Shown here: in pieces, positions 1 to 64,000 of the stretch
How positions within the stretch are numbered: position 1 is the first letter of the stretch
How the letters are laid out: every line of letters begins with the position of its first letter
Source of the DNA: an uncultured Planctomycetales bacterium
GTDB taxonomy: Bacteria > Omnitrophota > Gorgyraeia > Zapsychrales > JANLHA01
Assembly (NCBI GenBank): GCA_964474085.1
Contig: CAYYRJ010000006.1
Coordinates: forward strand, 29,514-93,513
Length of the DNA: 64,000 nucleotides
Direction: 5' to 3'
Notes under the pieces: model-generated
The model's database searches: none
What the model was told of the DNA's origin: nothing
What the model saw: only the letters and a program-made list of their open reading frames with translations
Position numbers and translations under genes: made by a program

Positions 1-1
1 T

Positions 2-1420
2 ACTGCGCAAAATGTTCGTGATAATGTCGTGAAAGTTTTTGTCACGTCCAATCGCATGGATTATTTTCGCCCATGGCAGTCTGTTGGAAGTTCCGCGGCG
101 AGTGGTTCGGGTTGTATCATTGCCGGGAACCGTATTTTGACAAATGCCCACGTCGTTGATTCCGCAACGTTTATTCAGGTGCGCAAAGAAGCAGACCCGC
201 GCAAATATACGGCGAAGATTGAAGCTATTGGCCATGACTCGGATTTGGCTTTGCTTTCTGTCAGTGATCCGGAATTTTTTAAAGATACGACACCGGCGGT
301 TTTAGGGGAGTTGCCTTTTTTGCAAGATTCTGTCATCGTGATGGGGTTTCCTGAAGGGGGCGATAAAATTTCTATTACCGGCGGAGTTGTTTCTCGCATA
401 GAGCTTGTCCCGTATTCGAAGAGCGGTAAAAAACTTCTCGCCGTCCAAATTGACGCCGCGATCAATCCCGGCAACAGCGGCGGGCCGGTTTATCAAAACG
501 GCAAGGTGATTGGCATTGCGATGCAGGTGATGAATAATTCGCAAAATATCGGCTATATTATTCCAACGCCGATTATAAATCATTTTCTCGACGATATTAA
601 AGATGCGCGGGTCGATGGGTTTCCGCAACTTGGCATTGATGTGCGCAATACCGAAAATAAATCTTTAAGGGAGTTTTATCATATTGAAAATTCTAAAGGC
701 GGGGTATTGGTTACCCGTGTTGCCCAGCATGCTCCAGCAAAAAATATTTTGAAAGAAGGAGACACGATTATCGAAGTTGAAAATGTTCCACTTGCCGTCG
801 ACGGAACGTACGAATTTCGAAAAGATGAGCGGCTTTTTTTTACGCATTTAGTCAATAGCAAGCATATCGGCGAGTCGCTGGGACTGAAAATTATTCGTGA
901 AAGCAAGCCCGTATTCGTCAATGTCAAATTAACCGAATTTACAGGTCTTGTTCCACCGCCGGAGTATTTTGAAAAACCGCCGTATTACATTTATGGCGGT
1001 TTAATTTTTAGTGTCTTGAGCGCGGATCTTTTAAAAGCGTGGGGTCAGAACTGGTGGGAAAAAGCGCCTGTTCCTTTTTTGAATTACATTGTTGGGACAG
1101 GGGTCCTCAATGAAAAGGGAAGTCGGGAAATTGTTGTTTTGCTCGATGTTCTTCCGGATGACATCAATGTGGGATATCTCGACTTTGGCAATGAAGTGAT
1201 TTCCAAAGTCAATGGGGAGGAGTTTAGATCTTTCCAGGAATTTGTCAAGCTCGTCGAGAAAAACGCTTCTCCATACTGCGTTTTTCAAACAGAACAGAAA
1301 GAAGAAATTATTTTGAATACCAAACAAATCAACTCCATTACAAAAGAAATTTTAGGGCGTAATAATATTCCAGCTCAATATTCAGCTGATGTTGCAAAAT
1401 GGTTAACTTCTTCAGAATAA
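2..1420 (+). CDS. Trypsin-like serine protease of the S1C (DegP/HtrA/Deg) family, 5'-truncated by the window edge
   Basis: The reading frame is open from base 2; the ORF track starts at an internal GTG at 29. Catalytic-serine motif GNSGGP, a His-containing LTNAHVV block and C-terminal PDZ-like sequence are present. Confidence 0.8.
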   Translation, partial: TAQNVRDNVVKVFVTSNRMDYFRPWQSVGSSAASGSGCIIAGNRILTNAHVVDSATFIQVRKEADPRKYTAKIEAIGHDSDLALLSVSDPEFFKDTTPAVLGELPFLQDSVIVMGFPEGGDKISITGGVVSRIELVPYSKSGKKLLAVQIDAAINPGNSGGPVYQNGKVIGIAMQVMNNSQNIGYIIPTPIINHFLDDIKDARVDGFPQLGIDVRNTENKSLREFYHIENSKGGVLVTRVAQHAPAKNILKEGDTIIEVENVPLAVDGTYEFRKDERLFFTHLVNSKHIGESLGLKIIRESKPVFVNVKLTEFTGLVPPPEYFEKPPYYIYGGLIFSVLSADLLKAWGQNWWEKAPVPFLNYIVGTGVLNEKGSREIVVLLDVLPDDINVGYLDFGNEVISKVNGEEFRSFQEFVKLVEKNASPYCVFQTEQKEEIILNTKQINSITKEILGRNNIPAQYSADVAKWLTSSE

Positions 1421-1444
1421 ATTTTTTCTGGTCATTTGTTTTAC

Positions 1445-1472
1445 TTGTCAAAATTCTTTAGATATGTATAAT
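1445..1472 (+). promoter_or_regulatory. Sigma70-like promoter candidate (TTGTCA, 16-nt spacer, TATAAT) upstream of the secreted-protein cluster
   Basis: TTGTCA at 1445-1450 and TATAAT at 1467-1472. The -10 overlaps the first ATG of the 1464 ORF, so the real start may be the ATG at 1479 (a leaderless or very short leader). Confidence 0.25.
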
Positions 1473-2858
1473 ACGTGTATGCAAAAATTTATTTTTCGTC
1501 ATTTCGTTTTTGTCGTTGTCGCGATGATCAGTTTATTTTGTTTTACGACGAGAGCAAATGCCACTTTGGATTTTTCCGTTGTCCCTGTCAATGGGGGAGC
1601 GGATCTTCGATTTACCCGCGGGGATTTGGGTTCAAACATCGGTAAAGAAGTTCGAATCCGCGTGACCTCCAGTGATAATGTCCAATACCAAGTTTTTCAG
1701 CAAATCATTAGTCCTTTTACCAATGAACGGGGTGTAACGCTTAATCGTCCGGTTCTTGAAGCCAATGTTGCGCAGGGATCCAATACGGCCGGAATAATTT
1801 ATTTACCAAGTTTTGAGCCTGTCAATGCGGCTGAACAACTTTTGTTTACATCTTCGCCGAGTGGGCAAAGCGACTCTTTAACAATCGTTTATCGTGTGAA
1901 TACGGCTCTATTGTCTGACTCTGGTAGTTTCAATGGACAGATTTTGTACACAGTTCGTCCTATAGGTGGCGGGCAGCGCCAAAGTGCTCAGACGACTGTA
2001 TTTATAGAGTCTAATTCTGATCTGACAGTTGATTTGGAGTCTTCGAATGGGCATAATTTGGTGCGAATTGATACGAGTCGTGAGAGCAGTTCATCGTTTG
2101 TTAATTTGAGTTTTTCCGGGAATCTTGGAGGGAGTGTTAAGGTTTATCAAGAGGTAGTCAGGTATCCGGTAGATGACTTGAATTTGGAATTGGCTTCTGG
2201 TATACTCAGTACTGTCAGTAGTGGTGGTCAGCAAGGTCAGTTGAGTTTTCAGAGCCCGGCTGAAATACCCCGTAACCGGGAGCTCATTTACAAATCAGAT
2301 CAACAGTCAGACTCGTTCTCGGTCAAGTTCTTTTTGGCCCCTGAAAAACTGTTATTGCAAAAAGCCGGTTCGTATCACGGCTTAGTGCATTACACTGTCG
2401 AAACAGAAACGATGCAAAAAGATTTTGACGTTGATGTTGATATTTCCATTGCACCGATTTTTGAAATTATTATGGATTTCCCGCAAGGGCCCATGAATTT
2501 TGCGAATATCTTGCCCGGTCAAAAACCTGTTCTTAAAGAAGTAAACGTAAAAGTCAAAACAAACCTTGGACGGCCGTATTCAGTCATCCAGCATTTGCCT
2601 GATTTATTGACGAATGAGAAAGCTGAAAGTGTTCCTGGCAAGTACTTTATGTATAAAGTTCAAACAACAAGTGATTCAACGGCTGTTAATTCAGCAGTTG
2701 ATTTTGTCCCGGTACCAAAGGGGGACAAGGAAATACTTACTTCAGATTCGAAAGGAAGTCCCGAAGAGTTTAAAGTGTTTTATCAGTTGAGTCCTTTTGA
2801 AGGGATGCATGCTGGAGATTATCGGTCAGAGATAAAATATTCTTTGGGAGAACTATAG
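1464..2858 (+). CDS. Secreted hypothetical protein of about 460 aa, beta-rich, possible adhesin-like component
   Basis: Long ORF. An N-terminal signal peptide (MQKFIFRHFVFVVVAMISLFCFTTRANA) follows the alternative start at 1479. I recognise no conserved catalytic motif. It is the first gene of a run of signal-peptide proteins. Confidence 0.55.
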   Translation: MYNTCMQKFIFRHFVFVVVAMISLFCFTTRANATLDFSVVPVNGGADLRFTRGDLGSNIGKEVRIRVTSSDNVQYQVFQQIISPFTNERGVTLNRPVLEANVAQGSNTAGIIYLPSFEPVNAAEQLLFTSSPSGQSDSLTIVYRVNTALLSDSGSFNGQILYTVRPIGGGQRQSAQTTVFIESNSDLTVDLESSNGHNLVRIDTSRESSSSFVNLSFSGNLGGSVKVYQEVVRYPVDDLNLELASGILSTVSSGGQQGQLSFQSPAEIPRNRELIYKSDQQSDSFSVKFFLAPEKLLLQKAGSYHGLVHYTVETETMQKDFDVDVDISIAPIFEIIMDFPQGPMNFANILPGQKPVLKEVNVKVKTNLGRPYSVIQHLPDLLTNEKAESVPGKYFMYKVQTTSDSTAVNSAVDFVPVPKGDKEILTSDSKGSPEEFKVFYQLSPFEGMHAGDYRSEIKYSLGEL

Positions 2859-2947
2859 TTATAAAATTCTCATGAGAGGAGGTGGATCGGGGAGAAAAAA
2901 TGTTTAAGGTTAAGTATTTTAATGCAAAATTAAGAGAGGGTAAAAAA

Positions 2948-3556
2948 ATGAAAAAAATTATATTGTCTATCGCAGGTGTGCTGGCGTTGTCGTCAGTCGC
3001 TTTAGCTGCATCTATCGGGACGTTTCCGATTTCTGTAATTATTCCGGCTGCAACATCAGTTACGTTTAAAGTAGCAAAAGTTGTTGGTACCACGTTTACA
3101 GATAATGGGTCGTCCAATTTGAACTTTAGCGTTGCCTATAATACAACGGCAAATGCTTATTTAGCCGAGCAGTATTTTGCGATTGACTTGGCGCCGGATG
3201 GTGCTGCATCATATTCGTCAATCACTTTTGGATATTCAGGCCAAACGAATCCTGTTGGACAGACCGATGGGTTAGATAAAAAAGCGACAATGACTCCTGT
3301 TAAAGTCGTTGGGACAGACGAAACTCCTTTAGCGGGTTATGGCGTTCCATTAGGGGGCACTTTACCGACGATTACCAATGCTCAGGTATCCGGTGGTTTC
3401 TTACGCGTTTATGTTGGTTTAGCGACCGGCGAGTTAATTGGTGGCAGCGGAGCTGATGCAGGAGACCCTAAAATCCCTGGATCTGTACCGTTTGTCGCTA
3501 CTGACAAAATTGGTAACTACGGCGGAACCTTGAAAATTACTGCAACCTTAGTATAA
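2948..3556 (+). CDS. Small secreted protein of about 200 aa, pilin/fimbrial-subunit-like
   Basis: The RBS GAGAGGG precedes the ATG at 2948. There is a signal peptide (MKKIILSIAGVLALSSVALA). The protein is Gly/Thr-rich and beta-rich with a C-terminal alternating hydrophobic strand (TLKITATLV), as in donor-strand pilins. The ORF track start at 2882 is probably too early. Confidence 0.5.
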   Translation: MKKIILSIAGVLALSSVALAASIGTFPISVIIPAATSVTFKVAKVVGTTFTDNGSSNLNFSVAYNTTANAYLAEQYFAIDLAPDGAASYSSITFGYSGQTNPVGQTDGLDKKATMTPVKVVGTDETPLAGYGVPLGGTLPTITNAQVSGGFLRVYVGLATGELIGGSGADAGDPKIPGSVPFVATDKIGNYGGTLKITATLV

Positions 3557-3583
3557 GTGTAAGGAAGCGTAAATGAAAAAGTA

Positions 3584-3618
3584 AGAGGGCAGGGGGAAAC
3601 TCCTCGCCCTCTTATTTT
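3584..3618 (+). terminator. Rho-independent terminator candidate after the pilin-like gene
   Basis: Stem AGAGGGC...GCCCTCT followed by TATTTT. Confidence 0.5.
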
Positions 3619-3630
3619 AGAAAGGGGTTT

Positions 3631-4443
3631 ATGCGGTCAAAAATTTTAGGTTTGGCTAGTTTTATCCTGATCAGCTTATTTTCATCGAATGGCTATGCGC
3701 AGGTGATGATCGAGCAGGGCAAGATTGTTATTAAAGCTAATCCAGCCGAGTCAGTTGTTAACACCATTACTGTTCATAACACTTCTAAACAGGCTGCAAT
3801 CCATTTGCGGGCGTATTGGGAAGATTTTGTTTATATCGCTCCTTTTGATGAAGGTAAAAAAGATTTTACAGCCGCCGGAACGGGACCTTATTCCGCAAGC
3901 CGTTTTGTTAATTTTTCACCGCAAGAATTTACAATAAAACCTGGTGGGACGCAAAAAGTTAGTTACGCAATACAAATGCCGGAGGATGCCAAAGGTGGGT
4001 ATTATGGGACTTTATTTTTAGAGGAGTCTGGGGAAAAAGCCACGTCTAAAATCGGCGTTAGTATTGTAACGCGTATTGGATCTTTATTCTTTATAGAATC
4101 AACCGATAGCAAAAAAACTGGATTAATCGATAATCATCAGGTTGCCGGTAATCAAATTACTGCGGATTTTACTAACACCGGAAACGTGATCATGATTCCT
4201 GACTCGACATATTATGTTTTAGATAAGGACGGTATGGTCGCTGACCGAGGCGACATTAAAAAGTTTTATTTACCCCCTGACAAAAAATTTTCGTATAAAA
4301 TTGACTTAAACAAAGATTTATCCGCTGGTGCATACACGCTTATTTCAACATTTGATCTTGGTGATGGCGAAAATCTGACTGATGAGTTGGATTTTGTAAA
4401 AAATGTCGACGCAACGATTGCCATTACGCCCAAGGCTCGGTAG
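3631..4443 (+). CDS. Secreted protein of about 270 aa with a PapD-like periplasmic chaperone pattern
   Basis: Signal peptide (MRSKILGLASFILISLFSSNGYA). The N-terminal domain shows the spacing of conserved hydrophobic, Asn, Trp, Pro and Asp-Glu positions seen in PapD-like or MSP-fold chaperones (ITVHNTSKQAAIHLRAYWEDF ... FSPQEFTIKPGGTQKVSYAIQMPEDAKGGYYGTLFLEE). This is inference only. Confidence 0.45.
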   Translation: MRSKILGLASFILISLFSSNGYAQVMIEQGKIVIKANPAESVVNTITVHNTSKQAAIHLRAYWEDFVYIAPFDEGKKDFTAAGTGPYSASRFVNFSPQEFTIKPGGTQKVSYAIQMPEDAKGGYYGTLFLEESGEKATSKIGVSIVTRIGSLFFIESTDSKKTGLIDNHQVAGNQITADFTNTGNVIMIPDSTYYVLDKDGMVADRGDIKKFYLPPDKKFSYKIDLNKDLSAGAYTLISTFDLGDGENLTDELDFVKNVDATIAITPKAR

Positions 4444-4566
4444 TTTGACTTTTGATCGTAACTAGTTTTGTTATATCGCTGTATTTATGAAATTTTGTTG
4501 TCTGAACAGTTTTATGTGGGAGTGCCTGTTAGGACAATGAGACTTAAAGGGGGCAGTACTTTTGTT

Positions 4567-7410
4567 ATGTTAAAAAAGTTTATTTTAGTCCTGCTTCTTT
4601 TTCTTCAGATTCTCTTGTGCCCCTCGAAGGTTCATGCCGAGTATGAAAGTATCTATAATTATTATATAGAGCTTGGTTTGGACGCTCTGTATGAAAAAAA
4701 GTTCGAGGATGCGATTTTTTATTTCAAAACGGCGCATGCCATTGACCCTTCCCGTGATAAAGCGCGCGAGTATATCAATCTCTCCAAACGTCTTAAAGAT
4801 GAACAATTAAATGGCATTGTTGCAAAATCACCGACGGATAGTTCTTGGATTTCTCTCGAAGGCCCTGATCCAGTAAAAAATACCGACACAGAGCTTTCTC
4901 ATACTGTGGCTCAACAAATGTTGCGATCTAAAATTCCCCAAGGAAGTGTTGTTCGTCCAGTCGTTAAATATGATCCTAAAGCTCCTCTTGTTAAACAAAA
5001 AAAACTTCCTGGCGCTATTATTCCATCTGGAGTGCAAACTAATTCTCTCGAGTTGCGTGATGCGCAGGAGCTGAAACTCGATGATGTGCTTTGGAGTAAA
5101 CATACAAACTTGATTTTAGAGTTGAAAGTTGATGAGAGTGTTATTTTAGTTGGTAACAATATTCAGAGATATCTTTCTGTCACAGAAGGAATATTAGAAG
5201 TATCCCGCATCAACCCGGATCGTATTAAACTTAAAGGTCTAAAGCGCGGCAATACAATTTTTTACGTTTGGGACCAAAAAGGCCGATGGATTTTTAATGT
5301 CCACTGCATCTATACCTCTGCCTCGGAACTTGCAAAATTACAAAAGCTTCAGGAGTCAGACGCACAGTTATTTAAGCTTGAGTATAGCAATAACTGGAGT
5401 ACTCTTCATAGTGGACAAAATTTAGGAAGTATGACCCGCAAATATTTAAACTTTACAAACTGGCTTGGAGTTTTTGGCGACACGCCTTACGGTAAGTTTG
5501 ATGCAGCGGTAAATACTTATATGTATCCTAATTCTACCGAGATTGTCGGGCAAACAATCGGGTTAAGCAATGGACACGTAGGACCTTTTAATGACTTTTC
5601 GCTGCGTGGTTATGACGCCTATACAGGTCTTACGAGTTTGACATTACCGGGTCGATATTTTAGAGGGGTACTTTTAGACGCGTATGCTTTTAAACATCGG
5701 TTGGCTTATTCATATTTTCATGGCCAGGATCAGTCGACAGTGATCTTTTTGGGTTCTGGGGCGAGACAGACAAGGCAGTCATATATTGAAGGCGGTAAAT
5801 TGACATTAAATCCCTACCAACCGACGAATTATTCCTTGAATTATGTTCGTGGTTGGGGGGAAGGAAGGCCTGAGGATTTTGTTAAACGGGTTATTTCAGG
5901 TCAGGTTGAGCATAAAAGAAAAGAAATCCGGCTTGTCGGAGAACTCGCGTCGGATGATAAACATTATGCAAGTACTATCGCATCCTCTTTTGAACGGTCG
6001 AATTTTAAGATGAATTTGAATTTGCGCGATATCGAAAAAGGATATCAGACGATTTATGGGCCGGCAAATGGAACAGGACAAGTCGGAACGCTGTTAAATT
6101 ATTTTTGGAATCCCTCGGGGATGGATATTTCTGGTTATTTAGATATTTATCGTGATCGCAGTTTGCCAAATCCGGACAACCCGCATGGTCTTAATTTTGA
6201 TTGGTCGAATTCTTATAATAAGCAATTGGATCATTTGTCGCAATGGGGGATAAATTTTGCGTATACAAATAACTCGCAAACTGTTTCGCCGCGACAAAAT
6301 GCGCAGTTAGGTGGCATGTATTCAAAGACTTTTGAATTAGGTCGCTTTAGAACAATTTCGCTTTTTTCTGGACCGACGATTCAATGGAGTCGTTATAAGG
6401 ACACGCCAACTGCAGACTTTGATCGCTATAATTTGCGCAGCGGGTTTCGTGCGAATTTGATCCAGAATTTGTCTTACTTTTTTACTTACGACTATATTTG
6501 GGTTCGTGATGTTGCGCGCGAGCAATTCTCGAATCCTGCAACGCTTGATACTGGTTTTTATTATCATTTTAAATTAACAGACGAACTTTATTTAACGTCG
6601 GATATTTCTTATCACCGAGAGAAATTTACATCAAGTCCGTTTGGATTTTTGTCTGGGCAAGATAATGTTTCAAATAGTTTAAGTTTGACTTATCACCCAC
6701 AACCTGGAATAGAAATTTATTTAGATAGTCAATTAAGGCATGTCATGCCACAAAATAATCGGTCATTTGACGAATTATATTTAACAACAGGAATGAAAGG
6801 TTCGTGGGATTTGCCTTTCAAATGGAATCCTTTGGGGGAAATCCGCGGAATTGTCTATAAAGATTATAACGGTAATGCAACTCAGGATGAAGGAGAGCCT
6901 GGAATTTATGGGATAAAGGTTTTGGCCGGTCATTGGGAAACATATACGAATGATAATGGCGAGTATTTGCTGACCGTACGGGCCAAGAAAGTTGCCGTGA
7001 GTTTGGATTTGCGAACAGTACCTCAGGGTTTTGTTTTTTCAACAGCGCTTTCGCGGGACGTTGAAATTCAAAACAATAAAGCTAAAGTCGTAAATTTTGG
7101 TCTGACGGCTAGATCTGGAATTTATGGAGTTGCCTATTTTGATGTGAACGGGGATGGTATGCCAAATCTAGGGGATAAATTTTTGGGTAATGTTGTTGTC
7201 CGTTTAGTCGATACCGGAGAGATAACCAAAACAGACGCCAGCGGTTCTTACTTTTTTGAAAACATTGACCCGGGGAAACACAAAATTCGAATTTCAATCG
7301 GCTCGATTCCAAAAGAATATCTGCCGGCCGTTAAGGTCGAGGACGAGGTTGAAGTCGTAGAAGGAATAACCTACGTTTATAACATTCCGGTCAAACTTAA
7401 AAAACCTTAA
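4567..7410 (+). CDS. Large (about 947 aa) outer-membrane-type protein: signal peptide, TPR-like segment, pilus-formation N-terminal-like (CpaC/RcpA N) segment, central aromatic/Asn-rich beta-barrel-like region and two C-terminal Cna-B/carboxypeptidase-regulatory-like beta-sandwich repeats
   Basis: The signal peptide starts at the ATG at 4567 (MLKKFILVLLLFLQILLCPSKVHA). The segment SVILVGNNIQRYLSVTEGILEVSRINPDRIKLKGLKRGNTIFYVWDQKGRW resembles the T2SS/T3SS pilus N domain. Alternating hydrophobic beta-strand patterns are rich in Y/W/N/S/T. The C-terminal repeats include GIVYKDYNGNATQDEGEPGIYGIKVL and GVAYFDVNGDGMPNLGDKFLGNVVVRL. Confidence 0.55.
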   Translation: MLKKFILVLLLFLQILLCPSKVHAEYESIYNYYIELGLDALYEKKFEDAIFYFKTAHAIDPSRDKAREYINLSKRLKDEQLNGIVAKSPTDSSWISLEGPDPVKNTDTELSHTVAQQMLRSKIPQGSVVRPVVKYDPKAPLVKQKKLPGAIIPSGVQTNSLELRDAQELKLDDVLWSKHTNLILELKVDESVILVGNNIQRYLSVTEGILEVSRINPDRIKLKGLKRGNTIFYVWDQKGRWIFNVHCIYTSASELAKLQKLQESDAQLFKLEYSNNWSTLHSGQNLGSMTRKYLNFTNWLGVFGDTPYGKFDAAVNTYMYPNSTEIVGQTIGLSNGHVGPFNDFSLRGYDAYTGLTSLTLPGRYFRGVLLDAYAFKHRLAYSYFHGQDQSTVIFLGSGARQTRQSYIEGGKLTLNPYQPTNYSLNYVRGWGEGRPEDFVKRVISGQVEHKRKEIRLVGELASDDKHYASTIASSFERSNFKMNLNLRDIEKGYQTIYGPANGTGQVGTLLNYFWNPSGMDISGYLDIYRDRSLPNPDNPHGLNFDWSNSYNKQLDHLSQWGINFAYTNNSQTVSPRQNAQLGGMYSKTFELGRFRTISLFSGPTIQWSRYKDTPTADFDRYNLRSGFRANLIQNLSYFFTYDYIWVRDVAREQFSNPATLDTGFYYHFKLTDELYLTSDISYHREKFTSSPFGFLSGQDNVSNSLSLTYHPQPGIEIYLDSQLRHVMPQNNRSFDELYLTTGMKGSWDLPFKWNPLGEIRGIVYKDYNGNATQDEGEPGIYGIKVLAGHWETYTNDNGEYLLTVRAKKVAVSLDLRTVPQGFVFSTALSRDVEIQNNKAKVVNFGLTARSGIYGVAYFDVNGDGMPNLGDKFLGNVVVRLVDTGEITKTDASGSYFFENIDPGKHKIRISIGSIPKEYLPAVKVEDEVEVVEGITYVYNIPVKLKKP

Positions 7411-7420
7411 TCTAAATCGT

Positions 7421-7714
7421 TTATTTGACAACTAAAGTCCTTAAAACGATTTGTTGATGCTCGCGTACGGTATTGATCGAAGTAAAATTTGTTTCCGAAT
7501 TACTAAAAACTTCATCTGTTGAATTTGCTCCTAGATTTGTCCCCAAAAGCGCATTATTTGCCTTGAGTTGACTGTCGACGTTTAGGCCGATAATCGGTGG
7601 AATATAGACCGAAAGTCTAAACTCTTGGGTAAATGTTCCCCCTGCATAGCAGATTGCTGTTACCAGAATGCTTTGGGCCAAAATGGTGAAGAAGATGAGT
7701 ATCCATCTTTTCAT
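7421..7714 (-). CDS. Small secreted protein of 97 aa
   Basis: Signal peptide MKRWILIFFTILAQSILVTAICYAGG. It lies divergent from the cluster above and is preceded on its own strand by a terminator hairpin. Confidence 0.45.
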   Translation of the reverse strand: MKRWILIFFTILAQSILVTAICYAGGTFTQEFRLSVYIPPIIGLNVDSQLKANNALLGTNLGANSTDEVFSNSETNFTSINTVREHQQIVLRTLVVK

Positions 7715-7733
7715 TTTGCACCCCTTTCTCCAC

Positions 7734-7765
7734 GAAAAAAGCCCATTGCAGCGACTGCAAAGGGC
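7734..7765 (-). terminator. Intrinsic terminator on the minus strand, 20 nt upstream of the start codon of the small secreted-protein gene (attenuator or sRNA terminator)
   Basis: Minus-strand RNA GCCCUUUGCAG-UCG-CUGCAAUGGGC has 10 of 11 base pairs, followed by UUUUUU. No minus-strand ORF lies upstream of it. Confidence 0.5.
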
Positions 7766-8000
7766 TCGTGGTTAACGAAAACCGGTTAATAAATGGTTTA
7801 CGGCAGCCAGACAACCATGCTCATTTTGGAGGTTAGGTTCACGGCTTTGCCCTGGCGCTTTTAAGAAGTGCCAGGATCCCTTGGGAGGGATGTCCTACCC
7901 TTTCGGGTAGTTTGCCTTTGCTAATTGTCACTTGGAGTATAACATGCCCAAACGCGAAAAACCAGCTAGCCTGAAAGTAAATTTTATGCATCAGCGACGG
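7766..8000 (-). promoter_or_regulatory. Candidate structured leader or riboswitch-like RNA with c-di-GMP-I (GEMM)-like sequence blocks
   Basis: The minus-strand RNA contains GGCAAAC, a GNRA hairpin (UACCC-GAAA-GGGUA), GGAC, and later GCAAAGCC. Several further hairpins are present, for example CCUGGC...GCCAGG. It is not a clean match to the consensus. Confidence 0.2.
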
Positions 8001-8112
8001 GGAGTGAAAGCGGTTTCTTTGTTGGACAGGATTTTTGTTCCAGGAGACTTCCGGTTGACCACAGGAGGTATTTTGTCTATAATCTAATACGTTTTATAAC
8101 CTATTTAAATAT

Positions 8113-8790
8113 ATGAATATCGCAGCCGCAAAAATTAAAATTAGGACTAAAGCCGTTATCTTTGATATGGATGGTGTTATTACTGATACTATGCCAGACC
8201 ATTTTAAAGCGTGGCAGAGTGTTTTGAAATTGCGCGGAATCAATGTCTCGCATTTTGACATTTATCGGCGTGAAGGCCAGCGTGGAATTGAGAGTGTTAA
8301 AGAGATTTTTCTTGATTACAATCATCCCTTTGATTTAAAAGTTGCGAATGAAATTTTATTAGAAAAAGAAGAGCTCTTTAAGAAAAACACCCGCAATCGT
8401 TTTATCGTCGGGACGCGAAGTTTATTGAAGTTTCTGCATAAAAGCAGTTTTGTTCTTGCGCTTGTTACAGGGACGGCGCGCCACGAAATGCTGCGAATTC
8501 TGCCAAAAGAAATTTATGATTTGTTTACCGTTGTGGTGACCGGTAACGATGTGATTAATGGTAAGCCATCACCAGAGCCGTATCTTTTGGCGCTTGAAAA
8601 GTTGGCGTTTGAACCAGCTGATGCAATTGTCGTTGAAAATGCGCCTTTTGGCATTGCTTCTGCCAAGGCGGCCGACTTGCGGTGTTTGGCAATAGCAACT
8701 TCTTTGCCACCCAAATATTTGCATGAGGCTGACGAAGTCTTTTTGTCGGTCAAGGATTTGCGCAAAAATATTGATTTTAGTTTAACGTAA
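8113..8790 (+). CDS. HAD-superfamily hydrolase (beta-phosphoglucomutase-like, HAD-IA)
   Basis: DxDG motif VIFDMDGVITDT. The size and C-terminal HAD motifs fit. Confidence 0.7.
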   Translation: MNIAAAKIKIRTKAVIFDMDGVITDTMPDHFKAWQSVLKLRGINVSHFDIYRREGQRGIESVKEIFLDYNHPFDLKVANEILLEKEELFKKNTRNRFIVGTRSLLKFLHKSSFVLALVTGTARHEMLRILPKEIYDLFTVVVTGNDVINGKPSPEPYLLALEKLAFEPADAIVVENAPFGIASAKAADLRCLAIATSLPPKYLHEADEVFLSVKDLRKNIDFSLT

Positions 8791-8792
8791 AA

Positions 8793-9656
8793 ATGAAAAA
8801 TCCCAGAATACTTATCCTTTATAAGCAAAGTACTTATAAACATTATTTTATAAATAATGGGGCGACAGCTACGCAAGTTAAGAAAAGTGCAGCGATTGAA
8901 AAGCGCTTTATTAACACCCACCTGGAGCATTATCGAACATTAACCAAGGTTGAGACATTTTTAAAACAGCAAGGTTTAAAATATAAAAAAATGCTTCGCG
9001 GCCATACAAAAGATTTTAGCGCGTATGATCTTATTCTTACGATCGGGGGGGATGGCACCTTTTTGGAAGCATCCGCAAATGCGACAACACAGCTGATGCT
9101 GGGGATCAACTCTGATCCAAAGTGGAGCGTTGGACGTTTTTGTTCAGCAAATAGCATTAACTTTTCCCATATAATATTCGATATTATGGATGGAAATGCT
9201 AAAGTTTGCCCGCTAAATCGAATGGACGTTGTTTTTTCAAAACGCAAACATACTGTCAGCGTGCTCAATGATATTTTGATCTGTCATCGCAACCCAGCGG
9301 CCATGAGTCGATACCTTTTTGAATTTAGCGGCAAAACTGAGGAACAGCGAAGTTCGGGGGTTTGGGTTGCAACCGCGGCTGGCTCAACGGGTGCTATTCG
9401 CTCGGCGGGCGGGGTTATTTTGGATGAAAAAAGCAGGGATCTTCAGTTTGTTGTGCGCGAGCCTTACTGTGGAAAAACCCGCAAAATAACCTATCGTAAA
9501 GGTATTTTTAATGACAAATCACGCTTGCGAATTACATCGCTGATGACCGAGGGAATCGTTTATTTTGATGGATCACATAATAGTCTTGCGTTTCCATTTG
9601 GCGAAGAGCTGCGTTTTAAAAATTCCAAATATCCTCTAAATTTGGTCAAGCGATGA
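8793..9656 (+). CDS. nadK: NAD(+) kinase
   Basis: GGDGT motif (LILTIGGDGTF) and the TAAGSTGAIRSAGG block. Confidence 0.75.
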   Translation: MKNPRILILYKQSTYKHYFINNGATATQVKKSAAIEKRFINTHLEHYRTLTKVETFLKQQGLKYKKMLRGHTKDFSAYDLILTIGGDGTFLEASANATTQLMLGINSDPKWSVGRFCSANSINFSHIIFDIMDGNAKVCPLNRMDVVFSKRKHTVSVLNDILICHRNPAAMSRYLFEFSGKTEEQRSSGVWVATAAGSTGAIRSAGGVILDEKSRDLQFVVREPYCGKTRKITYRKGIFNDKSRLRITSLMTEGIVYFDGSHNSLAFPFGEELRFKNSKYPLNLVKR

Positions 9657-10033
9657 AAGCGGTCATTCTTATTTCGCACGGAAGCCGTCTGGCCAAGACA
9701 AAGGATGAAGTCAAAGATTTGATTGAAAAACTAAAAGAACTTTTAAGCATTCCGCTGATTGAATACGGTTTTTTGGAGATTGAAACTCCCTCGATTCCTC
9801 AGGCGATTGACTCGTGTGTCCAAAAGGGGGCAAATGAAATCATCATCCTTTTGAATTTTCTTAACGCAGGCCGGCATGTCGATAAGGACATTCCACAAAT
9901 TCTCGACGATGCGCGTAAAAAATTTCATAATGTTGAATTTTATATGACAGAACCGATCGGCCAGCACGCACAAATTCCCGCACTTTTTGCGCAGACACTT
10001 TCCTCTTATTTAAACCAAGCAAATGACAAGTAA
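9653..10033 (+). CDS. cbiX: Small CbiX-type sirohydrochlorin chelatase (likely sirohydrochlorin ferrochelatase, SirB-like)
   Basis: MKAVILISHGSR N-terminus with the catalytic His, about 126 aa CbiX-S size. It sits next to the sulfate assimilation genes. Confidence 0.6.
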   Translation: MKAVILISHGSRLAKTKDEVKDLIEKLKELLSIPLIEYGFLEIETPSIPQAIDSCVQKGANEIIILLNFLNAGRHVDKDIPQILDDARKKFHNVEFYMTEPIGQHAQIPALFAQTLSSYLNQANDK

Positions 10034-11087
10034 AGTCAACCATTTTGCTAAAGACCTTATGGGGTGGTATCAAACTTCGGCCCGTGACTTGCCCTGGCGA
10101 AGGACAAGGGATCCATACAAAATTTGGATTTCTGAGGTGATGCTGCAGCAAACAACCGTCAATGCGGTCATTCCGTATTACGTGCGTTGGATAGAAAAAT
10201 TTCCTGATATCCAAAGTGTTGCCAGCGCTTGCGCAGAAAATATTCTTAAGTTTTGGCAAGGTCTTGGATATTACTCGCGGGCGCGTAATATTCATGCGTC
10301 AGCAAAAATTATTTGCGATGAATTTAACGGAATTTTTCCGAGTAAAAAAGATAATTTGCGGCGTTTGCCGGGATTAGGGCCGTATACAACGGGCGCTGTT
10401 TTGAGTATTGCCTTTGATCAGAGAGAGCCGATCATTGATGCCAATGTCAGGCGCGTCGTGATGCGGCAGCTAAAAATTAAAGGCAAAGCACAGACATTGC
10501 ATGATAAAAGAATCCTTGAATTTTTGCTCGCGGTTATGCCTTTGAGCAAAAATTGTATTTTTAATCAGGCCTTGATGGAATTAGGTGCCCTGATCTGTCG
10601 AAGCAAAAATCCTTCCTGTTTGGCTTGTCCGGTCCGTGAATCTTGCTTGGCGTATAAAGATGGGGTCGTTGATATTATTCCGGAACCTAAAAAAATGGTC
10701 ATTAAAAATATTTCGGCAGCGATCGCTGTCCTTAAAAACGATGATGAAATTTTTATGCAAAAACGTCTTAAGAAAGGTCTTTTTGCGGATTTGTGGGAAT
10801 TTCCGGGAGGAAAAATTGAGCAAGGCGAAAAAGCAGAGCAAGCGCTTGTGCGCGAGGTTAACGAGGAGTTAGGGATCGAGGTTAAACTTGAAAAAAAGTT
10901 GCCTAAAGTCATCCAGTATTACACGCAGTTTAAAGCGACATTGTCGGTTTGGCTTTGCCGCCCGCTGACTATGCCTAAGACCGATAAAACACATAAATGG
11001 ATCAAGATAAAAGACCTTAAGAAATATCCTGTCTCCTCGGGGACGGCCAAGATTATTGAATATTTAGAACACATTTACGCGCAATAA
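10023..11087 (+). CDS. mutY: A/G-specific adenine DNA glycosylase MutY with a C-terminal NUDIX-like domain
   Basis: HhH-GPD motifs (LPWRRTRDPYKIWISEVMLQQT), a [4Fe-4S] Cys cluster (CxxxxxxCxxCxxxxxC near CRSKNPSCLACPVRESC), and the C-terminal EFPGGKIE NUDIX box. Confidence 0.85.
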   Translation: MTSKVNHFAKDLMGWYQTSARDLPWRRTRDPYKIWISEVMLQQTTVNAVIPYYVRWIEKFPDIQSVASACAENILKFWQGLGYYSRARNIHASAKIICDEFNGIFPSKKDNLRRLPGLGPYTTGAVLSIAFDQREPIIDANVRRVVMRQLKIKGKAQTLHDKRILEFLLAVMPLSKNCIFNQALMELGALICRSKNPSCLACPVRESCLAYKDGVVDIIPEPKKMVIKNISAAIAVLKNDDEIFMQKRLKKGLFADLWEFPGGKIEQGEKAEQALVREVNEELGIEVKLEKKLPKVIQYYTQFKATLSVWLCRPLTMPKTDKTHKWIKIKDLKKYPVSSGTAKIIEYLEHIYAQ

Positions 11088-11146
11088 ATTTTGTTGACTT
11101 TGCTGTGTTTTCCGCCAAAATAATGTTCTTTTATAAAAGATTACTT

Positions 11147-11878
11147 ATGATTTCAAACGAAAAAATTAACGCTTTAAATGACCAAGCCAAAGGGTTGACG
11201 CCGCAGCAGATACTGCGTTTTGCGTTTAATGAATTTGGCAAACGCCTGACTTTTGCATCAAGTTTTGGAGAAGAAGATCAAGTCATTCTGCATATGATTT
11301 CTTTGGAAGCGCCAGAAATCAAGATTTTTACGCTCGACACAGGGCGGCTTTTTCCGCAAACGTATGAGCTGATTGCAAGCGTTGAAAAACGTTATGGTCG
11401 TCCGATTGAAATTTATTTCCCTGATGCAAACGCAGTTGAAAAGATGGTCCATGATAAAGGCATTAATCTTTTTTATGACAGCGTCGAAAATCGCAAGTTG
11501 TGCTGTGGAATCCGAAAAGTTGAACCGCTCAAAAGGGCGCTTAAAAATGCCGATGCCTGGATTTCTGGTCTTCGTCGGACACAGTCGGTGACGCGAAACG
11601 ACAGTCACGTTTTTGAATGGGATAGTGCGAATGACAAAATCAAAATTAATCCGCTAATCGACTGGAGCTTGGAACAGGTCAGCGAATACATTAAGATTAA
11701 TAATGTGGATGTTAATCCGTTGCACAAACAAGGCTTTGTCAGTATCGGTTGTGCGCCTTGTACGCGGGCCATTAAGCCCGGTGAAGATATTCGTGCCGGA
11801 CGCTGGTGGTGGGAAGCGCCAGAGCAAAAAGAGTGCGGCCTGCACAATAATCCTCGACGGCCACCTTTAAAGAAATAA
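11147..11878 (+). CDS. cysH: Adenylylsulfate (APS) reductase, thioredoxin-dependent, Fe-S type
   Basis: PAPS-reductase fold, CC pair (KLCCGIRKV), CAPC, and a C-terminal ECGLH motif. The start was chosen at the ATG at 11147 by alignment to CysH N-termini; the ORF track starts at 11105. Confidence 0.8.
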
Positions 11879-11885
11879 AAAATTT

Positions 11886-12782
11886 ATGAGCAAATTTGTC
11901 ATGCAAAAATTGGATAATTTGGAAGCGCAAAGCGTTTATATTTTGCGTGAAGCTTATCGCGAATTTAAAAATTTGGCCATGCTTTGGTCAATCGGTAAGG
12001 ACAGTACTGTTTTGCTGTGGCTGGCCCGTAAAGCATTTTTTGGCCACGTTCCGTTTCCGTTAGTCCACATTGATACGAGTTTTAAAATTCCGGAAATGAT
12101 CGAATACCGAGACAAGCTTGCGCTTGAGTGGAAACTCAATATGGTTTATGGGCAGAATAAGGCAGCTCTGGATGCCAAACAAACTTTTCCAGACGGCACA
12201 ATTGACCGGTTAAGCTGCTGCAAAGCTTTAAAATCGCAAGCCCTCAAACATACGCTCGCCGGTGATTGGCCGCGTTTTCGAATGAATCATGCGACGGGGA
12301 AATATGAAATCGACAAAAATACCGAACCCTACACGGGCGTCATTGTTGGTGCCCGTGCGGATGAAGAGGGCAGCCGGTCAAAGGAGCGGTATTTTTCGCC
12401 GCGCGATAAGAACAATGACTGGGATGTCGGCGATCAGCCGCCGGAATTGTGGAATCAATTTAAAACCGATTTTGCTCCGGGCACACATATCCGCATTCAT
12501 CCGCTTTTGGATTGGACGGAGCTAAATATTTGGGAATACATTGAACGGGAAAACATCCCGATTATTAAAATTTATTTTGATCAGGGATCGGGCAAACGAT
12601 ACCGTTCTTTAGGCTGTTATCCGTGCACAACACCCGTTGAGTCAACGGCAAAAAATGTGGGTGAAATCGTCGAAGAATTGCGAAGCGGAAAATTTCTTAA
12701 TATTGCTGAGCGTTCCGGCCGTGCGCAGGACAAAGAGGACGGCGGCGGATTAGAAACTTTACGAAGAGAAGGTTACATGTAA
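11886..12782 (+). CDS. cysD: Sulfate adenylyltransferase subunit 2
   Basis: SIGKDST PP-loop motif; the length and conserved C-terminal region fit. Confidence 0.85.
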
Positions 12783-14587
12783 TGGATACTTTTCGCGAAC
12801 AGATGAATGTCGTTATTGTCGGCCATGTCGATCATGGAAAAAGCACGGTCATAGGCCGGCTTCTGGCGGATACCGGTGCGTTACCCGACGGAAAGTTAGA
12901 TGCTGTCAAGGCGATGTGCGCTCGCAATGCCCGCCCGTTTGAATATGCTTTTCTTTTGGATGCGCTTAAAGATGAGCAGTCGCAAGGGATCACCATTGAC
13001 ACAGCGCGGTCATTTTTTAAATCAAAAATGCGTGATTATATTATCATCGACGCACCCGGACATATTGAGTTTTTAAAAAACATGGTCAGCGGGGCGGCTC
13101 GCGCGGAGGCGGCTTTGCTCGTTATAGATGCGCATGAGGGGATTAAAGAAAATTCAAAACGTCATGGCTACATGATGTCTTTTTTGGGAATCCGAAATAT
13201 CACCATCTGCATCAACAAGATGGATCTCGTCGGGTACAGCGAAAAGACGTTTGAAAAAATCAAGGCCGAATATCTAGAGTTCTTAAACGAAATCAATGTC
13301 GTCCCCCAAAATGTGATTCCCATTAGCGCCCGGGAAGGCGACAATATGGTCGGGTTATCTGACAAGATGCCGTGGTATAAAGGTTTGTCAATTTTGCAGG
13401 CATTAGACGGATTTTCAAAACAAGCCGTTGCGTTTGAACAGCGTTTCCGTTTTCCGGTTCAGGATATTTATAAATTTACAGCCCAAGGCGATGAGCGGCG
13501 TATTGTCGCCGGCCGAGTGGAGACCGGAACAATTGCCGTCGGGGATGAGGTCATCTTTTTGCCATCGAACAAAAAGAATCGAATCAAAAGTATTGAAGGC
13601 TTTAACACGCCGTCGTCGTTAACCGCGTTTGCCGGACAGAGTACCGGTTTTTGTCTGGATACCCAAATATATATCCGGCCCGGTGAAATAATGTGTAAGG
13701 TTGCCGAAACTTTACCGCATGTTAGCACACAGCTGCGAGCAAATATTTTTTGGATGGGCAAAGAACCGATGGTCAAAGGCAAAAACTATAAGCTTAAGAT
13801 TGCGACCCAGCAGGTCCCGGTTGTATTGTCGGAAGTTGTTAGCGTCCTTGATGCCAGCGAGCTTTCCTCGATTACGAGCAAAACGCAAGTTAGCCGGCAC
13901 GATGTTGCGGAGTGTATTTTAGAAACGTTAAAGCCGGTTGCCTTTGATAAGGTTGTGGATATTTCTGCGACGGGGCGGTTTGTTATCGTTGATAATTATG
14001 AAATTGCCGGTGGCGGAATTATTTTAGCGCCTATTTTTGAGGACCGTACCGTCGTCAAAAAACATGTCGAGAGCCGGGAACGCAATTGGGAGCGAAGCGG
14101 GATTACCCCAGACAAACGGGCGCAGAAGTATCAGCATAAGTCCGCTCTTATTGTGATAACGGGCCAAGTTGAAACCGGCAAGCAGCGCATTGCCAAGGCG
14201 CTTGAAGAAAAACTTTTTGAACAGGGAAAATTCGTTTATTTTTTGGGTATTCCAAACCAGCCGTCGGTTCGTGAAAATGCCAGCAATGACCGCACACTCA
14301 ACCGTTTTTTGCACGTCGAGCAGTTAGGCGAAATGGCGCATATTTTAACCGATTCGGGGTTGATTCTGATTACCAGCATTTCTGATGCGGATGATGCTGA
14401 ATTAAATATTCTCAAATCTCTTAATCAACCGAATAAAACGTTAATAATCGCGATGGGCGATGAAGAGATTTCCCGTGGGCTGGCGGACTTGGTTTTGCCC
14501 GCCAATATGCCGACGGAAAGTGGGGTAGCTGAAATTTTTGATCTTTTAGTCCGCAGTGTCGTCCTGGACCCGGAATATAATATCTAA
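12782..14587 (+). CDS. cysN: Sulfate adenylyltransferase subunit 1 (GTPase) fused to an APS-kinase-like C-terminal domain (CysNC); the kinase domain looks degenerate
   Basis: G1 motif [17 protein letters not shown], and NKMD. In the C-terminal domain the Walker A is GQVETGKQ rather than GLSGSGKST, and the DGD and FISP motifs are missing. Confidence 0.85.
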
Positions 14588-14591
14588 TCCT

Positions 14592-15350
14592 ATGAAAATT
14601 TTAGTCACTAATGACGACGGAATTTATGCTCCGGGCATTGACGCGCTTGCAAAAGCTTTGCGTAAAGTCGCCGATGTGACTGTCGTTGCTCCCGACAGTG
14701 AACGCAGTGCTGTCAGTCACGCGATTACGCTGGCCCATCCAATCTGGTTTAAAAAAGTCAAGCGCGACAAAAAGTTTTTTGGCTATGCGATTAGCGGGAC
14801 ACCAGCCGATTGTGTCAAGTTTGGCATCGATGTTATTTTAAAATCCAAGCCTGACTTGGTTGTTTCGGGGATCAATTTTGGTGATAATGATGGCTGTAGT
14901 GTTTTTTATTCGGGGACGGTTGCCGGCGCGCGAGAAGGGGCGCTTTTGGGAATCCCCTCGATTGCGGTTTCATTAGCCACGTTTGATAATCCTGATTTTA
15001 GTTATGCCGCCAAACTTGCCGCCCAGATTGCCAAAAAAGTTTTTGCGGACAACCTTCCTAAAGAAACGTTTCTCAATGTCAATGTCCCGAATTTACCCAA
15101 AAATCGCATCAAGGGAATTCTCGTCACAAGCCAAGGCATGATCCCGATTCACGGAAAATTTCATAAACGTTTTGACCCAAACTTGCGGGAATATTACTGG
15201 ATGACGGGCAAAACGCCTGTGCATAAAAAAGATCTTTCCGTTGATACGTATGCTCTAGCTCAAGGCTATGTGACTTTAACCCCCGTAGCCTGCAATTTGA
15301 CCCACCGCGCGGCTTTGCAACAACTCCACGATTGGCGCTTTAAAGTTTAA
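14592..15350 (+). CDS. surE: 5'/3'-nucleotidase SurE
   Basis: The N-terminus MKILVTNDDGIYAPGI is the SurE signature. The ATG at 14592 overlaps the cysNC 3' end. Confidence 0.85.
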   Translation: MKILVTNDDGIYAPGIDALAKALRKVADVTVVAPDSERSAVSHAITLAHPIWFKKVKRDKKFFGYAISGTPADCVKFGIDVILKSKPDLVVSGINFGDNDGCSVFYSGTVAGAREGALLGIPSIAVSLATFDNPDFSYAAKLAAQIAKKVFADNLPKETFLNVNVPNLPKNRIKGILVTSQGMIPIHGKFHKRFDPNLREYYWMTGKTPVHKKDLSVDTYALAQGYVTLTPVACNLTHRAALQQLHDWRFKV

Positions 15351-15436
15351 TCCCAAATTTCTAAGAAATATTTGTAACGATTGGCATTACAAAGAGTTAT
15401 CGTCTATACTTTTTTGTATAAAGTTAAGGACGCTCT

Positions 15437-16501
15437 ATGATATCGCTTGAACAGATCTTTAATGCGCGCATTTTGATTGTCGATGACCAGAAACTGCACT
15501 CTTTGTTTTTAAAAGAAATCTTGCAGAAGGAAGGTTATAAAAATGTGCTGTGTTTGATGGACCCGCTTAAAGCTCTCCCGACCTCAAAAGAATTCCAACC
15601 TGACTTGATCATTTTAGACCTCTTGATGCCGCAGCTAGACGGCTTTCAGGTGATGGAGCAATTGCATGGTTTTCGACTCGAGCATTATTTACCCATCCTC
15701 GCTATTTCGGCTGACAAAAGTTCTAACATCCGGTTGCGTGCTTTGCAGTCGGGCGCGACAGATTTTTTAAACAAGCCTTTTGAAAGTATTGAAATCATCG
15801 TCAAGATCCGCAACATGATCGAACTGCGCATTTTACATAATCAAATCGCCAGTCAAAATAAATTGCTTGAATTCAAAGTTAATGAACGGACCAAAGAACT
15901 CCGGTTTACGCAATATGATATTATTCGCCGTTTAGCGCAAGCGGCCGAGTTTCGTGACGGGGACACAGGGATTCATATTATTCGCATGAGCCAGTATGCG
16001 ACACGCCTTGGGGCTGCGTTAGGTTTAAGTGAGAGTGAATGCGACCTTTTGCATCACGCCAGTCCTTTGCATGATGTCGGCAAAATCGGTATTCCCGACA
16101 GTATTTTGTTAAAGCCCGGAAAACTTAGTGCTGAAGAATTTGAAATCATGAAAACCCATACAACGATTGGCGCAAAGATTTTGGCCGGGTCCGATTCGCC
16201 GGTCATGAAGCTTGCCGAAGTTATCGCGCTGACGCATCATGAGCGCTGGGATGGCAAAGGATATCCGTATGCAATTAGCAGGGACGAAATTCCTTTTGTT
16301 GGGCAGATCTGTAGTGTTTGCGATGTTTTTGATGCTTTGACGTCAGAGCGGCCTTATAAAAAAGCGTGGAGTTTTGAGGATGCGGTTGCTGAAATCAAAC
16401 GCATGAAAAATTTGAATTTTAATCCACAAATTGTTGATCGTTTCCTGGAAATTTTAGCGGACATTAAAAATATTTACGAAAAATATACTGCTTCTTCTTG
16501 A
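15437..16501 (+). CDS. Response regulator with an HD-GYP c-di-GMP phosphodiesterase domain
   Basis: N-terminal receiver (ILIVDDQ ... ILDLLMPQLDG) and HD-GYP motifs (HHASPLHDVGK; HHERWDGKGYP). Confidence 0.85.
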   Translation: MISLEQIFNARILIVDDQKLHSLFLKEILQKEGYKNVLCLMDPLKALPTSKEFQPDLIILDLLMPQLDGFQVMEQLHGFRLEHYLPILAISADKSSNIRLRALQSGATDFLNKPFESIEIIVKIRNMIELRILHNQIASQNKLLEFKVNERTKELRFTQYDIIRRLAQAAEFRDGDTGIHIIRMSQYATRLGAALGLSESECDLLHHASPLHDVGKIGIPDSILLKPGKLSAEEFEIMKTHTTIGAKILAGSDSPVMKLAEVIALTHHERWDGKGYPYAISRDEIPFVGQICSVCDVFDALTSERPYKKAWSFEDAVAEIKRMKNLNFNPQIVDRFLEILADIKNIYEKYTASS

Positions 16502-16698
16502 ATTTACGAATTTATTATTTTATTAAGGAAAGCAGTATAATGCTCAAACGCAATGATTTAGATAATTCCAATTTCGAAGATTCATTGCGTTTGGGTATAT
16601 AAATAGTGACAGTTAATTTTATTGTGTTCTTGCTTTTCTATCGAGAAAAAGAATGTTATATTATCAGCACTGTAAACAAATGAAAGCGTTCTTTTGCG

Positions 16699-18987
16699 AT
16701 GACAAACCCTGAATCAAAAGTTTTTGCCGCACAATTACCCGTCCTTGATCTGTCTGAAGGGACAGAAATGCTCAACGATTTTTCGCGTGAGGCGCAGCGC
16801 CATTTGATTTCGGCGCGCAATTCGCTGCTTGTTCTTGAGTCTGTTCCGACGGATAAAGAATCCATCGAAAATGTTTTTAAAACATTCCACACGATTAAAG
16901 GTTTGGCCGATTTTTTAAAGCTGCATGATATTTTTTGGCTGACGGGCAAGGTTGAGATGATGCTCGACTTGATCCGCAAAGAAATTTTAACCTGTGAGCC
17001 GCAAACTGTCCATTTGATTGGGGAAGCCGTAAAAACTTTACAGAAACTGCTCGAGCTTCTTGATGAACAAATTGCCCACGATGGCAAACTGCGAAGTCCT
17101 TATCAGGACGTTGGCCCGCTTATTCAATTGATCCAAACGATGCTTGATACAAAACAAGGCGCAACGCCCGTCGCGCGATCAACTGTACGGATTTTGCCAA
17201 AAATTAATTTTGAACCTAATATGACGATCTTCCAAAAAATTGAAGATCTCACTAAAATTGCGCCCGAACATGTCAGTATTGAAAAGCCGCTTTTAAAGGA
17301 ACTTTTAAATGAATTTCAGGAAGTCACCAGCGAATTAAAAGATGCTCAGGGAAAGCTCCACGAACGCCAGCGCGAATTGATTAAAGAGCGCGAGCTGGCC
17401 ATCAAACTCACCCAGCAAGCCCAAACCGAAGCACGCAATAAGAGTGAATATTTAGCGAATATGTCTCATGAGATCAGGACGCTCATCAATGCGGTTTTGG
17501 GATTTGCATCGCTTTTGCGCGAAAGCCCGCTTTCGGATAAGCAACGCGATCATCTGCAAACCATCACCGTCAGCGGAAAAATGCTTTTGGAAATTGTTAA
17601 TGATATTCTTGATTTTTCAAAGGTCGAAGCTGGAAAATTAAAGCTGGAAAATATTGAGTTTAATCTGGAACATATTACGGAAGAAGTTTTTAAAATTTTG
17701 CGCAGTCGTATAACAAATAAAGCAATTAATCTGTATTTAGTCATTAATAGCGACACGCCGCTTATGCTTTTAGGTGATCCGACGAGGACTAAACAGATTT
17801 TTATGAATCTTTTGGACAATGCCATTAAATTTACGGAAACCGGCGAATTGGGGATGACAATTTCAAGGGCCAATGATCTTTTGCAACGTGACGGCTCTGT
17901 TTGGATACGATTTGTTGTCAAGGACACAGGGATTGGAATTCCAGCTAATCGCATCCATTCGCTTTTTCAATCGTTTTCACAAGCGACAGACTCGACTGCC
18001 CGGGTTTATGGAGGAACAGGTTTAGGATTAGCTTTGTGCAAAACGTTTGTAGAAAAAATGGGCGGACATATCGACGTGGAGTCAATACTCGGCAAGGGAA
18101 CAACGTTTACATTTTTGATTCCTTTTGGAATAGCTTCGCAAGGCAAAACATTTGAAAAACCACTTGTCAATCTTGTGCCTGATCAACTCCATGTTATGCT
18201 CGTAACTGCCCATGACAAAACTGCAGAAACGTTTATGACCAGCGCCAAAACCTTAAATGTCCAGACTGTTCACACAGCCAAAACAGCCAAGCAAGCGACC
18301 GAAGATTTGCTTAAATTAGAAGCTGATGGACAGAATTTGCCAAATTTGATTTTTATCGACACGATGTTGCCCGGTAAAGAAGCTTTTATGTTGGCCTATA
18401 AAGTCCGCCAGCAGGAACGTTACAATAAAATATATCTGGTCGCTTTAGCCAGTGATGGACGCATTGAGGTCAGTGACGATTATCAGCAGGCCGGGTTTAC
18501 CTCTTCGATGATGAAGCCGATCATTCGCCAGGAATTAGCGCAAACCATTTCACGCGTTCTAGCACAAAAACCGACCGATCACCGCGTGATTGCTCCAAGT
18601 GTTTTACAAAAAATTTCGTGTGCCGGTGTTCATGTTCTTGTCGTTGAGGATAGTCTTCCTAATCAGGAACTTTTAAAAATCCATTTGGAAACACTGCAAT
18701 GCGTCGCTGATTTTGCGCTCAACGGCAAAGAAGCCATTGAATTTTTGAAAACAAATAAATATGATATTTGTCTGATGGACTTGCAGATGCCGGTTATGGG
18801 AGGCATTGAAACATCGAAATTTATTCGCAGTGAATTAAAAAATCTTGTCCCGATCGTTGCTTTGACAGCGGCGGAAATCCAGGAAGAGCGTGAAAAATGT
18901 TTTACCGCCGGAATGAATGATTATTTAGCCAAACCTTTCGGAATTGATGAACTTAAGGAAATTATTATTAAATGTACAAAAATGTGA
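16699..18987 (+). CDS. Hybrid sensor histidine kinase: N-terminal HPt-like domain, coiled coil, HisKA, HATPase, a degenerate receiver and a C-terminal receiver
   Basis: HPt-like FHTIKGLADF; H-box MSHEIRTLINAVLGF; G boxes KDTGIGIP and GGTGLGLALCK; C-terminal REC (VLVVEDS ... ICLMDLQMPVMGG). Confidence 0.85.
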   Translation: MTNPESKVFAAQLPVLDLSEGTEMLNDFSREAQRHLISARNSLLVLESVPTDKESIENVFKTFHTIKGLADFLKLHDIFWLTGKVEMMLDLIRKEILTCEPQTVHLIGEAVKTLQKLLELLDEQIAHDGKLRSPYQDVGPLIQLIQTMLDTKQGATPVARSTVRILPKINFEPNMTIFQKIEDLTKIAPEHVSIEKPLLKELLNEFQEVTSELKDAQGKLHERQRELIKERELAIKLTQQAQTEARNKSEYLANMSHEIRTLINAVLGFASLLRESPLSDKQRDHLQTITVSGKMLLEIVNDILDFSKVEAGKLKLENIEFNLEHITEEVFKILRSRITNKAINLYLVINSDTPLMLLGDPTRTKQIFMNLLDNAIKFTETGELGMTISRANDLLQRDGSVWIRFVVKDTGIGIPANRIHSLFQSFSQATDSTARVYGGTGLGLALCKTFVEKMGGHIDVESILGKGTTFTFLIPFGIASQGKTFEKPLVNLVPDQLHVMLVTAHDKTAETFMTSAKTLNVQTVHTAKTAKQATEDLLKLEADGQNLPNLIFIDTMLPGKEAFMLAYKVRQQERYNKIYLVALASDGRIEVSDDYQQAGFTSSMMKPIIRQELAQTISRVLAQKPTDHRVIAPSVLQKISCAGVHVLVVEDSLPNQELLKIHLETLQCVADFALNGKEAIEFLKTNKYDICLMDLQMPVMGGIETSKFIRSELKNLVPIVALTAAEIQEEREKCFTAGMNDYLAKPFGIDELKEIIIKCTKM

Positions 18988-18993
18988 GAGCCT

Positions 18994-19404
18994 ATGCCAA
19001 ACACATCCAGTGGTGACAAAATCCTAGTTGTTGATGACTCTGATCTTGAGCGCGAACTTTTAATTGAAGTTCTCAAAGGGGCCGGAGTGCAAAATGAATT
19101 TTTACAAGCCCGTACCGGTGAGGAAGCCATTGAGCTTTTGGGGACGCGTTATAAGGAAATTGGGCTGATTTTGCTTGATTGGCAAATGCCGCAAATGTCG
19201 GGCATGGAATTTATGGAAGCGGTGATGAAAGTCCCTCCGGTTGCCAGTAAAATGATTGTCATGATTACAGCGTCGGGAACGGAAGAAAATAAAAAGAAAG
19301 CCAAGGGTGTTAACCCCAATTTGGCCGGGTATGTGGTCAAGCCTTATACGCCGGAATCACTTTTAGAGTCAATCCGGTCGCACGTAAAAGTAAAAAGTGT
19401 TTAA
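18994..19404 (+). CDS. Single-domain response regulator receiver (CheY-like)
   Basis: ILVVDDSDLERE ... LLDWQMPQMSGMEF ... VVKPY. Confidence 0.8.
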   Translation: MPNTSSGDKILVVDDSDLERELLIEVLKGAGVQNEFLQARTGEEAIELLGTRYKEIGLILLDWQMPQMSGMEFMEAVMKVPPVASKMIVMITASGTEENKKKAKGVNPNLAGYVVKPYTPESLLESIRSHVKVKSV

Positions 19405-19421
19405 AGAAAAAGTGGCCTCTT

Positions 19422-20000
19422 ATGGGAGCTAAAAATAAAGATTTAGAAAAATTTGCGAACTTGCTTATTAAGGGGATGGACGGCCTTTTTATGGAGCGAG
19501 GGGAGATTAAATTTAGCAAGCCACCCGAAAAAGTATTTGGTGCGATTATTGAATATAAGGGCAAAATGCAGGCTGATGGGATGGAAAAATTCAACAATGA
19601 AGCGGCTTATGTTTCGACGATTAATTATTATTTGAATGCCGTCGATATGGCCAAGAATAAAGCGGTTGGTGCGCTGATCGTTTATGTCGAACAAACTTAT
19701 ATGCCTAAACTGATGAAACTGCTCAAATATCCGCCGATTGATGATGAAAACGAAAACGCTCTTTTGGATTCCTGCGGAACGCTTTGCAATATTTTGGCGG
19801 GGCGTTTCAAATCTGAAATTGCATCCGCCGGATATATTGAGCTTGAGATGTCGCATTTTTTGACATTCCGTAACAGTGCCGTTCCGGGGGTTGATTTTTG
19901 TGCCAGTGAGTTTGACCTTTATACAATCAATTTTTTAATAGAGAATGAAAAACGCATGGTTATCGATATGAGTATGGGCATTGTCCCGACGAGAAAATAA
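19422..20000 (+). CDS. Hypothetical protein, possibly a CheX/CheC-like response-regulator phosphatase
   Basis: The segment ALLDSCGTLCNILAGRF resembles the E/DxxxN...G motif of CheC/CheX-family phosphatases, and the gene is embedded between REC and Hpt genes. The match is weak. Confidence 0.3.
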   Translation: MGAKNKDLEKFANLLIKGMDGLFMERGEIKFSKPPEKVFGAIIEYKGKMQADGMEKFNNEAAYVSTINYYLNAVDMAKNKAVGALIVYVEQTYMPKLMKLLKYPPIDDENENALLDSCGTLCNILAGRFKSEIASAGYIELEMSHFLTFRNSAVPGVDFCASEFDLYTINFLIENEKRMVIDMSMGIVPTRK

Positions 20001-20001
20001 T

Positions 20002-20340
20002 ATGATTTTAACTGCCCAACAGAATGCCGAAAGTTTAAAAATACCCAAGGATATTTATTTGCGTATTTTGACAAAAGCGGTTGAGCAAACACAAAAGGAT
20101 ATTAAAGATATCGAAGAGGCTTTGCCGTTCTCGGATTTTGAAAAAGTCCAGTCGATTTCTCATCGCTGGAAAGGTGATTATGACAATATGCGCATTACGT
20201 CTTTGGCGATGGTTGCCCGAGCTCTCAATCAGGAAGTGAAAGCCAGCCGCGACAAGGAAAAAATCATTGCATTTTTGACTCAATTTAAAAATATGTTTTT
20301 TGAATTAGAAACAGAGTTAAACAATATCATAAAAGCTTAA
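20002..20340 (+). CDS. Histidine phosphotransfer (Hpt) domain protein
   Basis: SHRWKGDYDNMRITSLA matches the Hpt H-x-x-K-G pattern. The ATG at 20002 lies within the ORF-track ORF that starts at a TTG at 19981. Confidence 0.55.
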   Translation: MILTAQQNAESLKIPKDIYLRILTKAVEQTQKDIKDIEEALPFSDFEKVQSISHRWKGDYDNMRITSLAMVARALNQEVKASRDKEKIIAFLTQFKNMFFELETELNNIIKA

Positions 20341-20352
20341 AGCGGAGATCTT

Positions 20353-20715
20353 ATGCCCGACGAAAAAGGTGTCATTAACATCGATGTTAAACAAGTCAGT
20401 GAAGAGTTAAAGATCCGTCCCGAAATTTATTTAAAAATTACGGCAAGTTTTGTCAATAGTCTCTCGGGAAAACTCAAGATTTTGAGCGATGCATTGTCAA
20501 CCAATGATCGGGACCAGATGCGCATGACTTTGCATGAAATCAAAGGCACCGCCGGAAATTTACGCCTGCGTAATCTAACGGCTGTTGAATCGGTTATGCA
20601 TGATGCCGTTAAAGCCGGTGAGCCGCAGACGCGATTGACGCAATATTTTGAAGCTTTACGACGGGAAAGCGAAAAGCTGCAGCTTTATTTTAATACTTTA
20701 GGAAGCCGAAACTAG
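20353..20715 (+). CDS. Histidine phosphotransfer (Hpt) domain protein
   Basis: Classic Hpt motif LHEIKGTAGNLRL. Confidence 0.7.
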   Translation: MPDEKGVINIDVKQVSEELKIRPEIYLKITASFVNSLSGKLKILSDALSTNDRDQMRMTLHEIKGTAGNLRLRNLTAVESVMHDAVKAGEPQTRLTQYFEALRRESEKLQLYFNTLGSRN

Positions 20716-20747
20716 CAAGTTTTACCGGTTATTTTGCGGAGAATGTT

Positions 20748-21149
20748 ATGAATAGAATTTTAGTTGTCGACGATAATTTTGAAAACCGAATGCTTTTGGC
20801 CGAAATTTTGCGTGAAATTGCCGTTTGTGATTTTGCGGCCACGGGCAAGGAAGCCATTGAAGCGTATAATATGTCCATCCAAAGGCAGGAGCCGTATAGC
20901 TTGATTCTGCTGGATATTGAACTTCCCGAGGTCAACGGATTGGAAATTTTGCATCGGATCCGCGAGAGTGAAAAATCTGCAGGCATTTCTTTAGGGGACG
21001 GAGTCCCGATTATTATCGTCACCGCCTATGAAAAACGTTTTGTCGAAGCTTTTAACAAAGGCTGTGACGATTATATCCTCAAACCTATTGATACCGACGT
21101 TCTCTTATCAAAAATCGCCGCAATCCTTGAAAAAAATGACGATGCGTAA
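20748..21149 (+). CDS. Single-domain response regulator receiver (CheY-like)
   Basis: ILVVDDNFENR ... ILLDIELPEVNGLE ... ILKP. Confidence 0.8.
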   Translation: MNRILVVDDNFENRMLLAEILREIAVCDFAATGKEAIEAYNMSIQRQEPYSLILLDIELPEVNGLEILHRIRESEKSAGISLGDGVPIIIVTAYEKRFVEAFNKGCDDYILKPIDTDVLLSKIAAILEKNDDA

Positions 21150-21241
21150 TGTCTATTTTTGCTTCAATAAATTCCTTCAATTTTTTTAAAACTCAATATA
21201 TAATGCAGGCCTTGTTGAAAATTTTACCTTAAGGAGTCCGT

Positions 21242-22534
21242 ATGAGTGAAAATGCCAAGCTGACCATTGAAGGAAAAACATATGAGTTTCCGACGGTTGT
21301 TGGAAGTGAAGGTGAAAAAGCGATAGACATTTCAAACTTACGAAAAAATACGGGTTATATTACGTTGGATAACGGTTACGGAAACACAGGTGCTTGCAAA
21401 AGTGCCATTACGTTTCTTGACGGAGAACAGGGGATATTACGCTATCGCGGTATTCCCATTGAACAAATGGCCGAACTTTCCACGTTCGTTGAAACAAGCT
21501 ACCTTTTGATTTACGGCGAACTTCCTACTAAAAAACAACTTGAAAAATTTTCAGAGTCATTCACACAAAACGCCCCGATTCACGAGGACATGAAAAAATT
21601 TTTTGAAGGGTATCCACCGACCGGGCATCCGATGGGAATTCTTTCGGCCATGGTTGTCTCCTTGGGTGCGTATTATCCTGAGCTGACAAAACCGGAACCG
21701 ACTTCCGAAGAAATTGATCTTGTCGCCGTCGAACTTTTGGCCAAGGTGCGGACGATTTGTGCACATGCTTACAAAAAGTCGATCGGCCGGCCGTTTATTG
21801 ATCCGCGTGAAGATTTGCAATATATCCCGAATTTTTTGCACATGATGTTTTCTTCGCCGACGAAGGAATACAAGATCATTCCCGAAGTTGTCAGCGCGCT
21901 TCGAACGGTTCTTATTCTGCATGCGGACCATGAACAAAATTGCAGTACCTCGACAGTAAGAATGGTCGGCAGCTCTCAGGCGAATCTTTTTGCGTCCGTG
22001 TCCGCGGGGATTTGCGCTTTGTGGGGGCCGCTGCATGGGGGAGCTAATCAGGAAGTTGTTGATATGCTCGATGAAATTTATAAAGACGGCGGAGACATCC
22101 ATAAATACATTAATAAAGCCAAAGATACCAAAGGGGCTTATCGTTTGATGGGCTTTGGACATCGTGTTTACAAGAATTATGATCCGCGCGCTAAAATCAT
22201 TAAAACGCGGGCGCATGAACTTTTAGGAAAGCTCGGTATCCATGATCCGCTTTTGGATTTAGCAGTCAGGCTGGAAGATGCGGTTTTAAAAGACGATTAT
22301 TTTAAGGAACGTAAACTTTATCCGAATGTCGACTTTTATAGCGGAATTATTTATAAAGCCATTGGAATCCCGACCAAAATGTTTCCGGCGATGTTTGCCA
22401 TAGGACGGATGCCCGGCTGGATAGCCAATTGGAAAGAAATGATTGAAAGTCCGGACACGCGCATTGGACGGCCTCGGCAAATTTATACAGGACAAAAAAC
22501 ACGTCCATATATTCCTATTGATGATCGCAAATAA
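21242..22534 (+). CDS. gltA: Citrate synthase
   Basis: GFGHRVYKNYDPRA signature with full-length conservation. AAGGAG RBS upstream. Confidence 0.9.
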   Translation: MSENAKLTIEGKTYEFPTVVGSEGEKAIDISNLRKNTGYITLDNGYGNTGACKSAITFLDGEQGILRYRGIPIEQMAELSTFVETSYLLIYGELPTKKQLEKFSESFTQNAPIHEDMKKFFEGYPPTGHPMGILSAMVVSLGAYYPELTKPEPTSEEIDLVAVELLAKVRTICAHAYKKSIGRPFIDPREDLQYIPNFLHMMFSSPTKEYKIIPEVVSALRTVLILHADHEQNCSTSTVRMVGSSQANLFASVSAGICALWGPLHGGANQEVVDMLDEIYKDGGDIHKYINKAKDTKGAYRLMGFGHRVYKNYDPRAKIIKTRAHELLGKLGIHDPLLDLAVRLEDAVLKDDYFKERKLYPNVDFYSGIIYKAIGIPTKMFPAMFAIGRMPGWIANWKEMIESPDTRIGRPRQIYTGQKTRPYIPIDDRK

Positions 22535-22560
22535 CTGTTTTTAATGAAAGGGGTTTTAGA

Positions 22561-24018
22561 GTGATTCGTTTTCAACCTTCTGCAAAATTTGACCAATCGG
22601 CGACGATTGTTTTATTACAAAAAGAACAGGTTTCAAAAAGAAATTTTAGCGCTGTGACCAATAGCGCTGTTTTGGATGCAATAAGATCGGTTGCAGACGC
22701 CGGACAATTTTCTGGCAATGATAAAGAAATTTTTCCGCTTGTTTTAAATAAAAAGTTGATTCTGCTTGTCGGGACAGGGGAGGCGCAAAAGAGTAATTTG
22801 ACTGCTCTGCGTGCTAACGTTCGTCAAACCGTTTTATCGTCCTATCTAAAAAAATCTAATCAGATTGAAATTGTCGTACAAAACAAAGAAGATGACTACA
22901 TTGTCGCGATCATTGAAGGCATTTTGATTGGCGCTTACTCATGGGACAAATACCGCAATTTGACCGAAGAAACGGTTCGTCCCGTCGAGAAAAATTACAT
23001 CATCGCGACAGCTGCTAAACGCGAATACGAAGATGCGATTTTGACATGCCAGGGTGTCACTCTGACCCGCAACCTTGTCAATGATAACGCGGATACAGTT
23101 GATTCCGAGTTTTTGGAAACAACGATTCTTGCATTAATTCGCGGCAAAAAAAATATTTCGCTGGAAGTGTTAAATGCTAAAGAATTAAAAGCCAAGGGGC
23201 TTAATTTGCATTTGGCTGTTAATCAGGGAAGTCCAAAGGAGCCAAAGCTTATCATTGTCAAATACTCCGCTGCGGCCAAAAGTAGAGGATATACCGCGCT
23301 TGTCGGCAAAGGGATTACGTTTGATACCGGAGGACTTAATCTAAAGCCGACGGGACATATGGAAACAATGCGCTCGGACATGAGCGGGGCGGCGGCTGTC
23401 ATTGGAACACTTAAAAATGTTTTGGCGCTTAACTTAAAAGCTAATATTATTTTTGCAGTTGCAATTGCGGAGAATTGTATCGGTTCCAGCGCCTTTAAGC
23501 CGGGCGATGTTTTTCGCGGGTATAATGGCAAAACCGTCGAGATCCTTAACACGGACGCGGAAGGGCGCTTGGTTTTGGCGGATGCGCTTGCGTATGTTGA
23601 AAAGAACTACAAACCCAGTCGGTTTATTGATCTGGCAACCTTGACGGGTGCGTGCGTCATTGCATTGGGCTATGATTATTCAGGGTTGGTTTCCAACGAC
23701 GATGATTTTGCCAACGAGGTTGCACAAATTTCTACGCAAACCGATGATCGTGCGTGGCGCTTGCCGTCGTACTGTGAAATTAAAGAGTACGTTAAATCTG
23801 AAATTGCGGATTTAAAAAATGTCGGATTACCCAAAGGTGCGGGTGGGGCAATTACCGCTGCGGAATTCTTGCGCAATTTTGTTAATGACACCCCTTGGGT
23901 CCATTTGGATATTGCTGGAACTGCGTTTGTCGATGGGAAAGGCCGACAGTACTACGGGCATGGCGCAACTGGTGCGGGGGTAAGATTGTTAACATCATTT
24001 TTAAAACATAAATTGTAG
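22561..24018 (+). CDS. pepA: Leucyl aminopeptidase (M17 family)
   Basis: NTDAEGRLVLADAL signature and a GKGITFDTGG block. GTG start. Confidence 0.85.
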   Translation: MIRFQPSAKFDQSATIVLLQKEQVSKRNFSAVTNSAVLDAIRSVADAGQFSGNDKEIFPLVLNKKLILLVGTGEAQKSNLTALRANVRQTVLSSYLKKSNQIEIVVQNKEDDYIVAIIEGILIGAYSWDKYRNLTEETVRPVEKNYIIATAAKREYEDAILTCQGVTLTRNLVNDNADTVDSEFLETTILALIRGKKNISLEVLNAKELKAKGLNLHLAVNQGSPKEPKLIIVKYSAAAKSRGYTALVGKGITFDTGGLNLKPTGHMETMRSDMSGAAAVIGTLKNVLALNLKANIIFAVAIAENCIGSSAFKPGDVFRGYNGKTVEILNTDAEGRLVLADALAYVEKNYKPSRFIDLATLTGACVIALGYDYSGLVSNDDDFANEVAQISTQTDDRAWRLPSYCEIKEYVKSEIADLKNVGLPKGAGGAITAAEFLRNFVNDTPWVHLDIAGTAFVDGKGRQYYGHGATGAGVRLLTSFLKHKL

Positions 24019-24033
24019 TCTTGCTGTTTAATT

Positions 24034-24192
24034 TCCTCCCCCTTTCAGACTGGGTCAGATCAAGGGGCAATTTGAAAAGTAGATTCCCGCTTTCGCGGGA
24101 ATGACAGAAATATGAGGGAATGACAAAAGAGGTAGTGTCATCCCTGCGAAAGCAGGGATCCAAATTTTACCTGATCGCTCAAGGGGAAGGAA
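24034..24192 (+). repeat. MITE/REP-like intergenic repeat, copy 1 (conserved head CAGACTGGGTCAGATCAAGGGGCAATTTGAAAAG, hairpin A GATTCCCGC-TTTC-GCGGGAATGAC, hairpin B GTCATCCCTGC-GAAA-GCAGGGATCC)
   Basis: The same modules recur at 30557-30699 (inverted), 44659-44858, 58665-58794 and 63961-64000. Confidence 0.85.
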
Positions 24193-24249
24193 AGTATACT
24201 CAACAAAGTAAATTTTAAAAAATCAATGACAATGCATTAGGAGTTTTTT

Positions 24250-25641
24250 ATGTCACACCGAATTGAAACAGATAGTTTTGGAGAAATCAAAGTGCCGTCG
24301 GATAAATACTGGGGCGCACAAACACAGCGATCGTTTAAAAATTTTGAAATTGGCACTGAAAAAATGCCTGCTGAACTTATCAAAGCGTTTGCGATTTTAA
24401 AAAAAGCTGCAGCTTTAGTTAATTGTGATCTTGGCCTTTTGTCCTTAGAGAAAGCTGAGCTTATTTCGACGGCCGCCGATGAAATTGTCGACGGTAAACT
24501 TGCCGATCATTTTCCTCTTGTCGTTTGGCAAACTGGCAGCGGTACGCAATCAAATATGAACGTCAATGAAGTTATTTCCAATCGCGCCATCGAGTTGTCC
24601 GGCGGAGTGATGGGTTCCAAAAAACCGATACATCCTAATGATGATGTCAACAAGTCGCAGAGTTCAAATGATACTTTTCCGACGGCGATGCATATTGCGG
24701 CCGTGGAAGCGGTTTATAGCCAATTGCTTCCATCGGTTAAAGTTTTGCGGGATACTCTGCAAATGAAATCTAGCGAATTTACCGATATCGTCAAAATCGG
24801 ACGCACTCATTTGATGGATGCGGTTCCCTTGACCTTAGGTCAGGAATTTTCAGGGTATGTCCAGCAATTGACTTATGCGCTTGCGCGAATTGAAAACACA
24901 TTGCCACGTTTGCACGAATTAGCGCTAGGCGGCACTGCGGTTGGGACGGGAATCAATACGCATCCGCAGTTTGCCGAAAAGTCAGCTCAAAAAATTGCTC
25001 AGTTGACGGGCCGCAAGTTTGTTACAGCGCCCAATAAATTCGAAGCCTTAGCGGCGCACGATACGCTCGTCGAGTTAAGCGGTGCTTTAAAAACTTTAGC
25101 TGTTGCGCTGTTTAAAATTGCCAATGACATTCGTTGGTTAGGTTCCGGCCCGCGGGCTGGAATCGGAGAGCTTAGGCTTCCTGAAAATGAACCGGGCAGT
25201 TCGATTATGCCGGGCAAGGTCAACCCGACGCAATGTGAAGCGATGACCATGGTTTGTGTTCAAGTGATGGGAAATGATGCCGCGATCACGTTTGCCGGGG
25301 CGAGTGGAAACTTTGAGCTCAATGTTTATAAGCCGGTCATCATTTATAATATTTTACAGTCTATCCGTTTGTTGTCGGATGCTTGTCGTAGTTTTAAGGA
25401 TCATTGTGTCGTGGGTATAGAAGCGGATGTGGACAACATTAAAAATCATGTGCAAAATTCGCTGATGCTTGTCACAGCGCTTAATCCGCATATCGGGTAT
25501 GACAAGGCCGCAAAGGTTGCCAAAAAGGCTTATACAGAAAAGTCAACCTTAAAGCAAGCTATTGTCGCTCTAGGCTTTATGTCTGCTGAGGATTTTGATA
25601 AATTTGTAAAGCCCGAAGATATGATTAAGCCCGGATTGTAG
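24250..25641 (+). CDS. fumC: Fumarate hydratase, class II
   Basis: [20 protein letters not shown] signature. Confidence 0.9.
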
Positions 25642-25737
25642 GTAATTTCTGGCTTTTGTCGTTTCCCTTGACGAAAGTGTGATTAGCATATATGCTTTAA
25701 ACATCTGATTTCAATAAAGTTAGTTACAAAAAATATT

Positions 25738-26121
25738 ATGGTCAAACAAATCCTCGAAGATCGTCGTCAAGCTATCCGCGCCCAGCGGATTTTAAGCATT
25801 CAATATCGGGTCGTTTCGAGCAAATCCCGCAGCATTGATAAGCATTGGCATTTGTCAACAACGCATGATATGAGTGCCACGGGCTTGTCGTTTTTGTCGG
25901 ACATTGTTTATCGTATCGATGATGTTTTGGAACTTCACGTTGTGATGTCCGGCGTTTTAGATGTTTTTAAAGGTTATGGGCAGGTTGTTCGAATTGACAA
26001 GAAAGACACTGGTTCATTTTGTTTTGTTGCCGTCAAATTTGTCCAGTCTCCGCGCGCAGTGCCACGGCCGCGTCGATCAAAAGCATCTGCGGTAAAATCG
26101 CCAAAGCGCTTTAAGAAATAA
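25738..26121 (+). CDS. PilZ domain protein (putative c-di-GMP receptor)
   Basis: RxxxR (RQAIR) followed by DxSxxG (DMSATG) at the expected spacing. Confidence 0.55.
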   Translation: MVKQILEDRRQAIRAQRILSIQYRVVSSKSRSIDKHWHLSTTHDMSATGLSFLSDIVYRIDDVLELHVVMSGVLDVFKGYGQVVRIDKKDTGSFCFVAVKFVQSPRAVPRPRRSKASAVKSPKRFKK

Positions 26122-26141
26122 AAAGATAGTTTTAAAGACAT

Positions 26142-26177
26142 AAAAAAACCTGTACGAATTAAGTACAGGTTTTTTTA
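26142..26177. terminator. Bidirectional rho-independent terminator between convergent PilZ and pntB genes
   Basis: Stem CCTGTAC...GTACAGG flanked by an A-run (5') and a T-run (3'). Confidence 0.7.
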
Positions 26178-26193
26178 TTGATGAAATGAATTT

Positions 26194-27573
26194 TTACTTT
26201 TCAGACTTAAACTCAGCGACTAAGCCTTGGACGCTTTGTTTGGCATCGCCAAAAAGCATACGGGTATTTTCGAAATAAAACAACTCGTTTTCAATCCCTG
26301 CAAAACCGGTGGCCATCGAACGCTTGAGCACGAATACAGTCTTGGCTTTGTCGGCATTGATAATCGGCATGCCATAAATTGGGCTTGATTTGTCATGACG
26401 GGCGGCAGGATTGACGACGTCATTAGCGCCAATAATGATTGCGACATCGACGGTATCCATCAGAGGATTGATAGCGTCCATTTCCAAAAGTTGATCGTAG
26501 GGTATATTCGCTTCCGCCAAAAGAACATTCATGTGTCCCGGCATACGTCCGGCGACCGGGTGAATCGCAAATTTGACATCGCAGCCGTTTTCTTCGAGCG
26601 CTTTGCTTAATTCATGGACGGCATGTTGGGCTTGCGCAACAGCCAATCCATAGCCTGGAACGATCACAACCGACTTGGCAGCTTCCAAAATCAGGTACGC
26701 ATCTTCAATTGAAATAGGACTGACATCCTTTTTAGCCCCACCGGCTGATTTTTTTACAGCCGCGCCAAACCCGCCAAAAAGGACATTGGCTAGCGATCGA
26801 TTCATCGCTTTGCACATAATAATACTTAAAATAACTCCGTTGGCTCCAACTAAAGCGCCGACAACGATCAAAAGCGTATTGTGAATAACAAAGCCCGTTG
26901 TGCAGGCAACAAGCCCGGAATAACTGTTAAGAACCGAAATAACGACGGGCATATCAGCTCCGCCTATGGGGATAACCAAAAGAATTCCTAATAACAGGGA
27001 AAGACTAAAAATCACGAGAAAAAGCGGATAATTGAGGGGATTTAAAATAAAGGCAACTGCGCAGCCTAAAACAGCAAGCAAAACAAAAATATTTAACCAG
27101 CGCTGGCCGTTAAAAAGGATCGGGCGGCCGGGCAATTTTTCGCTGAGTTTACCCCACGCAATAATGCTTCCGGTAAAAGTAATGCCGCCGATAAGGATAG
27201 ATAGAAAAAGCGCAACCGTCGTCAAAAGATCTCCGACCGGAGGGTGGACATGATACGCTGACCAGTCAACAAAAACGCTGGCCAAGCCGCCGCAGCCGTG
27301 CAAAAGAGCGACCATCTCCGGCATCTGCGTCATAGCGGCACGAAATGCAACAAAAACACCGGCCGTGCTTCCAATAACAATTCCTAAAAGAATCCATTGA
27401 AAAGAAATAATTTCTTTGCTCAACAGTGTTACAAGAACGGCCAAAAGCATGCCAGCGGCAGACAATAAGTTTCCACGGCGGGCAGTAACGGGTGAACCCA
27501 AAAATTTTAGACCAAAGGCAAAAAGAATGGAGCTGACAATATAAGCGAGATTAATAAAATTATCGATACTCAT
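26194..27573 (-). CDS. pntB: NAD(P) transhydrogenase subunit beta
   Basis: Multi-TM N-terminus and a C-terminal NADP(H)-binding domain (GYGLAVAQAQ ... GANDVVNPAA). Confidence 0.9.
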   Translation of the reverse strand: MSIDNFINLAYIVSSILFAFGLKFLGSPVTARRGNLLSAAGMLLAVLVTLLSKEIISFQWILLGIVIGSTAGVFVAFRAAMTQMPEMVALLHGCGGLASVFVDWSAYHVHPPVGDLLTTVALFLSILIGGITFTGSIIAWGKLSEKLPGRPILFNGQRWLNIFVLLAVLGCAVAFILNPLNYPLFLVIFSLSLLLGILLVIPIGGADMPVVISVLNSYSGLVACTTGFVIHNTLLIVVGALVGANGVILSIIMCKAMNRSLANVLFGGFGAAVKKSAGGAKKDVSPISIEDAYLILEAAKSVVIVPGYGLAVAQAQHAVHELSKALEENGCDVKFAIHPVAGRMPGHMNVLLAEANIPYDQLLEMDAINPLMDTVDVAIIIGANDVVNPAARHDKSSPIYGMPIINADKAKTVFVLKRSMATGFAGIENELFYFENTRMLFGDAKQSVQGLVAEFKSEK

Positions 27574-27860
27574 TTGGCGTCCTTTTTCTTAAACATTTTT
27601 AACATGCGCTCTGTCACGAGATATCCTCCGACGACGTTAAAACTGGCCAAGGCGACGGCGGCAGTTCCCAAGAATGTCGTAACCCAGCTGTTGATCCCCA
27701 GTCCCGCTGCAACCAGCGCACCGACTAAAGTGATCCCCGAGATCGCATTGGCTTCAGACATAAGCGGGGTGTGCAAAAGCGGCGGCACTTTTGTAATCAG
27801 CGCGAATCCTAAAAAAACGGACAAAGCGAGTATGAAAAATAAATAGATTGAGACATCCAT
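27570..27860 (-). CDS. pntA: NAD(P) transhydrogenase subunit alpha, part 2 (membrane segment)
   Basis: A 96-aa three-TM protein between pntA part 1 and pntB, with start/stop overlap. Confidence 0.8.
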   Translation of the reverse strand: MDVSIYLFFILALSVFLGFALITKVPPLLHTPLMSEANAISGITLVGALVAAGLGINSWVTTFLGTAAVALASFNVVGGYLVTERMLKMFKKKDAK

Positions 27861-27869
27861 GACGAGCTC

Positions 27870-28997
27870 CTATTTTATGTTTTTGACTGTTTCATTGACG
27901 ATTTGCCCCTGATGTGTGATCAGACATCCTTTAAGGATTTCGTCTGCAGGGTTAAGAACAAAAGCTTTTGTTTCTTTATCCAAATAATGCTCGAGCAAAT
28001 TGACTAAGTTGCTCGAATACATTTGGCTGGCATGGACAGCGACGCGGCCGGGAAGATTCGCGAGCCCTAAAATGCGCACACCATTGACTTCGATTTCTTT
28101 GTCTAATTGCGAGCCTTCGACGTTGCCGCCGCTTTCAACCGCCATATCGACAATAATACTGCCGGACTTCATCTGACTAACCATTTCTTTGGTAATGACG
28201 ATCGGCGCTTTGCGGCCAAAAAGCTGGGCGGTCGTAATCACAATATCAGACTGTGCGCAAACTTTGGCCATCGCTTGACGCTGTTTTTCTAATTGTTCGG
28301 GTGTCAAAGCTTTTGCATAGCCGTCTTTGGTTTGGCCTGTTTCGCCTAAATCGACTTCCACAAATTTGGCGCCTAAGGATTGGACTTGTTCTTTGACAAC
28401 CGGACGGGTATCAAAAGCTTCCACACGCGCGCCTAAGCGTTTGGCGGTCGCAATCGCTTGCAGACCGGCAACACCAGCTCCGATAATAAAAACGCGGGCT
28501 GGCGTAATGGTCCCAGCGGGCGTCATCATCATGGGAAAAATTTTATTGGTTCGCTCGGCCGCCAAAATGACAGCGGTATAACCAGCCAAATTTGCTTGCG
28601 AACTTAAAGCATCCATCTTCTGGGCGATCGTCGAGCGGGGAATCATTTCCATACTCACAGCGCTAACACTCTGGTCAGCAAAAGCTTTGATCAGGCTTTT
28701 TTCATTAAACGGATCAAGAAAACTGATATGGATTGAACCTTTTTTAAGTTGGGAAATTTCCGGTAAGCTGGGTTTGCGGATGCGAAGGACAATGTCGCTG
28801 TTGTTTAAGATTTCATTATGTGTTGCGATTTGAGCACCAGCTTTGGTGTAATCAGCTTCGCTAACGTTAATGGTTTGCCCCAAGCCTTTTTCGACGGTAA
28901 CTTTAAACCCTTTTTTGACTAATCGGTCGACCGAAGAAGGGATAAGAGCAACACGGGATTCAGAACTTAAATTTTCGAGTGGGACGCCAATTTGCAT
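27870..28997 (-). CDS. pntA: NAD(P) transhydrogenase subunit alpha, part 1 (NAD(H)-binding, alanine dehydrogenase-like)
   Basis: Rossmann motif VFIIGAGVAGLQA and overall AlaDH/PNT similarity. Confidence 0.85.
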   Translation of the reverse strand: MQIGVPLENLSSESRVALIPSSVDRLVKKGFKVTVEKGLGQTINVSEADYTKAGAQIATHNEILNNSDIVLRIRKPSLPEISQLKKGSIHISFLDPFNEKSLIKAFADQSVSAVSMEMIPRSTIAQKMDALSSQANLAGYTAVILAAERTNKIFPMMMTPAGTITPARVFIIGAGVAGLQAIATAKRLGARVEAFDTRPVVKEQVQSLGAKFVEVDLGETGQTKDGYAKALTPEQLEKQRQAMAKVCAQSDIVITTAQLFGRKAPIVITKEMVSQMKSGSIIVDMAVESGGNVEGSQLDKEIEVNGVRILGLANLPGRVAVHASQMYSSNLVNLLEHYLDKETKAFVLNPADEILKGCLITHQGQIVNETVKNIK

Positions 28998-29176
28998 GTA
29001 AAACTCCCAAGGTTATTTTGCGGGAACGTTGGTTGATAAAAAATTTATTACGTCCTAGACTATCAAAATGTCTTTTAAAGTCAATCGAATATTTTTTGAT
29101 TTTATACCCGCAAACAACACCTTGACAGTAACAACTCTCAAGTTATAGTATTGAAAATACAAGTTTAGGAGAGATT

Positions 29177-30556
29177 ATGGATTTAAATTTAGGAAGGCGA
29201 GAGCGGCCGCTGCGCGTTGCCATTGTCGGCAGTGGGCCCAGCGGATTTTATGCAACAGAGGCTTTGTTTAAAACAAAATTATCGCTTAAGGTCGACCTTT
29301 TGGAACGTTTGCCGGCTCCTTTTGGATTGGTGCGCTATGGCGTTGCTCCTGATCATCCGAAAATCAAAAATGTGATTGCTCTTTATGAAAAAATTACGCA
29401 GGATGAGCGTTTTGCCTTTTTGGGAAATGTAAACGTGGGACGCGATATCAGCGTCAGTGATTTACAGAAGTTTTATGACTGTATTATTTTTGCCTGCGGC
29501 GCGGAGAATGAACGGCATTTAGGTATCCCCAATGAAACGTATTACGGCAGCCATACGGCAACGGAATTTGTCGGCTGGTACAATGGCCATCCGGAATATC
29601 AAAACCGGCGCTTCGATTTTTCGCATTCGACGGCGGTCATCGTTGGGATGGGAAATGTCGCAATGGACGTGGCGCGGATTCTCTGTAAAACTGTCGATGA
29701 GTTAAAAAAAACAGATATTACCAGCCATGCGCTCGAAGTTCTTTCCCTAAGTCATATAAAAGAAATTCATGTCATTGGCCGTCGTGGACCTGTGCAGGCA
29801 GCGTTTACGCCAGCGGTGATTCGAGAATTTGGCGAGCTTGCTGATTGTGATGTTGTGATGGATCCGAAATATTTGGAAATCAATGCTTCCAGTCAAGAAG
29901 AGCTGGAGGATATCGAGTTTCCAAGTCGAAAGAAAAATTTTGAAATTCTTAAAAAATATTCCAGCCTCAAGAGCACAGAAAAATCCAAAAAGTTAATTTT
30001 TCATTTTTTAAAGAGTCCGATTGCCGTTGAAGGCGCCGGCCGGCTAGAAAAATTGGTCCTTGAGCAAAACCAGCTGATTGGCAAAGCCGGTCATCAGAGT
30101 GTCCGTGGTTTAGGACAGATGGAAGAAATCGATTGCGGAATTATGTTTCGTAGTGTCGGTTATTGGGGAGTCCCGATTAAGGGTCTGCCTTTTGATAGAG
30201 AGGAAGGGATTTTTCCCAATCAGGCCGGGCGGCTGGTGGACAATGGAAAAGTTCTGCCCGGTTTGTATGCCGTCGGTTGGATCAAGCGCGGCGCAACGGG
30301 AATTATCGGAACCAACAAGCCCGACAGTGAAGAGACAGTCAACAATCTTTTGGCAGATATTACAAATTTAAAAGGTTGCGAGTGCCCAAACCGTGGGCAG
30401 TTTGAAGAATTTCTTAAAGAGAAGAAAATCCGTTTTGTTAATTATCAGGACTGGGAAAAGATCAATGCCGCAGAAATCAAACGCGGTGAATTTGTTGGCA
30501 AGCCTCGGGAAAAATTTACTACGATTAGTGAAATGCTCGCCTGTGTGGGGAAGTAA
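29177..30556 (+). CDS. fprA: FprA-type NADPH:ferredoxin (adrenodoxin-type) reductase
   Basis: VAIVGSGPSGFYA, VIGRRGPVQAAFT, SVGYWGVP and VGWIKRGATGIIGTNKPD blocks, collinear with mycobacterial FprA. Confidence 0.8.
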   Translation: MDLNLGRRERPLRVAIVGSGPSGFYATEALFKTKLSLKVDLLERLPAPFGLVRYGVAPDHPKIKNVIALYEKITQDERFAFLGNVNVGRDISVSDLQKFYDCIIFACGAENERHLGIPNETYYGSHTATEFVGWYNGHPEYQNRRFDFSHSTAVIVGMGNVAMDVARILCKTVDELKKTDITSHALEVLSLSHIKEIHVIGRRGPVQAAFTPAVIREFGELADCDVVMDPKYLEINASSQEELEDIEFPSRKKNFEILKKYSSLKSTEKSKKLIFHFLKSPIAVEGAGRLEKLVLEQNQLIGKAGHQSVRGLGQMEEIDCGIMFRSVGYWGVPIKGLPFDREEGIFPNQAGRLVDNGKVLPGLYAVGWIKRGATGIIGTNKPDSEETVNNLLADITNLKGCECPNRGQFEEFLKEKKIRFVNYQDWEKINAAEIKRGEFVGKPREKFTTISEMLACVGK

Positions 30557-30699
30557 ATGGATCCCTGCTTTCGCAGGGATGACATTGCCTTTTTTGTTAT
30601 TCACACGAAAATATTTTGTCATTCCGTGGAAAGTATTTTGTCATTCCCGCGAAAGCGGGAATCCACTTTTCAAATTGCCCCTTCATCTGCCCCAGTCTG
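30557..30699 (-). repeat. MITE/REP-like repeat, copy 2 (inverted orientation; the hairpin-B end abuts the fprA stop codon)
   Basis: GGATCCCTGC-TTTC-GCAGGGATGAC ... GTCATTCCCGC-GAAA-GCGGGAATCC ... CTTTTCAAATTGCCCCTTCATCTGCCCCAGTCTG, the reverse complement of the family head. Confidence 0.85.
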
Positions 30700-30723
30700 T
30701 TGGTGGGTGAGGGAAACGATATT

Positions 30724-32544
30724 CTAATTTATAATGCAGTCCGTATTAAACGGTTTTTCCATTAGCGGCGCTGTTGCCGAAGTGGCTTTCAAATGCGCAA
30801 TAATACCATCCGCCCCAATACGACGGTGAAACTCGCCTAAACCTTCACCGGATTTTGCATTAGCTTTATAAAATTTAAATAGCGTATCAATTACCACAAC
30901 GACATCTTCGCGCGGGATAGAGCGCAGATACAAATCTTCGCCGTTCGAGGCAATTAAAGGCTGTCCCTGAAATTTGGCGGTTTCATCGCCAAACAGTTTA
31001 AACATATAACGGTCTAAGCCGGAACCAACCAAACCGATTGTTTTGGTCGCGGGACGAAAACATTGACGTTCACAGCCTGTTACCCCAATCGATTCGGCCA
31101 TATCGCCCCAGCCGAGTTTTTCTAGTTCGTCAATGAGCTCAGGTTCAAAACGTTCTGAATCGGTGTACGTCAAACGGCACGTGTCGCGCCCGACGCAAGC
31201 GCCGGAGAGAGTGCGAAGTTTGGAATACGCTTTGCCGTTTCGTTCTCCATAATGATATTTTTTTAAATTGGCTTCAAAATCTTTTTTGCTCTCGACGGGA
31301 ATGTTGGTGAACAAAAGGTCCTGATTGGGCGTAACCATAAGTTCAATCGGATATTTGTTCATCAGGTCGCGAATCATGGTTTTAAGTTTACCGTTGGGAC
31401 TGGCGTCCGAAATGCGGCCGGTTTCAATAAAAGCGCCGTAGGTCAAAAGCCCATTGTCAGGCTGTGTGTGCCAGCCAAAATGCAAATGGCGAGGCCCATA
31501 ATCATGATTCGGGTTTGGATCGCCCAGCGGAAAGTCGAGCAATTTTTGAACTTGTTCTCGATACCACGCCATGCCCATTTTTTTGATCACAAATTTTAGA
31601 CGTGCCCAAATCCGGTTTTGCCGGTCGCCCCATTCTTGATGGACTTTAACGATGGCGTCCATGGTTTTTAAAAGTTGGGCTTCGCTGACAATGCACAAAG
31701 GTTGGGCGAGAGTCGCAAGGCTAGGCTTGCCGTTTCTTTCACCTTGACCGCCGCCGACGTAAATTTGAAATTTTGTGACTTGGCCGTTTTCAACAATCGG
31801 GGCGACACCCATATCGTTGGTCAAAAGCTCGACGCAATTATCCGGCAAAAATTTTCCAGTCTTTTCGTCGCGGTAAACAGAGGAAAAACCGATTTTAAAT
31901 TTGCGGTTTAAAATATTTGGGCCATAGGCAAATGATTCCTCTGGCTTTCGCATATAGTTGGGGTCAATGGCAAAAATTTCCATAAACGGGGCCAAGGGAA
32001 GCTGAAAATAATCCGCGATTTTTTGAGACCATTTCGTCGCGTCAAAAATATCCGAGTGATTCCCGAGGGGACAAGCCATGACGTTGCGGGTATTGTCCCC
32101 ACAGCCATTGATACTTTTCATATCGTGCTCGGCTAAAGTCTTGACGATATCGAGCACCCCGGGCTTTTTGACCCAGTGAAACTGAATATTTTGGCGCGTG
32201 GTCAGTCGTAGGGAAGAGACTCCTTGAGGATCGCGAGCATATTTTTCGGAAAGCTCATCAAAAAGTTGCCATTGCTTGCGATTGATCGGCCCGCCGCCGG
32301 GAATACCGACGCGGATCAAGTACATCCAGTCTTTTTCGCTTCCAGTTTGAGCGCGGTTAAATTCCAAATAAATACCGCAGGATTTGGCGAGGGCTTCAGC
32401 TTCCCACGAAAGATCCGGCTTTTCAAAATCGCGAAATTCTTCTTTGAGCGTGCCGCGCAGGCCGTTGGAGGCGAGCTTGTTTTTTTCTTCGGGTGAAAAA
32501 TCTTCTGGCTTGGTATGTAAATTCGGTGTGAATGGTTTTTTCAT
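30724..32544 (-). CDS. sir: Siroheme-dependent sulfite/nitrite reductase hemoprotein (ferredoxin-dependent sulfite reductase likely)
   Basis: Two nitrite/sulfite reductase ferredoxin-like half domains and a siroheme/4Fe-4S Cys cluster region (TGCERQC; ACVGRDTC). It lies divergent from fprA. Confidence 0.7.
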   Translation of the reverse strand: MKKPFTPNLHTKPEDFSPEEKNKLASNGLRGTLKEEFRDFEKPDLSWEAEALAKSCGIYLEFNRAQTGSEKDWMYLIRVGIPGGGPINRKQWQLFDELSEKYARDPQGVSSLRLTTRQNIQFHWVKKPGVLDIVKTLAEHDMKSINGCGDNTRNVMACPLGNHSDIFDATKWSQKIADYFQLPLAPFMEIFAIDPNYMRKPEESFAYGPNILNRKFKIGFSSVYRDEKTGKFLPDNCVELLTNDMGVAPIVENGQVTKFQIYVGGGQGERNGKPSLATLAQPLCIVSEAQLLKTMDAIVKVHQEWGDRQNRIWARLKFVIKKMGMAWYREQVQKLLDFPLGDPNPNHDYGPRHLHFGWHTQPDNGLLTYGAFIETGRISDASPNGKLKTMIRDLMNKYPIELMVTPNQDLLFTNIPVESKKDFEANLKKYHYGERNGKAYSKLRTLSGACVGRDTCRLTYTDSERFEPELIDELEKLGWGDMAESIGVTGCERQCFRPATKTIGLVGSGLDRYMFKLFGDETAKFQGQPLIASNGEDLYLRSIPREDVVVVIDTLFKFYKANAKSGEGLGEFHRRIGADGIIAHLKATSATAPLMEKPFNTDCIIN

Positions 32545-32598
32545 GATTTATTTCTTTCTGTTGGTTAATTTGGCGGTATTATAACGTATCAATGGCGA

Positions 32599-33681
32599 GT
32601 GTCAATTATGAAAACATCTGAAACCTACATTGGCCGCTGGTGGCAAACGGCCGCCGATAGTCGAATTCTCTGCAAACTTTGTCCACGGCATTGCGTATTA
32701 AGTGAAGGCCAGAGGGGATTTTGTTTTGTCCGCCAAAATGTCAGCGGGAAGATGGTTTTGACAACCTATGGCCGCTCGAGCGGTTTTTGTATTGACCCGA
32801 TTGAAAAAAAGCCGCTCAATCATTTTTATCCCGGGACCAGTGTGCTGTCGTTTGGCACAGCCGGTTGTAATCTAGGTTGTAAATTTTGCCAAAACTGGGA
32901 CATCAGCAAATCGCGCGAGTTTGATCGTCTCACGGATCAAGCTAGCCCGTCTCAAATTGCCAGCGCTGCCAAAGCGCATAATTGCACATCCGTCGCCTTT
33001 ACCTATAATGATCCTGTCATTTTTGCCGAATACGCCATCGATGTTGCGCAAGCCTGCCGAGAAAAAGGAATTAAAACGGTTGCAGTGACAGCCGGGTATA
33101 TCACAGATGATGCACGAGCCGAATTTTATCAGCATATGGACGCGGCTAATGTGGATCTTAAAGGCTTTAGCGAAAAGTTTTATGACAAAATCACATCCGG
33201 CCATTTGCAACCGGTTTTAGACACGTTGATTTATTTAAAAAAGGAAACGAGCGTTTGGCTGGAAATCACGACTTTGCTTATTCCCGGCGAGAATGATTCC
33301 GAAAGGGAGATTCACGCGATGTGCGAGTGGGTGGCCACACATTTAGGGTTGGATGTGCCGCTGCATTTTACAGCGTTTCATCCGGACTTTAAAATGCTTG
33401 ATAAGCCCAGCACGCCGCCTAAGACTTTGAAAGCTGCCCGGCAGATTGCGCTCTCGAAGGGTTTGCGCTATGTTTATACGGGAAACATTCACGACCCCGA
33501 CGGCGGAAGTACTTATTGTCACAATTGTAAAAAAGTTTTAATTGAGCGTGACGGTTACGAGTTGGGCGCGTATAATCTGGAAAAAATTAATCATTGCAAA
33601 TTTTGTGGAACAATATGTGCAGGGCATTTTAATAATGCTCCGGGTCATTGGGGCGCAAGGCGGCAACCGGTTGAAGTTTAA
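32599..33681 (+). CDS. Radical SAM enzyme, AmmeMemoRadiSam-system type (PflA-like activase family)
   Basis: N-terminal CKLCPRHC...GFCFVRQN and the radical SAM CNLGCKFCQNW motif. Confidence 0.65.
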   Translation: MSIMKTSETYIGRWWQTAADSRILCKLCPRHCVLSEGQRGFCFVRQNVSGKMVLTTYGRSSGFCIDPIEKKPLNHFYPGTSVLSFGTAGCNLGCKFCQNWDISKSREFDRLTDQASPSQIASAAKAHNCTSVAFTYNDPVIFAEYAIDVAQACREKGIKTVAVTAGYITDDARAEFYQHMDAANVDLKGFSEKFYDKITSGHLQPVLDTLIYLKKETSVWLEITTLLIPGENDSEREIHAMCEWVATHLGLDVPLHFTAFHPDFKMLDKPSTPPKTLKAARQIALSKGLRYVYTGNIHDPDGGSTYCHNCKKVLIERDGYELGAYNLEKINHCKFCGTICAGHFNNAPGHWGARRQPVEV

Positions 33682-33685
33682 ATAT

Positions 33686-33712
33686 ATTTATTGTCATCCT
33701 GAGCGTAGCGAA
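33686..33712. repeat. Short hairpin repeat GTCATCCT-GAGCGTAGCGA-AGGATCC (a variant of the GTCAT...GGATCC hairpin family)
   Basis: It shares the GAGCGTAGCGA core with the large palindrome at 49272-49373. Confidence 0.4.
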
Positions 33713-33744
33713 GGATCCAAACAGATTCTTAGGAGTAAATTTTT

Positions 33745-34509
33745 ATGCGTCTTTTAAGTTGGAATGTTAACGGCATTCGCGCCAGTGAAAAAAAAGGTTT
33801 TCTTGCCTGGCTGGCCAAAGAATCTCCGGAAATTCTCTGCCTTCAAGAAACCAAATGTCATCCTTCGCAGTTAGGCGAAAACTTACTTAAGCCCGACGGG
33901 TACAAAACATTTTGGTCTGCTGCCGAAAAAAGCGGTTACAGCGGGGTTGCGGTTTATTCCAAAAAAGAACCTCTGGTCGTCGAAGACGGCATTGGCGTCA
34001 AAGAATTTGACAGTGAAGGCCGGACACTGATGCTCGAGTATGATGACTTTGTCTTGTTTAATATTTATTTTCCCAATGGCGGTGCGGGCAATAAACGTGT
34101 GCCGTTTAAGATGGCCTTTTATGATGCTTTTTTAAATCGCGTCGAAAAACTTCGCAAAGCGGGTAAAAAAATTATTATTTGCGGCGATGTCAACACCGCG
34201 CACGAAGAAATTGATTTAGCGCGGCCAAAAGAAAATCAGAAAAATACCGGTTTTTTACCTGAGGAACGGGAGTGGGTGACAAAATTTTTGAAACACGGTT
34301 ACGTGGACACGTTCCGGCATTTTAAAAAAGACGGCGGGCATTACAGCTGGTGGGATTATAAGACCGGTGCTAGGGCGCGAAATGTCGGCTGGCGGATTGA
34401 TTATTTTTTTGTCAGCGAAAATTTACTGCCCCAACTTAAGAGTGCGTTTATATTAAGTGAAGTTATGGGCTCTGACCATTGTCCGGTGGGGATTGCAATT
34501 ATTTCGTAG
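33745..34509 (+). CDS. xth: Exodeoxyribonuclease III
   Basis: LSWNVNGIRA N-terminus, QETK, and a C-terminal SDHCPV. Confidence 0.9.
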   Translation: MRLLSWNVNGIRASEKKGFLAWLAKESPEILCLQETKCHPSQLGENLLKPDGYKTFWSAAEKSGYSGVAVYSKKEPLVVEDGIGVKEFDSEGRTLMLEYDDFVLFNIYFPNGGAGNKRVPFKMAFYDAFLNRVEKLRKAGKKIIICGDVNTAHEEIDLARPKENQKNTGFLPEEREWVTKFLKHGYVDTFRHFKKDGGHYSWWDYKTGARARNVGWRIDYFFVSENLLPQLKSAFILSEVMGSDHCPVGIAIIS

Positions 34510-34625
34510 GGGCGTATTGAATACCGTACGGGCACAATATTTATTTCGTAGGGGCGTATTGAATACCGTACGGGCACAATGTTTATTCCGTAGGGGCGTA
34601 TTGCAATACGCCCCTACAACGAATT
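34501..34625 (+). repeat. Tandem repeat: two 42-bp units (TTTCGTAGGGGCGTATTGAATACCGTACGGGCACAATRTTTA) plus a third unit carrying the perfect 28-bp palindrome GTAGGGGCGTATTGCAATACGCCCCTAC (34590-34617)
   Basis: The first unit overlaps the last codons and TAG stop of xth. The palindrome recurs at 37719-37746. Confidence 0.85.
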
Positions 34626-34627
34626 AT

Positions 34628-37600
34628 ATGAAAAAAATTTTAATTATTTTTTTGTTTTTCCTTCTTCTCACCATCCCCGCGTTTGCTAATAATTTGACCA
34701 TCAGCAATGTCACGATCGAAGACCGAAACGCGTCGGCCAACACCATGGTTGTGCAGTTTAATATCAGTTGGGACCACAGCTGGCGAAAGCCGGATGGCCG
34801 GCATGATGCGGCGTGGGTTTTCGTCAAACTCTACCAAAACTCGACCGCTCCGTGGATACACGGCAAGCTTTATACCGCAGGAACAAATCCTGCTGGCACA
34901 TCGCCGGGCACCAATTCAGATTTAAAAATTGTTGTCCCATCGGACAAGATCGGCGCCTTTATTTCAAGAACAGCGACGGGTAATGGGACGTTTTCGTCCC
35001 AAAAGGTGCGGATGGTCGTCGATTACGGCACAAGCGGCTTGGCCGATACCGACACCGTCACCGCCAAAGTTTTTGGCGTTGAAATGACCTATGTTCCCGA
35101 AGGGCCGTTTTATATCGGCGGTGACACACATGACCTCAACGAAACGGTGGGTGTGCTATATCAGGGTGCTGATGCATTTGTTTCTGTTTTTAATTCAGGT
35201 GGGACTTTTCAATGGTCTAGGCGTTTAGGAGGAACAAGTGACGATAGTGGCAACGGCCTTGGGAAGGACAGCAGTAACAATATTATTGTTGTGGGGGCCA
35301 TTATTCGTAACGCGGATTTAAACGGTGATGGAGATACTGCAGATAGCAGTGAAAGCACGGGTGGAGTATATTCGGATAGTGACGCATTTATTTCTGTCTT
35401 TAATTCCGCAGGGACTTTCCAATGGTCAAGGCGAATCGGGGGGACTGGTAGCGATTTTGGCAACGGTATCACTATAAATAGTGCTAACAATCTTTTCGAA
35501 GTGGGACTTGTTAGCGGCAACGCGGACTTAAACGGGGATGGAGATACCTCTGACAGTAATGAAAGTACGGGTGGGGTTTATAGTAGCAACGATGCCTTTA
35601 TTTCAGTATTTAATTCAGCTGGAACCTTTCAATGGTCAGAGCGTTTGGGTGGGACGGGTAGCGATTATGGCAACGCTATCACTACGGACAGTAGCAATCG
35701 TATTATTCTAACGGGTCGAGTCAGTGGCAGCGCTGACTTAAATGGGGACGGCGATACCGCGGATACCAGTGAAAGCACAGGCGGAGTGTATTCAACTAAC
35801 GATGCGTTTATTTCCGTTTTTAATTCGTCTGGCACTTTTCAATGGGCAAAGCGCTTAGGAGGGACGGCGAGCGATAATGGTTATGCTCTGACTACGGATA
35901 GTTTTAATAATGTTGTCTTTTCAGGGTTGGTGAATGGTAATGTGGATTTAAACGGCGATGGAGATACTGCCGATACTAATGAAGCGAGCGGGGGGGTCTA
36001 TTCAGCAAACGATGCGGTTATTTCAGTTTTTAATTCTTCTGGGACTTTTCAGTGGTCAAAGCGTCTTGGGGGGACGACTGCCGATTCTGGTTATGCGCTT
36101 ACTGCAGACAGTGTTAATAAGATTATCGTGGTGGGGCAAGTTTTTGGTAACGCAGATTTAAATGGGGACGGCGATACCGCGGATACTAGTGAAAGCACAG
36201 GCGGGGTGTATTCAACTAGCGATGCGTTTATTTCTGTTTTTAGTTCAGATGGGACTTTTCAATGGGCTAAACGTTTGGGAGGAACAGATACAGATGAGAG
36301 CAACGCAGTCACTACGGACAGTGCCAATAATGTTATTATATCTGGGGATATTACCGGTAACGCAGATTTGAATGGAGATGGCGATACTAACGATACAAAT
36401 GAAACCGGCACATTCGGTGTAAACGATTCATTTGTCTCGGTTTTTAATTCGGCTGGTACTTTTCAATGGTCTAAGAGGTTAGGTGGGACAGGTGCTGATA
36501 TAGGATACGGCATTGTCGCCGATAATAATAATATCATCAGCACAGGATATGTTACTGGTAGTGCAGATTTAAACGGCGATGGGGGGTGGAATCTTAATTA
36601 TGCTTTTTATCAAAGCGGGTATGAAGATGAACCGGTACAAATTACGACGACGGGTAAAGCGATTACGGTCAACACAAATTCTTGTGACGATATTGACAGC
36701 TCACCGGTGACGGTTACCGGATTAGCAGGTGTTACCGGCAATACGTCGTGGCCAAATGGTTATGCGGCTAGTTATATGATGAAGTATGAGCTCACTCAAG
36801 GGCAGTATAAAGATTTTCTTAACAGTTTAACGCGAGCTCAACAGATTAATCGGGTGCAGGCGACGATTTCAGGGAATACAATTACCAATTATTATGTTAT
36901 GGCGGATACCACTTCGGTCACTGGTCGGCAAGGAATTCGTGCACCGGCTTCGGGAAACGGGACAACAGCACCAGTTGTTTTTGGTTGTGATTTAAACGGA
37001 AACGGAACATTTGATGAAAGTGACGACGGGCTTGGGATCGGAATGAATTATATAAATTGGATGGATTATAGCGCTTACGCGGATTGGGCTGGTTTGCGTC
37101 CAATAACCGATTTAGAATACGAAAAATCGTGCCGCGGATCTAATAGCGCAGTGTATGGTGAATACGCGTGGGGGACAACAACCATTACACAAGCGCAAGG
37201 CCCGGGACTTAATTTAGGCCGTGGCAATGAAGTGGCGAGCACTGCAGGCTTGGGGTTAGCTAATTACGACGGAAGTGGAACAGATATGAGCGGTCCTTTT
37301 CGCGTTGGTTTTGCGGCGACGAATGCAACGAATCGTATCAGCGCCGGTGCAGGATATTATGGAGCGATGGAGTTAACCGGAAATGTTGATGAGTTCGCGG
37401 TGCCTTTAGGAAATTCGTCAGCGAGAGCTTTTCAGGGCACTCATGGCGATGGGACATTGACTAGTACGACAACGTATGAAGGCAATGCCACAAATAACGA
37501 TTGGTTGGGAATTAATGCCACAACGGCACGGGGCGTTACCGGAGATGGTGTCGGGTCTGCTCATTCTGCAACTTATCTGGGAGGAAGCTGGAGCGCGGTA

Positions 37601-37711
37601 ACAACGGTATCTTTCGGAAGTGTGACGGGGAGAACTTATTGCATTGGGTTTGGTTTAACGCGGAGATATTCTTCTGCCTCGGGCGGCCGCTTTGCCCGCA
37701 CCGCGCCGTAA
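34628..37711 (+). CDS. Secreted SBBP beta-propeller repeat protein with a C-terminal FGE-sulfatase (SUMF1)-like domain
   Basis: The signal peptide starts at the ATG at 34628 (MKKILIIFLFFLLLTIPAFA). About 8 repeats of about 63 aa follow (DAFISVFNSAGTFQWSKRLGGTGSD ... NADLNGDGDTAD ...), the SBBP repeat pattern. The C-terminal MMKYELTQGQYKDFL and YADWAGLRPITDLEYE blocks are FGE-like; the canonical FGE Cys pair is not evident. Confidence 0.7.
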   Translation: MKKILIIFLFFLLLTIPAFANNLTISNVTIEDRNASANTMVVQFNISWDHSWRKPDGRHDAAWVFVKLYQNSTAPWIHGKLYTAGTNPAGTSPGTNSDLKIVVPSDKIGAFISRTATGNGTFSSQKVRMVVDYGTSGLADTDTVTAKVFGVEMTYVPEGPFYIGGDTHDLNETVGVLYQGADAFVSVFNSGGTFQWSRRLGGTSDDSGNGLGKDSSNNIIVVGAIIRNADLNGDGDTADSSESTGGVYSDSDAFISVFNSAGTFQWSRRIGGTGSDFGNGITINSANNLFEVGLVSGNADLNGDGDTSDSNESTGGVYSSNDAFISVFNSAGTFQWSERLGGTGSDYGNAITTDSSNRIILTGRVSGSADLNGDGDTADTSESTGGVYSTNDAFISVFNSSGTFQWAKRLGGTASDNGYALTTDSFNNVVFSGLVNGNVDLNGDGDTADTNEASGGVYSANDAVISVFNSSGTFQWSKRLGGTTADSGYALTADSVNKIIVVGQVFGNADLNGDGDTADTSESTGGVYSTSDAFISVFSSDGTFQWAKRLGGTDTDESNAVTTDSANNVIISGDITGNADLNGDGDTNDTNETGTFGVNDSFVSVFNSAGTFQWSKRLGGTGADIGYGIVADNNNIISTGYVTGSADLNGDGGWNLNYAFYQSGYEDEPVQITTTGKAITVNTNSCDDIDSSPVTVTGLAGVTGNTSWPNGYAASYMMKYELTQGQYKDFLNSLTRAQQINRVQATISGNTITNYYVMADTTSVTGRQGIRAPASGNGTTAPVVFGCDLNGNGTFDESDDGLGIGMNYINWMDYSAYADWAGLRPITDLEYEKSCRGSNSAVYGEYAWGTTTITQAQGPGLNLGRGNEVASTAGLGLANYDGSGTDMSGPFRVGFAATNATNRISAGAGYYGAMELTGNVDEFAVPLGNSSARAFQGTHGDGTLTSTTTYEGNATNNDWLGINATTARGVTGDGVGSAHSATYLGGSWSAVTTVSFGSVTGRTYCIGFGLTRRYSSASGGRFARTAP

Positions 37712-37714
37712 AAG

Positions 37715-37750
37715 AGATCCGTAGGGGCGTATGGCAATACGCCCCTACAC
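37715..37750 (+). repeat. Palindrome CCGTAGGGGCGTATGGCAATACGCCCCTACA just after the SBBP gene stop (a second copy of the 34590 palindrome; likely terminator or REP)
   Basis: 28 of 29 identical to the upstream copy; a perfect inverted repeat. Confidence 0.8.
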
Positions 37751-37770
37751 AATCCACGATTTATTTCTTT

Positions 37771-38550
37771 ATGGACATTGATTCCTTACCCTATTTTGCC
37801 AAGCAATGCGCTGAGCTTATTAAAAAAGCCAAGCGCATCGTTGTTCTCTCAGGAGCTGGCATTTCGACAAATGCGGGAATCCCAGACTTTCGCGGGCCCC
37901 GCGGACTTTATGTCACCAAACAGTACGATGCGGAAAAAGTTTTTGACATTGATTATTTTGCCCGCGACCCAAAACCTTTTTATGACTTTGCGCGTGACTT
38001 TATCCAACTTGACGAACAGATTTCCCCGACGAGTACGCACAAATTTTTTGCCAAGCTTGAAGCATCCGGCAAAAAGGTTGATATCATAACCCAAAACATT
38101 GATGGTTTGCATCAGCGCGCAGGTTCCAAAAATGTTTATGAACTGCACGGCAGTTTTGAAAAAAGTTTTTGCCGTGACTGTCAAAAAATGTTTTCGTTTC
38201 TCGAGTTAAAAGAAAAAATACAAACGCAGGTTGTGCCGATCTGTGAATGCGGGGGAGTTTTAAAGCCAGCGATTGTTTTCTTCGCAGAAGAAGTTCAATA
38301 TTTCACTGCAGCAGTTGAGCTTGCTAAAGCGTCTGATCTTTTTTTTGTTGTTGGAACAAGTTGCGTGGTTCACCCGGCGGCGCAAATCCCGACCTTTGCA
38401 ACGGGCGATATCGTCGTCGTTAATAAAGGAAAGGTCGATCTTGAGCTTGACACAATAACGCTGCGCGTCAACGCGGACACTGACGAGTTTTTTGAAATGG
38501 TGGGTCAAAAAGTTTGTATTGTTCCTTCTCCCCGTCGGGGAGAAGGTTAG
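37771..38550 (+). CDS. cobB: NAD-dependent protein deacylase, Sir2 family
   Basis: GAGISTNAGIPDFRGP signature, Zn-ribbon Cys pairs (CRDC ... CECGG), and QNIDGLH. The start was chosen at the ATG at 37771; the ORF-track start at 37639 reads through the palindrome. Confidence 0.85.
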   Translation: MDIDSLPYFAKQCAELIKKAKRIVVLSGAGISTNAGIPDFRGPRGLYVTKQYDAEKVFDIDYFARDPKPFYDFARDFIQLDEQISPTSTHKFFAKLEASGKKVDIITQNIDGLHQRAGSKNVYELHGSFEKSFCRDCQKMFSFLELKEKIQTQVVPICECGGVLKPAIVFFAEEVQYFTAAVELAKASDLFFVVGTSCVVHPAAQIPTFATGDIVVVNKGKVDLELDTITLRVNADTDEFFEMVGQKVCIVPSPRRGEG

Positions 38551-38599
38551 GATGAGGGGTTAATAAGAATTAATAAATAAAAATCCCCCTCACCTTAAT

Positions 38600-38623
38600 C
38601 CTCTCCCCCAAAATGGGGAGAGG
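38600..38623 (+). terminator. Hairpin CCTCTCCCC-caaaat-GGGGAGAGG downstream of cobB (terminator-like, no clear U-tract)
   Basis: 9-bp perfect stem. A sister hairpin CCTTCTCCCC-gtc-GGGGAGAAGG lies within the last codons of cobB (38526-38548). Confidence 0.35.
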
Positions 38624-38674
38624 AGGGTTGGTATGGCTTAGACTAAAAACTTTTAAAATCGGCAGGAAGTTTTT

Positions 38675-39781
38675 ATGAAAAAATTTTTACTTACTATTGT
38701 TTTTTGTGGATTTACGCATCTCGCTTTTGCTGATTTTTCGATCGAAAAAATCAAGCTTCCGCCCGGGTTTAAAATCGAAGTTTTTGCCACTGGCCTCGAA
38801 AATCCGCGTTCTCTTGCTATAACGCCAAACGGAACACTTTTTGTCGGCACGCGCACCGGCGGCGGACATCTTTATGCGATCCCTATTATTAAGGAAGGCC
38901 AAAGCCGCAAAGCTGGAAAAGTTACCACGCTCGCCCGAGGGCTTAGGGCGCCCAACGGAGTTGCATTCAAAGATGGCGCGTTGTATGTCGCGGAAATCAA
39001 TCGGATTTTGCGCTTTGACAATATTGAGGATAATTTAGCCAATCCGCTTAAGCCGGTCATTGTCAGTCAAAGTTTTCCGGATGATGTCTGGCACGGCTGG
39101 AAATTTATCCGCTTTGGTCCCGATGGGAAACTCTATGTGCCGGTCGGTGCCCCCTGCAATGTGTGCGAAAAAGAAGATTTGCGTTACGCCTCGATTTTGC
39201 GGATGGACCCCGACGGTAAAAATCTAAAAATTTTTGCCCGCGGGATTCGCAACACTGTCGGATTTGACTGGGACCCGACGACAAAAGAAATGTGGTTTAC
39301 CGACAATGGCCGTGACAATCTCGGGGACAATTATCCACCGGATGAACTCAATCACGCGCCCAAAGCGGGACTGCATTTTGGTTTTCCGTATTGTCATGGC
39401 AAAAATATTCCTGACCCGCAATTAGGCCAACCGGATGCGTGCACAACGCATACGCCGCCGGCGCAGGAATTAGGCCCGCATGTGGCGGCTTTGGGGATGC
39501 GCTTTTATACGGGAGAAATGTTCCCGCCGGAATATCGCAATCAGATTTTTATTGCCGAACATGGGTCGTGGAATCGTGGAGAAAAAATCGGATACCGCAT
39601 TACCTTGGTGCGCATTAAAGACAATGCGGCCGTCAGCTACGAAAATTTTGCCAGCGGTTGGTATGACGGAAAAAATGTTTGGGGAAGGCCGGTTGATCTC
39701 GAAATTCTCGACGACGGATCAATGATTGTTTCGGATGATAATTCAGGGAATCTTTACCGGATTTATTATCAAGCTCAGTAA
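38675..39781 (+). CDS. Secreted PQQ-dependent soluble glucose/sorbosone dehydrogenase family beta-propeller protein
   Basis: Signal peptide plus GSDH-family blocks (DGKLYVPVGAPCNVCE, FGFPYCHG). Confidence 0.7.
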   Translation: MKKFLLTIVFCGFTHLAFADFSIEKIKLPPGFKIEVFATGLENPRSLAITPNGTLFVGTRTGGGHLYAIPIIKEGQSRKAGKVTTLARGLRAPNGVAFKDGALYVAEINRILRFDNIEDNLANPLKPVIVSQSFPDDVWHGWKFIRFGPDGKLYVPVGAPCNVCEKEDLRYASILRMDPDGKNLKIFARGIRNTVGFDWDPTTKEMWFTDNGRDNLGDNYPPDELNHAPKAGLHFGFPYCHGKNIPDPQLGQPDACTTHTPPAQELGPHVAALGMRFYTGEMFPPEYRNQIFIAEHGSWNRGEKIGYRITLVRIKDNAAVSYENFASGWYDGKNVWGRPVDLEILDDGSMIVSDDNSGNLYRIYYQAQ

Positions 39782-39835
39782 ATTTAAAAATATTTCTTTA
39801 CAAGCGCCCTAAGGGCTGTGGTATACTCGCAACCT

Positions 39836-40519
39836 ATGATTAAGTCATTTCGCCATTATCAAACTTCGATCGGCCGCAAACAAATTGTTGCGACAACCGG
39901 CTTGCTTTTGATTTTGTTTATCTGCGGGCATTTGGTTGGAAACCTTTTATTTTTTGGCGGCCCTGACCTTTATAACGGTTATGCGGCTTTTTTAGGAAAA
40001 CTTCGTCCCGGTCTTTATGTGATTGAAGGAATTTTGGGGTCGATCTTTTTGATGCACATTTTTGTCACGTATTTTCTTGTTTACAAAAACATGACTTCGC
40101 GTCCCATCGGATACAAAATAGTCGCCCCCAAAGCCGAACGTTCTTTTGCCGCACAAATTATGCCCTTTACAGGAACAATTGTCCTGGCTTTCATTTTTTA
40201 TCATCTCTGGGATTTTACGTTTACTCCCCATCATGGCGCACAAAGCATTTTGGCCGACGGAAAAAATTACGGACTCTACGGCTTAGTTTACAATTCATTT
40301 AAAGATTGGATGCACAGTACATTTTATATTATTGCGATGGCAAGTATCGGGTTTCATTTAAGTCATGGCGTTGAAAGTTTTTGTCAGACCTACGGCTTTA
40401 ATCATCCCAAGTATACAGGCCGCGTTCGTTTGGCCAGCAATTTATTTGGTATCTTAGTCGGTTGGGGCTTTAGCTCGATTCCTGTCTATGTTTTAATCAA
40501 AAATTTGGTAAATAATTAA
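39836..40519 (+). CDS. sdhC: Succinate dehydrogenase/fumarate reductase cytochrome b subunit (type B, single 5-TM anchor)
   Basis: About 228-aa polytopic membrane protein with conserved His residues, immediately upstream of the flavoprotein subunit. ATG at 39836. Confidence 0.7.
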
Positions 40520-40523
40520 GCCT

Positions 40524-42440
40524 ATGATCGACTCAAAAATCCCATCCGGTCCGCTAAAAGAAAAATGGTCGCAACACAAGTTGCACGTTAAGCTCGTCAA
40601 CCCGGCCAATAAGCGTAAATACAAAATTATTGTCGTTGGAACAGGTTTGGCAGGCAGCTCTGCGGCAGCCACATTAGCCGAGCTTGGCTATAAGGTCAAA
40701 GTTTTCTGCATTCAGGACAGTCCTCGTCGGGCGCACAGCATTGCGGCGCAAGGGGGGATCAATGCAGCCAAAAATTATGCCAATGACGGCGACAGCGTTG
40801 AGCGATTGTTTTATGACACGATCAAAGGCGGAGATTTTCGCGCGCGTGAAGCCAACGTTTATCGTTTAGCCGAAGTCAGCAACGCAATTATCGACCAATG
40901 CGTCGCGCAAGGTGTTCCGTTTGCCCGTGATTATAGCGGTTATTTGGAAAATCGTTCGTTTGGCGGAGCGCAAGTTTCGCGTACCTTTTATGCTCGCGGC
41001 CAAACGGGGCAGCAACTTCTTTTAGGCGCTTATTCGGCGATGATGAAAGAAGTGGCACGTGAAAATGTCGAACTTTGTCCACGAGAAGAAATGCTCGATT
41101 TGGTCGTCATCGACGGAGTTGCCAAAGGGATTGTCACTCGCAATTTGATCACAGGAAAAATCGAATCGCATTGTGCCGATGCCGTCATTATGGCCACCGG
41201 CGGCTATTCATCGGTTTTTTATCTTTCAACAAATGCCAAGGCTTGTAACGCAACCGCCATTTGGCGTGCTTATAAACGAGGGGCCTTTCTGGCTAACCCA
41301 TGTTTTACGCAAATTCACCCGACCTGCATTCCGGTTCACGGCGATTATCAATCCAAATTGACATTGATGAGCGAAGGCTTGCGCAATGACGGGCGTGTGT
41401 GGGTTCCCAAGAATGCAAATGATAAAAGAAGTCCTTCAAAAATTTTAGATACAGAACGCGATTATTTTTTGGAACGCAAGTATCCGACCTTTGGAAATCT
41501 TGTTCCGCGCGATATTGCCTCGCGCAACGCCAAGGAGCAGTGTGACGCCGGGCGTGGCGTTGGCGAAACCGCAATGGCGGTTTATTTGGACTTGGCGGCT
41601 GCAATTAAGCGTTTGGGCAAAGAGACGATCACCGAGCGTTACGGTAACTTGATTGAAATGTACGAAAAAATTACCGGCGACAATCCTTACGAAACGCCGA
41701 TGATGATTTATCCGGCCCCGCATTACACGATGGGTGGATTGTGGGTGGATTATAATTTGATGAGTACAGTTCCCGGGTTATTTGTTTTAGGGGAAGCGAA
41801 TTTTTCGGACCATGGGGCCAATCGTCTGGGGGCGAGCGCTCTGATGCAAGGCTTGGCCGACGGGTATTTTATTATTCCGTATACGATTGGCGATTATTTG
41901 GCGCAGACACAACCGCTTGGCAGTGACATTTCTTCTTTTCCTGCCTTTAAAGAGGCTGAGGGGCAAGTTTTACATAAAGTGACGCGCCTTTTAGAAGCCA
42001 AAGGCAAGCGTAGCGCGGATGATTTTCATAAGCAGCTTGGAAAACTTTTGTGGGACAAATGCGGAATGTCGCGCAATGATGCTGGTTTGCGTGAAGCCCT
42101 TGCTCAAATTCCGGCGATTCGCCAGGAGTTCTGGGAAAATATCAACGTTCCCGGCAGCGGGGAAGATTTGAATCAAAGCTTGGAAAAAGCCGGTCGAGTT
42201 GCCGATTATTTGGAATTTGCCGAATTGTTTGTCAAAGATGCTCTGCATCGCAAAGAGTCCTGCGGTGGACATTTTAGGGAAGAATATCAGACTCCTGAAG
42301 GCGAAGCCAAGCGGGATGACGAAAAGTTTTGTTATGCCGCAGCCTGGCAACATATTGAAGGCAAGGATGCGGAGCCTATGCTTCATAAGGAACAATTACA
42401 TTTTGAAAGCGTCAACTTGACCCAGAGAAGTTATAAATAG
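40524..42440 (+). CDS. sdhA: Succinate dehydrogenase/fumarate reductase flavoprotein subunit
   Basis: FAD-binding [12 protein letters not shown], a covalent-FAD His region ([14 protein letters not shown]), and catalytic HYTMGG. Confidence 0.9.
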
Positions 42441-42453
42441 AAAAGATAATCCT

Positions 42454-43215
42454 ATGGATAAAAAATTAAATCTTAAGCTGATGATTTGGCGGCAAAAAGG
42501 CCCGACGGATAAAGGGGAGTTTGTAACCTATCCAGTCAATGACATTGATGTGGCGATGTCGTTTTTGGAAATGATCGACGTGTTAAACGAACGGCTGACC
42601 AAAGAAGGCCAGGAGCCGGTTGCTTTTGATCATGATTGCCGTGAGGGAATTTGCGGGATGTGCGGAGCGGTCGTTAATGGTAAAGCGCACGGAAAACTTA
42701 AAGGGACTACCCTTTGCCAATTGCATATGCGTCATTTTCAAAATAATGAAACCATTGTCATTGAACCGTGGCGTGCCAAAGGTTTTCCTGTTCTCAAAGA
42801 TTTGATTGTTGATCGAAGCGCGTTTGACCGGATTATCGCATCCGGCGGGTATATCTCGGCCAAAACCGGTTCTGCGCCTGACGCTAATGCGATTCCTGTT
42901 GCAAAAGAAAATGTCGATCAAGCCATGGATGCCGCCTCCTGCATCGGCTGTGGTGCTTGTGTGGCCGCATGTCCCAATGCGTCAGCGATGCTGTTTGTGG
43001 GAGCCAAGGTCAGCCATTTGGTGCTTCTGCCGCAAGGCAAAGTCGAAAGCAAAACCCGTGTGAACAATATGGTCCATCAGATGGACAAAGAAAATTTTGG
43101 CAACTGTTCCAATGAATACGAGTGTGAAGCCGCATGTCCTAAGGGGATTAGTGTGGCTAATATTGCCCGTATGAATCGCGAGTTTATGTTTTCGCGGATT
43201 TCCCGTCAGTCGTAA
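42454..43215 (+). CDS. sdhB: Succinate dehydrogenase/fumarate reductase iron-sulfur subunit
   Basis: 2Fe-2S ([10 protein letters not shown]) plus 4Fe-4S/3Fe-4S Cys clusters ([12 protein letters not shown]; CEAACPKGI). Confidence 0.9.
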
Positions 43216-43263
43216 GCGTTTTTCCTCTTTTTTCTGCATTTGTGGTAACATATCGTGATTTTT

Positions 43264-44634
43264 ATGAAAATTGATAAAGCCACAATCCTAAAATTTGACA
43301 AGCCAGGGCCGCGTTACACAAGTTATCCGACGGCTCCCGAGTGGTCGACCGTCTCTAACACCCAAACTTATCATCAAAAACTCCATCAGTTCGGCCAAAG
43401 CGGCAAAACGCTTTCGCTGTATGTTCATATTCCTTTTTGTGAATCTTTGTGTTACTTTTGCGGCTGCAGCATGAATGTCCGCAAAAACGAAGAGCGCGTT
43501 GGTAATGAATATCTTGACTATCTTGAAAAAGAAATCGATCTTGTCGCTCAAAAAATCGGCACAAAAACTCTAATCCGCCAGTTGCACTGGGGCGGAGGGA
43601 CGCCGTCTTTTTTAAGCGAAACGCAAATGACTCGTCTGTATCAAAAAATTGCCAGCTGCTTTAGGATTGATCCAGCTGGGGAAATTGCCATCGAAGTGGA
43701 TCCTCGTCGGGTAACAAAATCTAAAGTCGAAACTTTGCGAAAATTAGGGTTTAATCGAATCTCCATTGGTTTGCAAGATTTTGATGAAAACGTGCAGAAA
43801 CACGTCAATCGGATTCAACCGTTTGAATTAGTCGAACAATTTAACCGCTGGTGCCGTGATCTGCATTTTGAGTCGGTAAATTTTGATCTGATTTATGGCT
43901 TGCCGTATCAGACGATTGATTCGTTTGCCCAGACGGTGGAGCTAGTGCTTTCTCTTAAGCCAGACCGCATTGCGCTGTATAGTTTTGCGTATATTCCGTG
44001 GCTTAAGAAGCACCAGACAAAAATTGATGAGAGCAAGTTGCCGTCGACAGATCAAAAGCTGGAAATATTTTTAAATGCACGCAATGCGTTTTTGAAGAAT
44101 GGTTATCAGGCTATTGCCATGGACCATTTTGCCCTGGCTGACGATGAATTGAGTAAAGCATTTAATCGTGGGACTCTGCACCGCAACTTTATGGGCTATA
44201 CGGTCAAGCCGGCCGATGAATATATTGGGCTGGGAACTTCCGCTATTGGATTTCTTGAGGGCTCATTCTTCCAAAATTACAAAACGATTCCCGAATATTA
44301 CCATTTTTTAAAACAAGGCGAACTTCCCGTCGAGCGCGGCAAAGAACTTTCAGAGGATGATTTAATCCGCCAATGGGTGATCAAGTCTTTGATCTGCCAG
44401 TTTAGTCTCGACAAAAAAGCGTTTGCCCAACATTTTTCAAAAGATTTTGACGGGTATTTTCAAGAAGAACAAAAACATCTTGTCAAATGCGTCGAGGATG
44501 GATTACTATTCTTTGATCAAGATCGAATTGTTGTAAGCGATTTGGGTAAAATTTTTGTGCGTAACATTTGTATGGGTTTTGACTGGTATTTACGGCAAGA
44601 AAAAAGCCATAAACGTTTTTCGAAGACGGTGTAA
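43264..44634 (+). CDS. hemN: Oxygen-independent coproporphyrinogen III oxidase (radical SAM HemN)
   Basis: CxxxCxxC (CESLCYFCGC) and a HemN C-terminal domain. ATG at 43264. Confidence 0.8.
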   Translation: MKIDKATILKFDKPGPRYTSYPTAPEWSTVSNTQTYHQKLHQFGQSGKTLSLYVHIPFCESLCYFCGCSMNVRKNEERVGNEYLDYLEKEIDLVAQKIGTKTLIRQLHWGGGTPSFLSETQMTRLYQKIASCFRIDPAGEIAIEVDPRRVTKSKVETLRKLGFNRISIGLQDFDENVQKHVNRIQPFELVEQFNRWCRDLHFESVNFDLIYGLPYQTIDSFAQTVELVLSLKPDRIALYSFAYIPWLKKHQTKIDESKLPSTDQKLEIFLNARNAFLKNGYQAIAMDHFALADDELSKAFNRGTLHRNFMGYTVKPADEYIGLGTSAIGFLEGSFFQNYKTIPEYYHFLKQGELPVERGKELSEDDLIRQWVIKSLICQFSLDKKAFAQHFSKDFDGYFQEEQKHLVKCVEDGLLFFDQDRIVVSDLGKIFVRNICMGFDWYLRQEKSHKRFSKTV

Positions 44635-44658
44635 AAGATATTCTTTATCCTCAAATGT

Positions 44659-44858
44659 ACAGTCTAGGTCAGATGAAGGGGCAATTTGAAAAGTGGATTC
44701 CCGCTTTCGCGGGAATGACAAAATTTTCGCTGGAATGAAAAAATTTTCGCTGGAATGACAAAATTTTCGCGGGAATGACAAAAGAAGTAGTGTCATCCCT
44801 GCGAAAGCAGGGATCCACGTGAACAAATATCATTAAATTTCTCCCCATCTGACCAGCC
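44659..44858 (+). repeat. MITE/REP-like repeat, copy 3 (complete): imperfect terminal inverted repeats CAGTCTAGGTCAGATGAAGGGG / CCCCATCTGACCAGCCTG, hairpins A and B, plus three internal 20-nt sub-repeats AAAATTTTCGCKGGAATGAM
   Basis: Direct reading of the 44659-44858 sequence. Confidence 0.85.
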
Positions 44859-44890
44859 TGGTATCGATTGGAGAGAGGAAACTAATTGTT

Positions 44891-45898
44891 ATGACAAATT
44901 CACTTCTACTAGATTCCTTTTCCGGAAAGAACAAAAAAGTTCCTGTTTGGTTTATGCGTCAGGCTGGGCGATTTTTGCCGGAGTATCGCGAAATCCGCAA
45001 AAAACATTCGCTCGATGAAATGTTTCGCGATCCACAAACGGTGGCCAAGGTAACGTGTTTGCCCGTCGATATCCTTAAAGTTGATGCCGCGATTCTTTTT
45101 GCCGATATTTTGACCTTACCGATGCATTTGGGTTTTAAAATTACCTTTGATCCCAATCACGGGCCTGTCATTGCCAATCCGTTTAATTCAAGCGGGGACT
45201 TTAAAAAATTGCATGATTTGGACGATGTCAAACATTTACGTCAAGCTATCCCTATGATTAATGCCAGTCTTTCCCCGGAAATTCCTTTAATCGGTTTTGC
45301 CGGCGCCCCATTTACCGTGCTGTGTTATCTTGTGGAAGGCGGGTCTTCGTCGAATTTTCGAAAAGTTTTTAAATTTATCAATGAAGACGAGCATGGATTT
45401 CACCGGTTAATGAAGTTTTTAACCAAGAACACAATCGCCTATTTGAATTTGCAAAAGGACGCTGGCATCAAAGTTTTTCAGCTTTTTGATTCGTGGGGCG
45501 GCATCTTGCGTGCGCAGGATTACCAAAATTTTATTCTTCCATATGTGCGCGAAATTTTTAAAGCCGTTGATTTGCCGTCGATTTATTACTTGAAGAATTC
45601 ATTTCATCTGTTGCCGCAAATGCAGAAGTCCGGCAGTGATTTTTTAAGCGTCTGTGAAACCGTGGACTTAACGGACCCAAAAATTTTGGCACAGTCAAAG
45701 CAAGGCGTGCAGGGCAATTTATTCCAAGGGCTCTTGTATGCCGACGACAATATCCTTGAAATGGAAGTTTTAAAAATTCTCAAAGCCAGCCGGCGTTTTA
45801 AAAAATATATCTTCAATTTAAGCCACGGGATACAACCGGATGTCCCGGTTGAAAAAGTCAAAATGATCATTGAGCTGGTCCACAACTTTAAGCGCTAA
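44891..45898 (+). CDS. hemE: Uroporphyrinogen decarboxylase
   Basis: VWFMRQAGR signature near the N-terminus. Confidence 0.9.
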   Translation: MTNSLLLDSFSGKNKKVPVWFMRQAGRFLPEYREIRKKHSLDEMFRDPQTVAKVTCLPVDILKVDAAILFADILTLPMHLGFKITFDPNHGPVIANPFNSSGDFKKLHDLDDVKHLRQAIPMINASLSPEIPLIGFAGAPFTVLCYLVEGGSSSNFRKVFKFINEDEHGFHRLMKFLTKNTIAYLNLQKDAGIKVFQLFDSWGGILRAQDYQNFILPYVREIFKAVDLPSIYYLKNSFHLLPQMQKSGSDFLSVCETVDLTDPKILAQSKQGVQGNLFQGLLYADDNILEMEVLKILKASRRFKKYIFNLSHGIQPDVPVEKVKMIIELVHNFKR

Positions 45899-45907
45899 TA
45901 TTAATCC

Positions 45908-47287
45908 ATGAGCAAAAATATTTTCATCGTAGGCGGCGGCGTCAGCGGGTTAACCGCTCTTTATTATCTGCGCCAACAATATGCCCAGCGGCCTGACGTT
46001 AAGATTAAACTTCTAGAAATGGAGTCGACCTGCGGGGGAACCATCAAAACCGTTGAGCGAAATGGTTGTCAATTTGAAACCGGCCCCAACGGTTTTTTGG
46101 ACAACAAGCCCAGCACGTTAATGCTCTCCAAAGAACTGGGACTTGAAAATCAATTGATTGCCGCAAGTCCTGCGACCAAAATCCGTTCGATTTGCGTTGG
46201 GGATGTGCTTTATCCGCTGCCTTCAAGCCCGTTGTCATTTTTAAAATTTAAACCAATGTCTTTCGCAAGCAAATTACGTGTGGCCCAGGAAATCTTTATT
46301 TCAAAAGGCCAAAATCCCAACGAAACGGTTTTTCAGTTCGGCACTCGCCGCTTGGGCGAGAATTTTGCAAAATATTTTTTGGATCCTATGGTCAGCGGAA
46401 TTTTTGGCGGCAATGCGCAAGATTTGAATTTGCAATACGCTTTTCCCCGAATCCATCAGATCGAACAGAAGTATGGCTCACTTTTTAAAGGCATGATTTC
46501 TTTAAGTGTTGAAAAACGCCGTCAACGTGGCAAGAATTCATTGACCGCAGGCCAACCGACGGGGCAGTTATGGTCGTTTAAAAATGGAATGGGCCAATTG
46601 ACCCAGAAGCTCGTCGAAATAAATACGGATGTTATTGAAACCGGCGTTTGTGTTCAACAGATTGCAAAGCAAGCCCAAGGTTATGAAATTCAAGCTGTCG
46701 ATAAAAAGTATTTTGCGGACGAAGTTATTTTGTCGATTCCTGCGCCAGCGGCCGCGGATATCCTTAAGGGCGTTAATAAAAATTTGGCGGATGCTCTTGG
46801 TAAAATCCCTTACGCTTCGATTGTTGTCGTGGGACTTGTTTATGATGTCAAACAATTTGATTGTCTGCCGCAGGGCTTTGGCTATTTGCGCCCGACGCAT
46901 GAAGGCAGGGAGGTTTTGGGCGTTTTGTTTAGCAGCAATATTTTTCCAAACCGTTGCCCGAAGGGCAAAATACTTTTTCAAATTATGTTAGCTGGCGCGT
47001 GTAATCCGGACACAGTGCGAAAAAGCGACGAAGAACTTTTGGCTTTGGCCAAAGAAGAACTCGCCAAGATTCTTAAAGGCAGGGGAGAACCGACAGATCA
47101 ATTTTTGCTGCGCTGGGGCAAGGCGATTCCCCAATACAACCGCGAGTATCCACAAACTTTTTTAGAAATTAAAAAATCTATGGCCGATATGCCGCATCTT
47201 TATCTGCTGGCGAATTATCTTAACGGCATTTCGCTTAATGATTGTACGGCCAATGCCAAAGAGCTGGCAGAAAGAATACAAATCTAA
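45908..47287 (+). CDS. hemY: Protoporphyrinogen oxidase (HemY-family FAD oxidase; it could instead act on coproporphyrinogen)
   Basis: IFIVGGGVSGLTALYYL FAD motif; the length and C-terminal conservation fit. Confidence 0.7.
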   Translation: MSKNIFIVGGGVSGLTALYYLRQQYAQRPDVKIKLLEMESTCGGTIKTVERNGCQFETGPNGFLDNKPSTLMLSKELGLENQLIAASPATKIRSICVGDVLYPLPSSPLSFLKFKPMSFASKLRVAQEIFISKGQNPNETVFQFGTRRLGENFAKYFLDPMVSGIFGGNAQDLNLQYAFPRIHQIEQKYGSLFKGMISLSVEKRRQRGKNSLTAGQPTGQLWSFKNGMGQLTQKLVEINTDVIETGVCVQQIAKQAQGYEIQAVDKKYFADEVILSIPAPAAADILKGVNKNLADALGKIPYASIVVVGLVYDVKQFDCLPQGFGYLRPTHEGREVLGVLFSSNIFPNRCPKGKILFQIMLAGACNPDTVRKSDEELLALAKEELAKILKGRGEPTDQFLLRWGKAIPQYNREYPQTFLEIKKSMADMPHLYLLANYLNGISLNDCTANAKELAERIQI

Positions 47288-47389
47288 AAACTTTAAATTG
47301 CGTAGTAGTACGTAGTTTGCTATATTCAGTCTTCAATAAGGTTCAGACTAAAAACTTTTGATAGACTTTAATAACCGTCAGGAGATTTA

Positions 47390-48106
47390 ATGAATAAAAT
47401 ATTTTTAAATTTTTTCTTTATTTTTGCTGCAATTTTATTTTTATCTTCCTGCGAAAAAAAAGAAACAGCCCGCACGTATTCTGAAGTAACCGAGGATTCG
47501 TCCTTGGAAACTGCCGCGCCGACAAGCGACCCGCACGCCGGTTTAAATATCGATTTAAATGCGCCGATGCCCGGCATGGACAGCAAAAACGATCCGCATG
47601 CCGGATTTACCAAAGAACAATTGGCTCAAATGCTCTCTGCAAGCGGGGTGCAAAACGTTTCCGAAAGTCCGATCAGCTGGACTTTGCCCGAAGGTTGGCA
47701 AGAAAAGCCAGCGACGGGAATGCGGATTGCAACTTTTGGTCTCAAAAATAACGAAAGCGCTGTCGATTGCTCGATTGTTTCGCTTGGCGCCGGGGCCGGT
47801 GGCATTGAACCAAATATTATCCGCTGGCTAGGGCAGTTAAATCTCGAAGTTTTGCCTCCTGCAGAACTTGAGGCTTTTATCGCCAAACAGGAAACGCTGA
47901 CACTTGACGCGAATGTTTCGGCGCTTGTCATTGACTTTACAGGTTTACAAAAAAAATCAGCGCCGGCAACGCCAAGTATGCTGGCCGCTATTATTGAAGC
48001 GAACAATCAACGGATTTTTGTCAAAATGACCGGCAGCCGCGAGAAGGTTTTGGAACAGTCCAAAGCCTTTAAAGCGCTTGTGAAATCCTTAAAGTTTAAG
48101 AATTAA
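47390..48106 (+). CDS. Hypothetical lipoprotein
   Basis: Signal peptide plus lipobox (LFLSSC). A repeated DPHAG motif. It lies directly upstream of ccsB. Confidence 0.5.
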   Translation: MNKIFLNFFFIFAAILFLSSCEKKETARTYSEVTEDSSLETAAPTSDPHAGLNIDLNAPMPGMDSKNDPHAGFTKEQLAQMLSASGVQNVSESPISWTLPEGWQEKPATGMRIATFGLKNNESAVDCSIVSLGAGAGGIEPNIIRWLGQLNLEVLPPAELEAFIAKQETLTLDANVSALVIDFTGLQKKSAPATPSMLAAIIEANNQRIFVKMTGSREKVLEQSKAFKALVKSLKFKN

Positions 48107-49236
48107 TGTCCCGACGAAAACCTCTTAAAGGTAATAAAATTTTTTTGTTTCTTTCCTCACTGCAGATCACTGTAGTCGGGCTGTTGTTGCTTTTTATTCT
48201 GACTTTTTGGGGCACTGTCGCTCAGGTTGAAAACGGACTTTACGCCTCACAGGAGCGTTACTTTAGTTCGTTTTATTTTTTGGCGATGGGATTTTTGCCG
48301 TTTCCCGGCGCCCAATTGGTCCTTTGGGTATTGTTCGTCAATTTATTCTGTGCATTTTTTACCCGCGTTATTTATGCGTGGGAAAATTCGGGGCTTATCA
48401 TTGTTCACTTCGGACTTGTTCTTTTTCTCGTCGCTGCTTTTGTGACCTTGCATGCGGCGCGCGAATCGCATCTGACTTTAAGAGAAGGCCAAGCGTCGAA
48501 TGTTTCCTTAGCGTACAGTGAGTGGGAAATCGCGGTTTGGTCCAAAGCCGACAAACAAAAGACAGTGAGCGCCGTCGATGTTAAAGATGTAAAAGAGGGC
48601 CGTGTCATAAAGTTTAATAATCTGCCGCTTAGTTTTTCGGTTGTCACGTACTACAAAAACGCTGAAGCTTTTTCTGCGCCGTTTGCAGGGATAAAAGAAA
48701 AATATCTCAATGCGTCAAGCATCAATGTTCTCAAACCCGAAAACCCTCAGAAAGAACCCGAAAAAAATACTCCGGGAATCATTTTAAAACTCCTCTCAAC
48801 AGAAGAGAAGCCGTTGGTCCTTTTGTATGGCGCCGACGAAGGACCGACGAAGATTAGTGTCGGCGATAAAGAATTTAATGTCAGTTTGCGCTTTAAACGA
48901 CTTCCGCTACCGATTACCGTTAAACTTCTGGATTTTATGATGGACAAGCATCCCGGAACCGAAATGGCGCGCAGCTACAAAAGCAAAGTTGAAATCCAGC
49001 ACGACGGTGTTAAACGGGAAATCACCATTTCGATGAATGAACCGCTTCGCTTCAAAGATTATACGTTTTATCAGTCTTCCTATAATATCGATTCGATGGG
49101 GCGTGAGTTCTCGACGCTTGCGGTTGTCAAAAATGCAGGACGTCTGCTGCCGTATATTGCGACGTTTGTAACATTTTTTGGGCTGGCCTTGCATTTTCTT
49201 TTGGCGGCTTTTAACTTTCAAAGAGCAAAGAAATGA
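48106..49236 (+). CDS. ccsB: Cytochrome c biogenesis protein CcsB/ResB (System II), short form
   Basis: N-terminal TM region with WGT (ITVVGLLLLFILTFWGTVAQ), GLIIVHFGLVLFLVAA ... LREGQ matching ResB blocks, and a C-terminal TM. Confidence 0.65.
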   Translation: MSRRKPLKGNKIFLFLSSLQITVVGLLLLFILTFWGTVAQVENGLYASQERYFSSFYFLAMGFLPFPGAQLVLWVLFVNLFCAFFTRVIYAWENSGLIIVHFGLVLFLVAAFVTLHAARESHLTLREGQASNVSLAYSEWEIAVWSKADKQKTVSAVDVKDVKEGRVIKFNNLPLSFSVVTYYKNAEAFSAPFAGIKEKYLNASSINVLKPENPQKEPEKNTPGIILKLLSTEEKPLVLLYGADEGPTKISVGDKEFNVSLRFKRLPLPITVKLLDFMMDKHPGTEMARSYKSKVEIQHDGVKREITISMNEPLRFKDYTFYQSSYNIDSMGREFSTLAVVKNAGRLLPYIATFVTFFGLALHFLLAAFNFQRAKK

Positions 49237-49271
49237 AATTGTTAAAAAAATTAAAAGCATGGTGCAAGATT

Positions 49272-49373
49272 GTCATTGCGAGGAGCGTAGCGACGAAGCA
49301 ATCTCATATGAGATTGCTTCGCCCCTTCGTGGCTCGTCCTAAAGGACTCGCGCTCTCCGTGGCTCGCAATGAC
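49272..49373. repeat. 102-bp nested palindrome (outer arms GTCATTGCGAG/CTCGCAATGAC, inner perfect 13-bp arms GAAGCAATCTCAT/ATGAGATTGCTTC, core GAGCGTAGCGA)
   Basis: Direct reading. It lies within the ORF-track N-terminus of ccsA. Confidence 0.7.
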
Positions 49374-49379
49374 GTCACT

Positions 49380-51281
49380 TTGGGAAGTAATGTAAAAAAA
49401 ATATACTTGCTCGCATTTTTGATCTTGCTAAGTAATGGTTTAAGTTTTGCTGCCGATAACAACGCTATTTCCCATCCACAAAATTTAGAAAATTTTGGCC
49501 GCATCGCCATTTTGCATGAGGGCCGCCTTAAACCGCTGGACACATATGCTCGTAGTGTCTTATTGCAATTTTCAGGCAAGAGGACTTTTGACAAAAAACC
49601 GGCGATCAATTGGCTGGCAAAATTGCTGTTTGTGCCGTGGCAGACGGCGGATGACCGAGTATTTTTGATCAACAGTCCCGAAATCCCGATGGCTTTAGGA
49701 TTTAAACCGGACACACACAGGCGTTACAGCTTTTCGCAACTTGAACCAAATTTAAACAAGTTCCGCCAGTTGGCTATCGCGGCGGATGCGATTGACGAAA
49801 AACAACGCAGTTTGGTCGAAGCCGAAATTTTGCGTGTTTACAATAATGTGAGCCTGTATTTAAAAATCCGCAGTGCGTTTTCGCTGGCAATGCCGCATTC
49901 GGATTTTGCGCTTTCCGATCAAAACGCCAAAACTCTGCTGGACTTCCCGTCGTCAAAAAACAATTTCAGCTTTTTGGATATTGCCCTTAAAGCTGATGTC
50001 ATCAACAACGAGACAAAGGACTTAGGGAGCAAAAAATCCGAGCAATGGTCGTCGGATGAAAAAGATTTTATGCGGCTTTTGCGCAATCTTTATCAGTGGT
50101 CGCAAAGTGCGACAGAGGACTCGTTGGCGATTTTTCCGTCGGTTAATCCCCAGAGTGAAACCTGGCACAGCGCTTGGGAAATGGCCAAACACAATTTTTC
50201 GGATGCCCAGACGCAAAAGGAATTGGGTTTGCTTTTAGAGATGCACAATGCTTACACTTTGGGGCATCAGCTGGAATTTAATTTAGCCGCCAAAGCGTTT
50301 GACTTGGAGATTTCTGGGCGTATTGGCGCAATGCAAAAGCGTGCTTACAATAAAATTCCTTACGAAATCTTTTATAATCACACGAGCCTGTTTCTTTTAG
50401 CCTGGATTTTTTATTTGCTCGCATTTTTTGCGTTTCTATTTTCACTCGTTTGGCCGCGTCCGCTGTTGCACACCGTCGGATTTCTTTTACTTATGTTTGG
50501 ATTTTTACCGCATTTGATTGCGCTGGTTCTTCGGACAATCATTATGTCGCGCCCGCCGGTCACCAATCTGTATGAAACGTTTGTTTTTGTCGGTGTGGTT
50601 ACCGTTTTGTTGAGTTTACTCACCGAAGTTTTTAATAAAAAATGGCTTGGCATCGTCGTTGGAAGCATTTGCGGTTTTATATTTTTGGCGATTGCCGACA
50701 AATTCAGTGCTGACGGAGACACGCTAAAAATGCTCGTCGCTGTTTTGGACTCCAACTTTTGGCTGACAACGCACGTTTTGTCGATTACGATCGGCTACTC
50801 GGGGTGTTGTGTGGCTGGCATTATGGGGCATGTTTATATTTTGCAGGCATTATTTAAACCAAAAAATAAAGAACTTTTAAATTCAACGTATCGCTATACT
50901 CTCGGGATTTTGGGCTTTGGGCTGACGATGGCGTTTTTGGGAACGATGTTAGGCGGAATTTGGGCAGATCAATCGTGGGGAAGATTTTGGGGCTGGGACC
51001 CCAAGGAGAATGGGGCGCTTTTGATCGTCCTTTGGACGTCAATTATTTTTCATGCCAAAGTTGGCCGCATGATTAATCCGCTGGGCGTTGCCGTCGGGGC
51101 TGCGATGGGTTTTATTGTTGTGATGTGGGCGTGGTTTGGCGTTAACCTTTTGAGTATCGGCTTGCATTCGTATGGATTTACGTCGGGAATTGCGGCAAAT
51201 CTTGCCGTTTATGTTGCTTTTGAGGTGTTATTTCTTGGCGCAAGCGTCATTATTTTAGGCAAAAAGGGAATACCTGTTTAA
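49380..51281 (+). CDS. ccsA: Cytochrome c biogenesis heme-handling protein CcsA/ResC (System II) with a long N-terminal periplasmic extension
   Basis: WWD domain WADQSWGRFWGWDPKENGAL and conserved His residues in the C-terminal TM region. The start is uncertain: the ORF track gives 49233, but that N-terminus reads through the palindrome. A TTG at 49380 gives a plausible signal peptide. Confidence 0.7.
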   Translation: MGSNVKKIYLLAFLILLSNGLSFAADNNAISHPQNLENFGRIAILHEGRLKPLDTYARSVLLQFSGKRTFDKKPAINWLAKLLFVPWQTADDRVFLINSPEIPMALGFKPDTHRRYSFSQLEPNLNKFRQLAIAADAIDEKQRSLVEAEILRVYNNVSLYLKIRSAFSLAMPHSDFALSDQNAKTLLDFPSSKNNFSFLDIALKADVINNETKDLGSKKSEQWSSDEKDFMRLLRNLYQWSQSATEDSLAIFPSVNPQSETWHSAWEMAKHNFSDAQTQKELGLLLEMHNAYTLGHQLEFNLAAKAFDLEISGRIGAMQKRAYNKIPYEIFYNHTSLFLLAWIFYLLAFFAFLFSLVWPRPLLHTVGFLLLMFGFLPHLIALVLRTIIMSRPPVTNLYETFVFVGVVTVLLSLLTEVFNKKWLGIVVGSICGFIFLAIADKFSADGDTLKMLVAVLDSNFWLTTHVLSITIGYSGCCVAGIMGHVYILQALFKPKNKELLNSTYRYTLGILGFGLTMAFLGTMLGGIWADQSWGRFWGWDPKENGALLIVLWTSIIFHAKVGRMINPLGVAVGAAMGFIVVMWAWFGVNLLSIGLHSYGFTSGIAANLAVYVAFEVLFLGASVIILGKKGIPV

Positions 51282-51291
51282 CACAAAAAAA

Positions 51292-51330
51292 ATAGGCAAG
51301 GCCGATTGTTCTGGCCCTGCCTATTTTCTT
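51292..51330. terminator. Bidirectional terminator between ccsA and the convergent outer membrane protein gene
   Basis: ATAGGCAAGGCC ... GGCCCTGCCTAT stem with A-run and T-run flanks. Confidence 0.6.
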
Positions 51331-51340
51331 AATCCGCATC

Positions 51341-52108
51341 TTAGAACTTATATTTCAAACCGGCGATAAATTGTCCGTCGGTTTTCTTTTTTCCTGCCGC
51401 AGGTTCGGAATTGTAATCTAAAATATACTTCAACTCCAAGTCCATATTTTTGCTCAATGGATTGGTAAAAGCTGTCTCGGAGCGCAAAAGAACGCCCGAA
51501 TCACTCTTTAGCCCGGGATAAACGGTCAAATCTTCGGAAAGAAAAGCTTTGTCAAAGATTTGTTTCTTGGCAAATGTGTGCAAGAGGGCTGTCAACGCTT
51601 CATCATCGGCTGCTTCATTGACTCGATGACGGGTAATCCGGTAACCTAAACCAGCGTCGGCATCCCACGTAAAATCCTCTCCCTTAAAAATGTGATACCC
51701 AAGACCGGCGCTTGGCGTAATACGATAATCAATGTCCGAAAAATAATCATGGTCAACTAAAATTTGTGTAACGCTAAACCAATTGTCATCTGTTCCAAAG
51801 TCATGGGAGAACTTCGCTAAAATATCCCACTTCTGGGTGTCCATGCTTTTGTTGGATTCTGAATAAAACAAATTTCCCTTAAGCGAAAATTGAGATTTAT
51901 CAAACTTTTTTAAGGCACTCGCGCTGAGATTCCCGGCGCTTTTTTGGGTATTCCCGACGGATTTGCTGTAACCGGCAAAAATATCACCCGTCCAGCCGGA
52001 AAGAAGACCTTCGTTAGTCATGGCATCATCCGCAAATGCATTCGTGCCAACTGCGGCAAAAATGAGTGTAAGGCTTGCAAAAGTTAATTTCCATAATTTC
52101 AAACTCAT
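51341..52108 (-). CDS. Putative outer membrane beta-barrel protein (DUF481/YdiY-like)
   Basis: Signal peptide, alternating beta-strand pattern, and a C-terminal YKF. Confidence 0.45.
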   Translation of the reverse strand: MSLKLWKLTFASLTLIFAAVGTNAFADDAMTNEGLLSGWTGDIFAGYSKSVGNTQKSAGNLSASALKKFDKSQFSLKGNLFYSESNKSMDTQKWDILAKFSHDFGTDDNWFSVTQILVDHDYFSDIDYRITPSAGLGYHIFKGEDFTWDADAGLGYRITRHRVNEAADDEALTALLHTFAKKQIFDKAFLSEDLTVYPGLKSDSGVLLRSETAFTNPLSKNMDLELKYILDYNSEPAAGKKKTDGQFIAGLKYKF

Positions 52109-52134
52109 GATTGGGACTCCTTTTCTTTGGTTTA

Positions 52135-52473
52135 TTATTTTTTTGCTTTTGCTTCGACGCTTTGCTTTAAATGGTTCATCGCTTTAACGACGATAAACAT
52201 ACAAAAGGCGACGACAATAAAGTTAATGATCTTGTTAATAAACAACCCGTACTTAATGGTCACAGCAGGGACGGCTTCCACCGCAGGCTTTAGCACGACT
52301 TCAAGATTCGCAAAGTCAACTCCACCGATAATAAAGCCCAAGGGCGGCATAAAAACATCGTTAACCAGCGAATTGACAACCCCACCGAATGCCGCCCCGA
52401 TCACAATACCTACCGCCATGTCCACCGCATTGCCTTTGACGGCAAATTCCTGAAATTCTTTGACAATTGACAT
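52135..52473 (-). CDS. mscL: Large-conductance mechanosensitive channel
   Basis: [31 protein letters not shown]-terminus; about 112 aa. Confidence 0.9.
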
Positions 52474-52529
52474 AGTTTCTCCTTTCCTTGATAAATAATT
52501 TTTGCGTATAATATCACATTTAAAAAAAA

Positions 52530-53753
52530 TTGGAGCTTTTTGTTTCGCACGTTATAATGCCCGTCATGAAACCGATTACGTCAAGAAGCGCAAAACGCAT
52601 CATTCTCCAAAATGCCACACCGGCAAGAATAGTCAGCGTGGCTTTAACACAATCGCCCGGAAAAATTATCGCTGAAAATATTTTTGCGGATTCTGACCAG
52701 CCTTCTGCGGACAAAAGTGCAGTTGACGGGATTGCGATTTCCTTTAACGCGTGGAAAAAGGGAAGACTTCAATTTTTAATTAAAGGTATGCAGAAGGCTG
52801 GAATCGCCCCCAAAGTTTTGTTTAAGCCAGAACATTGTTTTGAAATCATGACTGGCGCAGTTATTCCCAAACACTGCGACTGCGTGATTCCTGTCGAAAA
52901 CGTCAAAATTGTAAAGGCCACAGCAACACTTAAGCCTGATTTAAAAATCTTTAAAGGGCAATTTATTCGTAAACAAGCCAGTGAATACAAAAAGAATGAG
53001 CGGCTTATTGCCTTCGGGACAAAAATAAATAGCACCCACATTGCGGTTTGTGCGTCAACCGGCAAGCGGCAGTTGAACGTTTTTTCACCCAAAATCGCCT
53101 TAATCGGGACAGGAGACGAGCTAATCGCTATTGACAAAAAACCGCAATCGTATCAGTCGCGTCGGTCCAATACGTATGCCCTCGAAACTCTCTTGTGTTC
53201 GCAAGGCTTTAGCGACGTGAAAAAGTTTCATTTCAATGACAATTTTTCAGTAATAAAAAAGAATTTGAGCCGTGTCCTTCTGGACTTTGACGTTGTGATT
53301 TTAAGCGGGGGAGTGTCGATGGGCAAATTTGATTTTGTTCCCGGAGTTTTAAACGAACTTCAGGTGAAAACCTTGTTTCATAAGGTCAGCCAAAAGCCGG
53401 GCAAGCCGCTTTTGTTTGCAAAAACACACGACGGCAAAGCTGTTTTTGGCTTGCCGGGCAATCCGGTCTCAACCTTGGTGTGTGCGGTGTATTATGTCTT
53501 GCCCTTTCTCTACAAGAAATGCGGCGTGCGAATCAAAGATCGAGCTGTCAGATTAGCAAAATCAATCCGTCAAAACTCAAACTTAACTTTGTTTGTGCCC
53601 GTAACTTTTAATGCCACCGCATCAGCACTGCCCGTCAAACTTAGCAGTTCGGGTAATTTTAGGGCGTTAACAGCGTCGGAAGGGTTCATTGAAGTCCCGC
53701 CAGGCACGGGGAGTTTAGAAAAAGGGAAAGAGGCAAAGTTTTTTTCATGGTAA
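52530..53753 (+). CDS. moeA: Molybdopterin molybdenumtransferase MoeA
   Basis: [19 protein letters not shown] and GLPGNPVS blocks. The exact start is uncertain. Confidence 0.75.
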
Positions 53754-54349
53754 ATTTACGCCCACCAATTTTTGGCCTTGTCCTAACCGGCGGCAAAAGC
53801 ACACGGATGAAAAAAGATAAATCGTCTTTAAAGTTTCACAATAAACCGCAGGCGATCTGTGCGTTTGAGCTTCTCTTGCCGTTGTGTGAAAAAGTTTTTA
53901 TCTCTCGGCGCAAAGGGCAAAAAATGGTTGCAAGAGAGAGCAAACTGCCGCACATTTATGATTTGAAAAAATTAAGCGACCGCGGCCCTTTGTCAGGCAT
54001 ACTTTCAGCGATGGCAAAATTTCCGAAAGCCGCGTGGCTTATCCTCGCGTGCGATTTGCCGTTTGTCGACGATAAAACGTTGCGACATCTCTTGCGTTAC
54101 CGCGACAGTACAAAAATCGCCACCGCTTACAAAAGCCGCTTTAATGATTTGCCGGAACCGTTGTGCGCGATTTATGAGCCCAAAGCACAGAGACGGTTAT
54201 TAACTTTCTTTGCAAAAGGCATAACTTGTCCGCGCAAAATTTTGATCAACTCGAAGGTGCGTTTGTTGAAGTTAAAAAACAAAAAGGCTTTGGACAACAT
54301 CAACACGCCGGAGGAATACCAAAAGGCAGTAAGTTTTTTAAAACCTTAG
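53747..54349 (+). CDS. mobA: Molybdenum cofactor guanylyltransferase MobA
   Basis: GLVLTGGKSTRM N-terminal motif; about 200 aa. Confidence 0.7.
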   Translation: MVNLRPPIFGLVLTGGKSTRMKKDKSSLKFHNKPQAICAFELLLPLCEKVFISRRKGQKMVARESKLPHIYDLKKLSDRGPLSGILSAMAKFPKAAWLILACDLPFVDDKTLRHLLRYRDSTKIATAYKSRFNDLPEPLCAIYEPKAQRRLLTFFAKGITCPRKILINSKVRLLKLKNKKALDNINTPEEYQKAVSFLKP

Positions 54350-54362
54350 CTGGAGCTTTTTT

Positions 54363-55436
54363 ATGCCAAACAGTGTGCAAAAAGAAACAAGTCCCTACAA
54401 AATTTTGTTGTCCCAAGTTCGCGAAACTCTCATTGCCGGACAAGCGCGTATCGAAGAAGAAAAGGTGCGGACCTATTGGCAGACGGGCGCGCATATTAAC
54501 AAACATATTTTAAAATATTCAAAGAAACCAGAATATGGGGCACAGATTCTCGCACGTTTGGCGCCTGACCTTAAAGTCGACAAAAATACATTGTACGATT
54601 GTCTAAAATTTGCCCGGACGTACCCAATTTTAAGCGGCCGCTTAAAATTCAAATGGTCGCATTTTCGTGAGTTAATTACAATTTCCGACGAGAGTGAGCG
54701 CAAACGTTTGGAAGAGCAGATCAAACGCAACGCTTGGACGAGCGATGAGCTTATTGCTCGCATTCATGCCCAAAAACCAGCGGCTTCCAAAAATCTTTCT
54801 CAAATTGTGGTTGAAAATCCAGTGAAAGAAAAACTTTTAACACCTTTGCGCGGAGAGCTGTTTACCTACAAAATCATCGAGCGTCCCAGCGTCAGCACTC
54901 CAACCCAAAAAGTTTTGTTGCTGGATTTGGGGTTTGGGATTTTTCGCAATCTCGACAGCCGCGTTATTTCACAATTTAAGTCCGGCGACATTGTCTGTTC
55001 AAAACCGACAGAGGATGCTTATAAATTTACGACGAAAGCCGACACATCCAAAAACGATCTTTATACCTATGAGGCGATTGTTGAAAAGATTATCGACGGA
55101 GACACTTTGAAAGTCCGCATTGACTTAGGATTTGACACCTGGAAAGACGAAACTTTGCGCCTGCGGGGAATCGATTGCCCGGAAATAGACACCCCCGAAG
55201 GGCAAGCCGCCAAGACTTTTGTACAGTCTTATATTAAGCAAGCTGACCGCATTCTCATACGCAGCAGCCGTGATGACAAGTATGGCCGCTATTTAGCAGA
55301 TGTCTTTGTTCCCCCTCTTTTGTTAAAGAGGGGGCTAGGGGGAGTTCAAGGGGAAAGTACGGACTCCACGAATTCTCAGGCCAGCATTTATTTGAATAAC
55401 TTGTTGTTACAAAACGGCCACGCTGTAAGAATGTAA
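54363..55436 (+). CDS. Two-domain protein: YhcG-family (DUF1016) N-terminal domain fused to a staphylococcal-nuclease-like (SNase/thermonuclease) domain
   Basis: The N-terminal KWSHFRELITISDESERKRLEE...AWTSDELIARI matches the YhcG N-domain (LSWSHY...W..REL). The C-terminal GDTLKVRIDLG...LRLRGIDCPE..TPEGQAAK...DKYGRYLADVFV matches the SNase pattern (GDT.V...RL.GID.PE....G..A.....D.YGR.LA.V). Confidence 0.55.
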   Translation: MPNSVQKETSPYKILLSQVRETLIAGQARIEEEKVRTYWQTGAHINKHILKYSKKPEYGAQILARLAPDLKVDKNTLYDCLKFARTYPILSGRLKFKWSHFRELITISDESERKRLEEQIKRNAWTSDELIARIHAQKPAASKNLSQIVVENPVKEKLLTPLRGELFTYKIIERPSVSTPTQKVLLLDLGFGIFRNLDSRVISQFKSGDIVCSKPTEDAYKFTTKADTSKNDLYTYEAIVEKIIDGDTLKVRIDLGFDTWKDETLRLRGIDCPEIDTPEGQAAKTFVQSYIKQADRILIRSSRDDKYGRYLADVFVPPLLLKRGLGGVQGESTDSTNSQASIYLNNLLLQNGHAVRM

Positions 55437-55460
55437 ATTTAAGAAATATTTTCGTAGGCA

Positions 55461-56429
55461 ATGGTCACGACCGTTGCTTCTACGAGCAAGAAAGGATTAC
55501 AGGTAAATTCTAATATGAAATTCAATTCAAAATCGAATGATGAGTTTATTTCATCCATACATAATGAATTTAATTTTCTCGTCGTTGAGTATGGATTTGA
55601 AAGAATAATTGAGGCTCCATTTTTAACTTATCGAAATGGCAATTTGGGAGTGTTTGTTGACATATCTCGACAAGAAACTGTATCGCCATATATCCAAGTG
55701 GGGTACTTCTCGAAGGAATATCCATCTCTATGGAAACTTGGTAAACAGTGCTCACTACTTTCATTTATTGAACTTAAGAAACCTCAGATTAATACGGATA
55801 GTATGCTTAGAAAGTTTAATAGGATGAAGCCCATCGATTTATTCAAAGAAGGAGCTACTTTGTTGAAAGAATTTATTGGGGATATTCTTTCGAAAGGACC
55901 AGAGGCGTTAGAAGAGGTTAAGAGATTTGAACATGAGAAGTATCTTACAAGGACTGATGCCAATATAAATGAGGATTTTGAAAGAACGATTTCAACGGCT
56001 TTGGAACGATTTAAAGAAAGAGATTTTGAAGCTGTCGTCTTTCATCTTAGTGAACATGAGAATATACTTTCGCCGCAAGTGGTAGCGATTTTTAAATACG
56101 CAAAAGAATTTATTAAGTCCCAATCGACGGATCAACCGTTAACAAAAGAAGAAATAGCACTTTTAAAACCAGTTGAACATCTTATGTTCAAAACAATCCA
56201 CATCCAATACTTCGCTATTTTAAGAGAACAAAGGGGAGTCAGTGAAGAAACTTTCACGACTAACCTAAAAACTGCACAGGAACTTTATGCATTGATAGAT
56301 TCACTCTATTTTTTTAGCCTGACACCGGACATGGTTCGCGTCGCAATCAACAACGAATTTTGCCCTTGGGAAACCATCCTAAAGTCAGGCGACCACGTCG
56401 TTTTTATCCCGCCTGTTGCCGGCGGTTAA
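55461..56429 (+). CDS. Fusion of an unknown roughly 240-aa N-terminal domain to a C-terminal MoaD/ThiS-like beta-grasp sulfur-carrier domain ending in GG
   Basis: The last 80 aa (IHIQYFAILREQRG...KSGDHVVFIPPVAGG) are MoaD-like with a terminal Gly-Gly. The upstream 720 bp are markedly AT-rich yet contain no stop codons, arguing for translation. An internal in-frame ATG at 56184 could give stand-alone MoaD. Confidence 0.5.
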   Translation: MVTTVASTSKKGLQVNSNMKFNSKSNDEFISSIHNEFNFLVVEYGFERIIEAPFLTYRNGNLGVFVDISRQETVSPYIQVGYFSKEYPSLWKLGKQCSLLSFIELKKPQINTDSMLRKFNRMKPIDLFKEGATLLKEFIGDILSKGPEALEEVKRFEHEKYLTRTDANINEDFERTISTALERFKERDFEAVVFHLSEHENILSPQVVAIFKYAKEFIKSQSTDQPLTKEEIALLKPVEHLMFKTIHIQYFAILREQRGVSEETFTTNLKTAQELYALIDSLYFFSLTPDMVRVAINNEFCPWETILKSGDHVVFIPPVAGG

Positions 56430-56481
56430 TCGCATAACAAACGGTTGCGGGCACAAAAACTTTTTGCTATACTCTGGCCTT

Positions 56482-56778
56482 ATGAATTCTTATTTTCTTT
56501 TAGTGTTTTTTGCTTTTTGGGCCAATGTGCCGCTGGGTTATTTTCGAGAGAATACAAAAAAGTTTTCGTTTGCATGGTTTTTTTTCGTTCATGCCTCGAT
56601 CCCATTTATTATTCTTTTACGTCTTAAATTGCATATTTCCCCATGGTTTATTCCCGTTTCGATTTTGGCTGCGATTATGGGACAATTGACAGGCAGCCGG
56701 TTACGACAAATTAAATCCCTTAATATCTCTTTGTTAAAACAGTTCGCAAAGCGACGGGGATCAACCAAGGAGCATTAA
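56482..56778 (+). CDS. Small integral membrane protein (possible AtpZ/AtpI-like atp operon leader gene)
   Basis: Three predicted TM helices, immediately upstream of the atp operon. The ORF track starts at 56416 but overlaps the previous gene. Confidence 0.35.
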   Translation: MNSYFLLVFFAFWANVPLGYFRENTKKFSFAWFFFVHASIPFIILLRLKLHISPWFIPVSILAAIMGQLTGSRLRQIKSLNISLLKQFAKRRGSTKEH

Positions 56779-57092
56779 TGGTTATCGATGACATTGTGAT
56801 TTTGACGTTCGGTGCGTTTTTATTTTTGGGTGCGTTTTTTGGCTTAAGAGCTGGGAGCAAAGTTTCATTGATTATGGGTGTCGTGTCCGGCAGTTTGATC
56901 CTCGCGGGGGATGGGATTGCGTATTTTAACAAAAGGGCCGGCCTGTTGTTTCTGATGATCGTCTCCGGACTTTTAGTTGTCAGTTTTGTCCAGAGAACCC
57001 TTAAGACCCAAAAAATGATGCCCGCCGGGATGCTATTAATTGTGAGTAGCTTGTTTTTTGGGTACATAATCGTTCGATTTCTGAACACTTGA
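56778..57092 (+). CDS. Small integral membrane protein (possible AtpI-like)
   Basis: 104 aa, 3-4 hydrophobic helices, start/stop coupled to atpB. Confidence 0.35.
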   Translation: MVIDDIVILTFGAFLFLGAFFGLRAGSKVSLIMGVVSGSLILAGDGIAYFNKRAGLLFLMIVSGLLVVSFVQRTLKTQKMMPAGMLLIVSSLFFGYIIVRFLNT

Positions 57093-57878
57093 TTGTTTAT
57101 GAGCCAGCCTTCGACAGAACCGTTTGATCTGACGCAATATATCATGCACCACGTGCAAAATAGCAGCACGTGGAATTTGCCGTTTGGTCAGCCGTTTAAT
57201 CTGCCAAATTTCTTGTCTTTGCACAGTTTAATGCTAATATTAGGGGCCTTTTTTTTGCTTATTTTATTTTGTGTATTTTACCGCAAGAATGAGGTTGTTC
57301 CGACGGGAATCACGAACATGCTCGAGGCGTTTGTCGTGTTTATTCGGGACAAGATCGCCATTAATAATCTTGGGGAAGAAGACGGAAAAAAATTTACCCC
57401 TTATTTTTGTACGCTCTTTTTCTTTATTCTTATTTTGAACCTGATGGGAAAAATCCCTCTGTTTGCCTGTGCGACAGCCAATATCAATGTGACGGCGGCG
57501 CTGGCGTTGATTACGTTTTCTTTTATGACGTTTGGCGCGATTAAACGAAATGGGCTCGTCGGATATTTTCGTTCATTTGTCATCCCGGGGCTGCCTTTAC
57601 CAATGCTTTTTTTGGTTGTCCCGCTTGAAATTTTGGGGATTTTTACCCGGACCTTTGCTTTAGCCGTCCGTTTGTTTGCCAACATGATCGCCGGACACAT
57701 GATGACTCTCGCATTTTTGGGCCTCGTGGCTTTGTTCGGCTGGTTGTTGACTCCTGCGGCTCTGTTGTTTGCGCTTTTTATCGGATTGTTAGAAATTTTG
57801 GTTGTTTTTTTGCAAGCTTATATTTTTACTTTGTTGTCAGCGATTTTTATTGGCCAAGTTTATCATCCAAAACATTAA
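57093..57878 (+). CDS. atpB: ATP synthase F0 subunit a
   Basis: LAVRLFANMIAGHMM signature with the essential Arg. TTG at 57093, or the ATG at 57099. Confidence 0.9.
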   Translation: MFMSQPSTEPFDLTQYIMHHVQNSSTWNLPFGQPFNLPNFLSLHSLMLILGAFFLLILFCVFYRKNEVVPTGITNMLEAFVVFIRDKIAINNLGEEDGKKFTPYFCTLFFFILILNLMGKIPLFACATANINVTAALALITFSFMTFGAIKRNGLVGYFRSFVIPGLPLPMLFLVVPLEILGIFTRTFALAVRLFANMIAGHMMTLAFLGLVALFGWLLTPAALLFALFIGLLEILVVFLQAYIFTLLSAIFIGQVYHPKH

Positions 57879-57897
57879 TCACAAAAAAGGAGTTAAA

Positions 57898-58104
57898 ATG
57901 AACGGTTCAATAGCTCTCATCGGTGCCGGATTGGCTGCCATCGGCGGCGGAATCGGTATTGGTTTAATCGGTTCAAGCGCTTTGTCGGGGATTGCCCGCC
58001 AGCCGGAAGCAGAAAACATCCTTAGCCGCAACATGATTCTTGCGATCGCTTTCGTCGAATTACCTGTTCTTGCGGCAATCGTTTTTTGTACCTTTGTCAA
58101 ATAA
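57898..58104 (+). CDS. atpE: ATP synthase F0 subunit c
   Basis: 68-aa hairpin protein with a GxGxGxG helix and conserved Glu (AFVELPVLAAIVF). AAGGAG RBS. The ORF-track 57802 start is too early. Confidence 0.9.
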   Translation: MNGSIALIGAGLAAIGGGIGIGLIGSSALSGIARQPEAENILSRNMILAIAFVELPVLAAIVFCTFVK

Positions 58105-58116
58105 CAAGGATAAATT

Positions 58117-58662
58117 ATGTCTCAAACTGCAACGACACAAGAACCTTCTGCGCATGGCAGCGAAACTCATGGAGCTTCGCCGTCATTGTTAGCTCCCGAA
58201 ATCCAGGTTGTATTATTGACCTGGGTGACGTTTTTTGTGCTTTTTACGATTTTGTCAAAATTCGCCTGGAAACCAATTCTCGCCGGATTACAGGCCCGCG
58301 AGGACAATATCCGCAAGGCCGTCGATGAAGCCACCAAAACCCGCGAAGAATATAAACTTCTCGGCGAAAAACGTCACAAAATTCTTTCAGAAGCGGATGC
58401 AAGCGCCAAAGAATTTATGAATCAGGCGCGGCAAACGGCGCTTAAAACAGCTAAGGTTATTGAAGAGCGCGTCGCACAAGAAGCGGTCATTATGGTCGAG
58501 AACGCCCGTCGGGAAATCGATGCCGAGCAGGAAAAAGCCGCAGTCTACTTGCGCGAAAAAAGTGCGGATACGGCGGTGGCTTTAGCGACCAAGATTTTGC
58601 AGGAAAAGCTCGATACCAAAAACCACAAAGAGCTTGTGGACCGGTTGATTGAGGAGATTTAA
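58117..58662 (+). CDS. atpF: ATP synthase F0 subunit b
   Basis: Single N-terminal TM then a long charged helix, at the expected position in the operon. Confidence 0.75.
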   Translation: MSQTATTQEPSAHGSETHGASPSLLAPEIQVVLLTWVTFFVLFTILSKFAWKPILAGLQAREDNIRKAVDEATKTREEYKLLGEKRHKILSEADASAKEFMNQARQTALKTAKVIEERVAQEAVIMVENARREIDAEQEKAAVYLREKSADTAVALATKILQEKLDTKNHKELVDRLIEEI

Positions 58663-58664
58663 AA

Positions 58665-58794
58665 ATGGATTCCCGCTTTCGCGGGAATGACAGAAATATG
58701 AGGGAATGACAAAAAAAACAGTGTCATCCCTGCGCAAGCAGGGATCCAAGGTTTAAATGAGCATCGTATAAAAAAACAGTGTCATCCCTGTAAA
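58665..58794 (+). repeat. MITE/REP-like repeat, copy 4 (hairpin A, hairpin B, and a degenerate second hairpin B; no terminal inverted repeats), inserted between atpF and atpH
   Basis: TGGATTCCCGCTTTCGCGGGAATGAC ... GTCATCCCTGCGCAAGCAGGGATCC ... GTCATCCCTGTAAAAGCATGGATCC. Confidence 0.85.
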
Positions 58795-58820
58795 AGCATG
58801 GATCCAAGGTTTAAACGCAT

Positions 58821-59381
58821 ATGAAATTCGGATTACAGACAACGATGTTTAAAAAGATTGGCCGACGCTGGGCTCAATCTTTATTTAACCGCGCCATCGA
58901 GACTAATACCCTTGAAGCGGTGCAGTTAGACTTGCTTTTGATCTCCCAGATGCTTGAGAGCTCACCGGAGTTTCGTGATTTTGTCAGCGCCCCGCATTTG
59001 CAAATGTTTCCGAATGAAAAAATCATTAATGAACTGTTCTCGACGAGAGTGTCAGCGTTAACGCTTAAGTTTTTAATTTTGCTCTGTCAAAAAAATCGGC
59101 TTAATCTGCTTAAAGAAATTATTCTTTCATTTCAGGTTTTGTATCACCAGCATTACGGAATTACAAAAGTTACGATCACATCCGCCGTCGCATTGGACCC
59201 CTCGCAGGTCGACGCTATTTGCAAAAAGTTAAAAAGCCGATGGAACCGCGGCATTTTTGCTGAAACGCTTGTTGATCCTGATTTGATCGGTGGATTTCAA
59301 ATTCGTTCCGGAGACAAAATTCTCGATTTTAGTTTAAAAAGCCAATTGGTAAAATATCGTCACGCTGTGCTCAATGCTTAA
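58821..59381 (+). CDS. atpH: ATP synthase F1 subunit delta (OSCP)
   Basis: About 186 aa, helical N-terminal domain, at the operon position between b and alpha. Confidence 0.75.
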
Positions 59382-59392
59382 AGGGAGTTTTT

Positions 59393-60913
59393 ATGACAAA
59401 AGCTTTACAACCAGAAGAAATTTCTGCAATTCTCCAAAAACAACTGGCCGAATTTCAGTCGGCTGTTTCAACCTATGAAACCGGCCGCGTCATCAGCGTC
59501 GGCGATGGTATTGCGCGCGTGTTTGGTTTGCGCAGTGTTATGGCCGGGGAGCTTGTCGAATTTAGTAACGGCATCGTCGGCATGGCATTAAATCTCGAGG
59601 AGGACAATGTCGGGGTTGCGATTTTTGGCGAAGATAAAAATATCAAGGAAGGCCAGGAAGTTCGACGCACCCAAAAGGTCGTTTCTGTTCCCGTCGGGCA
59701 GGAATTGGTTGGCCGCATTGTCGATGCTTTGGGCAATGCCATCGACGGCAACGCTCCGATCCGGGGGACCGCGTTTCGCCCGATCGAAGTTAAAGCGCCG
59801 GGGATTATCGAACGCCAAAACGTCCATGAACCGCTAGAGACAGGAATCAAGGTCATCGATGCCTTGACTCCCATCGGACGCGGACAGCGCGAGCTTATTA
59901 TTGGCGACCGCAAAACCGGGAAAACGACGCTGGCTATTGATACGATTATCAATCAGCGCGGCAAAGGCGTTTATTGTTTTTATGTGGCCATCGGCCAAAA
60001 ACGCTCGACGGTAGCGCAAATTTATGAAACACTGCGTAAATTTGGGGCCATGGAATACACAACCATTGTTTCAGCAACCGCTTCAGATCCGGCGCCGATG
60101 CAGTTTATTGCGCCGTACTGCGGGACGGCCATGGCCGAGTATTATCGGGACAGCGGCAAGCATGCGCTGATTATTTATGATGATTTGACCAAACAAGCGC
60201 AGGCCTACCGCCAGCTTTCTTTGTTGTTGCGCCGCCCGCCGGGACGCGAAGCTTTTCCGGGCGATATTTTTTATTTGCACAGCCGTCTTTTGGAACGCGC
60301 TGCAAAATTAAGTGACACACTTGGAGCGGGAAGTTTGACAGCTTTACCGATTATCGAAACGCAAGCCGGCGACGTCACCGCCTACATTCCTACAAACGTC
60401 ATTTCGATTACCGACGGACAAATCTTTTTGGAAACCGACCTTTTTTATGCTGGTCAGCGGCCTGCGATTAATCCGGGCATTTCGGTTTCGCGCGTTGGCG
60501 GCGATGCCCAAATCAAGGCGATGAAACAAACAGCCGGGACGCTGCGTTTGGATTTGGCCCAATATCGCGAAATGGCGGCGTTTTCACAGTTTGCGTCGGA
60601 CCTTGATGCGGCCTCGCGCAAACAACTTGATCGCGGCGAGCGGCTGATGCAAGTCATCAAGCAGGGTGCGCACGAAACGCTGCCTATGGTTAAACAGATT
60701 GTGCTTATTTATGCAGGGGTCAATGGCTTTCTCGATGACATCCCAACAAAACGCGTGCGGGCTTTTGAAGCTGAACTTTTTGACGCCATTGACAGCACCT
60801 ATGCGGAGTTTGTGACAAAATTTAATAAAACGTTAGCGATTAACGACGAGATCCGAGTCCAAATGCATGAAATAATCACTACCGTCAAAAACCGCTTCTT
60901 ACAAAAATATTAA
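59393..60913 (+). CDS. atpA: ATP synthase F1 subunit alpha
   Basis: P-loop GDRKTGKT and full-length conservation. Confidence 0.95.
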
Positions 60914-60915
60914 TT

Positions 60916-61788
60916 ATGCCGTCGATTAAAGAATACAACGTTAAACTCGGACGACTTAAAAATACGCGCAAAATGACGCGGACGATGAAGCTTGTTTCGA
61001 TGAGCAAGCTCATCAAGGCGCAGGAAGCGCAACGCCGGTCCAAGGTCTATGCCAATCGTTTGACCGATTTGATCAGCCGACTGGCCGCAACGCGCGATGT
61101 CAAAAGTCAGCCGCTTTTAAATTCACAGAATAACAAAAATGGGGCTTTGATTCTGCTTGTGACCTCTGATCGGGGACTTTGCGGCGGGTTTAATAACAGC
61201 TTGATCCGCAGCGTCAATGAATGGATTTCCCAAAACGGCGCTTCCTACGAAAAAATTGAATTTAGTTTTTGCGGCCGTCGGGGACATACGCATTTTAAAT
61301 CCAAATATCCACACAAGCTTTATTATCCGCACGTGACGACAAAACCCGACTTTAGCGATGCCAAAAAAATCGGCGCTGACTTAAGCGGATATTTCCTCAA
61401 AGGGGAGTACCGTGATATTTTTATCGCGTACAACAGATTTATCACGCCATTGTCACAGAAACCGACGATCGAAAAACTCTTGCCAATCGAATCAAAGCCC
61501 TTGCTGACCGGACAAAGTTCTTTGCCGTCGGATTACATTTATGAGCCGGCGCTTGAGGAGCTGATTTCCTTTTTAATTCCAAAATATTTATATTTTTCGA
61601 TTTATTATGCTTTGCTCGAAAACTCCGCCGGTGAACATGCTTCGCGCATGACCGCGATGGAAAGTGCAACAAAAAATACCGAAGATTTGATTAGCAGTTT
61701 AACAATGATTCGCAACCGCGCCCGGCAAGCGGACATCACCGCTGAGCTTATCGAAATTGTTTCAGGCGCGGAGGCCTTAAACCAATAA
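60916..61788 (+). CDS. atpG: ATP synthase F1 subunit gamma
   Basis: Conserved N- and C-terminal helices (MPSIKEYNVKLGRLKNTRKMTRTMKLVS ... ITAELIEIVSGAEAL). Confidence 0.9.
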   Translation: MPSIKEYNVKLGRLKNTRKMTRTMKLVSMSKLIKAQEAQRRSKVYANRLTDLISRLAATRDVKSQPLLNSQNNKNGALILLVTSDRGLCGGFNNSLIRSVNEWISQNGASYEKIEFSFCGRRGHTHFKSKYPHKLYYPHVTTKPDFSDAKKIGADLSGYFLKGEYRDIFIAYNRFITPLSQKPTIEKLLPIESKPLLTGQSSLPSDYIYEPALEELISFLIPKYLYFSIYYALLENSAGEHASRMTAMESATKNTEDLISSLTMIRNRARQADITAELIEIVSGAEALNQ

Positions 61789-63224
<1,436 letters not shown>

Positions 63225-63225
<1 letters not shown>

Positions 63226-63542
63226 TGGCCACGGAATTTAATTGCAGTTTAAGCACTCCGCAAGGCAGTCTTTTTGAAGGCTCTGCCACGACGGTAATTG
63301 CGCCTGGTCTTTTAGGCCAATTTGCTGTTTTGGCTCGCCACGAACACATGATTGCCGTCTTAAAGCCGGGAGTTTTGCTTATTCGTCTGAATGAAAAAGA
63401 GCTTTATTTTGCCATTGATTCAGGATGTCTTGAAGTTGACATGCATCACAATGTCGTTATTCTCGCTGACAAAGCTTTGGAAGCCAAAGATGCGAATGAC
63501 GCAGGTCAGAAAATTCTGGCTTTGGCTGCCCCTGCCGCATGA
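63225..63542 (+). CDS. atpC: ATP synthase F1 subunit epsilon (short, 105 aa)
   Basis: Beta-sandwich N-terminal domain pattern; translationally coupled to atpD (TAATGG). Confidence 0.75.
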
Positions 63543-63949
63543 AAACAATCACTTGGGAATGTCCGTCCTGCAAAAAGTCCGCACGCCTGCAAGCTAAAGC
63601 CGGCGCTTTAGTTTGTCCGCATTGCTCTGAAAATTGCGGGCGCGTTGATATGCCTAATGATTTTCCAAGTCTTTGCCCCCGATGCAGTTGCAATGATTTT
63701 TATCTCGTTCAAAAATTCAATCAAGGCTTTGGCTGTTTGCTTGTCATTATCGGCATTCTTTTGGTGCGAAAGACTTACGGCTTGAGTTTACCTCTTGCTG
63801 CTTTAATCAATTGGATTTTGATCGTCCAAACGCCTGCTTTTGCCCTCTGCTACCGGTGTGGCGCAAAATTTGAAGGTTTCGAAATTCCTAAAACGATTAA
63901 GCCTTTTAGTCCAACCATTGGGACTAAATATGATAGAAAGCGCAAGTAG
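63539..63949 (+). CDS. Hypothetical zinc-ribbon membrane protein
   Basis: Four CxxC pairs (CPSC, CPHC, CPRC, CYRC) flanking one TM helix. Confidence 0.4.
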   Translation: MKTITWECPSCKKSARLQAKAGALVCPHCSENCGRVDMPNDFPSLCPRCSCNDFYLVQKFNQGFGCLLVIIGILLVRKTYGLSLPLAALINWILIVQTPAFALCYRCGAKFEGFEIPKTIKPFSPTIGTKYDRKRK

Positions 63950-63960
63950 TGCCAAATAAT

Positions 63961-64000
63961 ATTCCTTCTCCCGATCAGGCTGGGTCAGATGAAGGGCCAA
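63961..64000 (+). repeat. Start of MITE/REP-like repeat copy 5 (TTCCTTCTCCC...CAGGCTGGGTCAGATGAAGGGGCAA), truncated by the window edge
   Basis: Matches the head of copies 1 and 3. Confidence 0.7.

Follow-up and report, generated by a model that had tools for sequence, protein, structure and literature searches.

Chaperone-usher pili have been studied mainly in Proteobacteria and are classified by the sequence of their ushers. The class 5 or alpha pili (CFA/I with CfaABCE, CS1, the Burkholderia cable pilus and EcpA-E) are encoded, as in the case described here, by a compact operon that combines one chaperone, a major subunit, an outer-membrane assembly protein and a larger multi-domain subunit. 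Control of surface appendages by c-di-GMP riboswitches is known from Clostridioides difficile (the Cd1/flgB and pilA1 leaders) and from Vibrio cholerae (the Vc1/gbpA leader), in which a c-di-GMP-I aptamer likewise lies in the 5' leader of a gene whose product is secreted or belongs to the cell surface, and is followed by an intrinsic terminator.

The locus that we analyzed lies in a 64,000-nucleotide stretch of DNA from the phylum Omnitrophota (the whole of this stretch is referred to as the window) and probably specifies a pathway of the chaperone-usher type, albeit a very divergent one, by which these bacteria would build a proteinaceous surface fibre or adhesin on their outer membrane. It differs from the class-5 systems in occurring in Omnitrophota rather than Proteobacteria, and in the presence of an extra, riboswitch-controlled mini-protein (E). 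The ORF listing of the window places five ORFs at 1464-7714, with A to D on the plus strand and E on the minus strand:

1464..2858, plus strand: gene A, a 464-aa secreted protein
2945..3556, plus strand: gene B, a 203-aa secreted protein counted from its ATG (the ORF opens at 2882)
3631..4443, plus strand: gene C, a 270-aa predicted periplasmic PapD-like two-domain chaperone
4567..7410, plus strand: gene D, a 947-aa predicted usher-like outer-membrane protein (the ORF opens at 4468)
7421..7714, minus strand: gene E, a 97-aa precursor of a secreted protein of about 70 aa

A previous, sequence-only reading of this DNA had placed five genes for secreted proteins here, and inspection bears this out: each product has an N-terminal signal peptide, in which a basic n-region precedes a hydrophobic core and a cleavage site of the AxA type (predicted as ANA-T, ALA-A, GYA-Q, VHA-E and CYA-G for A, B, C, D and E, respectively, the hyphen marking the cut). 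That reading had also found no housekeeping identity and no confident family match, in agreement with Pfam and NCBIfam, which return no confident whole-family match for any of A to E, and only domain-level or sub-threshold matches. Its description of the small gene as divergent was mistaken: E is convergent (i.e., tail-to-tail) with D, and their stop codons are 10 nt apart in the window.

The five-gene module is real and is kept across the phylum Omnitrophota. We examined 83 related loci, nearly all from Omnitrophota MAGs, and all four of A to D were detectable in 70; the order A-B-C-D was kept in 67 of these, in loci from different species, such that the clustering is far beyond chance. The flanking genes vary from locus to locus, those that recur being confined to 5-6 loci; genes for a chaperone, an usher-like protein and presumed subunits are both clustered and co-inherited, as in chaperone-usher systems. 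The module also accompanies a homologue with only 29% identity, situated in a different gene neighbourhood, and is present in at least 95 species-level genomes. Its distribution also takes in a single 'Ca. Elulimicrobium' MAG. The search for conserved gene order that the previous reading had proposed thus came out in its favour, with A-B-C-D co-localised in dozens of species; its chaperone-usher interpretation is largely upheld, every element open to a test having turned out as it proposed, with the qualifications given below for B, D and the leader RNA. An HtrA-like protease encoded upstream was considered as an analogue of DegP and rejected, since just 5 of 59 loci have its gene directly 5' of A.

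The comparison with ushers turns on D, which can be divided into four segments:

4627..4818, plus strand: TPR-like helical hairpins (D aa 21-84), helical in the structure model, with a Pfam TPR_2 match at aa 32-62 (E-value 8e-4)
5113..5310, plus strand: a small periplasmic beta domain (D aa 183-248), with beta strands in the model and a PF13629 match (E-value 0.01)
5374..6861, plus strand: a predicted transmembrane beta-barrel of about 26 strands (D aa 270-765), from the structure model
6874..7398, plus strand: two C-terminal Cna-B / SdrD-B beta-sandwiches (D aa 770-944), from Pfam SdrD_B and a match to the PDB sequence of UafA

The structure model shows the architecture of D to be a barrel followed by two beta-sandwiches. 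When this model was compared with the PDB by Foldseek, ranks 1-11 were all full-length ushers, FimD and PapC (E-values 1e-20 to 1e-14); other barrels in the list had E-values of about 1e-8, and the similarity to FhuA was that of a generic barrel only. The Tyr/Trp/Asn-rich core that had earlier been taken for a beta-barrel corresponds to the roughly 26-stranded barrel of the model, and the domain calls then made (TPR, pil_N and two Cna-B-like domains) were reproduced by Pfam, in which the Cna-B / SdrD B-repeat (PF17210) scores 51.7 bits against a cut-off of 29.7 in two stretches, a membership at the level of the domain only. The likening of D to an usher stands for the barrel with its two sandwiches and for the eleven top Foldseek ranks, and fails for the plug, the usher N-terminal domain and sequence homology. 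The longest inter-strand loop in the modelled barrel is 18 residues, which leaves no plug-sized insertion; the usher family PF00577 has no match in D; and the hhalign P is 0.9% with the ushers of E. coli and 8% with those of class 5. Set against CfaC, EcpC and other ushers, D is without sequence similarity or a plug, begins with TPR and pil_N segments in place of the usher N-terminal domain, has about 26 rather than 24 strands, and ends in Cna-B-type domains: it is not a canonical usher. Nor do D and B have detectable sequence homology to components of the classical Fim and Pap pili, including the terminator subunit PapH.

The periplasmic portion of D recalls a different apparatus. Residues 183-248 resemble the N-terminal domain of the Tad/CpaC pilus secretins (PF13629, T2SS-T3SS_pil_N, 'pilus formation protein N-terminal region'), a weak match that falls below the cut-off, and precomputed matches to PF13629 exist in four D homologues as well. 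In contrast to the Tad/Flp secretin CpaC/RcpA, however, D has no secretin domain, its model is a monomeric barrel rather than a multimeric secretin, and the Tad ATPase and platform genes are absent from the locus.

The second component that ties the locus to chaperone-usher systems is C, which modelling shows to have the fold of a PapD-like two-domain Ig-fold chaperone. In it, a flexible loop (aa 133-147) is followed by a strand with an invariant R148-x-G150. The suggestion that the 270-aa protein is a PapD-like chaperone was upheld by alignment, in that pilus chaperones align to C over both domains (167-187 residues, vs. 159 for WxLIP). In hhalign, the profile link to pilus chaperones appears only with the class-5 chaperones, and mature C compared with FimC-type chaperones gives a P of only 10%.

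From the motifs at its two ends, B is presumed to be the major, pilin-like structural subunit. The mature protein begins with GTFPISVIIPAATSV and finishes with GNYGGTLKITATLV, which runs up to the stop codon, and the family alignment likewise places the end of a C-terminal GxYxGxhxhxh strand at the stop. Both ends are reminiscent of the class-5 pilin CfaB: an FTVSATVP-like N-terminus corresponds to ITVTASVDP in CfaB, and GNYGGTLKITATL at the C-terminus to GNYSGVVSLVMTL. The body of B (about 180 aa) differs in having no profile match to class-5 pilins. Comparison of B and of the A domains with FimA-type and CfaB-type pilin profiles, which do not detect one another either, produced nothing significant except a 15-residue C-terminal strand (E-value 0.014). 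Moderate hhalign scores between B and A, and between B and FimA-type pilins, were discarded: these whole-length alignments owed their scores to the signal peptides, and the scores were gone after trimming. The B family profile has no meaningful match in Pfam or among PDB sequences, and the relatives that were found are exclusively uncharacterised Omnitrophota proteins. B also behaves like a surface protein, judging from tandem paralogues (more than one B-like ORF in 8 related loci) and from its divergence: between the window and a sister genome it is the least conserved coding region, with 82-83% nucleotide identity.

Gene A, found 5' of B in nearly all related loci, is a candidate for the tip or adhesin subunit. 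Its product is a tandem array of three homologous domains, each about 140 aa long (aa 34-186, 187-330 and 331-464), and hhalign on slices of the family alignment relates these repeats with P of 99.2%, 99.3% and 96.8% (E-values 1e-19, 4e-20 and 3e-10). This organization differs from that of a class-5 adhesin, in which an adhesin domain is joined to a pilin domain: A consists of three equal repeats. A 34-member profile of the A family has no match in Pfam or among PDB sequences; when the family profiles of A, B and E were run against PDB sequences, the highest-ranking hits were to chains of nanobodies or Fabs, which are not meaningful. The ATG at 1479 is a possible alternative start for A.

Mature E has a strand at its N-terminus (FRLSVYIPPIIGLNV) and a hairpin at its C-terminus (VREHQQIVLRTLVVK), joined by a linker that varies. 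Its family has about 70 members, always located 3' of the riboswitch; signal peptide and motifs are conserved, and a comparison of two closely related loci (L002 and L007) shows 20 synonymous and 3 non-synonymous codon changes, from which it follows that the E protein itself is under selection. On this sequence evidence E is a coding gene under purifying selection. Its profile finds nothing meaningful in Pfam or among PDB sequences; within the module, however, 67 of the 84 mature B proteins are matched by it over their N-terminal 20-35 residues (best E-value 9e-5, against 0.25 for the best of 420 shuffles), and hhalign of E against B gives an E-value of 1.5e-4. The mature N-termini of A, B and E have an h-x-h-S-h-x-h-P motif in common, and all three proteins end right after a beta-strand-like alternating segment. 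Because A has three domains, the shared strand can be an ordinary intradomain strand there, and need not be a donor strand. No pilin is nearly as small as E, which also differs from PapH in that a riboswitch, and not stoichiometry, regulates it. Protein-cluster names yielded no lead; one annotation source labels E a 'Na+/phosphate symporter', which is spurious.

The leader of E contains the following elements, in order of coordinates:

7733..7768, minus strand: an intrinsic-terminator hairpin with U-run, the putative expression platform (sequence reading, terminator scan and folding)
7799..7926, minus strand: a predicted c-di-GMP-I riboswitch aptamer in the E 5' leader (Rfam RF01051; covariance model R1)
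7981..8008, minus strand: a promoter-like site, TTCACT-16-TAAAAT, 5' of the riboswitch, a weak match to consensus only

The aptamer, predicted from sequence, scores 39.8 bits with RF01051 (gathering score 35) over the full model, and 93 bits with our own covariance model, R1; orthologous RF01051 matches reach 78.6 bits. Of the 69 related loci that could be assessed, 65 have the aptamer at this position and 64 have E directly behind it. A leader RNA regulating the locus had been proposed earlier: the leader exists, as a c-di-GMP-I riboswitch, and it stands before E rather than before the four-gene operon. In the window, the terminator hairpin follows the aptamer and precedes the start codon of E. 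In six other loci, the Shine-Dalgarno sequence of E adjoins the aptamer directly, and the 5' side of the aptamer contains a UUCUUU anti-SD, an OFF design; at one further locus (L057) a second riboswitch is located 5' of gene A, and its terminator overlaps the aptamer 3' strand, an ON design. Thermodynamic modelling of SD accessibility in 62 E leaders gave no consistent ON or OFF response (9 went one way and 9 the other), so the direction is read only from the six SD-abutting leaders and L057. It is only from these other loci that an OFF response for E is suggested. Compared with the leaders of C. difficile and V. cholerae, the gene controlled here would encode a mini-subunit of a chaperone-usher-like system, and its transcription converges on the assembly operon; we found no link of c-di-GMP riboswitches to chaperone-usher systems in the literature searched.

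Donor-strand polymerisation is our inference from these observations, as are the functions given below to A, B and E and the sense in which the riboswitch responds. A, B and E would be exported by Sec and captured in the periplasm by C; the long G1-like strand of C, in which R-x-G is invariant, is the probable binding site for the strand at the C-terminus of each of the three proteins. C would then hand the subunits to D, and a fibre would be polymerised and extruded through the approximately 26-stranded barrel, with B as the repeating subunit and three-domain A as its distal or adhesive component. E would bring to this fibre a B-like N-terminal strand and almost no body, made from its own convergent transcript under the c-di-GMP-I riboswitch. 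We tentatively propose that E ends, caps or anchors the chain, or else competes for the chaperone, so that c-di-GMP could tune the length or number of fibres. The full scheme is more doubtful: a phylum-wide, hitherto unrecognised branch of chaperone-usher type, in which a plugless usher analogue extrudes an A-tipped polymer of B, capped by E (which is little beyond a donor strand), the synthesis of E being shut off by the riboswitch such that pilus length is controlled, and in which the fibre could attach to host cells.

For Omnitrophota, a phylum of uncultured nanobacteria, discussion of the attachment apparatus has so far centred on giant proteins and on pili of the type IV and Tad kinds (PMC10066038). 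The module is unmentioned in the Omnitrophota genomics literature that we searched, and our literature search turned up no description of this five-gene system; it is a candidate adhesive organelle of the phylum. Members of the Omnitrophota are ultra-small and possibly host-dependent bacteria. A chaperone fold and usher domain order kept without usher signatures or a plug would widen the known range of the pathway and raise the question of how so wide a plugless barrel is gated. The orphan families A, B, D and E gain a provisional functional context, and a secreted mini-protein of 70 aa so tightly coupled to a c-di-GMP-I riboswitch suggests a way in which the second messenger could set fibre length post-transcriptionally.

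The same parts could be arranged without a fibre, in an outer-membrane-anchored surface layer or envelope scaffold: D would be a tethering barrel of the Deinococcus SlpA / OmpM class, holding on via its periplasmic TPR/pil_N region, A and B would form sheets, and C would be an Ig-fold holdase. This is unlikely, given that Pfam finds no SLH or coiled-coil domain in D, that Foldseek clearly favours full-length ushers, that PapD-type two-domain chaperones are characteristically tied to fibre assembly, and that c-di-GMP control of a mini-subunit suits an inducible appendage more than a constitutive layer. A large barrel accompanied by secreted proteins might also serve nutrient or ligand uptake, with D as a gated TonB-dependent or SusC-type transporter, A and B binding the ligand at the cell surface or in the periplasm, and C as an Ig-fold accessory; however, D matches neither Plug (PF07715) nor TonB_dep_Rec in Pfam and shows no TonB box that can be recognised, and a pair of Cna-B domains at the C-terminus is foreign to TonB-dependent receptors. 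A and B have AxA cleavage sites and are hence not lipoproteins, and uptake systems of this kind have no use for a PapD-type chaperone, all of which makes uptake very improbable. We give even less credence to a relationship with the Gram-positive complexes of WxL and WxL-interacting proteins, in which C would be a WxLIP-like component binding wall and partner. WxLIP does align to C, though over fewer residues than the pilus chaperones, which cover both domains; C has neither an above-cut-off match to WxLIP_PGBD (DUF916/DUF3324) nor a C-terminal membrane anchor, Pfam and NCBIfam detect no WxL-domain or LPXTG proteins in the locus, and an outer-membrane barrel implies a diderm.

A further alternative leaves the chaperone-usher-type reading of A to D in place and concerns E: the riboswitch might work mainly by antisense or convergent transcription against the D mRNA, with read-through into the 3' end of D lowering the amount of usher and the E peptide being secondary. 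The arrangement of the two genes would allow this, in that across loci a median of 10 nt (range -28 to 886 nt) separates the stop codons of D and E, and the terminator scan finds no terminator between them in the window. The conservation of signal peptide and motifs in E, and its excess of synonymous changes, argue against a secondary role for the peptide, and we regard this as a rather improbable main mechanism. An antisense effect and an effect of the E protein are not mutually exclusive.

The locus formed by genes A to E is reasonably likely to encode a very divergent chaperone-usher-type fibre system, in which the chaperone C would hold A, B and E, D would be the assembly pore in the outer membrane, B the repeating unit of the fibre, and A a distal multi-domain component. 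The sequence-only reading had described four consecutive plus-strand genes and one divergent small gene; the open reading frame (ORF) listing agrees on the strands, but E is convergent with D, their stop codons lying 10 nt apart:

1464-2858, plus strand, gene A, 464 aa
2945-3556 from the ATG (ORF opens at 2882), plus strand, gene B, 203 aa
3631-4443, plus strand, gene C, 270 aa
4567-7410 (ORF opens at 4468), plus strand, gene D, 947 aa
7421-7714, minus strand, gene E, 97 aa
about 7733-7768, minus strand, terminator hairpin with U-run, 3' of the aptamer and before E
7799-7926, minus strand, c-di-GMP-I riboswitch, 39.8 bits (gathering score 35)

By inspection, each of the five products carries a Sec signal peptide (i.e., basic n-region, hydrophobic core and AxA-type site), and none has a whole-protein family in Pfam or NCBIfam. 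The name 'Na+/phosphate symporter', under which E stands in one public source, is certainly a mis-annotation of what is a 97-aa secreted protein. The best sigma-70-like promoter match (1445-1472, plus strand; TTGTCA-16-TATAAT, 11/12) overlaps the first ATG of A, so the true start of A may be the ATG at 1479 (MQKFIF...), and the A-D operon may have its own promoter, just 25 nt beyond the end of the HtrA-like gene.

The proposal that the 270-aa protein is PapD-like is borne out by its structure model (from an alignment of 44 homologues), a confident prediction (pLDDT 91.8, pTM 0.81) of two beta-sandwich domains, with a floppy loop (133-147) preceding strand 148-157. The top match of the C profile among PDB sequences was the chaperone EcpB (E-value 0.06), and the invariant R148-I-G150 of C falls on R-I-G of EcpB. 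We also compared profiles, with signal peptides removed, against E. coli K-12 chaperones and those of seven plasmid-borne class-5 ('alternate') chaperone-usher loci: C matched CfaA-type chaperones with P 84.6% (E-value 6.9e-6, 132 columns) and FimC-type chaperones with P only 10%, where the calibrating comparison of FimC-type with CfaA-type gave P 95% (E-value 2e-8). By its predicted fold, C is therefore a PapD-superfamily chaperone, and the profile scores make it probably a distant relative by descent of the chaperones in the alternate class.

For D, Pfam and NCBIfam reproduce the domains that had been read from the sequence: a TPR at aa 32-62 (E-value 8e-4), weakly a 'pilus formation protein N-terminal region' at aa 184-241 (E-value 0.01), and two C-terminal SdrD-B/Cna-B domains (51.7 bits, cut-off 29.7). 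A structure model from 17 sequences (pLDDT 79) lays the protein out as follows:

aa 21-84, helices, then a disordered linker
aa 183-248, small beta domain, then a helix
aa 270-765, about 26 long strands, uninterrupted, pLDDT mostly 80-95
C-terminal, after the strands, two beta-sandwich domains

In Foldseek, ranks 1-11 were full-length FimD and PapC (E-value 2.6e-20 to 2.6e-14, ~770-816 aligned columns), followed by SdrD (1.6e-12) and other barrels near 1e-8. The FimD barrel alone scored just 1.1e-8, so the usher signal comes from the co-linear succession of barrel and two sandwich domains at the C-terminus rather than from the barrel as such. The model has no plug-sized insertion, the longest inter-strand loop being 18 residues, and profile comparison found no relationship to E. 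coli or class-5 ushers. D is usher-like in its predicted layout but lacks several features of usher membership.

Gene A encodes three tandem homologous domains of ~140 aa each (hhalign P 97-99%, E-value 1e-10 to 1e-20). Neither Pfam nor the PDB holds sequence relatives of A or B, and the homologues of B are exclusively unnamed Omnitrophota proteins. A GxYxGxhxhxh strand closes B and each domain of A, and A, B and E all end directly past a C-terminal strand of this kind. The C-terminus of B, GNYGGTLKITATL, resembles that of the class-5 pilin CfaB, GNYSGVVSLVMTL, and an N-terminal strand common to E and B resembles the CfaB donor strand, VEKNITVTASVDP. When B was aligned with CfaB-type pilins by hhalign, the sole signal was this 15-residue C-terminal strand (E-value 0.014), but the test has little power, since it does not link the profiles of FimA-type and CfaB-type pilins either. 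B behaves like a surface antigen, in that eight loci have more than one B-like ORF and that, of the coding stretches compared with the sister genome (L009), B shows the lowest conservation (82-83% vs. ~89% overall).

In the E family (~70 members), the signal peptide is followed by a conserved strand with the consensus T-x-S-F-x-L-S-V-T-I-P-A-h-h-G-h-N, then by a linker that varies and, at the C-terminus, by a hairpin that is again conserved (V-R-N-N-x-x-V-x-L-x-T-I-V-V). Between two related loci (L002 and L007), E differs at 25 nucleotides; 20 of the resulting codon changes are synonymous and 3 non-synonymous, a pattern showing that E is a real gene. Without its signal peptide, the E profile matches the first 20-35 residues in 67 of 84 mature B proteins (best E-value 9e-5; controls, 0.25 for the best of 420 shuffled and 0.77 reversed), and hhalign aligned E 1-24 with B 26-49 (E-value 1.5e-4). 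E has this B-like strand but no body for accepting the next subunit. It is a candidate, albeit a rather doubtful one, for the part of chain terminator, cap or anchor, with c-di-GMP setting its level.

A protein collection yielded 17 relatives of D, none named. On the contigs of three, all five genes recur in an identical arrangement, with a c-di-GMP-I-type aptamer 5' of the small reverse gene; in one of them (L001), D is 29% identical and the neighbouring genes are wholly different. Scanning the C profile against one genome per GTDB species gave 95 positive species; the 80 loci listed are almost all in Omnitrophota MAGs, with a few otherwise labelled. All of A, B, C and D were detected in 70 of the 83 related loci examined, and the gene order, offered earlier as a check, was A-B-C-D in 67 of these 70, while in the other three copies of B precede A. 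With a covariance model based on nine of the aptamers, the riboswitch was placed just past D, on the opposite strand, in most loci: 69 loci extend through the end of D and 700 nt or more past it, and of these 65 carry the riboswitch, 65 carry an E-like ORF, and both are present in 64. The genes flanking the window locus (HtrA-like protease, HAD, NAD kinase, CbiX, MutY) are common to only 5-6 loci. Given the kept order, the coupling of riboswitch to E and the variable flanks, the conserved unit is A-B-C-D plus riboswitch-E.

One locus (L050, JAIWAR010000056.1) is carried by an 8-kb contig whose bin is assigned to a Methanosarcinales archaeon; the contig is probably mis-binned Omnitrophota. Another (L052, DYOU01000007.1) is labelled Ca. 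Elulimicrobium, a different candidate phylum according to NCBI, and many of the other loci carry the label 'uncultured Planctomycetales'. Across 12 kb, the window shares ~89% nucleotide identity with a contig of the sister MAG (L009, CAYNSM010000044.1), yet ~1.1 kb (window 6856-7950), which takes in the Cna-B end of D together with the whole of E and its riboswitch, is 100% identical. Either the lineages have recombined recently or this part of the MAG is chimeric or co-assembled.

The adjacent leader RNA that had been taken to suggest regulated expression is the c-di-GMP-I riboswitch: its aptamer is followed by the terminator hairpin, a ribosome-binding site rich in purines and then the E start codon (ATG), so it precedes E and not the A-D operon. 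A conserved short hairpin (CCGUAAC...GUUyCGUUAA; window 7794-7735, minus strand) stands between the aptamer and the terminator/SD-sequestering hairpin, as in many distant loci, and the window's terminator is free-standing. Base-pair probabilities compared over 62 leaders gave no consistent ON/OFF direction. In six loci, the aptamer is preceded directly by a UUCUUU anti-SD and followed after 3-8 nt by the E Shine-Dalgarno (SD), which would become masked once the outer helix closes, an OFF design. Another locus (L057) has a second c-di-GMP-I aptamer ahead of A (5590-5708, plus strand), whose terminator overlaps the aptamer's own 3' strand, pointing to an ON-type design, and the usual E riboswitch is also present, followed by two tandem terminators. 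Together, these loci, which do not include the window, suggest that high c-di-GMP brings more assembly machinery and less E.

Other readings would make the locus a scaffold of S-layer type, a transporter or a WxL-like complex. A further alternative is that regulation is purely antisense, in favour of which D and E converge and a terminator scan found none between them; the same arrangement makes antisense interference between D and E a possibility additional to riboswitch control. As to precedent for a chaperone-usher-type system, full-text literature searches returned no paper linking Omnitrophota to such systems or to PapD, and only two reviews in which c-di-GMP riboswitches and chaperone-usher systems are both mentioned, each time in passing. 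Two broad Omnitrophota genomics papers discuss type-4a pili, Tad pili and giant ORFs, with zero occurrences of usher, fimbria, c-di-GMP or riboswitch.

Downstream in the window (11105-14587, plus strand) is a sulfate-assimilation block, i.e., two PAPS-reductase-family genes and then a 601-aa ORF, whose equivalent in the syntenic L002 combines the domains GTP_EFTU and APS_kinase (CysN/C-like). The block is ordinary housekeeping surroundings, its synteny confined to the closest relatives. E-like genes were found behind the c-di-GMP-I riboswitch only, and one locus (L059) has a second such unit (riboswitch 5473-5575 and mini-ORF 5285-5473, both minus strand), which lies downstream of a TPR gene and ~1.3 kb past the first unit. 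In L001, the most divergent locus, the aptamer (11022-11147, minus strand) has a large insertion, and its best-scoring model is that of the c-di-GMP-I-GGC variant (RF03167), at 55.3 bits just short of the gathering score of 59; its ligand specificity might be altered.

Follow-up and report, generated by a model that had tools for sequence, protein, structure and literature searches.

Results

The locus and its promoters

We analyzed a stretch of 64,000 nucleotides (the window; coordinates are counted from its first letter). The feature of interest lies on the minus strand, upstream of a gene (7421-7714) that encodes a 97-amino-acid secreted protein with a signal peptide (MKRWILIFFTILAQSILVTAICYA/GG...LRTLVVK). 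The gap between this gene and the divergent plus-strand gene had been described as long for an intergenic region, and 398 bp do separate the minus-strand ATG (7714-7712) from the plus-strand ATG (8113). The initial annotation also described a minus-strand terminator hairpin followed by six U residues, 20 nt upstream of the start codon, and stated that no minus-strand ORF lies upstream of it. The hairpin, the U6 tract and the spacing are all present in the sequence, and we found no credible minus-strand ORF upstream of the leader. The 246-nt leader was predicted to fold more stably than 200 of 200 dinucleotide-shuffled versions (z = -3.5).

The leader has a recognizable promoter (7936-7965, minus strand), consisting of the -35 sequence CTGGTT (7965-7960), an 18-nt spacer, and the extended -10 sequence TGT-TATACT (TG at 7944-7943, hexamer at 7941-7936). 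A TTGGTT-type -35 and a TGnTATACT -10 were found at a constant distance from the aptamer in all of the homologous leaders described below. From this conserved promoter spacing, we infer that transcription starts at approximately 7929/7928, about 8 nt before the first strand of the putative ligand pocket. On the plus strand, a promoter-like site (TTGACC-17-TATAAT, 8055-8083) appears to be the promoter of the HAD hydrolase gene and would account for the other end of the gap.

Upstream of the -35 of the leader promoter is the sequence GAAACCGCTTTC (8017-8006, minus strand); several orthologs have a perfect palindrome, GAAAGCGCTTTC, in its place. In the window, GAAACCGCTTTC is followed by CCGTCGCTGA (8000-7991, minus strand). 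Both sequences are kept in distant orthologs and lie between the divergent promoters. The region from 7991 to 8017 resembles the operator site of a dimeric transcription factor, so the gene for the 97-amino-acid protein may be subject to a second layer of control.

A c-di-GMP-I type aptamer in the leader

Sequence blocks resembling those of the c-di-GMP-I (GEMM) aptamer had been pointed out in the leader, with a comparison to Rfam proposed as the check. We found that 7926-7799 (minus strand) matched the c-di-GMP-I family, RF01051, with a score of 39.8 bits (gathering score 35). The match covered all 87 model positions (1-87), with E values of 2.7e-4 in the whole-window search and 2.1e-6 in the local one, and it was the sole Rfam hit in the 64-kb window in a scan at gathering thresholds. 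The c-di-GMP-II family (RF01786) gave no match on 7650-8150, even at E values up to 10. A custom covariance model, R1, matched 7930-7793 (minus strand) with 152.6 bits.

The blocks are where they had been reported: GGCAAAC at 7916-7910, the GAAA-capped hairpin CUACCCGAAAGGGUAG at 7910-7895, GGAC at 7895-7892, and GCAAAGCC at 7850-7843. Both their order and their spacing had been called non-canonical. The spacing is indeed unusual, with 41 nt instead of 0 between GGAC and GCAAAGCC; the order, as seen in the RF01051 alignment, is canonical. That alignment places 60 nt where the consensus has 19. Of these 60, 19 are the P1b hairpin plus GAC, and the other 41 are an insert. That is, the odd spacing is due to a discrete two-hairpin insert, and because this insert is penalized, the match exceeded the gathering score by only 4.8 bits.

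We mapped the numbering of the Vc2 riboswitch onto the leader using landmarks from PMC11705072. The pocket strand, GCAAAGGC (7914-7921, minus strand), contains G7916, equivalent to G20, and G7915-C7914, equivalent to G21-C22. It is followed by the P1b hairpin, CUACCC-GAAA-GGGUAG (7895-7910, minus strand), with its GNRA tetraloop at 7904-7901, and then by G7894, A7893 and C7892, the last of which is the equivalent of C44. The next part of the core (7805-7850, minus strand) contains G45-C46 (7850-7849), the AAA linker A47-A49 (7848-7846), and P2 (7846-7805); A7846 is part of the linker and also opens P2. The linker lies within GCAAAGCC and includes A47, the intercalating base, which was not imposed on the window by the pattern that we used to search for related leaders. 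P2 contains a motif similar to a tetraloop receptor (CCUAAC...CAUGG, at 7837-7832 and 7819-7815), and G7812 is the equivalent of G83. The aptamer ends in the C92 segment (7801-7804, minus strand), made up of G7804, C7803 (C92), C7802 and G7801. Thus, G20, A47 and C92, which contact c-di-GMP in Vc2, are all present. The elements for tertiary contacts, namely the GAAA tetraloop with the receptor-like motif in P2 and the C44-G83 pair (C7892 and G7812), are also present by sequence.

One helix appears to be missing. We found no complementarity between 7929-7917 and the sequence after C92 that could form P1a, and the variable 5' positions in the homologous leaders were not compensated. We rejected a canonical P1a between the 5' and 3' ends on both grounds. 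The RF01051 model does not include P1a. With no canonical P1a, coupling to the pocket is less certain. The transcript is predicted to begin with GACAA(U) (7925-7929, minus strand), which was conserved in 13 of 14 leaders and is complementary to UUGUC (7810-7814, minus strand), a stretch that lies in the 3' strand of P2 and contains the equivalent of G83. Pairing between these two sequences may be part of the ligand-free fold.

GEMM-Ib riboswitches for 3',3'-cGAMP, found in Geobacter, have the same fold and belong to the same Rfam clan as the aptamer described here. They carry a distinguishing adenine at position 20. The window has a G (G7916) and not an adenine at this position, and we therefore rejected a cGAMP riboswitch of this type; the G points to c-di-GMP, and not cGAMP, as the ligand. 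In PMC6140456, selectivity for cGAMP is linked to an adenine.

Together, the score, the core sequence, the covariation described below, and the genetic context appear to place the leader in the class, and we consider it very likely that it is a c-di-GMP-I class aptamer. That it binds c-di-GMP rather than another ligand we judge to be probable.

Related leaders and covariation

We searched for leaders of the same architecture using the pattern GGCAAAC, 11-25 nt, GGAC, 20-50 nt, GCAAAGCC, 6 nt, CTAA. The pattern matched at 19 places in species-representative genomes (nine of them in Candidatus Omnitrophota MAGs and five in Planctomycetes-labelled MAGs) and at 21 places in metagenomes. These matches, together with contigs encoding proteins of the same family, gave 14 orthologous leaders, each of which precedes the same small gene. 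The order of promoter, aptamer, terminator, ribosome-binding site and ORF was kept in all 14, which bears out the riboswitch or attenuator geometry that had been proposed for the window. About 20 more distant aptamers with the two-hairpin insert precede other genes. The search pattern imposed G20, C44, A47 and the receptor sequence CUAA, and conservation of these positions among the distant variants is partly a matter of ascertainment. C92 was not imposed; of the 34 aligned aptamers with sequence at this position, 31 retained it.

A covariation analysis of homologous leaders had also been proposed, and it gave strong support for the structure in two alignments. In an alignment of eight close homologs (MAFFT, with the structure specified by us), 95.5% of cells were paired, compared to 28-49% with slid partners, and 14 pairs had changed on both sides, eight of them in hairpin B of the insert. 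In an alignment of 34 distinct aptamers made with R1, 94.8% of cells were paired, compared to 26-45% with slid partners, and 27 of 34 pairs had changed on both sides; this alignment was fitted to the model and the pair counts are therefore somewhat inflated. Five of the six P1b pairs had changed on both sides across the 34 sequences, and the 2-bp base of P1b next to the pocket (G21-C46 and C22-G45) was GC/CG in 32-34 of the 34.

The aptamer and expression platform of L014 are identical to those of the window, and an identical protein is encoded. L004, a 645-nt ENA contig with 1.2x coverage (positions 1-645, compared to 7356-7921 of the window), encodes the identical 97-amino-acid protein and has an identical expression platform. 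Its aptamer differs from that of the window at approximately 20 positions, many of them compensatory, and the switch-over falls within the invariant GUCUGGCUACCGUAAACC segment. This pattern could be due to recombination between strains or to a chimeric assembly. The MAGs that contain the closest leaders, L011 and L014, are labelled "uncultured Planctomycetales bacterium", whereas Candidatus Omnitrophota is the label of the other close relatives; such labels may not be reliable for these TPA MAGs.

Two hairpins between the C44 and G45 equivalents

The 41-nt insert is predicted to form two abutting hairpins located exactly between the equivalents of C44 (7892) and G45 (7850). C44 pairs over a long range with G83, and the G45-C22 pair lies at the base of P1b, next to the pocket. 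Hairpin A (AUCCC-UCCCAA-GGGAU; 7876-7891, minus strand) makes up the first half of the insert and hairpin B (CCUGGCAC-UUCUUAAAA-GCGCCAGG; 7851-7875, minus strand) the second, abutting G45. A P1 internal loop of 3 nt without a branch was not found; the window has a 41-nt branch instead, which the covariance model tolerated. The two extra hairpins would turn the P1 internal loop into a multi-helix junction.

Both hairpins showed strong covariation. All five pairs of hairpin A had changed on both sides in the 34-aptamer alignment, with 93.5% of cells paired. For hairpin B, eight of nine pairs were compensatory among the eight close homologs, as were all six outer pairs in the 34-aptamer alignment (94.7% of cells paired). 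Each hairpin had four to six pair types in the larger alignment. When inserts were folded alone, exactly two hairpins were obtained in 30 of 32 cases, mostly abutting and at most separated by a few linker nucleotides. The exceptions were L019, for which the minimum free energy (MFE) structure is a single long hairpin, and a misalignment (L030:10843). The sequences and loops of the two hairpins were not conserved among members. Hairpin A is frequently capped by a GNRA loop in other members, though not in the window.

The same two-hairpin insert was seen in about 30 aptamers; these come from metagenomes and from Omnitrophota-type and Planctomycetes-labelled MAGs. One ortholog of the window leader, L045, has no insert and was recognized by Rfam as a canonical c-di-GMP-I aptamer with 60.5 bits. 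In contrast, orthologs with the insert scored 38-44 bits, and two, L051 and L053, were below the gathering score. Based on this comparison, the insert appears to be an optional, conserved elaboration that hampers detection. L051 (positions 75-214) and L053 (638-786) have the same gene downstream and strong matches to R1, and are true family members; the insert and, in L051, also a large insertion in P2 bring them below the gathering score. Since true members are missed in this way, the subclass is under-annotated. Canonical and branched aptamers are found together in some cases. The contig L009 has a canonical c-di-GMP-I aptamer (4390-4472, 81.9 bits) and a branched one (6133-6269) within 2 kb, and the MAG contigs L030 and L038 likewise carry both forms. 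Thus, the two forms coexist in one genome.

It is conceivable that the branched aptamer senses another ligand, such as a different cyclic dinucleotide, that it takes a second input, or that the insert binds a protein or RNA. The insert is directly beside the binding pocket, its structure is conserved in about 30 aptamers, and the frequent GNRA loop on hairpin A suggests an additional tertiary contact. In addition, known GEMM-I variants switch ligand through small changes (PMC6140456). However, the determinants of specificity are of the c-di-GMP type (G20 and not A20; C92), and the lack of conserved sequences or loops in the hairpins is unlike a specific binding site for a ligand or protein. 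Also, the insert-free, canonical leader of L045 precedes the same gene, which argues for the same ligand. We consider a different or additional input quite improbable, and c-di-GMP remains the ligand that we favor.

The expression platform

The intrinsic terminator (7735-7771, minus strand) has a lower stem with the 5' strand CCACG (7771-7767), a hairpin (7765-7741), and the U6 tract (7740-7735). The hairpin, GCCCUUUGCAG-UCG-CUGCAAUGGGC, was also reported by a consensus scan. The predicted energy was -14.4 kcal/mol for the core and -22.3 kcal/mol with the lower stem (CCACG/CGUGG) included. The 3' strand of the lower stem, CGUGG (7734-7730), overlaps the Shine-Dalgarno region GGAGAAAGGGG (7731-7721); the two together occupy 7721-7734 of the minus strand. 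The U-tract is enclosed by the lower stem, which reaches the GGAG of the ribosome-binding region. One compensatory change was found in this stem, in L005 (CCAUG/CAUGG). On the plus strand, the reverse complement of P1b (7895-7910) followed by a T-rich run also received a terminator-like score.

Between the aptamer and the terminator is a linker with a hairpin of its own, CGUAAACC-(11 nt)-GGUUUUCG (7776-7802, minus strand), that starts directly after C92, at C93, in the place usually taken by the 3' strand of P1a. Folds of the homologs also gave this hairpin. In L045, L049 and L053, the stem is shorter on both sides, AACC/GGUU instead of AAACC/GGUUU (as read manually, since the MAFFT alignment is out of register here), and the most distant member, L051, has the same hairpin with a different sequence (CGAUGA/UCAUCG). 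The linker (7767-7802, minus strand) was near-invariant in close homologs, more so than the helices of the aptamer, and it can fold into one of two hairpins that exclude each other, CGUAAACC/GGUUUUCG and UUAAC/GUUAA, of which the latter is compensated in L033. The conservation of 7802-7767 is greater than the switch model described below requires, and the linker may be a relay or pause element.

The predicted switch

We propose the following model. Without ligand, the 5' pocket strand GCAAAGG (7921-7915), which includes G20, G21 and the A-run, would be free. It would pair with CCUUUGC (7763-7757), in the 5' arm of the terminator, once that arm is transcribed. This antiterminator would allow RNA polymerase to read through into the gene for the 97-amino-acid secreted protein. 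With c-di-GMP bound, the pocket strand would be locked in the aptamer and the terminator (7765-7741 plus U6) would form, its lower stem also covering the edge of the ribosome-binding region, and the gene would be OFF. The antiterminator helix uses G20, G21 and C22 and so could not coexist with a formed pocket. Because ligand binding would exclude the antiterminator, the model predicts an OFF switch.

Folding predictions were consistent with such an antiterminator. In transcripts truncated before the 3' arm of the terminator, the MFE structure paired GCAAAGGC (7921-7914) with GCC(C)UUUGC in eight of eight homologs. The duplex in the window has a predicted energy of -10.8 to -11.2 kcal/mol. In a shuffle control, 70 of 2000 shuffled expression platforms did as well as that of the window (3.5%, a modest result), and for the family members 1-25 of 1000 shuffled arms were as good. 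The antiterminator is a long-range helix with a span of about 150 nt. The sequence of the pocket strand is partly fixed by the aptamer consensus (AAAGG), so some of the complementarity may be coincidental. For the full-length leader, the terminator state was predicted at -77.4 kcal/mol and a forced antiterminator state at -71.4 kcal/mol. This difference of 6 kcal/mol fits the pattern expected for kinetic control.

The best evidence for the antiterminator comes from L045, which is the only independent covarying lineage. This leader has concerted changes in the pocket strand (UUCGAAAGG) and in both the 5' (CCCUUCGAA) and the 3' (UCGAAGGG) arms of the terminator. Cognate duplexes had predicted energies of -10.8 and -9.5 kcal/mol, compared to -3.6 and -4.8 kcal/mol when the strands were swapped. 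In addition, the 5' arm of the terminator was invariant in 12 leaders and the loop and 3' arm varied, a pattern that fits an arm with two partners. The variant riboswitch L032, which is unrelated, has the same complementarity between pocket strand and terminator arm (-12.9 kcal/mol; 1 of 1000 shuffles as good). The match was weak and non-specific in L051, the most distant family member. Among the distant variants, an antiterminator of this kind was found only in L032 and, weakly, in L020; the others have other platforms or no terminator.

We also considered three other pairings. Pairing of the 5' arm of hairpin A with GGGGUG near the Shine-Dalgarno sequence, which appears in the MFE structure, was dropped because it is not conserved in L008, L033 and L036. 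Pairing of the 5' arm of the terminator with AAAGGG near the ribosome-binding site was dropped because it is not conserved. The AACC repeats in the linker were rejected as mimics of P2, as they do not track changes in P2.

The same riboswitch could have the opposite polarity, with c-di-GMP preventing termination and inducing the secreted protein. Many GEMM terminators compete with the aptamer such that the ligand raises expression (Weinberg 2007, PMC1950547), induction of surface and adhesion factors by c-di-GMP is common, and the gene adjoins one for a protein with SdrD_B domains. In contrast to that design, there is no overlap here between the terminator and the 3' side of P2, and the terminator is found 38 nt downstream of C92, beyond a separate hairpin. 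Only the pocket strand is conserved as a competitor for a terminator arm, and this strand has to be free of the arm before the pocket can form. We found no alternative pairing that a bound aptamer would release to break the terminator. We consider ON polarity unlikely. We judge it likely that control is by conditional termination, and moderately probable that the switch is OFF.

The terminator is the thermodynamically favored state of the full leader, and a short RNA would thus be abundant. It is possible to read the leader as a stand-alone small RNA (a terminated transcript of about 190 nt), a ligand-independent attenuator, or the decayed relic of an aptamer. Terminated riboswitch leaders that act in trans are known from other systems. 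However, at all 14 loci the leader immediately precedes one and the same small ORF, whose ribosome-binding site is conserved, and the invariant pocket nucleotides and covarying helices indicate selection on a working aptamer. A role in trans would add to a function in cis and not replace it. We regard these readings as highly improbable compared to a riboswitch acting in cis. Taken as a single statement, that the leader is a branched class I c-di-GMP riboswitch that uses an intrinsic terminator and has OFF polarity, the model has our moderate confidence.

The regulated gene and its neighbors

The 97-amino-acid protein has a mature part of about 73 amino acids with the conserved stretches SVTIPAxxGLNVPDP and HQNIxLRTLVVR. 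Its relatives formed two clusters in a single-sequence search and 21 in a profile search, among 5.8 billion. The two clusters with a name that bears an organism are "Candidatus Omnitrophica" hypothetical proteins, and the family appears to be tiny and restricted to Omnitrophota. The protein had no match in Pfam or NCBIfam. An AlphaFold2 model made from the 21-sequence family alignment (pLDDT 57, pTM 0.23) was too poor for a fold search. At JGI, the exact protein is labelled "Na+/phosphate symporter", which is implausible for a secreted protein that has no transporter domain; the label looks like an annotation error.

The small gene is always convergent with a gene for a protein of 950-1050 amino acids that carries SdrD_B and CarboxypepD_reg-like domains. 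In the window, the neighbor encodes a 980-amino-acid protein with SdrD_B/CarboxypepD_reg matches (Pfam/NCBIfam), and there is also a 270-amino-acid protein with a weak fn3_5 match. Beyond these matches, the searches yielded no useful assignment for the small protein or its neighbors. The stop codons of the gene for the 980-amino-acid protein (plus strand) and the small gene (minus strand) are 10 nt apart (7410-7421) with no terminator between them, and plus-strand read-through from the larger gene would be antisense to the smaller. GEMM riboswitches had been said to control pilus and adhesin genes commonly. In the window, the regulated gene, which encodes the secreted protein, is not recognizable as either; among the distant variants, L020, L022 and L023 do precede type IV pilin-like genes.

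The window was said to encode an HD-GYP phosphodiesterase and a PilZ protein, and Pfam searches agreed on both: a REC plus HD_5 protein with the GYP motif present (15437-16501) and a PilZ protein (25738-26121). The former is part of a dense phosphorelay cluster (15437-21149) that also includes a hybrid histidine kinase (16699-18987; domains Hpt and REC), two Hpt proteins, and two REC proteins that stand alone. This cluster probably feeds into c-di-GMP turnover.

Discussion

Our results point to a c-di-GMP-I riboswitch with an unusual aptamer. The leader has much in common with Vc2, the tfoY leader of Vibrio cholerae (RF01051). The two share GGCAAAC, P1b with its GAAA loop, GGAC, GCAAAGCC, a P2 with a tetraloop receptor of the 11-nt type, G20, A47 and C92, the C44-G83 pair, and the position in a 5' UTR. 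Vc2 is an OFF switch in which formation of the P1 helix represses translation (PMC11705072), and the predicted polarity of the leader described here is the same. Unlike Vc2, the leader has a 41-nt two-hairpin insert, no detectable P1a, and a local hairpin right after C92. Its predicted control is by termination, and the 5' pocket strand would be the strand that switches. P1 was described by Weinberg et al. in 2007 as stems of 2 and 6 bp around a 3-nt internal loop, and the common GEMM design is a terminator that is in competition with P2's 3' side (PMC1950547); in the window, the terminator would compete with the 5' pocket strand instead. With its branch at C44/G45 and an apparent lack of P1a, the leader departs from the published description, and we regard it as a structural variant of a known riboswitch class.

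Control of surface or motility genes by an intrinsic terminator is also found for other members of the class, Cd1 from Clostridioides difficile and Bc1 and Bc2 from Bacillus. Cd1 is an OFF switch that works by termination. These three are canonical three-helix aptamers from Firmicutes, whereas the variant described here has a branched P1 and is found in Omnitrophota-type MAGs. Terminator-based control is described for Bc1 in PMC11218506.

We found no description of an insertion or branch in c-di-GMP-I aptamers in the literature that we could search. It is possible that the branch, together with a local 3' hairpin that replaces P1a, defines a topologically distinct subclass of c-di-GMP-I riboswitches that is widespread in Omnitrophota and Planctomycetes-labelled MAGs, is partly invisible to Rfam, and is read out through the 5' strand, with the extra helices tuning affinity, kinetics or specificity or providing a second input. 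We offer this broader view tentatively. The insert costs about 20 bits in Rfam, and the custom model R1 recovers members, L051 and L053, that were missed.

The GEMM-I fold appears to tolerate and conserve a two-helix branch beside its ligand pocket, and this leader and its relatives may be a natural test case for tuning by peripheral helices. The riboswitch would be the first concrete effector of c-di-GMP that our analysis assigns to Omnitrophota-type bacteria, which form a candidate phylum known largely through metagenomes. Its target, a small secreted protein specific to the lineage and paired with a large SdrD_B-domain protein, emerges as a surface function that may be under the control of c-di-GMP.

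Follow-up and report, generated by a model that had tools for sequence, protein, structure and literature searches.

A YhcG-type N-terminal domain joined to a staphylococcal-nuclease domain in a single gene inserted between mobA and moaD

Introduction

The closest described relatives of the nuclease analysed here are the proteins of the YhcG/DUF1016 kind, for which we know of no established function, and the enzymes of the SNase (thermonuclease) family, which usually require millimolar Ca2+ and work extracellularly. Canonical YhcG proteins (COG4804; PADLOC candidate family PDC-S02) consist of a DUF1016_N domain (PF17761) followed by YhcG_C (PF06250), and PD-(D/E)XK DNA nucleases have been described as the canonical partners of the N-terminal domain, in genes that have no conserved neighbours and occur as several paralogues per genome (PMC1189080). 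RM loci are enriched in such genes (PMC9881135), and members have been found on mobile elements (PMC4316617). In a preprint, one representative of PDC-S02 was assayed with T7, T5 and T4 and fell outside the set of protective systems.

Within the 64,000-nt stretch of DNA analysed here (the window), a gene lying in a Moco operon encodes the same N-terminal domain joined to an SNase domain (Table 1). This fusion had been pointed out in an initial annotation of the sequence, the claims of which are revisited below.

Table 1. Positions of the nuclease gene, its encoded domains and the flanking features in the window
Feature	Position	Strand	Basis and remarks
mobA, left flank of insertion	53747..54349	+	Pfam NTP_transf_3
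RBS GGAG of nuclease gene	54352..54355	+	8 nt before ATG; read from sequence
Nuclease gene, complete	54363..55436	+	357 aa plus stop codon; ORF list
DUF1016_N (YhcG N-terminal) domain, all-helical, aa 10-137	54390..54773	+	PF17761; PDC-S02 models; seven helices in model
Linker, variable, predicted disordered, aa 138-157	54774..54833	+	pLDDT <50 at aa 139-152; family mean pairwise identity 12%
Middle beta domain, aa 158-232	54834..55058	+	Five strands and one short helix, OB-fold order (AlphaFold model)
SNase (thermonuclease-like) domain, aa 233-357	55059..55433	+	PF00565, PDB alignment, Foldseek, phrog_452
Disordered variable loop within SNase domain, aa 324-339	55332..55379	+	pLDDT <50; length very variable in family alignment
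AT-rich lineage-specific insertion, 747 bp	about 55437..56183	+	GC 34-39%; no counterpart in related contig L083
Orphan ORF of AT-rich insertion, 241 aa	55461-56183	+	Reads in frame into moaD
moaD, right flank of ancestral junction	56184..56429	+	ThiS/MoaD matches at aa 246-322 of ORF 55461-56429

Gene and domain architecture

The ORF at 54363-55436 is a real gene under selection and encodes a fusion of a YhcG N-terminal domain and an SNase domain. Its ATG lies 13 nt past the mobA stop codon (54347-54349), the protein carries no signal peptide, and an identical protein is present on two metagenome contigs, with no second copy found within the window. In a Pfam search, DUF1016_N matched aa 27-136 (E=2.8e-14, 53.8 bits against a Pfam cut-off of 32.8) and SNase (PF00565) matched aa 264-354 (E=1.5e-7; score 32.2 bits, threshold 21), whereas YhcG_C (PF06250)/PD-(D/E)XK gave no match at E<=1; a weak OB_RNB match was also returned at aa 226-254. 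The motifs KFKWSHFREL...AWTSDEL, IDGDTLKV, LRLRGIDCPE and DKYGRYLADV were all found in the protein, and an AlphaFold model computed with 36 homologues as input (mean pLDDT 79.8) had an SNase fold as its top Foldseek match. The initial annotation is thus upheld in placing a YhcG N-terminal domain, with the hallmark motifs that it quoted, at the N-terminus and an SNase in the position of the PDDEXK domain, as Pfam assigns both halves and all five catalytic residues are present. Its boundaries need revision, however: it had assigned the C-terminal 150 aa to the SNase, of which only the last ~125 aa belong to that domain, and its two-part architecture, correct as to both named domains, overlooked a conserved middle domain of ~70 aa.

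The SNase assignment is corroborated by several comparisons. A phmmer search of the PDB matched aa 228-323 with S. aureus thermonuclease at E about 1e-6, superposition of the AlphaFold model on SNase structures by Foldseek gave a target-normalised TM of 0.68 and an rmsd of 2.2 A over 128 columns, and the phage endonuclease family phrog_452 ('endonuclease' in PHROGs), which is the closest profile match to this part of the protein, matches aa 219-316 at 1.6e-28. The OB-fold and five catalytic or metal-binding residues are common to the nuclease and the SNase/thermonuclease family at large (PF00565; S. aureus Nuc, phage phrog_452). As assigned by alignment and fold superposition, the residues corresponding to D21, R35, D40, E43 and R87 of S. 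aureus SNase are D247, R266, D271, E274 and R309, respectively, and they are invariant or nearly so in the 36 aligned homologues. Among 150 diverse family representatives, the equivalents of Asp21 and Arg35 are each kept in 148, that of Arg87 in 144 and that of Glu43 in 139, while the position of Asp40 is occupied by Asp in 122 and by Asn in 25; all five residues occur together in 110 of 145 representatives. Unlike S. aureus Nuc, the nuclease has no signal peptide, contains a loop insertion at aa 324-339 and lacks helix 3, since positions 1-74 of the 107 in the Pfam model are matched and the predicted structure stops after helix 2. Where the S. aureus enzyme has Thr41, Cys or Ala is found instead, and the SNase domain here is preceded by a duplicate copy, predicted to be inactive, and a putative targeting domain.

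Profile-profile alignment revealed that the middle domain arose by duplication of the SNase OB-fold and has since degenerated. With hhalign, the middle-domain profile matched the SNase-domain profile with a probability of 77.7% (P=1.9e-5), aligning the middle-domain segment LFTYKIIERPSVSTPTQKVLLLDLGFGIFR to LYTYEAIVEKIIDGDT-LKVRIDLGFDTWK of the SNase domain, compared with P of about 0.5 in controls in which the N-domain was aligned to either profile. None of 200 column shuffles reached the observed score of 31.7 (null score 12.0 +/- 2.8, maximum 26.7). The DGDT metal-binding motif is missing from the middle domain, and its DLGF hairpin is more conserved than some of the catalytic residues, with D188, G190 and F191 kept in 149-150 of the 150 diverse representatives. 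A Staphylococcus epidermidis phage match to aa 133-315 was considered as a possible relative of the middle domain; the match spans a gene boundary and is hence uninformative. Tandem SNase-like OB domains, some without catalytic residues, are likewise a feature of Tudor-SN (SND1)-type proteins. Tudor-SN proteins are eukaryotic and comprise four to five SN domains and a Tudor domain, with no YhcG-type domain.

The N-terminal domain

The N-domain carries the YhcG hallmarks YW..G, YG, W.H.R and WS..EL; the protein differs from canonical YhcG in that the PD-(D/E)XK domain with its E-D-E(I/L/V)K motif is missing, its place being taken by a degenerate SNase-like OB domain and then an SNase domain of predicted active type. 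As the N-domain is joined to PD-(D/E)XK in YhcG and to SNase here, it may be a recognition module to which the nuclease is attached interchangeably.

No PDB relative of aa 1-232 was found by sequence. When the model of this region was compared with the PDB by Foldseek, the best 11 matches were all ParB/Spo0J/Noc DNA-binding domains (probability 0.95-0.99, E 0.075-0.2, target-normalised TM up to 0.64), with the SopB DNA-binding domain further down the list and no match of the N-domain at E<=1e-3. An hhalign comparison with Spo0J placed aa 65-132 on Spo0J 140-210 (P=0.043, probability 1.2%), using a shallow ParB profile made of genuine Spo0J from Bacillus sequences only, at 81-100% identity. In this register (P=0.043), the helices at aa 65-86 fall on the Spo0J HTH, WSHFREL on GHGRTLL and TSDELI on NVRQLE, and the same register is picked by Foldseek, neither being statistically significant. 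The ParB/Spo0J/Noc DNA-binding domain (PF17762 HTH_ParB) is therefore the best structural match of the N-domain but not a significant one by sequence or profile, and the nuclease has neither the N-terminal CTPase domain nor the C-terminal dimerisation domain of ParB. The N-domain is probably a helix-turn-helix (HTH) DNA-binding module, and a specifically ParB-like HTH is a lead, not a result.

These structural comparisons bear on the possibility that the protein acts on RNA, either as a Tudor-SN-like ribonuclease in RNA turnover or as a toxin. SNase cleaves RNA as well as DNA, the arrangement of a degenerate and an active-type SN-like domain in tandem resembles multi-SN proteins, and the weak OB_RNB match would be in keeping with such a role. 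However, the N-domain is structurally similar only to binders of double-stranded DNA, its canonical partners are PD-(D/E)XK DNA nucleases (PMC1189080), and no RNA-metabolism genes are present in the context of the gene, such that action on RNA is the least probable of the explanations weighed here.

Distribution and genomic context of the family

A search of 5.8 billion proteins (90%-clustered database) returned 565 matches. The best 120 of these span the full length with 43-91% identity, and nearly every one was already annotated with PF17761 and PF00565. Relatives appear in databases under names such as 'DUF1016 N-terminal domain-containing protein', 'thermonuclease family protein' and 'endonuclease YncB'. 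When 1.84 billion representatives clustered at 50% identity were searched exhaustively with a profile, 944 reached E<=1e-30, nearly all of the best 150 being full length, and at least 347 loci encoding relatives were found in contigs sampled at one genome per species. The architecture described as unusual in the initial annotation therefore belongs to a large family, which is visible in databases and is unstudied; no paper on the fusion, nor any mentioning PF17761 or DUF1016_N, was found in the searchable literature. The description that suits the family best is that of a YhcG-type variant in which the nuclease has been swapped.

Relatives are found mainly in Omnitrophota and in Opitutaceae/Verrucomicrobiota, with some in Latescibacterota, Elusimicrobiota and Alphaproteobacteria. 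Among the 80 loci listed of the at least 347, 11 of 64 assemblies carry two to three divergent copies. A remote member that shares all three modules is carried by 24 Leptospira plasmids (BLASTP 2e-27), and on one of these, pDO6, it lies among RHS/polymorphic-toxin cassettes. In the pDO6 member, the Asp40 equivalent is Trp. Among 2.9 million viral contigs of IMG/VR and 50,697 phage records, no full-length family member was found. Phage and viral records match the nuclease through the SNase domain alone, and a phage origin of the nuclease was rejected on these grounds.

The neighbourhoods of the homologues are variable in size and orientation across ~74 loci, the largest cluster of shared neighbours comprising 6 of these, and homologues at 59% identity lie in unrelated genomic contexts. 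The 132 immediate neighbours of 69 homologues, annotated by Pfam and PADLOC, are a housekeeping mix with a few TA-like or RM-like genes; no family recurred among them more than three times and no PADLOC family was present in more than 2 of the 132. Tight same-strand spacing upstream of the homologue was seen at 21 of the 69 loci. A conserved partner, immunity or antitoxin gene was thus rejected on account of the small size of the largest neighbour cluster, as was a defence island, given that nothing recurred among the neighbours of homologues and that no defence or mobile-element neighbours of the nuclease were found in the window.

The proposal in the initial annotation that the context fits defence is accordingly not borne out, the surroundings being housekeeping and the comparison of neighbours across the 69 homologues giving neither a recurrent partner nor an enrichment of defence genes. 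PADLOC did identify a candidate defence family, PDC-S02, as its sole match, albeit through the N-domain alone (17 models at E<1e-5, aa ~9-138), and no PDC-S02 HMM matched over the whole protein. What does point toward mobile or conflict-like behaviour are the multiple divergent copies, the varied contexts and the Leptospira plasmid copies in toxin cassettes. Canonical YhcG and the present family have in common that they are stand-alone, have no conserved neighbours, occur as several paralogues per genome and have copies on plasmids or mobile elements, although the nuclease in the window differs in its location in a Moco operon instead of an RM locus or mobile element. Because the family behaves like canonical DUF1016, a conflict-type role, restriction-like or selfish, appears most likely for it.

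Insertion into the Moco operon

Pfam annotation of the neighbours agreed with the flanks named in the initial annotation, namely moeA, mobA and the atp operon, while its 'small island' proved to be a single gene that had been inserted into the Moco cluster, with mobA on one side and moaD on the other. Gene order is identical (mscL, moeA, mobA, nuclease, moaD, atp operon) on a contig of a related MAG, L083, which encodes a nuclease 73% identical to that of the window and is collinear with the window at about 77% nucleotide identity through the nuclease gene (blastn). On L083, moaD is a standalone gene of 81 aa. The moaD of the window, which begins at a Met within ORF 55461-56429, can be aligned with that gene from the first codon onward. 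To place the junction in a broader setting, metagenome contigs were scanned for MobA relatives, which gave 80 loci at 28-74% identity. The nuclease was present at the mobA junction in none of the 80, and about 50 have moaD immediately after mobA.

L141, which is the closest outgroup (72% MobA identity), lacks the nuclease; its mobA-moaD gap is 15 bp and the empty junction reads TAA-CTGCCT-ATG; the sequence of the L141-type empty junction includes TAACTGCCTATG. The filled site on L083 consists of the ORF, preceded by about 13 nt and followed by about 7 nt of further sequence, immediately ahead of an identical TGCCT-ATG. Neither terminal inverted repeats nor target-site duplications were detected above chance at the insertion and no tRNA gene is present in the window, and a transposon or integrative element was rejected on these grounds. 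The nuclease gene is hence a scar-less single-gene insertion between mobA and moaD. In the stretches between mobA, the nuclease gene and moaD, promoter-like and terminator-like sites did not rise above background.

A further insertion, AT-rich and specific to the lineage, separates the nuclease gene from moaD in the window. Its 241-aa ORF has no Pfam or PHROG match, and the one homologue present in 5.8 billion proteins is the same fusion. The 'AT-rich fusion gene' that the initial annotation had noted beside the nuclease is indeed AT-rich and fused in frame to moaD; it is, however, an unrelated orphan insertion outside the nuclease system, and was rejected as a partner or functional fusion given that the 241-aa part is an orphan absent from L083 and that moaD is standalone elsewhere.

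Between the window and L083, dN/dS was 0.20 for the whole nuclease gene, 0.24 for the N-domain, 0.29 for the linker and middle domain and 0.044 for the SNase domain, compared with 0.17 for moeA and 0.16 for moaD. The GC content of the nuclease gene matches that of the genome. The dN/dS values indicate that the gene has been under purifying selection since its insertion.

Such constraint could be expected of a housekeeping nuclease, inherited vertically and acting in DNA repair, recombination or nucleic-acid turnover without any role in conflict. Consistent with this explanation, the gene occupies the same slot on L083 at about the nucleotide identity of the neighbouring genes, its dN/dS is near those of moeA and moaD, its GC content is native, and its RBS and its spacing are those of an operon gene, promoter or terminator signals being absent from the interior; the neighbours of the homologues are also mostly ordinary metabolic genes. 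Against it stand the absence of the nuclease from the junction at every one of the 80 loci found through MobA relatives, the patchy distribution across phyla with two to three divergent paralogues per genome in some assemblies (11 of 64), the lack of a conserved neighbourhood among homologues, and the distant plasmid copies among toxin cassettes in Leptospira. A housekeeping role is consequently considered unlikely, although it carries the most weight among the alternatives, followed by a homing-endonuclease-like selfish gene and then by an RNA-directed nuclease.

The structure of the junction raises this second alternative, in which the nuclease gene would be a free-standing selfish gene of the homing-endonuclease kind, the N-domain recognising the empty mobA-moaD site, the SNase cutting it and repair copying the gene in. 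The insertion of the ORF with its about 13 nt and 7 nt into a 6-nt intergenic spacer, the empty alleles in relatives and the absence of transposon ends or target-site duplications all agree with the pattern known for homing endonucleases, at this one locus. Several divergent copies are present per genome, each at a different site, and free-standing homing endonucleases likewise consist of a DNA-binding module and a nuclease module. However, a single insertion event is resolved, no site is occupied recurrently across lineages (largest neighbour cluster 6 of ~74 loci), and tight same-strand upstream spacing is seen in only 21 of 69 loci. SNase, which is normally non-specific, is to our knowledge not among the homing-endonuclease folds, and long, strong purifying selection would be unusual given that homing genes tend to decay once fixed. 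Homing of this gene is therefore regarded as improbable. The broader proposal that the whole family forms a new class of homing-endonuclease-like selfish genes, with SNase steered by a ParB-like HTH and spreading precisely into spacers of conserved operons, is speculative and less probable still.

Proposed role

The explanation that we favour, with about even confidence, is that the gene encodes a cytoplasmic, stand-alone nuclease of three modules, directed by its N-domain, acquired horizontally and having a role in nucleic-acid conflict. The helical YhcG-type N-domain would bind DNA via its putative HTH and guide a nuclease that is non-specific by itself to particular DNA. The duplicated SNase-like OB domain, predicted to be catalytically dead, would probably add nucleic-acid contact or regulation, and the SNase domain, on the basis of its predicted catalytic residues, would use a divalent metal to hydrolyse the phosphodiester backbone. 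The gene entered this lineage as a single, scar-less unit between mobA and moaD, probably by horizontal transfer; purifying selection has maintained it, and it would now be transcribed together with the Moco genes. If canonical YhcG/DUF1016 is taken as a guide, its role would be restriction of foreign DNA or that of a selfish nuclease, and a restriction-like or selfish part in nucleic-acid conflict is the most likely biological role.

A number of observations count against this explanation. At the level of the protein, the ParB-like match is not significant (no Foldseek match at E<=1e-3; hhalign probability 1.2%), SNase enzymes are normally extracellular and use millimolar Ca2+, yet the nuclease has no signal peptide, and the SNase domain lacks helix 3. 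At the level of the locus and family, the neighbours are housekeeping genes, the GC content is native, no defence or mobile-element genes lie nearby, defence genes are not enriched around the homologues and the family was not found on the 2.9 million viral contigs. The one PDC-S02 representative assayed in the preprint was also not among the phage-protective systems.

Implications

The main points of interest are the modular logic of the protein, the internal duplication of the SNase domain and the clean insertion of a single gene into an operon. The existence of a sister family that keeps the N-domain and swaps PD-(D/E)XK for SNase argues that the N-domain is a targeting or sensing module and that the cutter is interchangeable, following the same design logic as Type IV restriction enzymes and homing endonucleases, and makes two natural chimeras on one N-domain available for comparison. 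The possible ParB-like HTH provides a DNA-binding hypothesis that is open to experiment, with the empty mobA-moaD junction as a candidate target. More broadly, these results show that multi-domain SNase proteins of predicted intracellular location are abundant in the genomes of Omnitrophota and Opitutaceae.

Conservation of the DLGF hairpin

The catalytically dead middle domain of the nuclease contains a DLGF hairpin (aa 188-191) that was invariant in 149-150 of 150 diverse members of the DUF1016_N + SNase family, a higher conservation than that of either Asp40 or Glu43 (S. aureus numbering) in the active domain. A second DLGF is present within the active SNase domain itself (aa 254-257), whereas S. 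aureus SNase lacks the motif.

Gene content around the nuclease

The lineage-specific insertion between the nuclease and moaD is AT-rich and contains a 241-aa orphan ORF in frame with the downstream moaD, giving a predicted 'fusion' product of 322 aa. Only one homologue of the orphan ORF was found among 5.8 billion proteins, in an identical fusion arrangement, and the ORF could represent either a de novo gene or a very fast-evolving one. Despite the in-frame upstream ORF, moaD has retained its own ATG (56184), and may alternatively be translated separately.

Coordinates of features in the window and of the distant Leptospira family member
Feature	Location	Strand	Details
DLGF hairpin, middle domain	54924-54935
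AT-rich insertion	55437-56183		747 bp; 34-39% GC
Orphan-moaD ORF	55461-56429
Tmemb_14-family membrane gene	56778-57092
DUF481 gene	ORF 51341-52108, within 51282-52134	minus	Pfam E=1.1e-40
c-di-GMP-I riboswitch aptamer	7799-7926	minus	Rfam RF01051; 39.8 bits vs gathering score 35
WP_142499955.1	L139:5764-6762		Leptospira weilii plasmid pDO6

The moaD-atpB interval also differs between related genomes (56474-57136 in the window vs 6200-7568 in the related MAG contig L083), with hemA (glutamyl-tRNA reductase) lying between the two genes in L083 and absent from the window, and the Tmemb_14-family gene present in the window and absent from L083. The boundary where the Moco genes meet the atp operon seems to be a hotspot of gene gain and loss. 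The DUF481 gene, flanked in the window by a cytochrome-c assembly gene and mscL, is a further indel in the same neighbourhood, having no counterpart in L083, where these two flanking genes directly adjoin. Elsewhere, the riboswitch aptamer was the sole Rfam match across the window.

Neighbours and distant members of the family

Upstream of the homologue P0007 (59% identity), at loci L085 (5674-5949) and L086, there is a gene for a small XRE-type HTH_3 protein, approximately 50 bp away on the same strand. As HTH_3 occurred in only 2 of the 132 neighbours of nuclease homologues, this protein is probably not a general partner of the family.

A distant family member is carried on plasmids of pathogenic Leptospira, amid RHS/polymorphic-toxin cassettes. 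Its sequence has Trp at the Asp40-equivalent position (IRLHNVWAAE), and this version may therefore be catalytically altered. It is the sole family member found in cultured organisms, and thus an accessible experimental model.

Follow-up and report, generated by a model that had tools for sequence, protein, structure and literature searches.

An unannotated AT-rich domain fused in frame to MoaD in an uncultured PVC-group lineage

The open reading frame at 55461..56429 on the + strand of the window, which is the whole 64-kb stretch of DNA analysed here, encodes a 322-residue protein joining a domain of an unannotated family (here called X) to the sulfur-carrier protein MoaD. On balance, we favour the view that this ORF, termed X::moaD, is a young in-frame read-through fusion which arose by insertion into a variable slot, and not a new Ubl-conjugation system. 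Judged from the sequence, the best reading is that MoaD would still serve Moco synthesis, either as part of the fusion or from its own start at Met242, or both.

The X::moaD reading frame and its MoaD domain

In the ORF listing of the window, X::moaD has an ATG start, is uninterrupted, and ends in ...IPPVAGG followed by a stop codon at 56427–56429. The first ~725 bp (55461–56183) have a GC content of 34.9% and a GC3 of 29.9%, compared with 43.9% GC for the 64-kb window and a GC3 of 45–54% in the neighbouring genes. The AT-rich character which the initial annotation had reported for about 720 bp ahead of moaD is thus confirmed. The same annotation had considered such a frame unlikely to be open by chance. 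When the 723 nt were shuffled 20,000 times, no shuffle stayed open, and 4–32 stops are present in the other five frames; the fusion frame is not open by chance.

Uninterrupted X::moaD genes were also found in two Logan assemblies, L001 (SRR22012221; 322 aa, 93% identity) and L018 (DRR274959; 328 aa, with an in-frame duplication of six residues), and on an 8.2-kb NCBI contig (P0182). A protein 100% identical to the 322-residue product of the window is encoded on a 95-kb NCBI contig. Judging by the records of relatives, the window was assembled from metagenome-type data of an uncultured organism, and the open frame could be an artefact of sequencing or assembly that hides a stop or a frameshift between two genes. 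However, the frame is intact in at least four assemblies from independent sources (window, P0182, L001 and L018) despite 3–56 nucleotide differences. This refutes an artefact for practical purposes, leaving it a negligible probability, and the proposed 322-residue fusion ORF is real.

The carboxyl-terminal part of the ORF (56184..56429, +; Met242 to Gly322 and the stop) corresponds to moaD, encoding the sulfur-carrier subunit of molybdopterin synthase. The Pfam model ThiS (PF02597) matches residues 248–322 over its whole length (positions 1–76 of 76; E 1.1e-15; 58.3 bits at a cutoff of 22.5), which places the domain in this family, and the protein ends in the two glycines typical of a MoaD/ThiS carboxyl terminus. 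A carboxyl-terminal MoaD with a free GG, as claimed from first inspection, is therefore present. Among NCBIfam models, only those for MoaD/ThiS match the full-length protein (residues 246–322). As the score of the moaD model TIGR01682 (E 4.6e-16, 59.4 bits) does not reach the equivalog cutoff of 66.15, orthology was argued from synteny with moeA and mobA and from the stand-alone moaD genes of relatives. The window moaD is orthologous to the stand-alone moaD genes (81–83 aa) of loci L011, L020 and L022 and also to the carboxyl-terminal domain of the MobA::MoaD protein of L009. Between the window and L001, the MoaD domain shows purifying selection (dN/dS 0.19) and the GG is kept.

Genes for MoaE, MoeB, MoaA and MoaC were found in the 64-kb window neither by Pfam scans, which took ORFs of 120 aa or more, nor, for MoaE, MoaA and MoaC, by tblastn with the respective L008 proteins as queries. 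For this reason, completeness of the Moco pathway in this genome is only assumed.

The slot between mobA and moaD

The locus begins with moeA (52530..53753, +), encoding molybdopterin molybdenumtransferase (Pfam MoeA_N, MoCF_biosynth and MoeA_C). It is listed from a TTG at 52530, but translation probably begins a few codons further on. The gene shares 7 nt with mobA (53747..54349, +), an overlap also seen in L009, L011, L020 and L022. The mobA gene encodes a stand-alone Moco guanylyltransferase of 200 aa (Pfam NTP_transf_3, E 7e-26) and forms the left border of the slot. The first cargo gene (54363..55436, +) encodes a nuclease of 357 aa with the Pfam domains DUF1016_N (E 2.8e-14) and SNase (E 1.5e-7). 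DUF1016/YhcG proteins carry a PDDEXK-type nuclease domain. The protein matches PADLOC family PDC-S02 (E 5e-18) with residues 15–137 only, its carboxyl-terminal half being the SNase domain, and PHROG endonuclease phrog_452 (E 1.6e-28). The second cargo is the AT-rich X unit of ~740 bp (55437..56180, +), delimited by homology and composition and consisting of a short leader and a stop-less ORF.

On the right side, moaD is followed by a gene for an atpI-like small membrane protein (56484..56778, +), homologous to proteins of 85 aa in L001 and 82 aa in L011 which are encoded upstream of atpB. A Tmemb_14 gene (56778–57092; Pfam) and the atp operon come next. The 3' flank of moaD is near-identical between the window, L001 and L011 despite a different gene behind it (atpI-like versus hemA). 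It contains the sequence TTGCGG-17 nt-TATACT (56445..56473, +), a possible promoter of the next gene, which was missed by the consensus scan because its −35 element matches at only three of six positions. Between mobA and the moaD stop, the scan called no promoter-like or terminator-like site on the + strand, and neither a Moco riboswitch nor a tRNA was found near the slot.

The order moeA–mobA–slot–moaD–(hemA)–atp operon is conserved among related loci, the content of the slot is not. In this PVC-group lineage, records of the relatives are labelled 'uncultured Planctomycetales' or 'Candidatus Omnitrophica'. The slot is empty in L022, where 100 nt separate mobA from an 81-aa moaD. An FRG gene precedes an 81-aa moaD in L020, and the SNase nuclease is followed after 6 nt by an 83-aa moaD in L011. 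The window and L018 have the nuclease and X::moaD, while L001 has another gene and then X::moaD. In L009, mobA and moaD are fused (296 aa). Against the refuting conditions named in the initial annotation, the outcome is mixed: no stop separates the upstream region from moaD in the relatives that carry X, and those free of X have a free-standing moaD of 81–83 aa. By these gene orders, the mobA–moaD gap is a variable slot where foreign single genes appear to come and go. Other slot cargo matches the phage-defence candidates PDC-S02 and PDC-S15 in PADLOC.

The synteny with L009 first suggested that a MobA::MoaD fusion gene had been split by a 1.8-kb insertion. This idea is weakened by the nearer relatives L022, L020 and L011, in which mobA and moaD are distinct genes, both starting with an ATG of their own. 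The window MobA shares 53% identity with the MobA part of the MobA::MoaD fusion P0002; MobA relatives with at least 60% identity are all stand-alone (~200 aa) and fused forms occur only at 60% or below.

Horizontal acquisition, as had been proposed for an island at 54.3–56.4 kb, is supported for the sequence between mobA and moaD, the slot being empty in L022 and filled with other cargo in L020 and L011. The proposed limits do not stand: foreign composition is confined to about 55440–56180, and the nuclease gene (44.5% GC) and moaD (43.1% GC) are native-like. The moaD gene itself is native to the locus, and the cargo phylogeny disagrees with that of the flanks. The DNA of X is 96.8% identical between the window and L001, with a dS of 0.066, compared with 0.445 for the adjoining moaD (Fisher p 8e-6 versus X) and 1.2–3 for the atp, moeA and mobA genes. 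Such 97% identity, when synonymous sites in the housekeeping genes of the same lineages are saturated, indicates that X arrived recently by horizontal transfer.

Homology of the X unit to L001 starts ~22–24 nt upstream of the ATG and continues as far as ...GTTGAACAT, immediately ahead of the moaD ATG. Homology to the X-free loci resumes 3–6 nt before this ATG; in L011, only 'AAGGTA' lies between the nuclease stop and moaD. The X–moaD junction is identical to the nucleotide in lineages with moaD genes that are 13% diverged, which sits uneasily with one insertion and ordinary homologous exchange thereafter. The identity at this divergence may be a sign of site-specific insertion or of selection on the exact junction. 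Terminal repeats or target-site duplications above chance were found neither around the X unit nor around the whole slot. An integron-cassette origin was also considered, which would call for an attC site (a structured imperfect palindrome, RYYYAAC...GTTRRRY) at the 3' end and for intI or a cassette array nearby. It was rejected: the GATCAAC...GTTGAAC pair at 56131–56173 folds weakly and without significance (z −1.0 to −1.2 in L001, alternative hairpins in the window), the crossover is at odds with the empty sites in L011, L020 and L022, and there is no integrase among the window ORFs scanned.

X is joined to MoaD by a linker without stop codon (STDQPLTKEEIALLKPVEHL; residues 223–241, 56127..56183, +). 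According to alignments, the linker is X-unit sequence past the usual carboxyl terminus of the X family. AF2 pLDDT drops to 63–44 across it, and downstream of the stop of P0011, the closest homologue of X, no counterpart was found. By its sequence, the X unit is stop-less, in frame and ends a few bases before the moaD start, so that ribosomes starting at 55461 run through the ~20-residue linker into MoaD. A single transcript from moeA would presumably cover the operon. MoaD activity may well be retained in the fusion, because the carboxyl-terminal GG is free and the amino terminus tolerates large passengers, as in the MobA::MoaD proteins of relatives. Free MoaD may be made as well, from the retained ATG at 56184.

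This ATG (Met242) is invariant in seven of seven loci and is, by this comparison, the ancestral moaD start, so that its suggested use as a second start is credible. It is kept in every allele, which fits the rival view that X is a decaying or functionless passenger, that only the free MoaD matters and that the 322-residue product is irrelevant read-through. There is no Shine–Dalgarno sequence before ATG 56184, and the stand-alone moaD genes of L020 and L022 have none either, which makes internal initiation plausible. However, a 7-bp hairpin (TGAACATCTTATGTTCA) encloses the ATG in the window and in L018. Decay of X copies elsewhere is suggested by P0012, a 61-aa fragment with 79% identity to X residues 94–153, and the upstream cargo gene of L018 is already frameshifted at its 3' end. 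The lack of a stop among the 23 substitutions in X would be expected by chance 28% of the time. On the other hand, X has an excess of synonymous changes (omega 0.36, binomial p 0.012–0.035, from only 23 substitutions), the sole indel seen is in frame, being a multiple of three, and all four alleles keep the frame. We therefore consider a mere passenger unlikely; X is probably still under purifying selection, as judged from these substitutions.

The X family compared with E2 enzymes

The X domain proper comprises residues 1–222 (55461..56126, +) and was delimited by phmmer and profile homology to an unannotated family of ~200 aa. An exhaustive phmmer search with X retrieved P0011 (209 aa, 36% identity) and P0013 (201 aa). 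The match to P0011 (E 1e-28; query 16–219, target 6–206) establishes membership of the family. A profile search gave 52 clusters, nearly all of them stand-alone and 197–209 aa long, in which the only Pfam domain is the ThiS of fusion P0001. The members come mainly from high-GC soil and sediment metagenome contigs, one of which has Planctomycete-type neighbours. The window protein aligns from about residue 16 to 222 along the whole length of the family (P0011, P0013–P0061) and shares the motif EFxFLxxEYGFE, a conserved Cys and a carboxyl-terminal HExxLS helix pair. It differs in being AT-rich, in its identity of only 23–36% to other members, and in an extra insert around residues 70–90. P0011, P0013 and most members of the alignment end at window residue ~221–224. 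The window copy lacks the stop at about residue 200–210 that would be expected of a stand-alone family gene, and reads on into moaD instead. By its sequence, X is a divergent member of an unannotated, nearly always stand-alone family of ~200 aa. One member, P0017 (346 aa), has a carboxyl-terminal extension with hydrophobic, apparently membrane-spanning segments.

Pfam gave no match for the window copy, P0011, P0013 or 46 members taken singly. X also had no match in PADLOC, in PHROGs, in a sequence-profile search of PDB, in a Foldseek search of BFVD or in a tblastn search of plasmids and phages. Foldseek against PDB returned nothing significant for the window X model (pLDDT 71) or for the confident family model (pLDDT 90.6). 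No further copies were found in the JGI metagenome scan, and literature searches brought up nothing specific to the X::moaD architecture. X may have a function of its own apart from Moco, possibly related to conflict or defence like other slot cargo. The idea that X is the immunity protein or an obligate partner of this nuclease was rejected, since L011 carries the SNase gene but lacks X, and in L001 it is a different gene that precedes X.

The fusion had been likened to a self-contained module for Ubl conjugation or sulfur transfer. Iyer, Burroughs and Aravind reportedly described, in 2006, prokaryotic Ubl-conjugation operons in which a Ubl occurs with E1, E2 and JAB. X::moaD is similar to such systems in having a beta-grasp with carboxyl-terminal GG fused to another domain, and the predicted family model bears a superficial alpha-beta4-alpha resemblance to E2 enzymes. 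About 30 of its top 50 Foldseek matches in PDB are E2 ubiquitin-conjugating enzymes, and at least 90% of the family members have a Cys, which in the window protein is Cys97. These observations would suit a fusion under selection, in which X has gained a tethered thiocarboxylate or Ubl function, or in which the gene secures its retention as the translational entry to an essential gene. Selection of the fusion would agree with the nucleotide-identical junction despite 13% divergence of moaD and with the recent spread of X between lineages. It would also agree with the comparison between the window and L018, where X::moaD has one synonymous difference while at least 12 are expected from the flanks, a sweep-like pattern.

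The E2 matches are, however, at chance level (best E 0.13, TM at most 0.27, rmsd about 10 Å), and hhalign of the X family against UbcH5b gave a probability of 0.1%. In the model, a beta-strand carries the conserved Cys, which does not follow an HPN loop and is replaced by Ser in the closest homologue, P0011. By these results X shows neither the UBC (E2) fold nor its catalytic Cys, and an E2-like reading was rejected because of the Foldseek and hhalign scores. Nearly all X-family genes stand alone, and the contexts examined for four members (L002–L007, L014–L017) are unrelated to each other and contain no Ubl, E1 or JAB. A search for E1-like (ThiF/MoeB) and JAMM genes by Pfam scans of ORFs of 120 aa or more in the 64-kb window found none, and the beta-grasp is that of the housekeeping MoaD, whose gene occupies its conserved position. 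The suggested module was therefore not supported, and selection for the fusion in either variant is, in our judgement, improbable.

Known systems and meaning of the fusion

From the small subunit of molybdopterin synthase, which it resembles in residues 246–322, in the GG end and in its position after moeA and mobA, the window protein differs by a 241-residue amino-terminal extension of foreign origin; neither moaE nor moeB is nearby. A parallel in architecture is given by the MobA::MoaD fusions (PF12804 + PF02597, 274–306 aa; P0002 in L009, P0004 in L008), in which MoaD is also carboxyl-terminal with a free GG at the same locus. Proteins P0002–P0010 combine these two domains, so amino-terminal passengers on MoaD are natural in relatives. 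Those fusions, however, are old and widespread and join MoaD to an enzyme of the pathway, MobA, whereas the window has a separate MobA and, joined to MoaD, the product of an unrelated orphan gene that was acquired recently. Defence islets, which are cargo slots that vary by recombination between core genes, are similar in their fixed position between conserved genes and their differing single genes, two of which match phage-defence candidate families. But the window slot is set within an operon for cofactor biosynthesis, one of its cargo genes is translationally fused to the downstream core gene, and X matches no defence family in PADLOC. Prokaryotic Ubl-conjugation systems differ by their E1, E2 and JAB genes, which are absent from the window, and the similarity of X to E2 enzymes is not significant.

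A long shot is that the fusion is not neutral at all: X might anchor itself as the translational entry of an essential gene (addiction by gene fusion), or a very divergent UBC/RWD-like X might use the thiocarboxylate or Ubl of the tethered MoaD in cis. If the in-cis version were true, a single polypeptide would act as an E2-like/Ubl or sulfur-delivery device and would be spreading between genomes via a defence-type slot by horizontal transfer.

The case is a modest one, in which the birth of a multidomain protein may be traced stepwise across six related loci, from an empty slot to a cargo gene, a second stop-less cargo and the in-frame fusion with an essential sulfur-carrier gene. It puts a protein family of ~200 aa without annotation on the map and documents a small, horizontally exchanged cargo slot within the Moco operon of an uncultured PVC-group lineage. 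For annotators, it is a warning that a protein of unknown domain and MoaD/Ubl ending in GG need not be a conjugation system. Should the fusion turn out to have been selected, it would exemplify how a mobile gene can secure its place by way of a gene that its host needs.

A reading frame shared by X and moaD

The fusion ORF X::moaD (55461–56429, + strand) starts at an ATG and specifies 322 residues, the last of them ...IPPVAGG before the stop. As the initial annotation had proposed, an AT-rich stretch, here called X, runs into a MoaD-like end in one frame with no stop between. The GC content of the first 723 nt is 34.9% (GC3 29.9%), compared with 43.9% for the window and a GC3 of 45–54% for the neighbouring genes. 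None of 20 000 shuffled versions of these 723 nt remained open and the other five frames contain 4–32 stops each, which bears out the view that the frame is unlikely to be open by chance. The compositional island suggested for 54.3–56.4 kb proved much smaller: the low-GC stretch is limited to about 55440–56180, and composition is ordinary both in moaD (GC 43.1%) and in the nuclease gene that precedes X (44.5%).

An assembly or sequencing artefact is ruled out by several independent sources with an uninterrupted fusion. A 5-kb Logan contig (L001, SRR22012221) carries it with 93% amino acid identity. In a second Logan contig (L018, DRR274959) the fusion has 328 residues and differs from that of the window by two substitutions and an in-frame TDANIN duplication, an 18-nt tandem repeat at L018 2450–2490. 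A further NCBI contig (P0182) carries the uninterrupted fusion too, and the window's own fusion protein is recorded on a 95-kb NCBI contig.

The C-terminal domain is predicted to be MoaD, the sulfur-carrier subunit of molybdopterin (MPT) synthase, on the grounds of its profile match, its GG terminus and synteny. Pfam ThiS (PF02597) matches end to end at residues 248–322 (E 1.1e-15), in agreement with the proposed MoaD/ThiS domain with a free GG (protein end ...VAGG); NCBIfam moaD (TIGR01682) matches residues 246–322 with 59 bits, below the equivalog cutoff of 66. The suggestion of an internal MoaD start is credible. In an alignment of seven moaD 5' regions the ATG at 56184 (Met242) is invariant and similarity to X-free loci restarts 3–6 nt upstream of it, so that Met242 represents the ancestral moaD start. 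This ATG is surrounded by a perfect 7-bp hairpin (TGAACAT-CTT-ATGTTCA, 56177–56193) in the window and L018, which is missing in L001 (CATCCTATGCCC); the hairpin could reduce internal initiation. A Shine–Dalgarno sequence is absent also at the stand-alone moaD genes of the relatives L020 and L022. Downstream of the fusion (region compared, 56430–57092), the 45 nt that follow the moaD stop (TTGCGG-17-TATACT) are conserved regardless of the next gene.

A variable slot between mobA and moaD

The gene order in the window is ResB-CcsA-(DUF481 and MscL on the other strand)-moeA-mobA-DUF1016_N/SNase-X::moaD-atpI-like-Tmemb_14-atpBEFHAG. The key evidence is the comparison of this locus across relatives. 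In L022 ('Candidatus Omnitrophica', MobA 69% identical to that of the window) the slot between mobA and moaD is only 100 nt, followed by an 81-aa moaD, and in L009 (groundwater metagenome, MobA 53%) there is no slot, mobA and moaD being fused in one gene of 296 aa. L011 ('uncultured Planctomycetales' MAG, MobA 84%) has the same DUF1016_N/SNase gene, with its stop 6 nt before an 83-aa moaD. In L020 (MobA 79%) the slot holds a gene for a 295-aa FRG-domain protein, then, after a 264-nt non-coding gap, an 81-aa moaD. L018 (MobA 94%) has the SNase gene and X::moaD like the window. A different gene directly precedes X::moaD in L001, where mobA lies off the contig. Judged from these alignments, the X unit (about 55437–56180) was inserted between the end of the nuclease gene and the moaD ATG; it is in frame and has no stop codon.

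The two identifiable cargo genes match phage-defence candidates of PADLOC. For the nuclease it is the N-terminal domain that matches, with PDC-S02 (E 5e-18); the FRG gene (L020 6637–7524) matches PDC-S15 (E 7e-44) and also PHROG 4962. In its behaviour the slot resembles a small islet of cargo or defence genes. Its cargo genes are evolving quickly: in L018, the closest relative, a frameshift close to the 3' end of the nuclease gene (L018 1880–2000) gives 381 aa with a changed C-terminus that overlaps the start of X, and X carries the duplication.

The SNase gene (54363–55436) contains a 57-nt in-frame insertion at 55311–55367 (...PPLLLKRGLGGVQGESTDSTNSQAS...), which opens with a perfect 10-bp palindrome, CCCCCTCTTT-TGTT-AAAGAGGGGG. 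It is found in the window, where it is single-copy, in L018 and in the record P0188, and not in L011 or P0189; it may represent a small hairpin element that entered the coding sequence. Elsewhere in the window, a SIR2-family protein (37639–38550, E 6e-51) adjoins a 1084-aa protein (34457–37711) with beta-propeller repeats, a BsuBI/PstI restriction-endonuclease HTH-like stretch and an FGE-sulfatase domain; these may be another conflict-related pair.

Age, transfer and selection of X

Divergence was computed by the Nei–Gojobori method. Between the window and L001, dS is 0.066 for X (96.8% nucleotide identity), 0.445 for moaD, and 1.5 to saturation for atpB, atpF and atpH; the contrast between X and moaD is significant on synonymous sites (Fisher p 8e-6). 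For comparison, the dS of hemA between L001 and L011 is about 2. The window and L011 differ by a dS of 1.2–1.4 in moeA and mobA and of 0.72 in the nuclease gene. Relative to L018, the flanks have a dS of 0.06–0.26, and X::moaD shows one synonymous change against at least 12 expected.

AtpB of the window is 97% identical to that of L020 but only 60–69% to those of L001 and L011, and AtpF gives 96% and 78–80% respectively. MoaD has the reverse ranking (84–88% to L001 and L011, 73% to L020). This mosaic (53747–58662) suggests that recombination breakpoints lie between the molybdenum cofactor (Moco) genes and the atp operon. The low dS, the low GC3 and the mosaic locus show that X was acquired recently and moved between lineages; the dS pattern together with the mosaicism also shows that exchange affects the slot with moaD more often than the genes around it. 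The horizontal acquisition proposed for 54.3–56.4 kb stands for X, which is foreign and recent; the compositional shift does not extend to moaD or the nuclease gene, whose GC is ordinary. The X junction is exactly identical between lineages that differ by 13% in moaD. Neither a target duplication nor terminal repeats were found around X, no attC site was convincing, and the tests applied did not support an integron cassette. As to flanking genes, hemA (glutamyl-tRNA reductase) lies 3' of moaD in L001, L009, L011 and L022 and the window, L018 and L020 lack it; atpB is preceded by a Tmemb_14 gene in the window, L018, L020 and L022, not in L001 or L011.

X has accumulated 9.5 synonymous and 13.5 non-synonymous changes (omega 0.36; synonymous excess p 0.012–0.035), its sole indel is in frame, and none of the 23 substitutions is a nonsense change, a result that chance alone would give in 28% of cases. 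Taken together, these values moderately support X as a working protein. The MoaD part has an omega of 0.19 and keeps its GG. Selection on the fusion as such is weakly suggested by the sequences.

An orphan family and the possible working of the fusion

A k-mer-based search with X found the L001 orthologue only. Exhaustive phmmer with residues 1–245 revealed the stand-alone proteins P0011 (209 aa, 36% identity, query 16–219) and P0013 (201 aa), and a profile built from these finds yielded 52 clusters, almost all of 197–209 aa. Where source names are given they read 'hypothetical protein', and no Pfam domain occurs across the clusters except ThiS of the fusion itself (P0001). Window X and 46 family members scanned individually gave no Pfam match; X matched nothing among PDB sequences, PADLOC and PHROGs. 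Since family members end at about window residue 221–224, residues 223–241 (STDQPLTKEEIALLKPVEHL) represent an extra linker, the X gene lacking its stop. A second case of the family reading on into further sequence is P0017 (346 aa, ENA), with a hydrophobic C-terminal extension of ~140 residues that apparently contains membrane-spanning segments. In another metagenome assembly, the short ORF P0012 (61 aa, 79% identical to X residues 94–153) has indels, diverges at its ends and resembles a degraded copy of this AT-rich gene.

AlphaFold models of the window copy (pLDDT 71) and of the mainstream member P0025 (pLDDT 90.6) share the same elements: a helix at the N-terminus, a meander of four strands, a disordered basic loop, and five helices in the C-terminal half. 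Searches of PDB and BFVD with Foldseek returned nothing significant. Many of the weak PDB matches of the P0025 model are E2 enzymes, but an E2-like reading failed (E at least 0.13, TM at most 0.27, rmsd about 10 Å; hhalign against UbcH5b, probability 0.1%). The contexts of four family members are mutually unrelated (small accessory-gene runs, a PIN/Phd pair or Planctomycete-type PSD/PSCyt proteins) and contain no Ubl, E1 or JAB neighbour genes; E1, JAMM, MoaE, MoaA and MoaC genes are absent from the 64-kb window. As these defining neighbours and an E2 fold were looked for and not found, X::moaD falls outside the prokaryotic Ubl-conjugation systems, and the self-contained conjugation module once envisaged is not borne out. 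From its company in the slot, our best guess is that X is an accessory or conflict-related protein that has nothing to do with Moco.

On the + strand from mobA to the moaD stop, no promoter-like or terminator-like sites were called, and the genes from moeA onwards would be co-transcribed. The sole Rfam match in the window is a c-di-GMP-I riboswitch aptamer (RF01051, 7799–7926, – strand, 39.8 bits, above the gathering score). Ribosomes starting at 55461 would produce X-linker-MoaD, with free MoaD from Met242 as a possible additional product. The fused protein would probably remain functional as the sulfur carrier of MPT synthase, since its C-terminal GG is free and MoaD proteins of this clade naturally accept a partner of 200 residues at the N-terminus: the precedent is the MobA::MoaD fusions of relatives (P0002–P0010, L008, L009), of which X::moaD is a variant with a foreign partner. 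A selected fusion, one that secures addiction via an essential gene or serves as an E2-like/Ubl device, seems very improbable to us.

We found no evidence for a new mechanism in X::moaD. It is a real oddity with a good explanation: an orphan gene, young and spread horizontally, has become fused at the level of translation to housekeeping moaD in a variable cargo slot. As such it offers a clean case from nature of how a fusion protein is born, and it draws attention to a protein family that lacks annotation.
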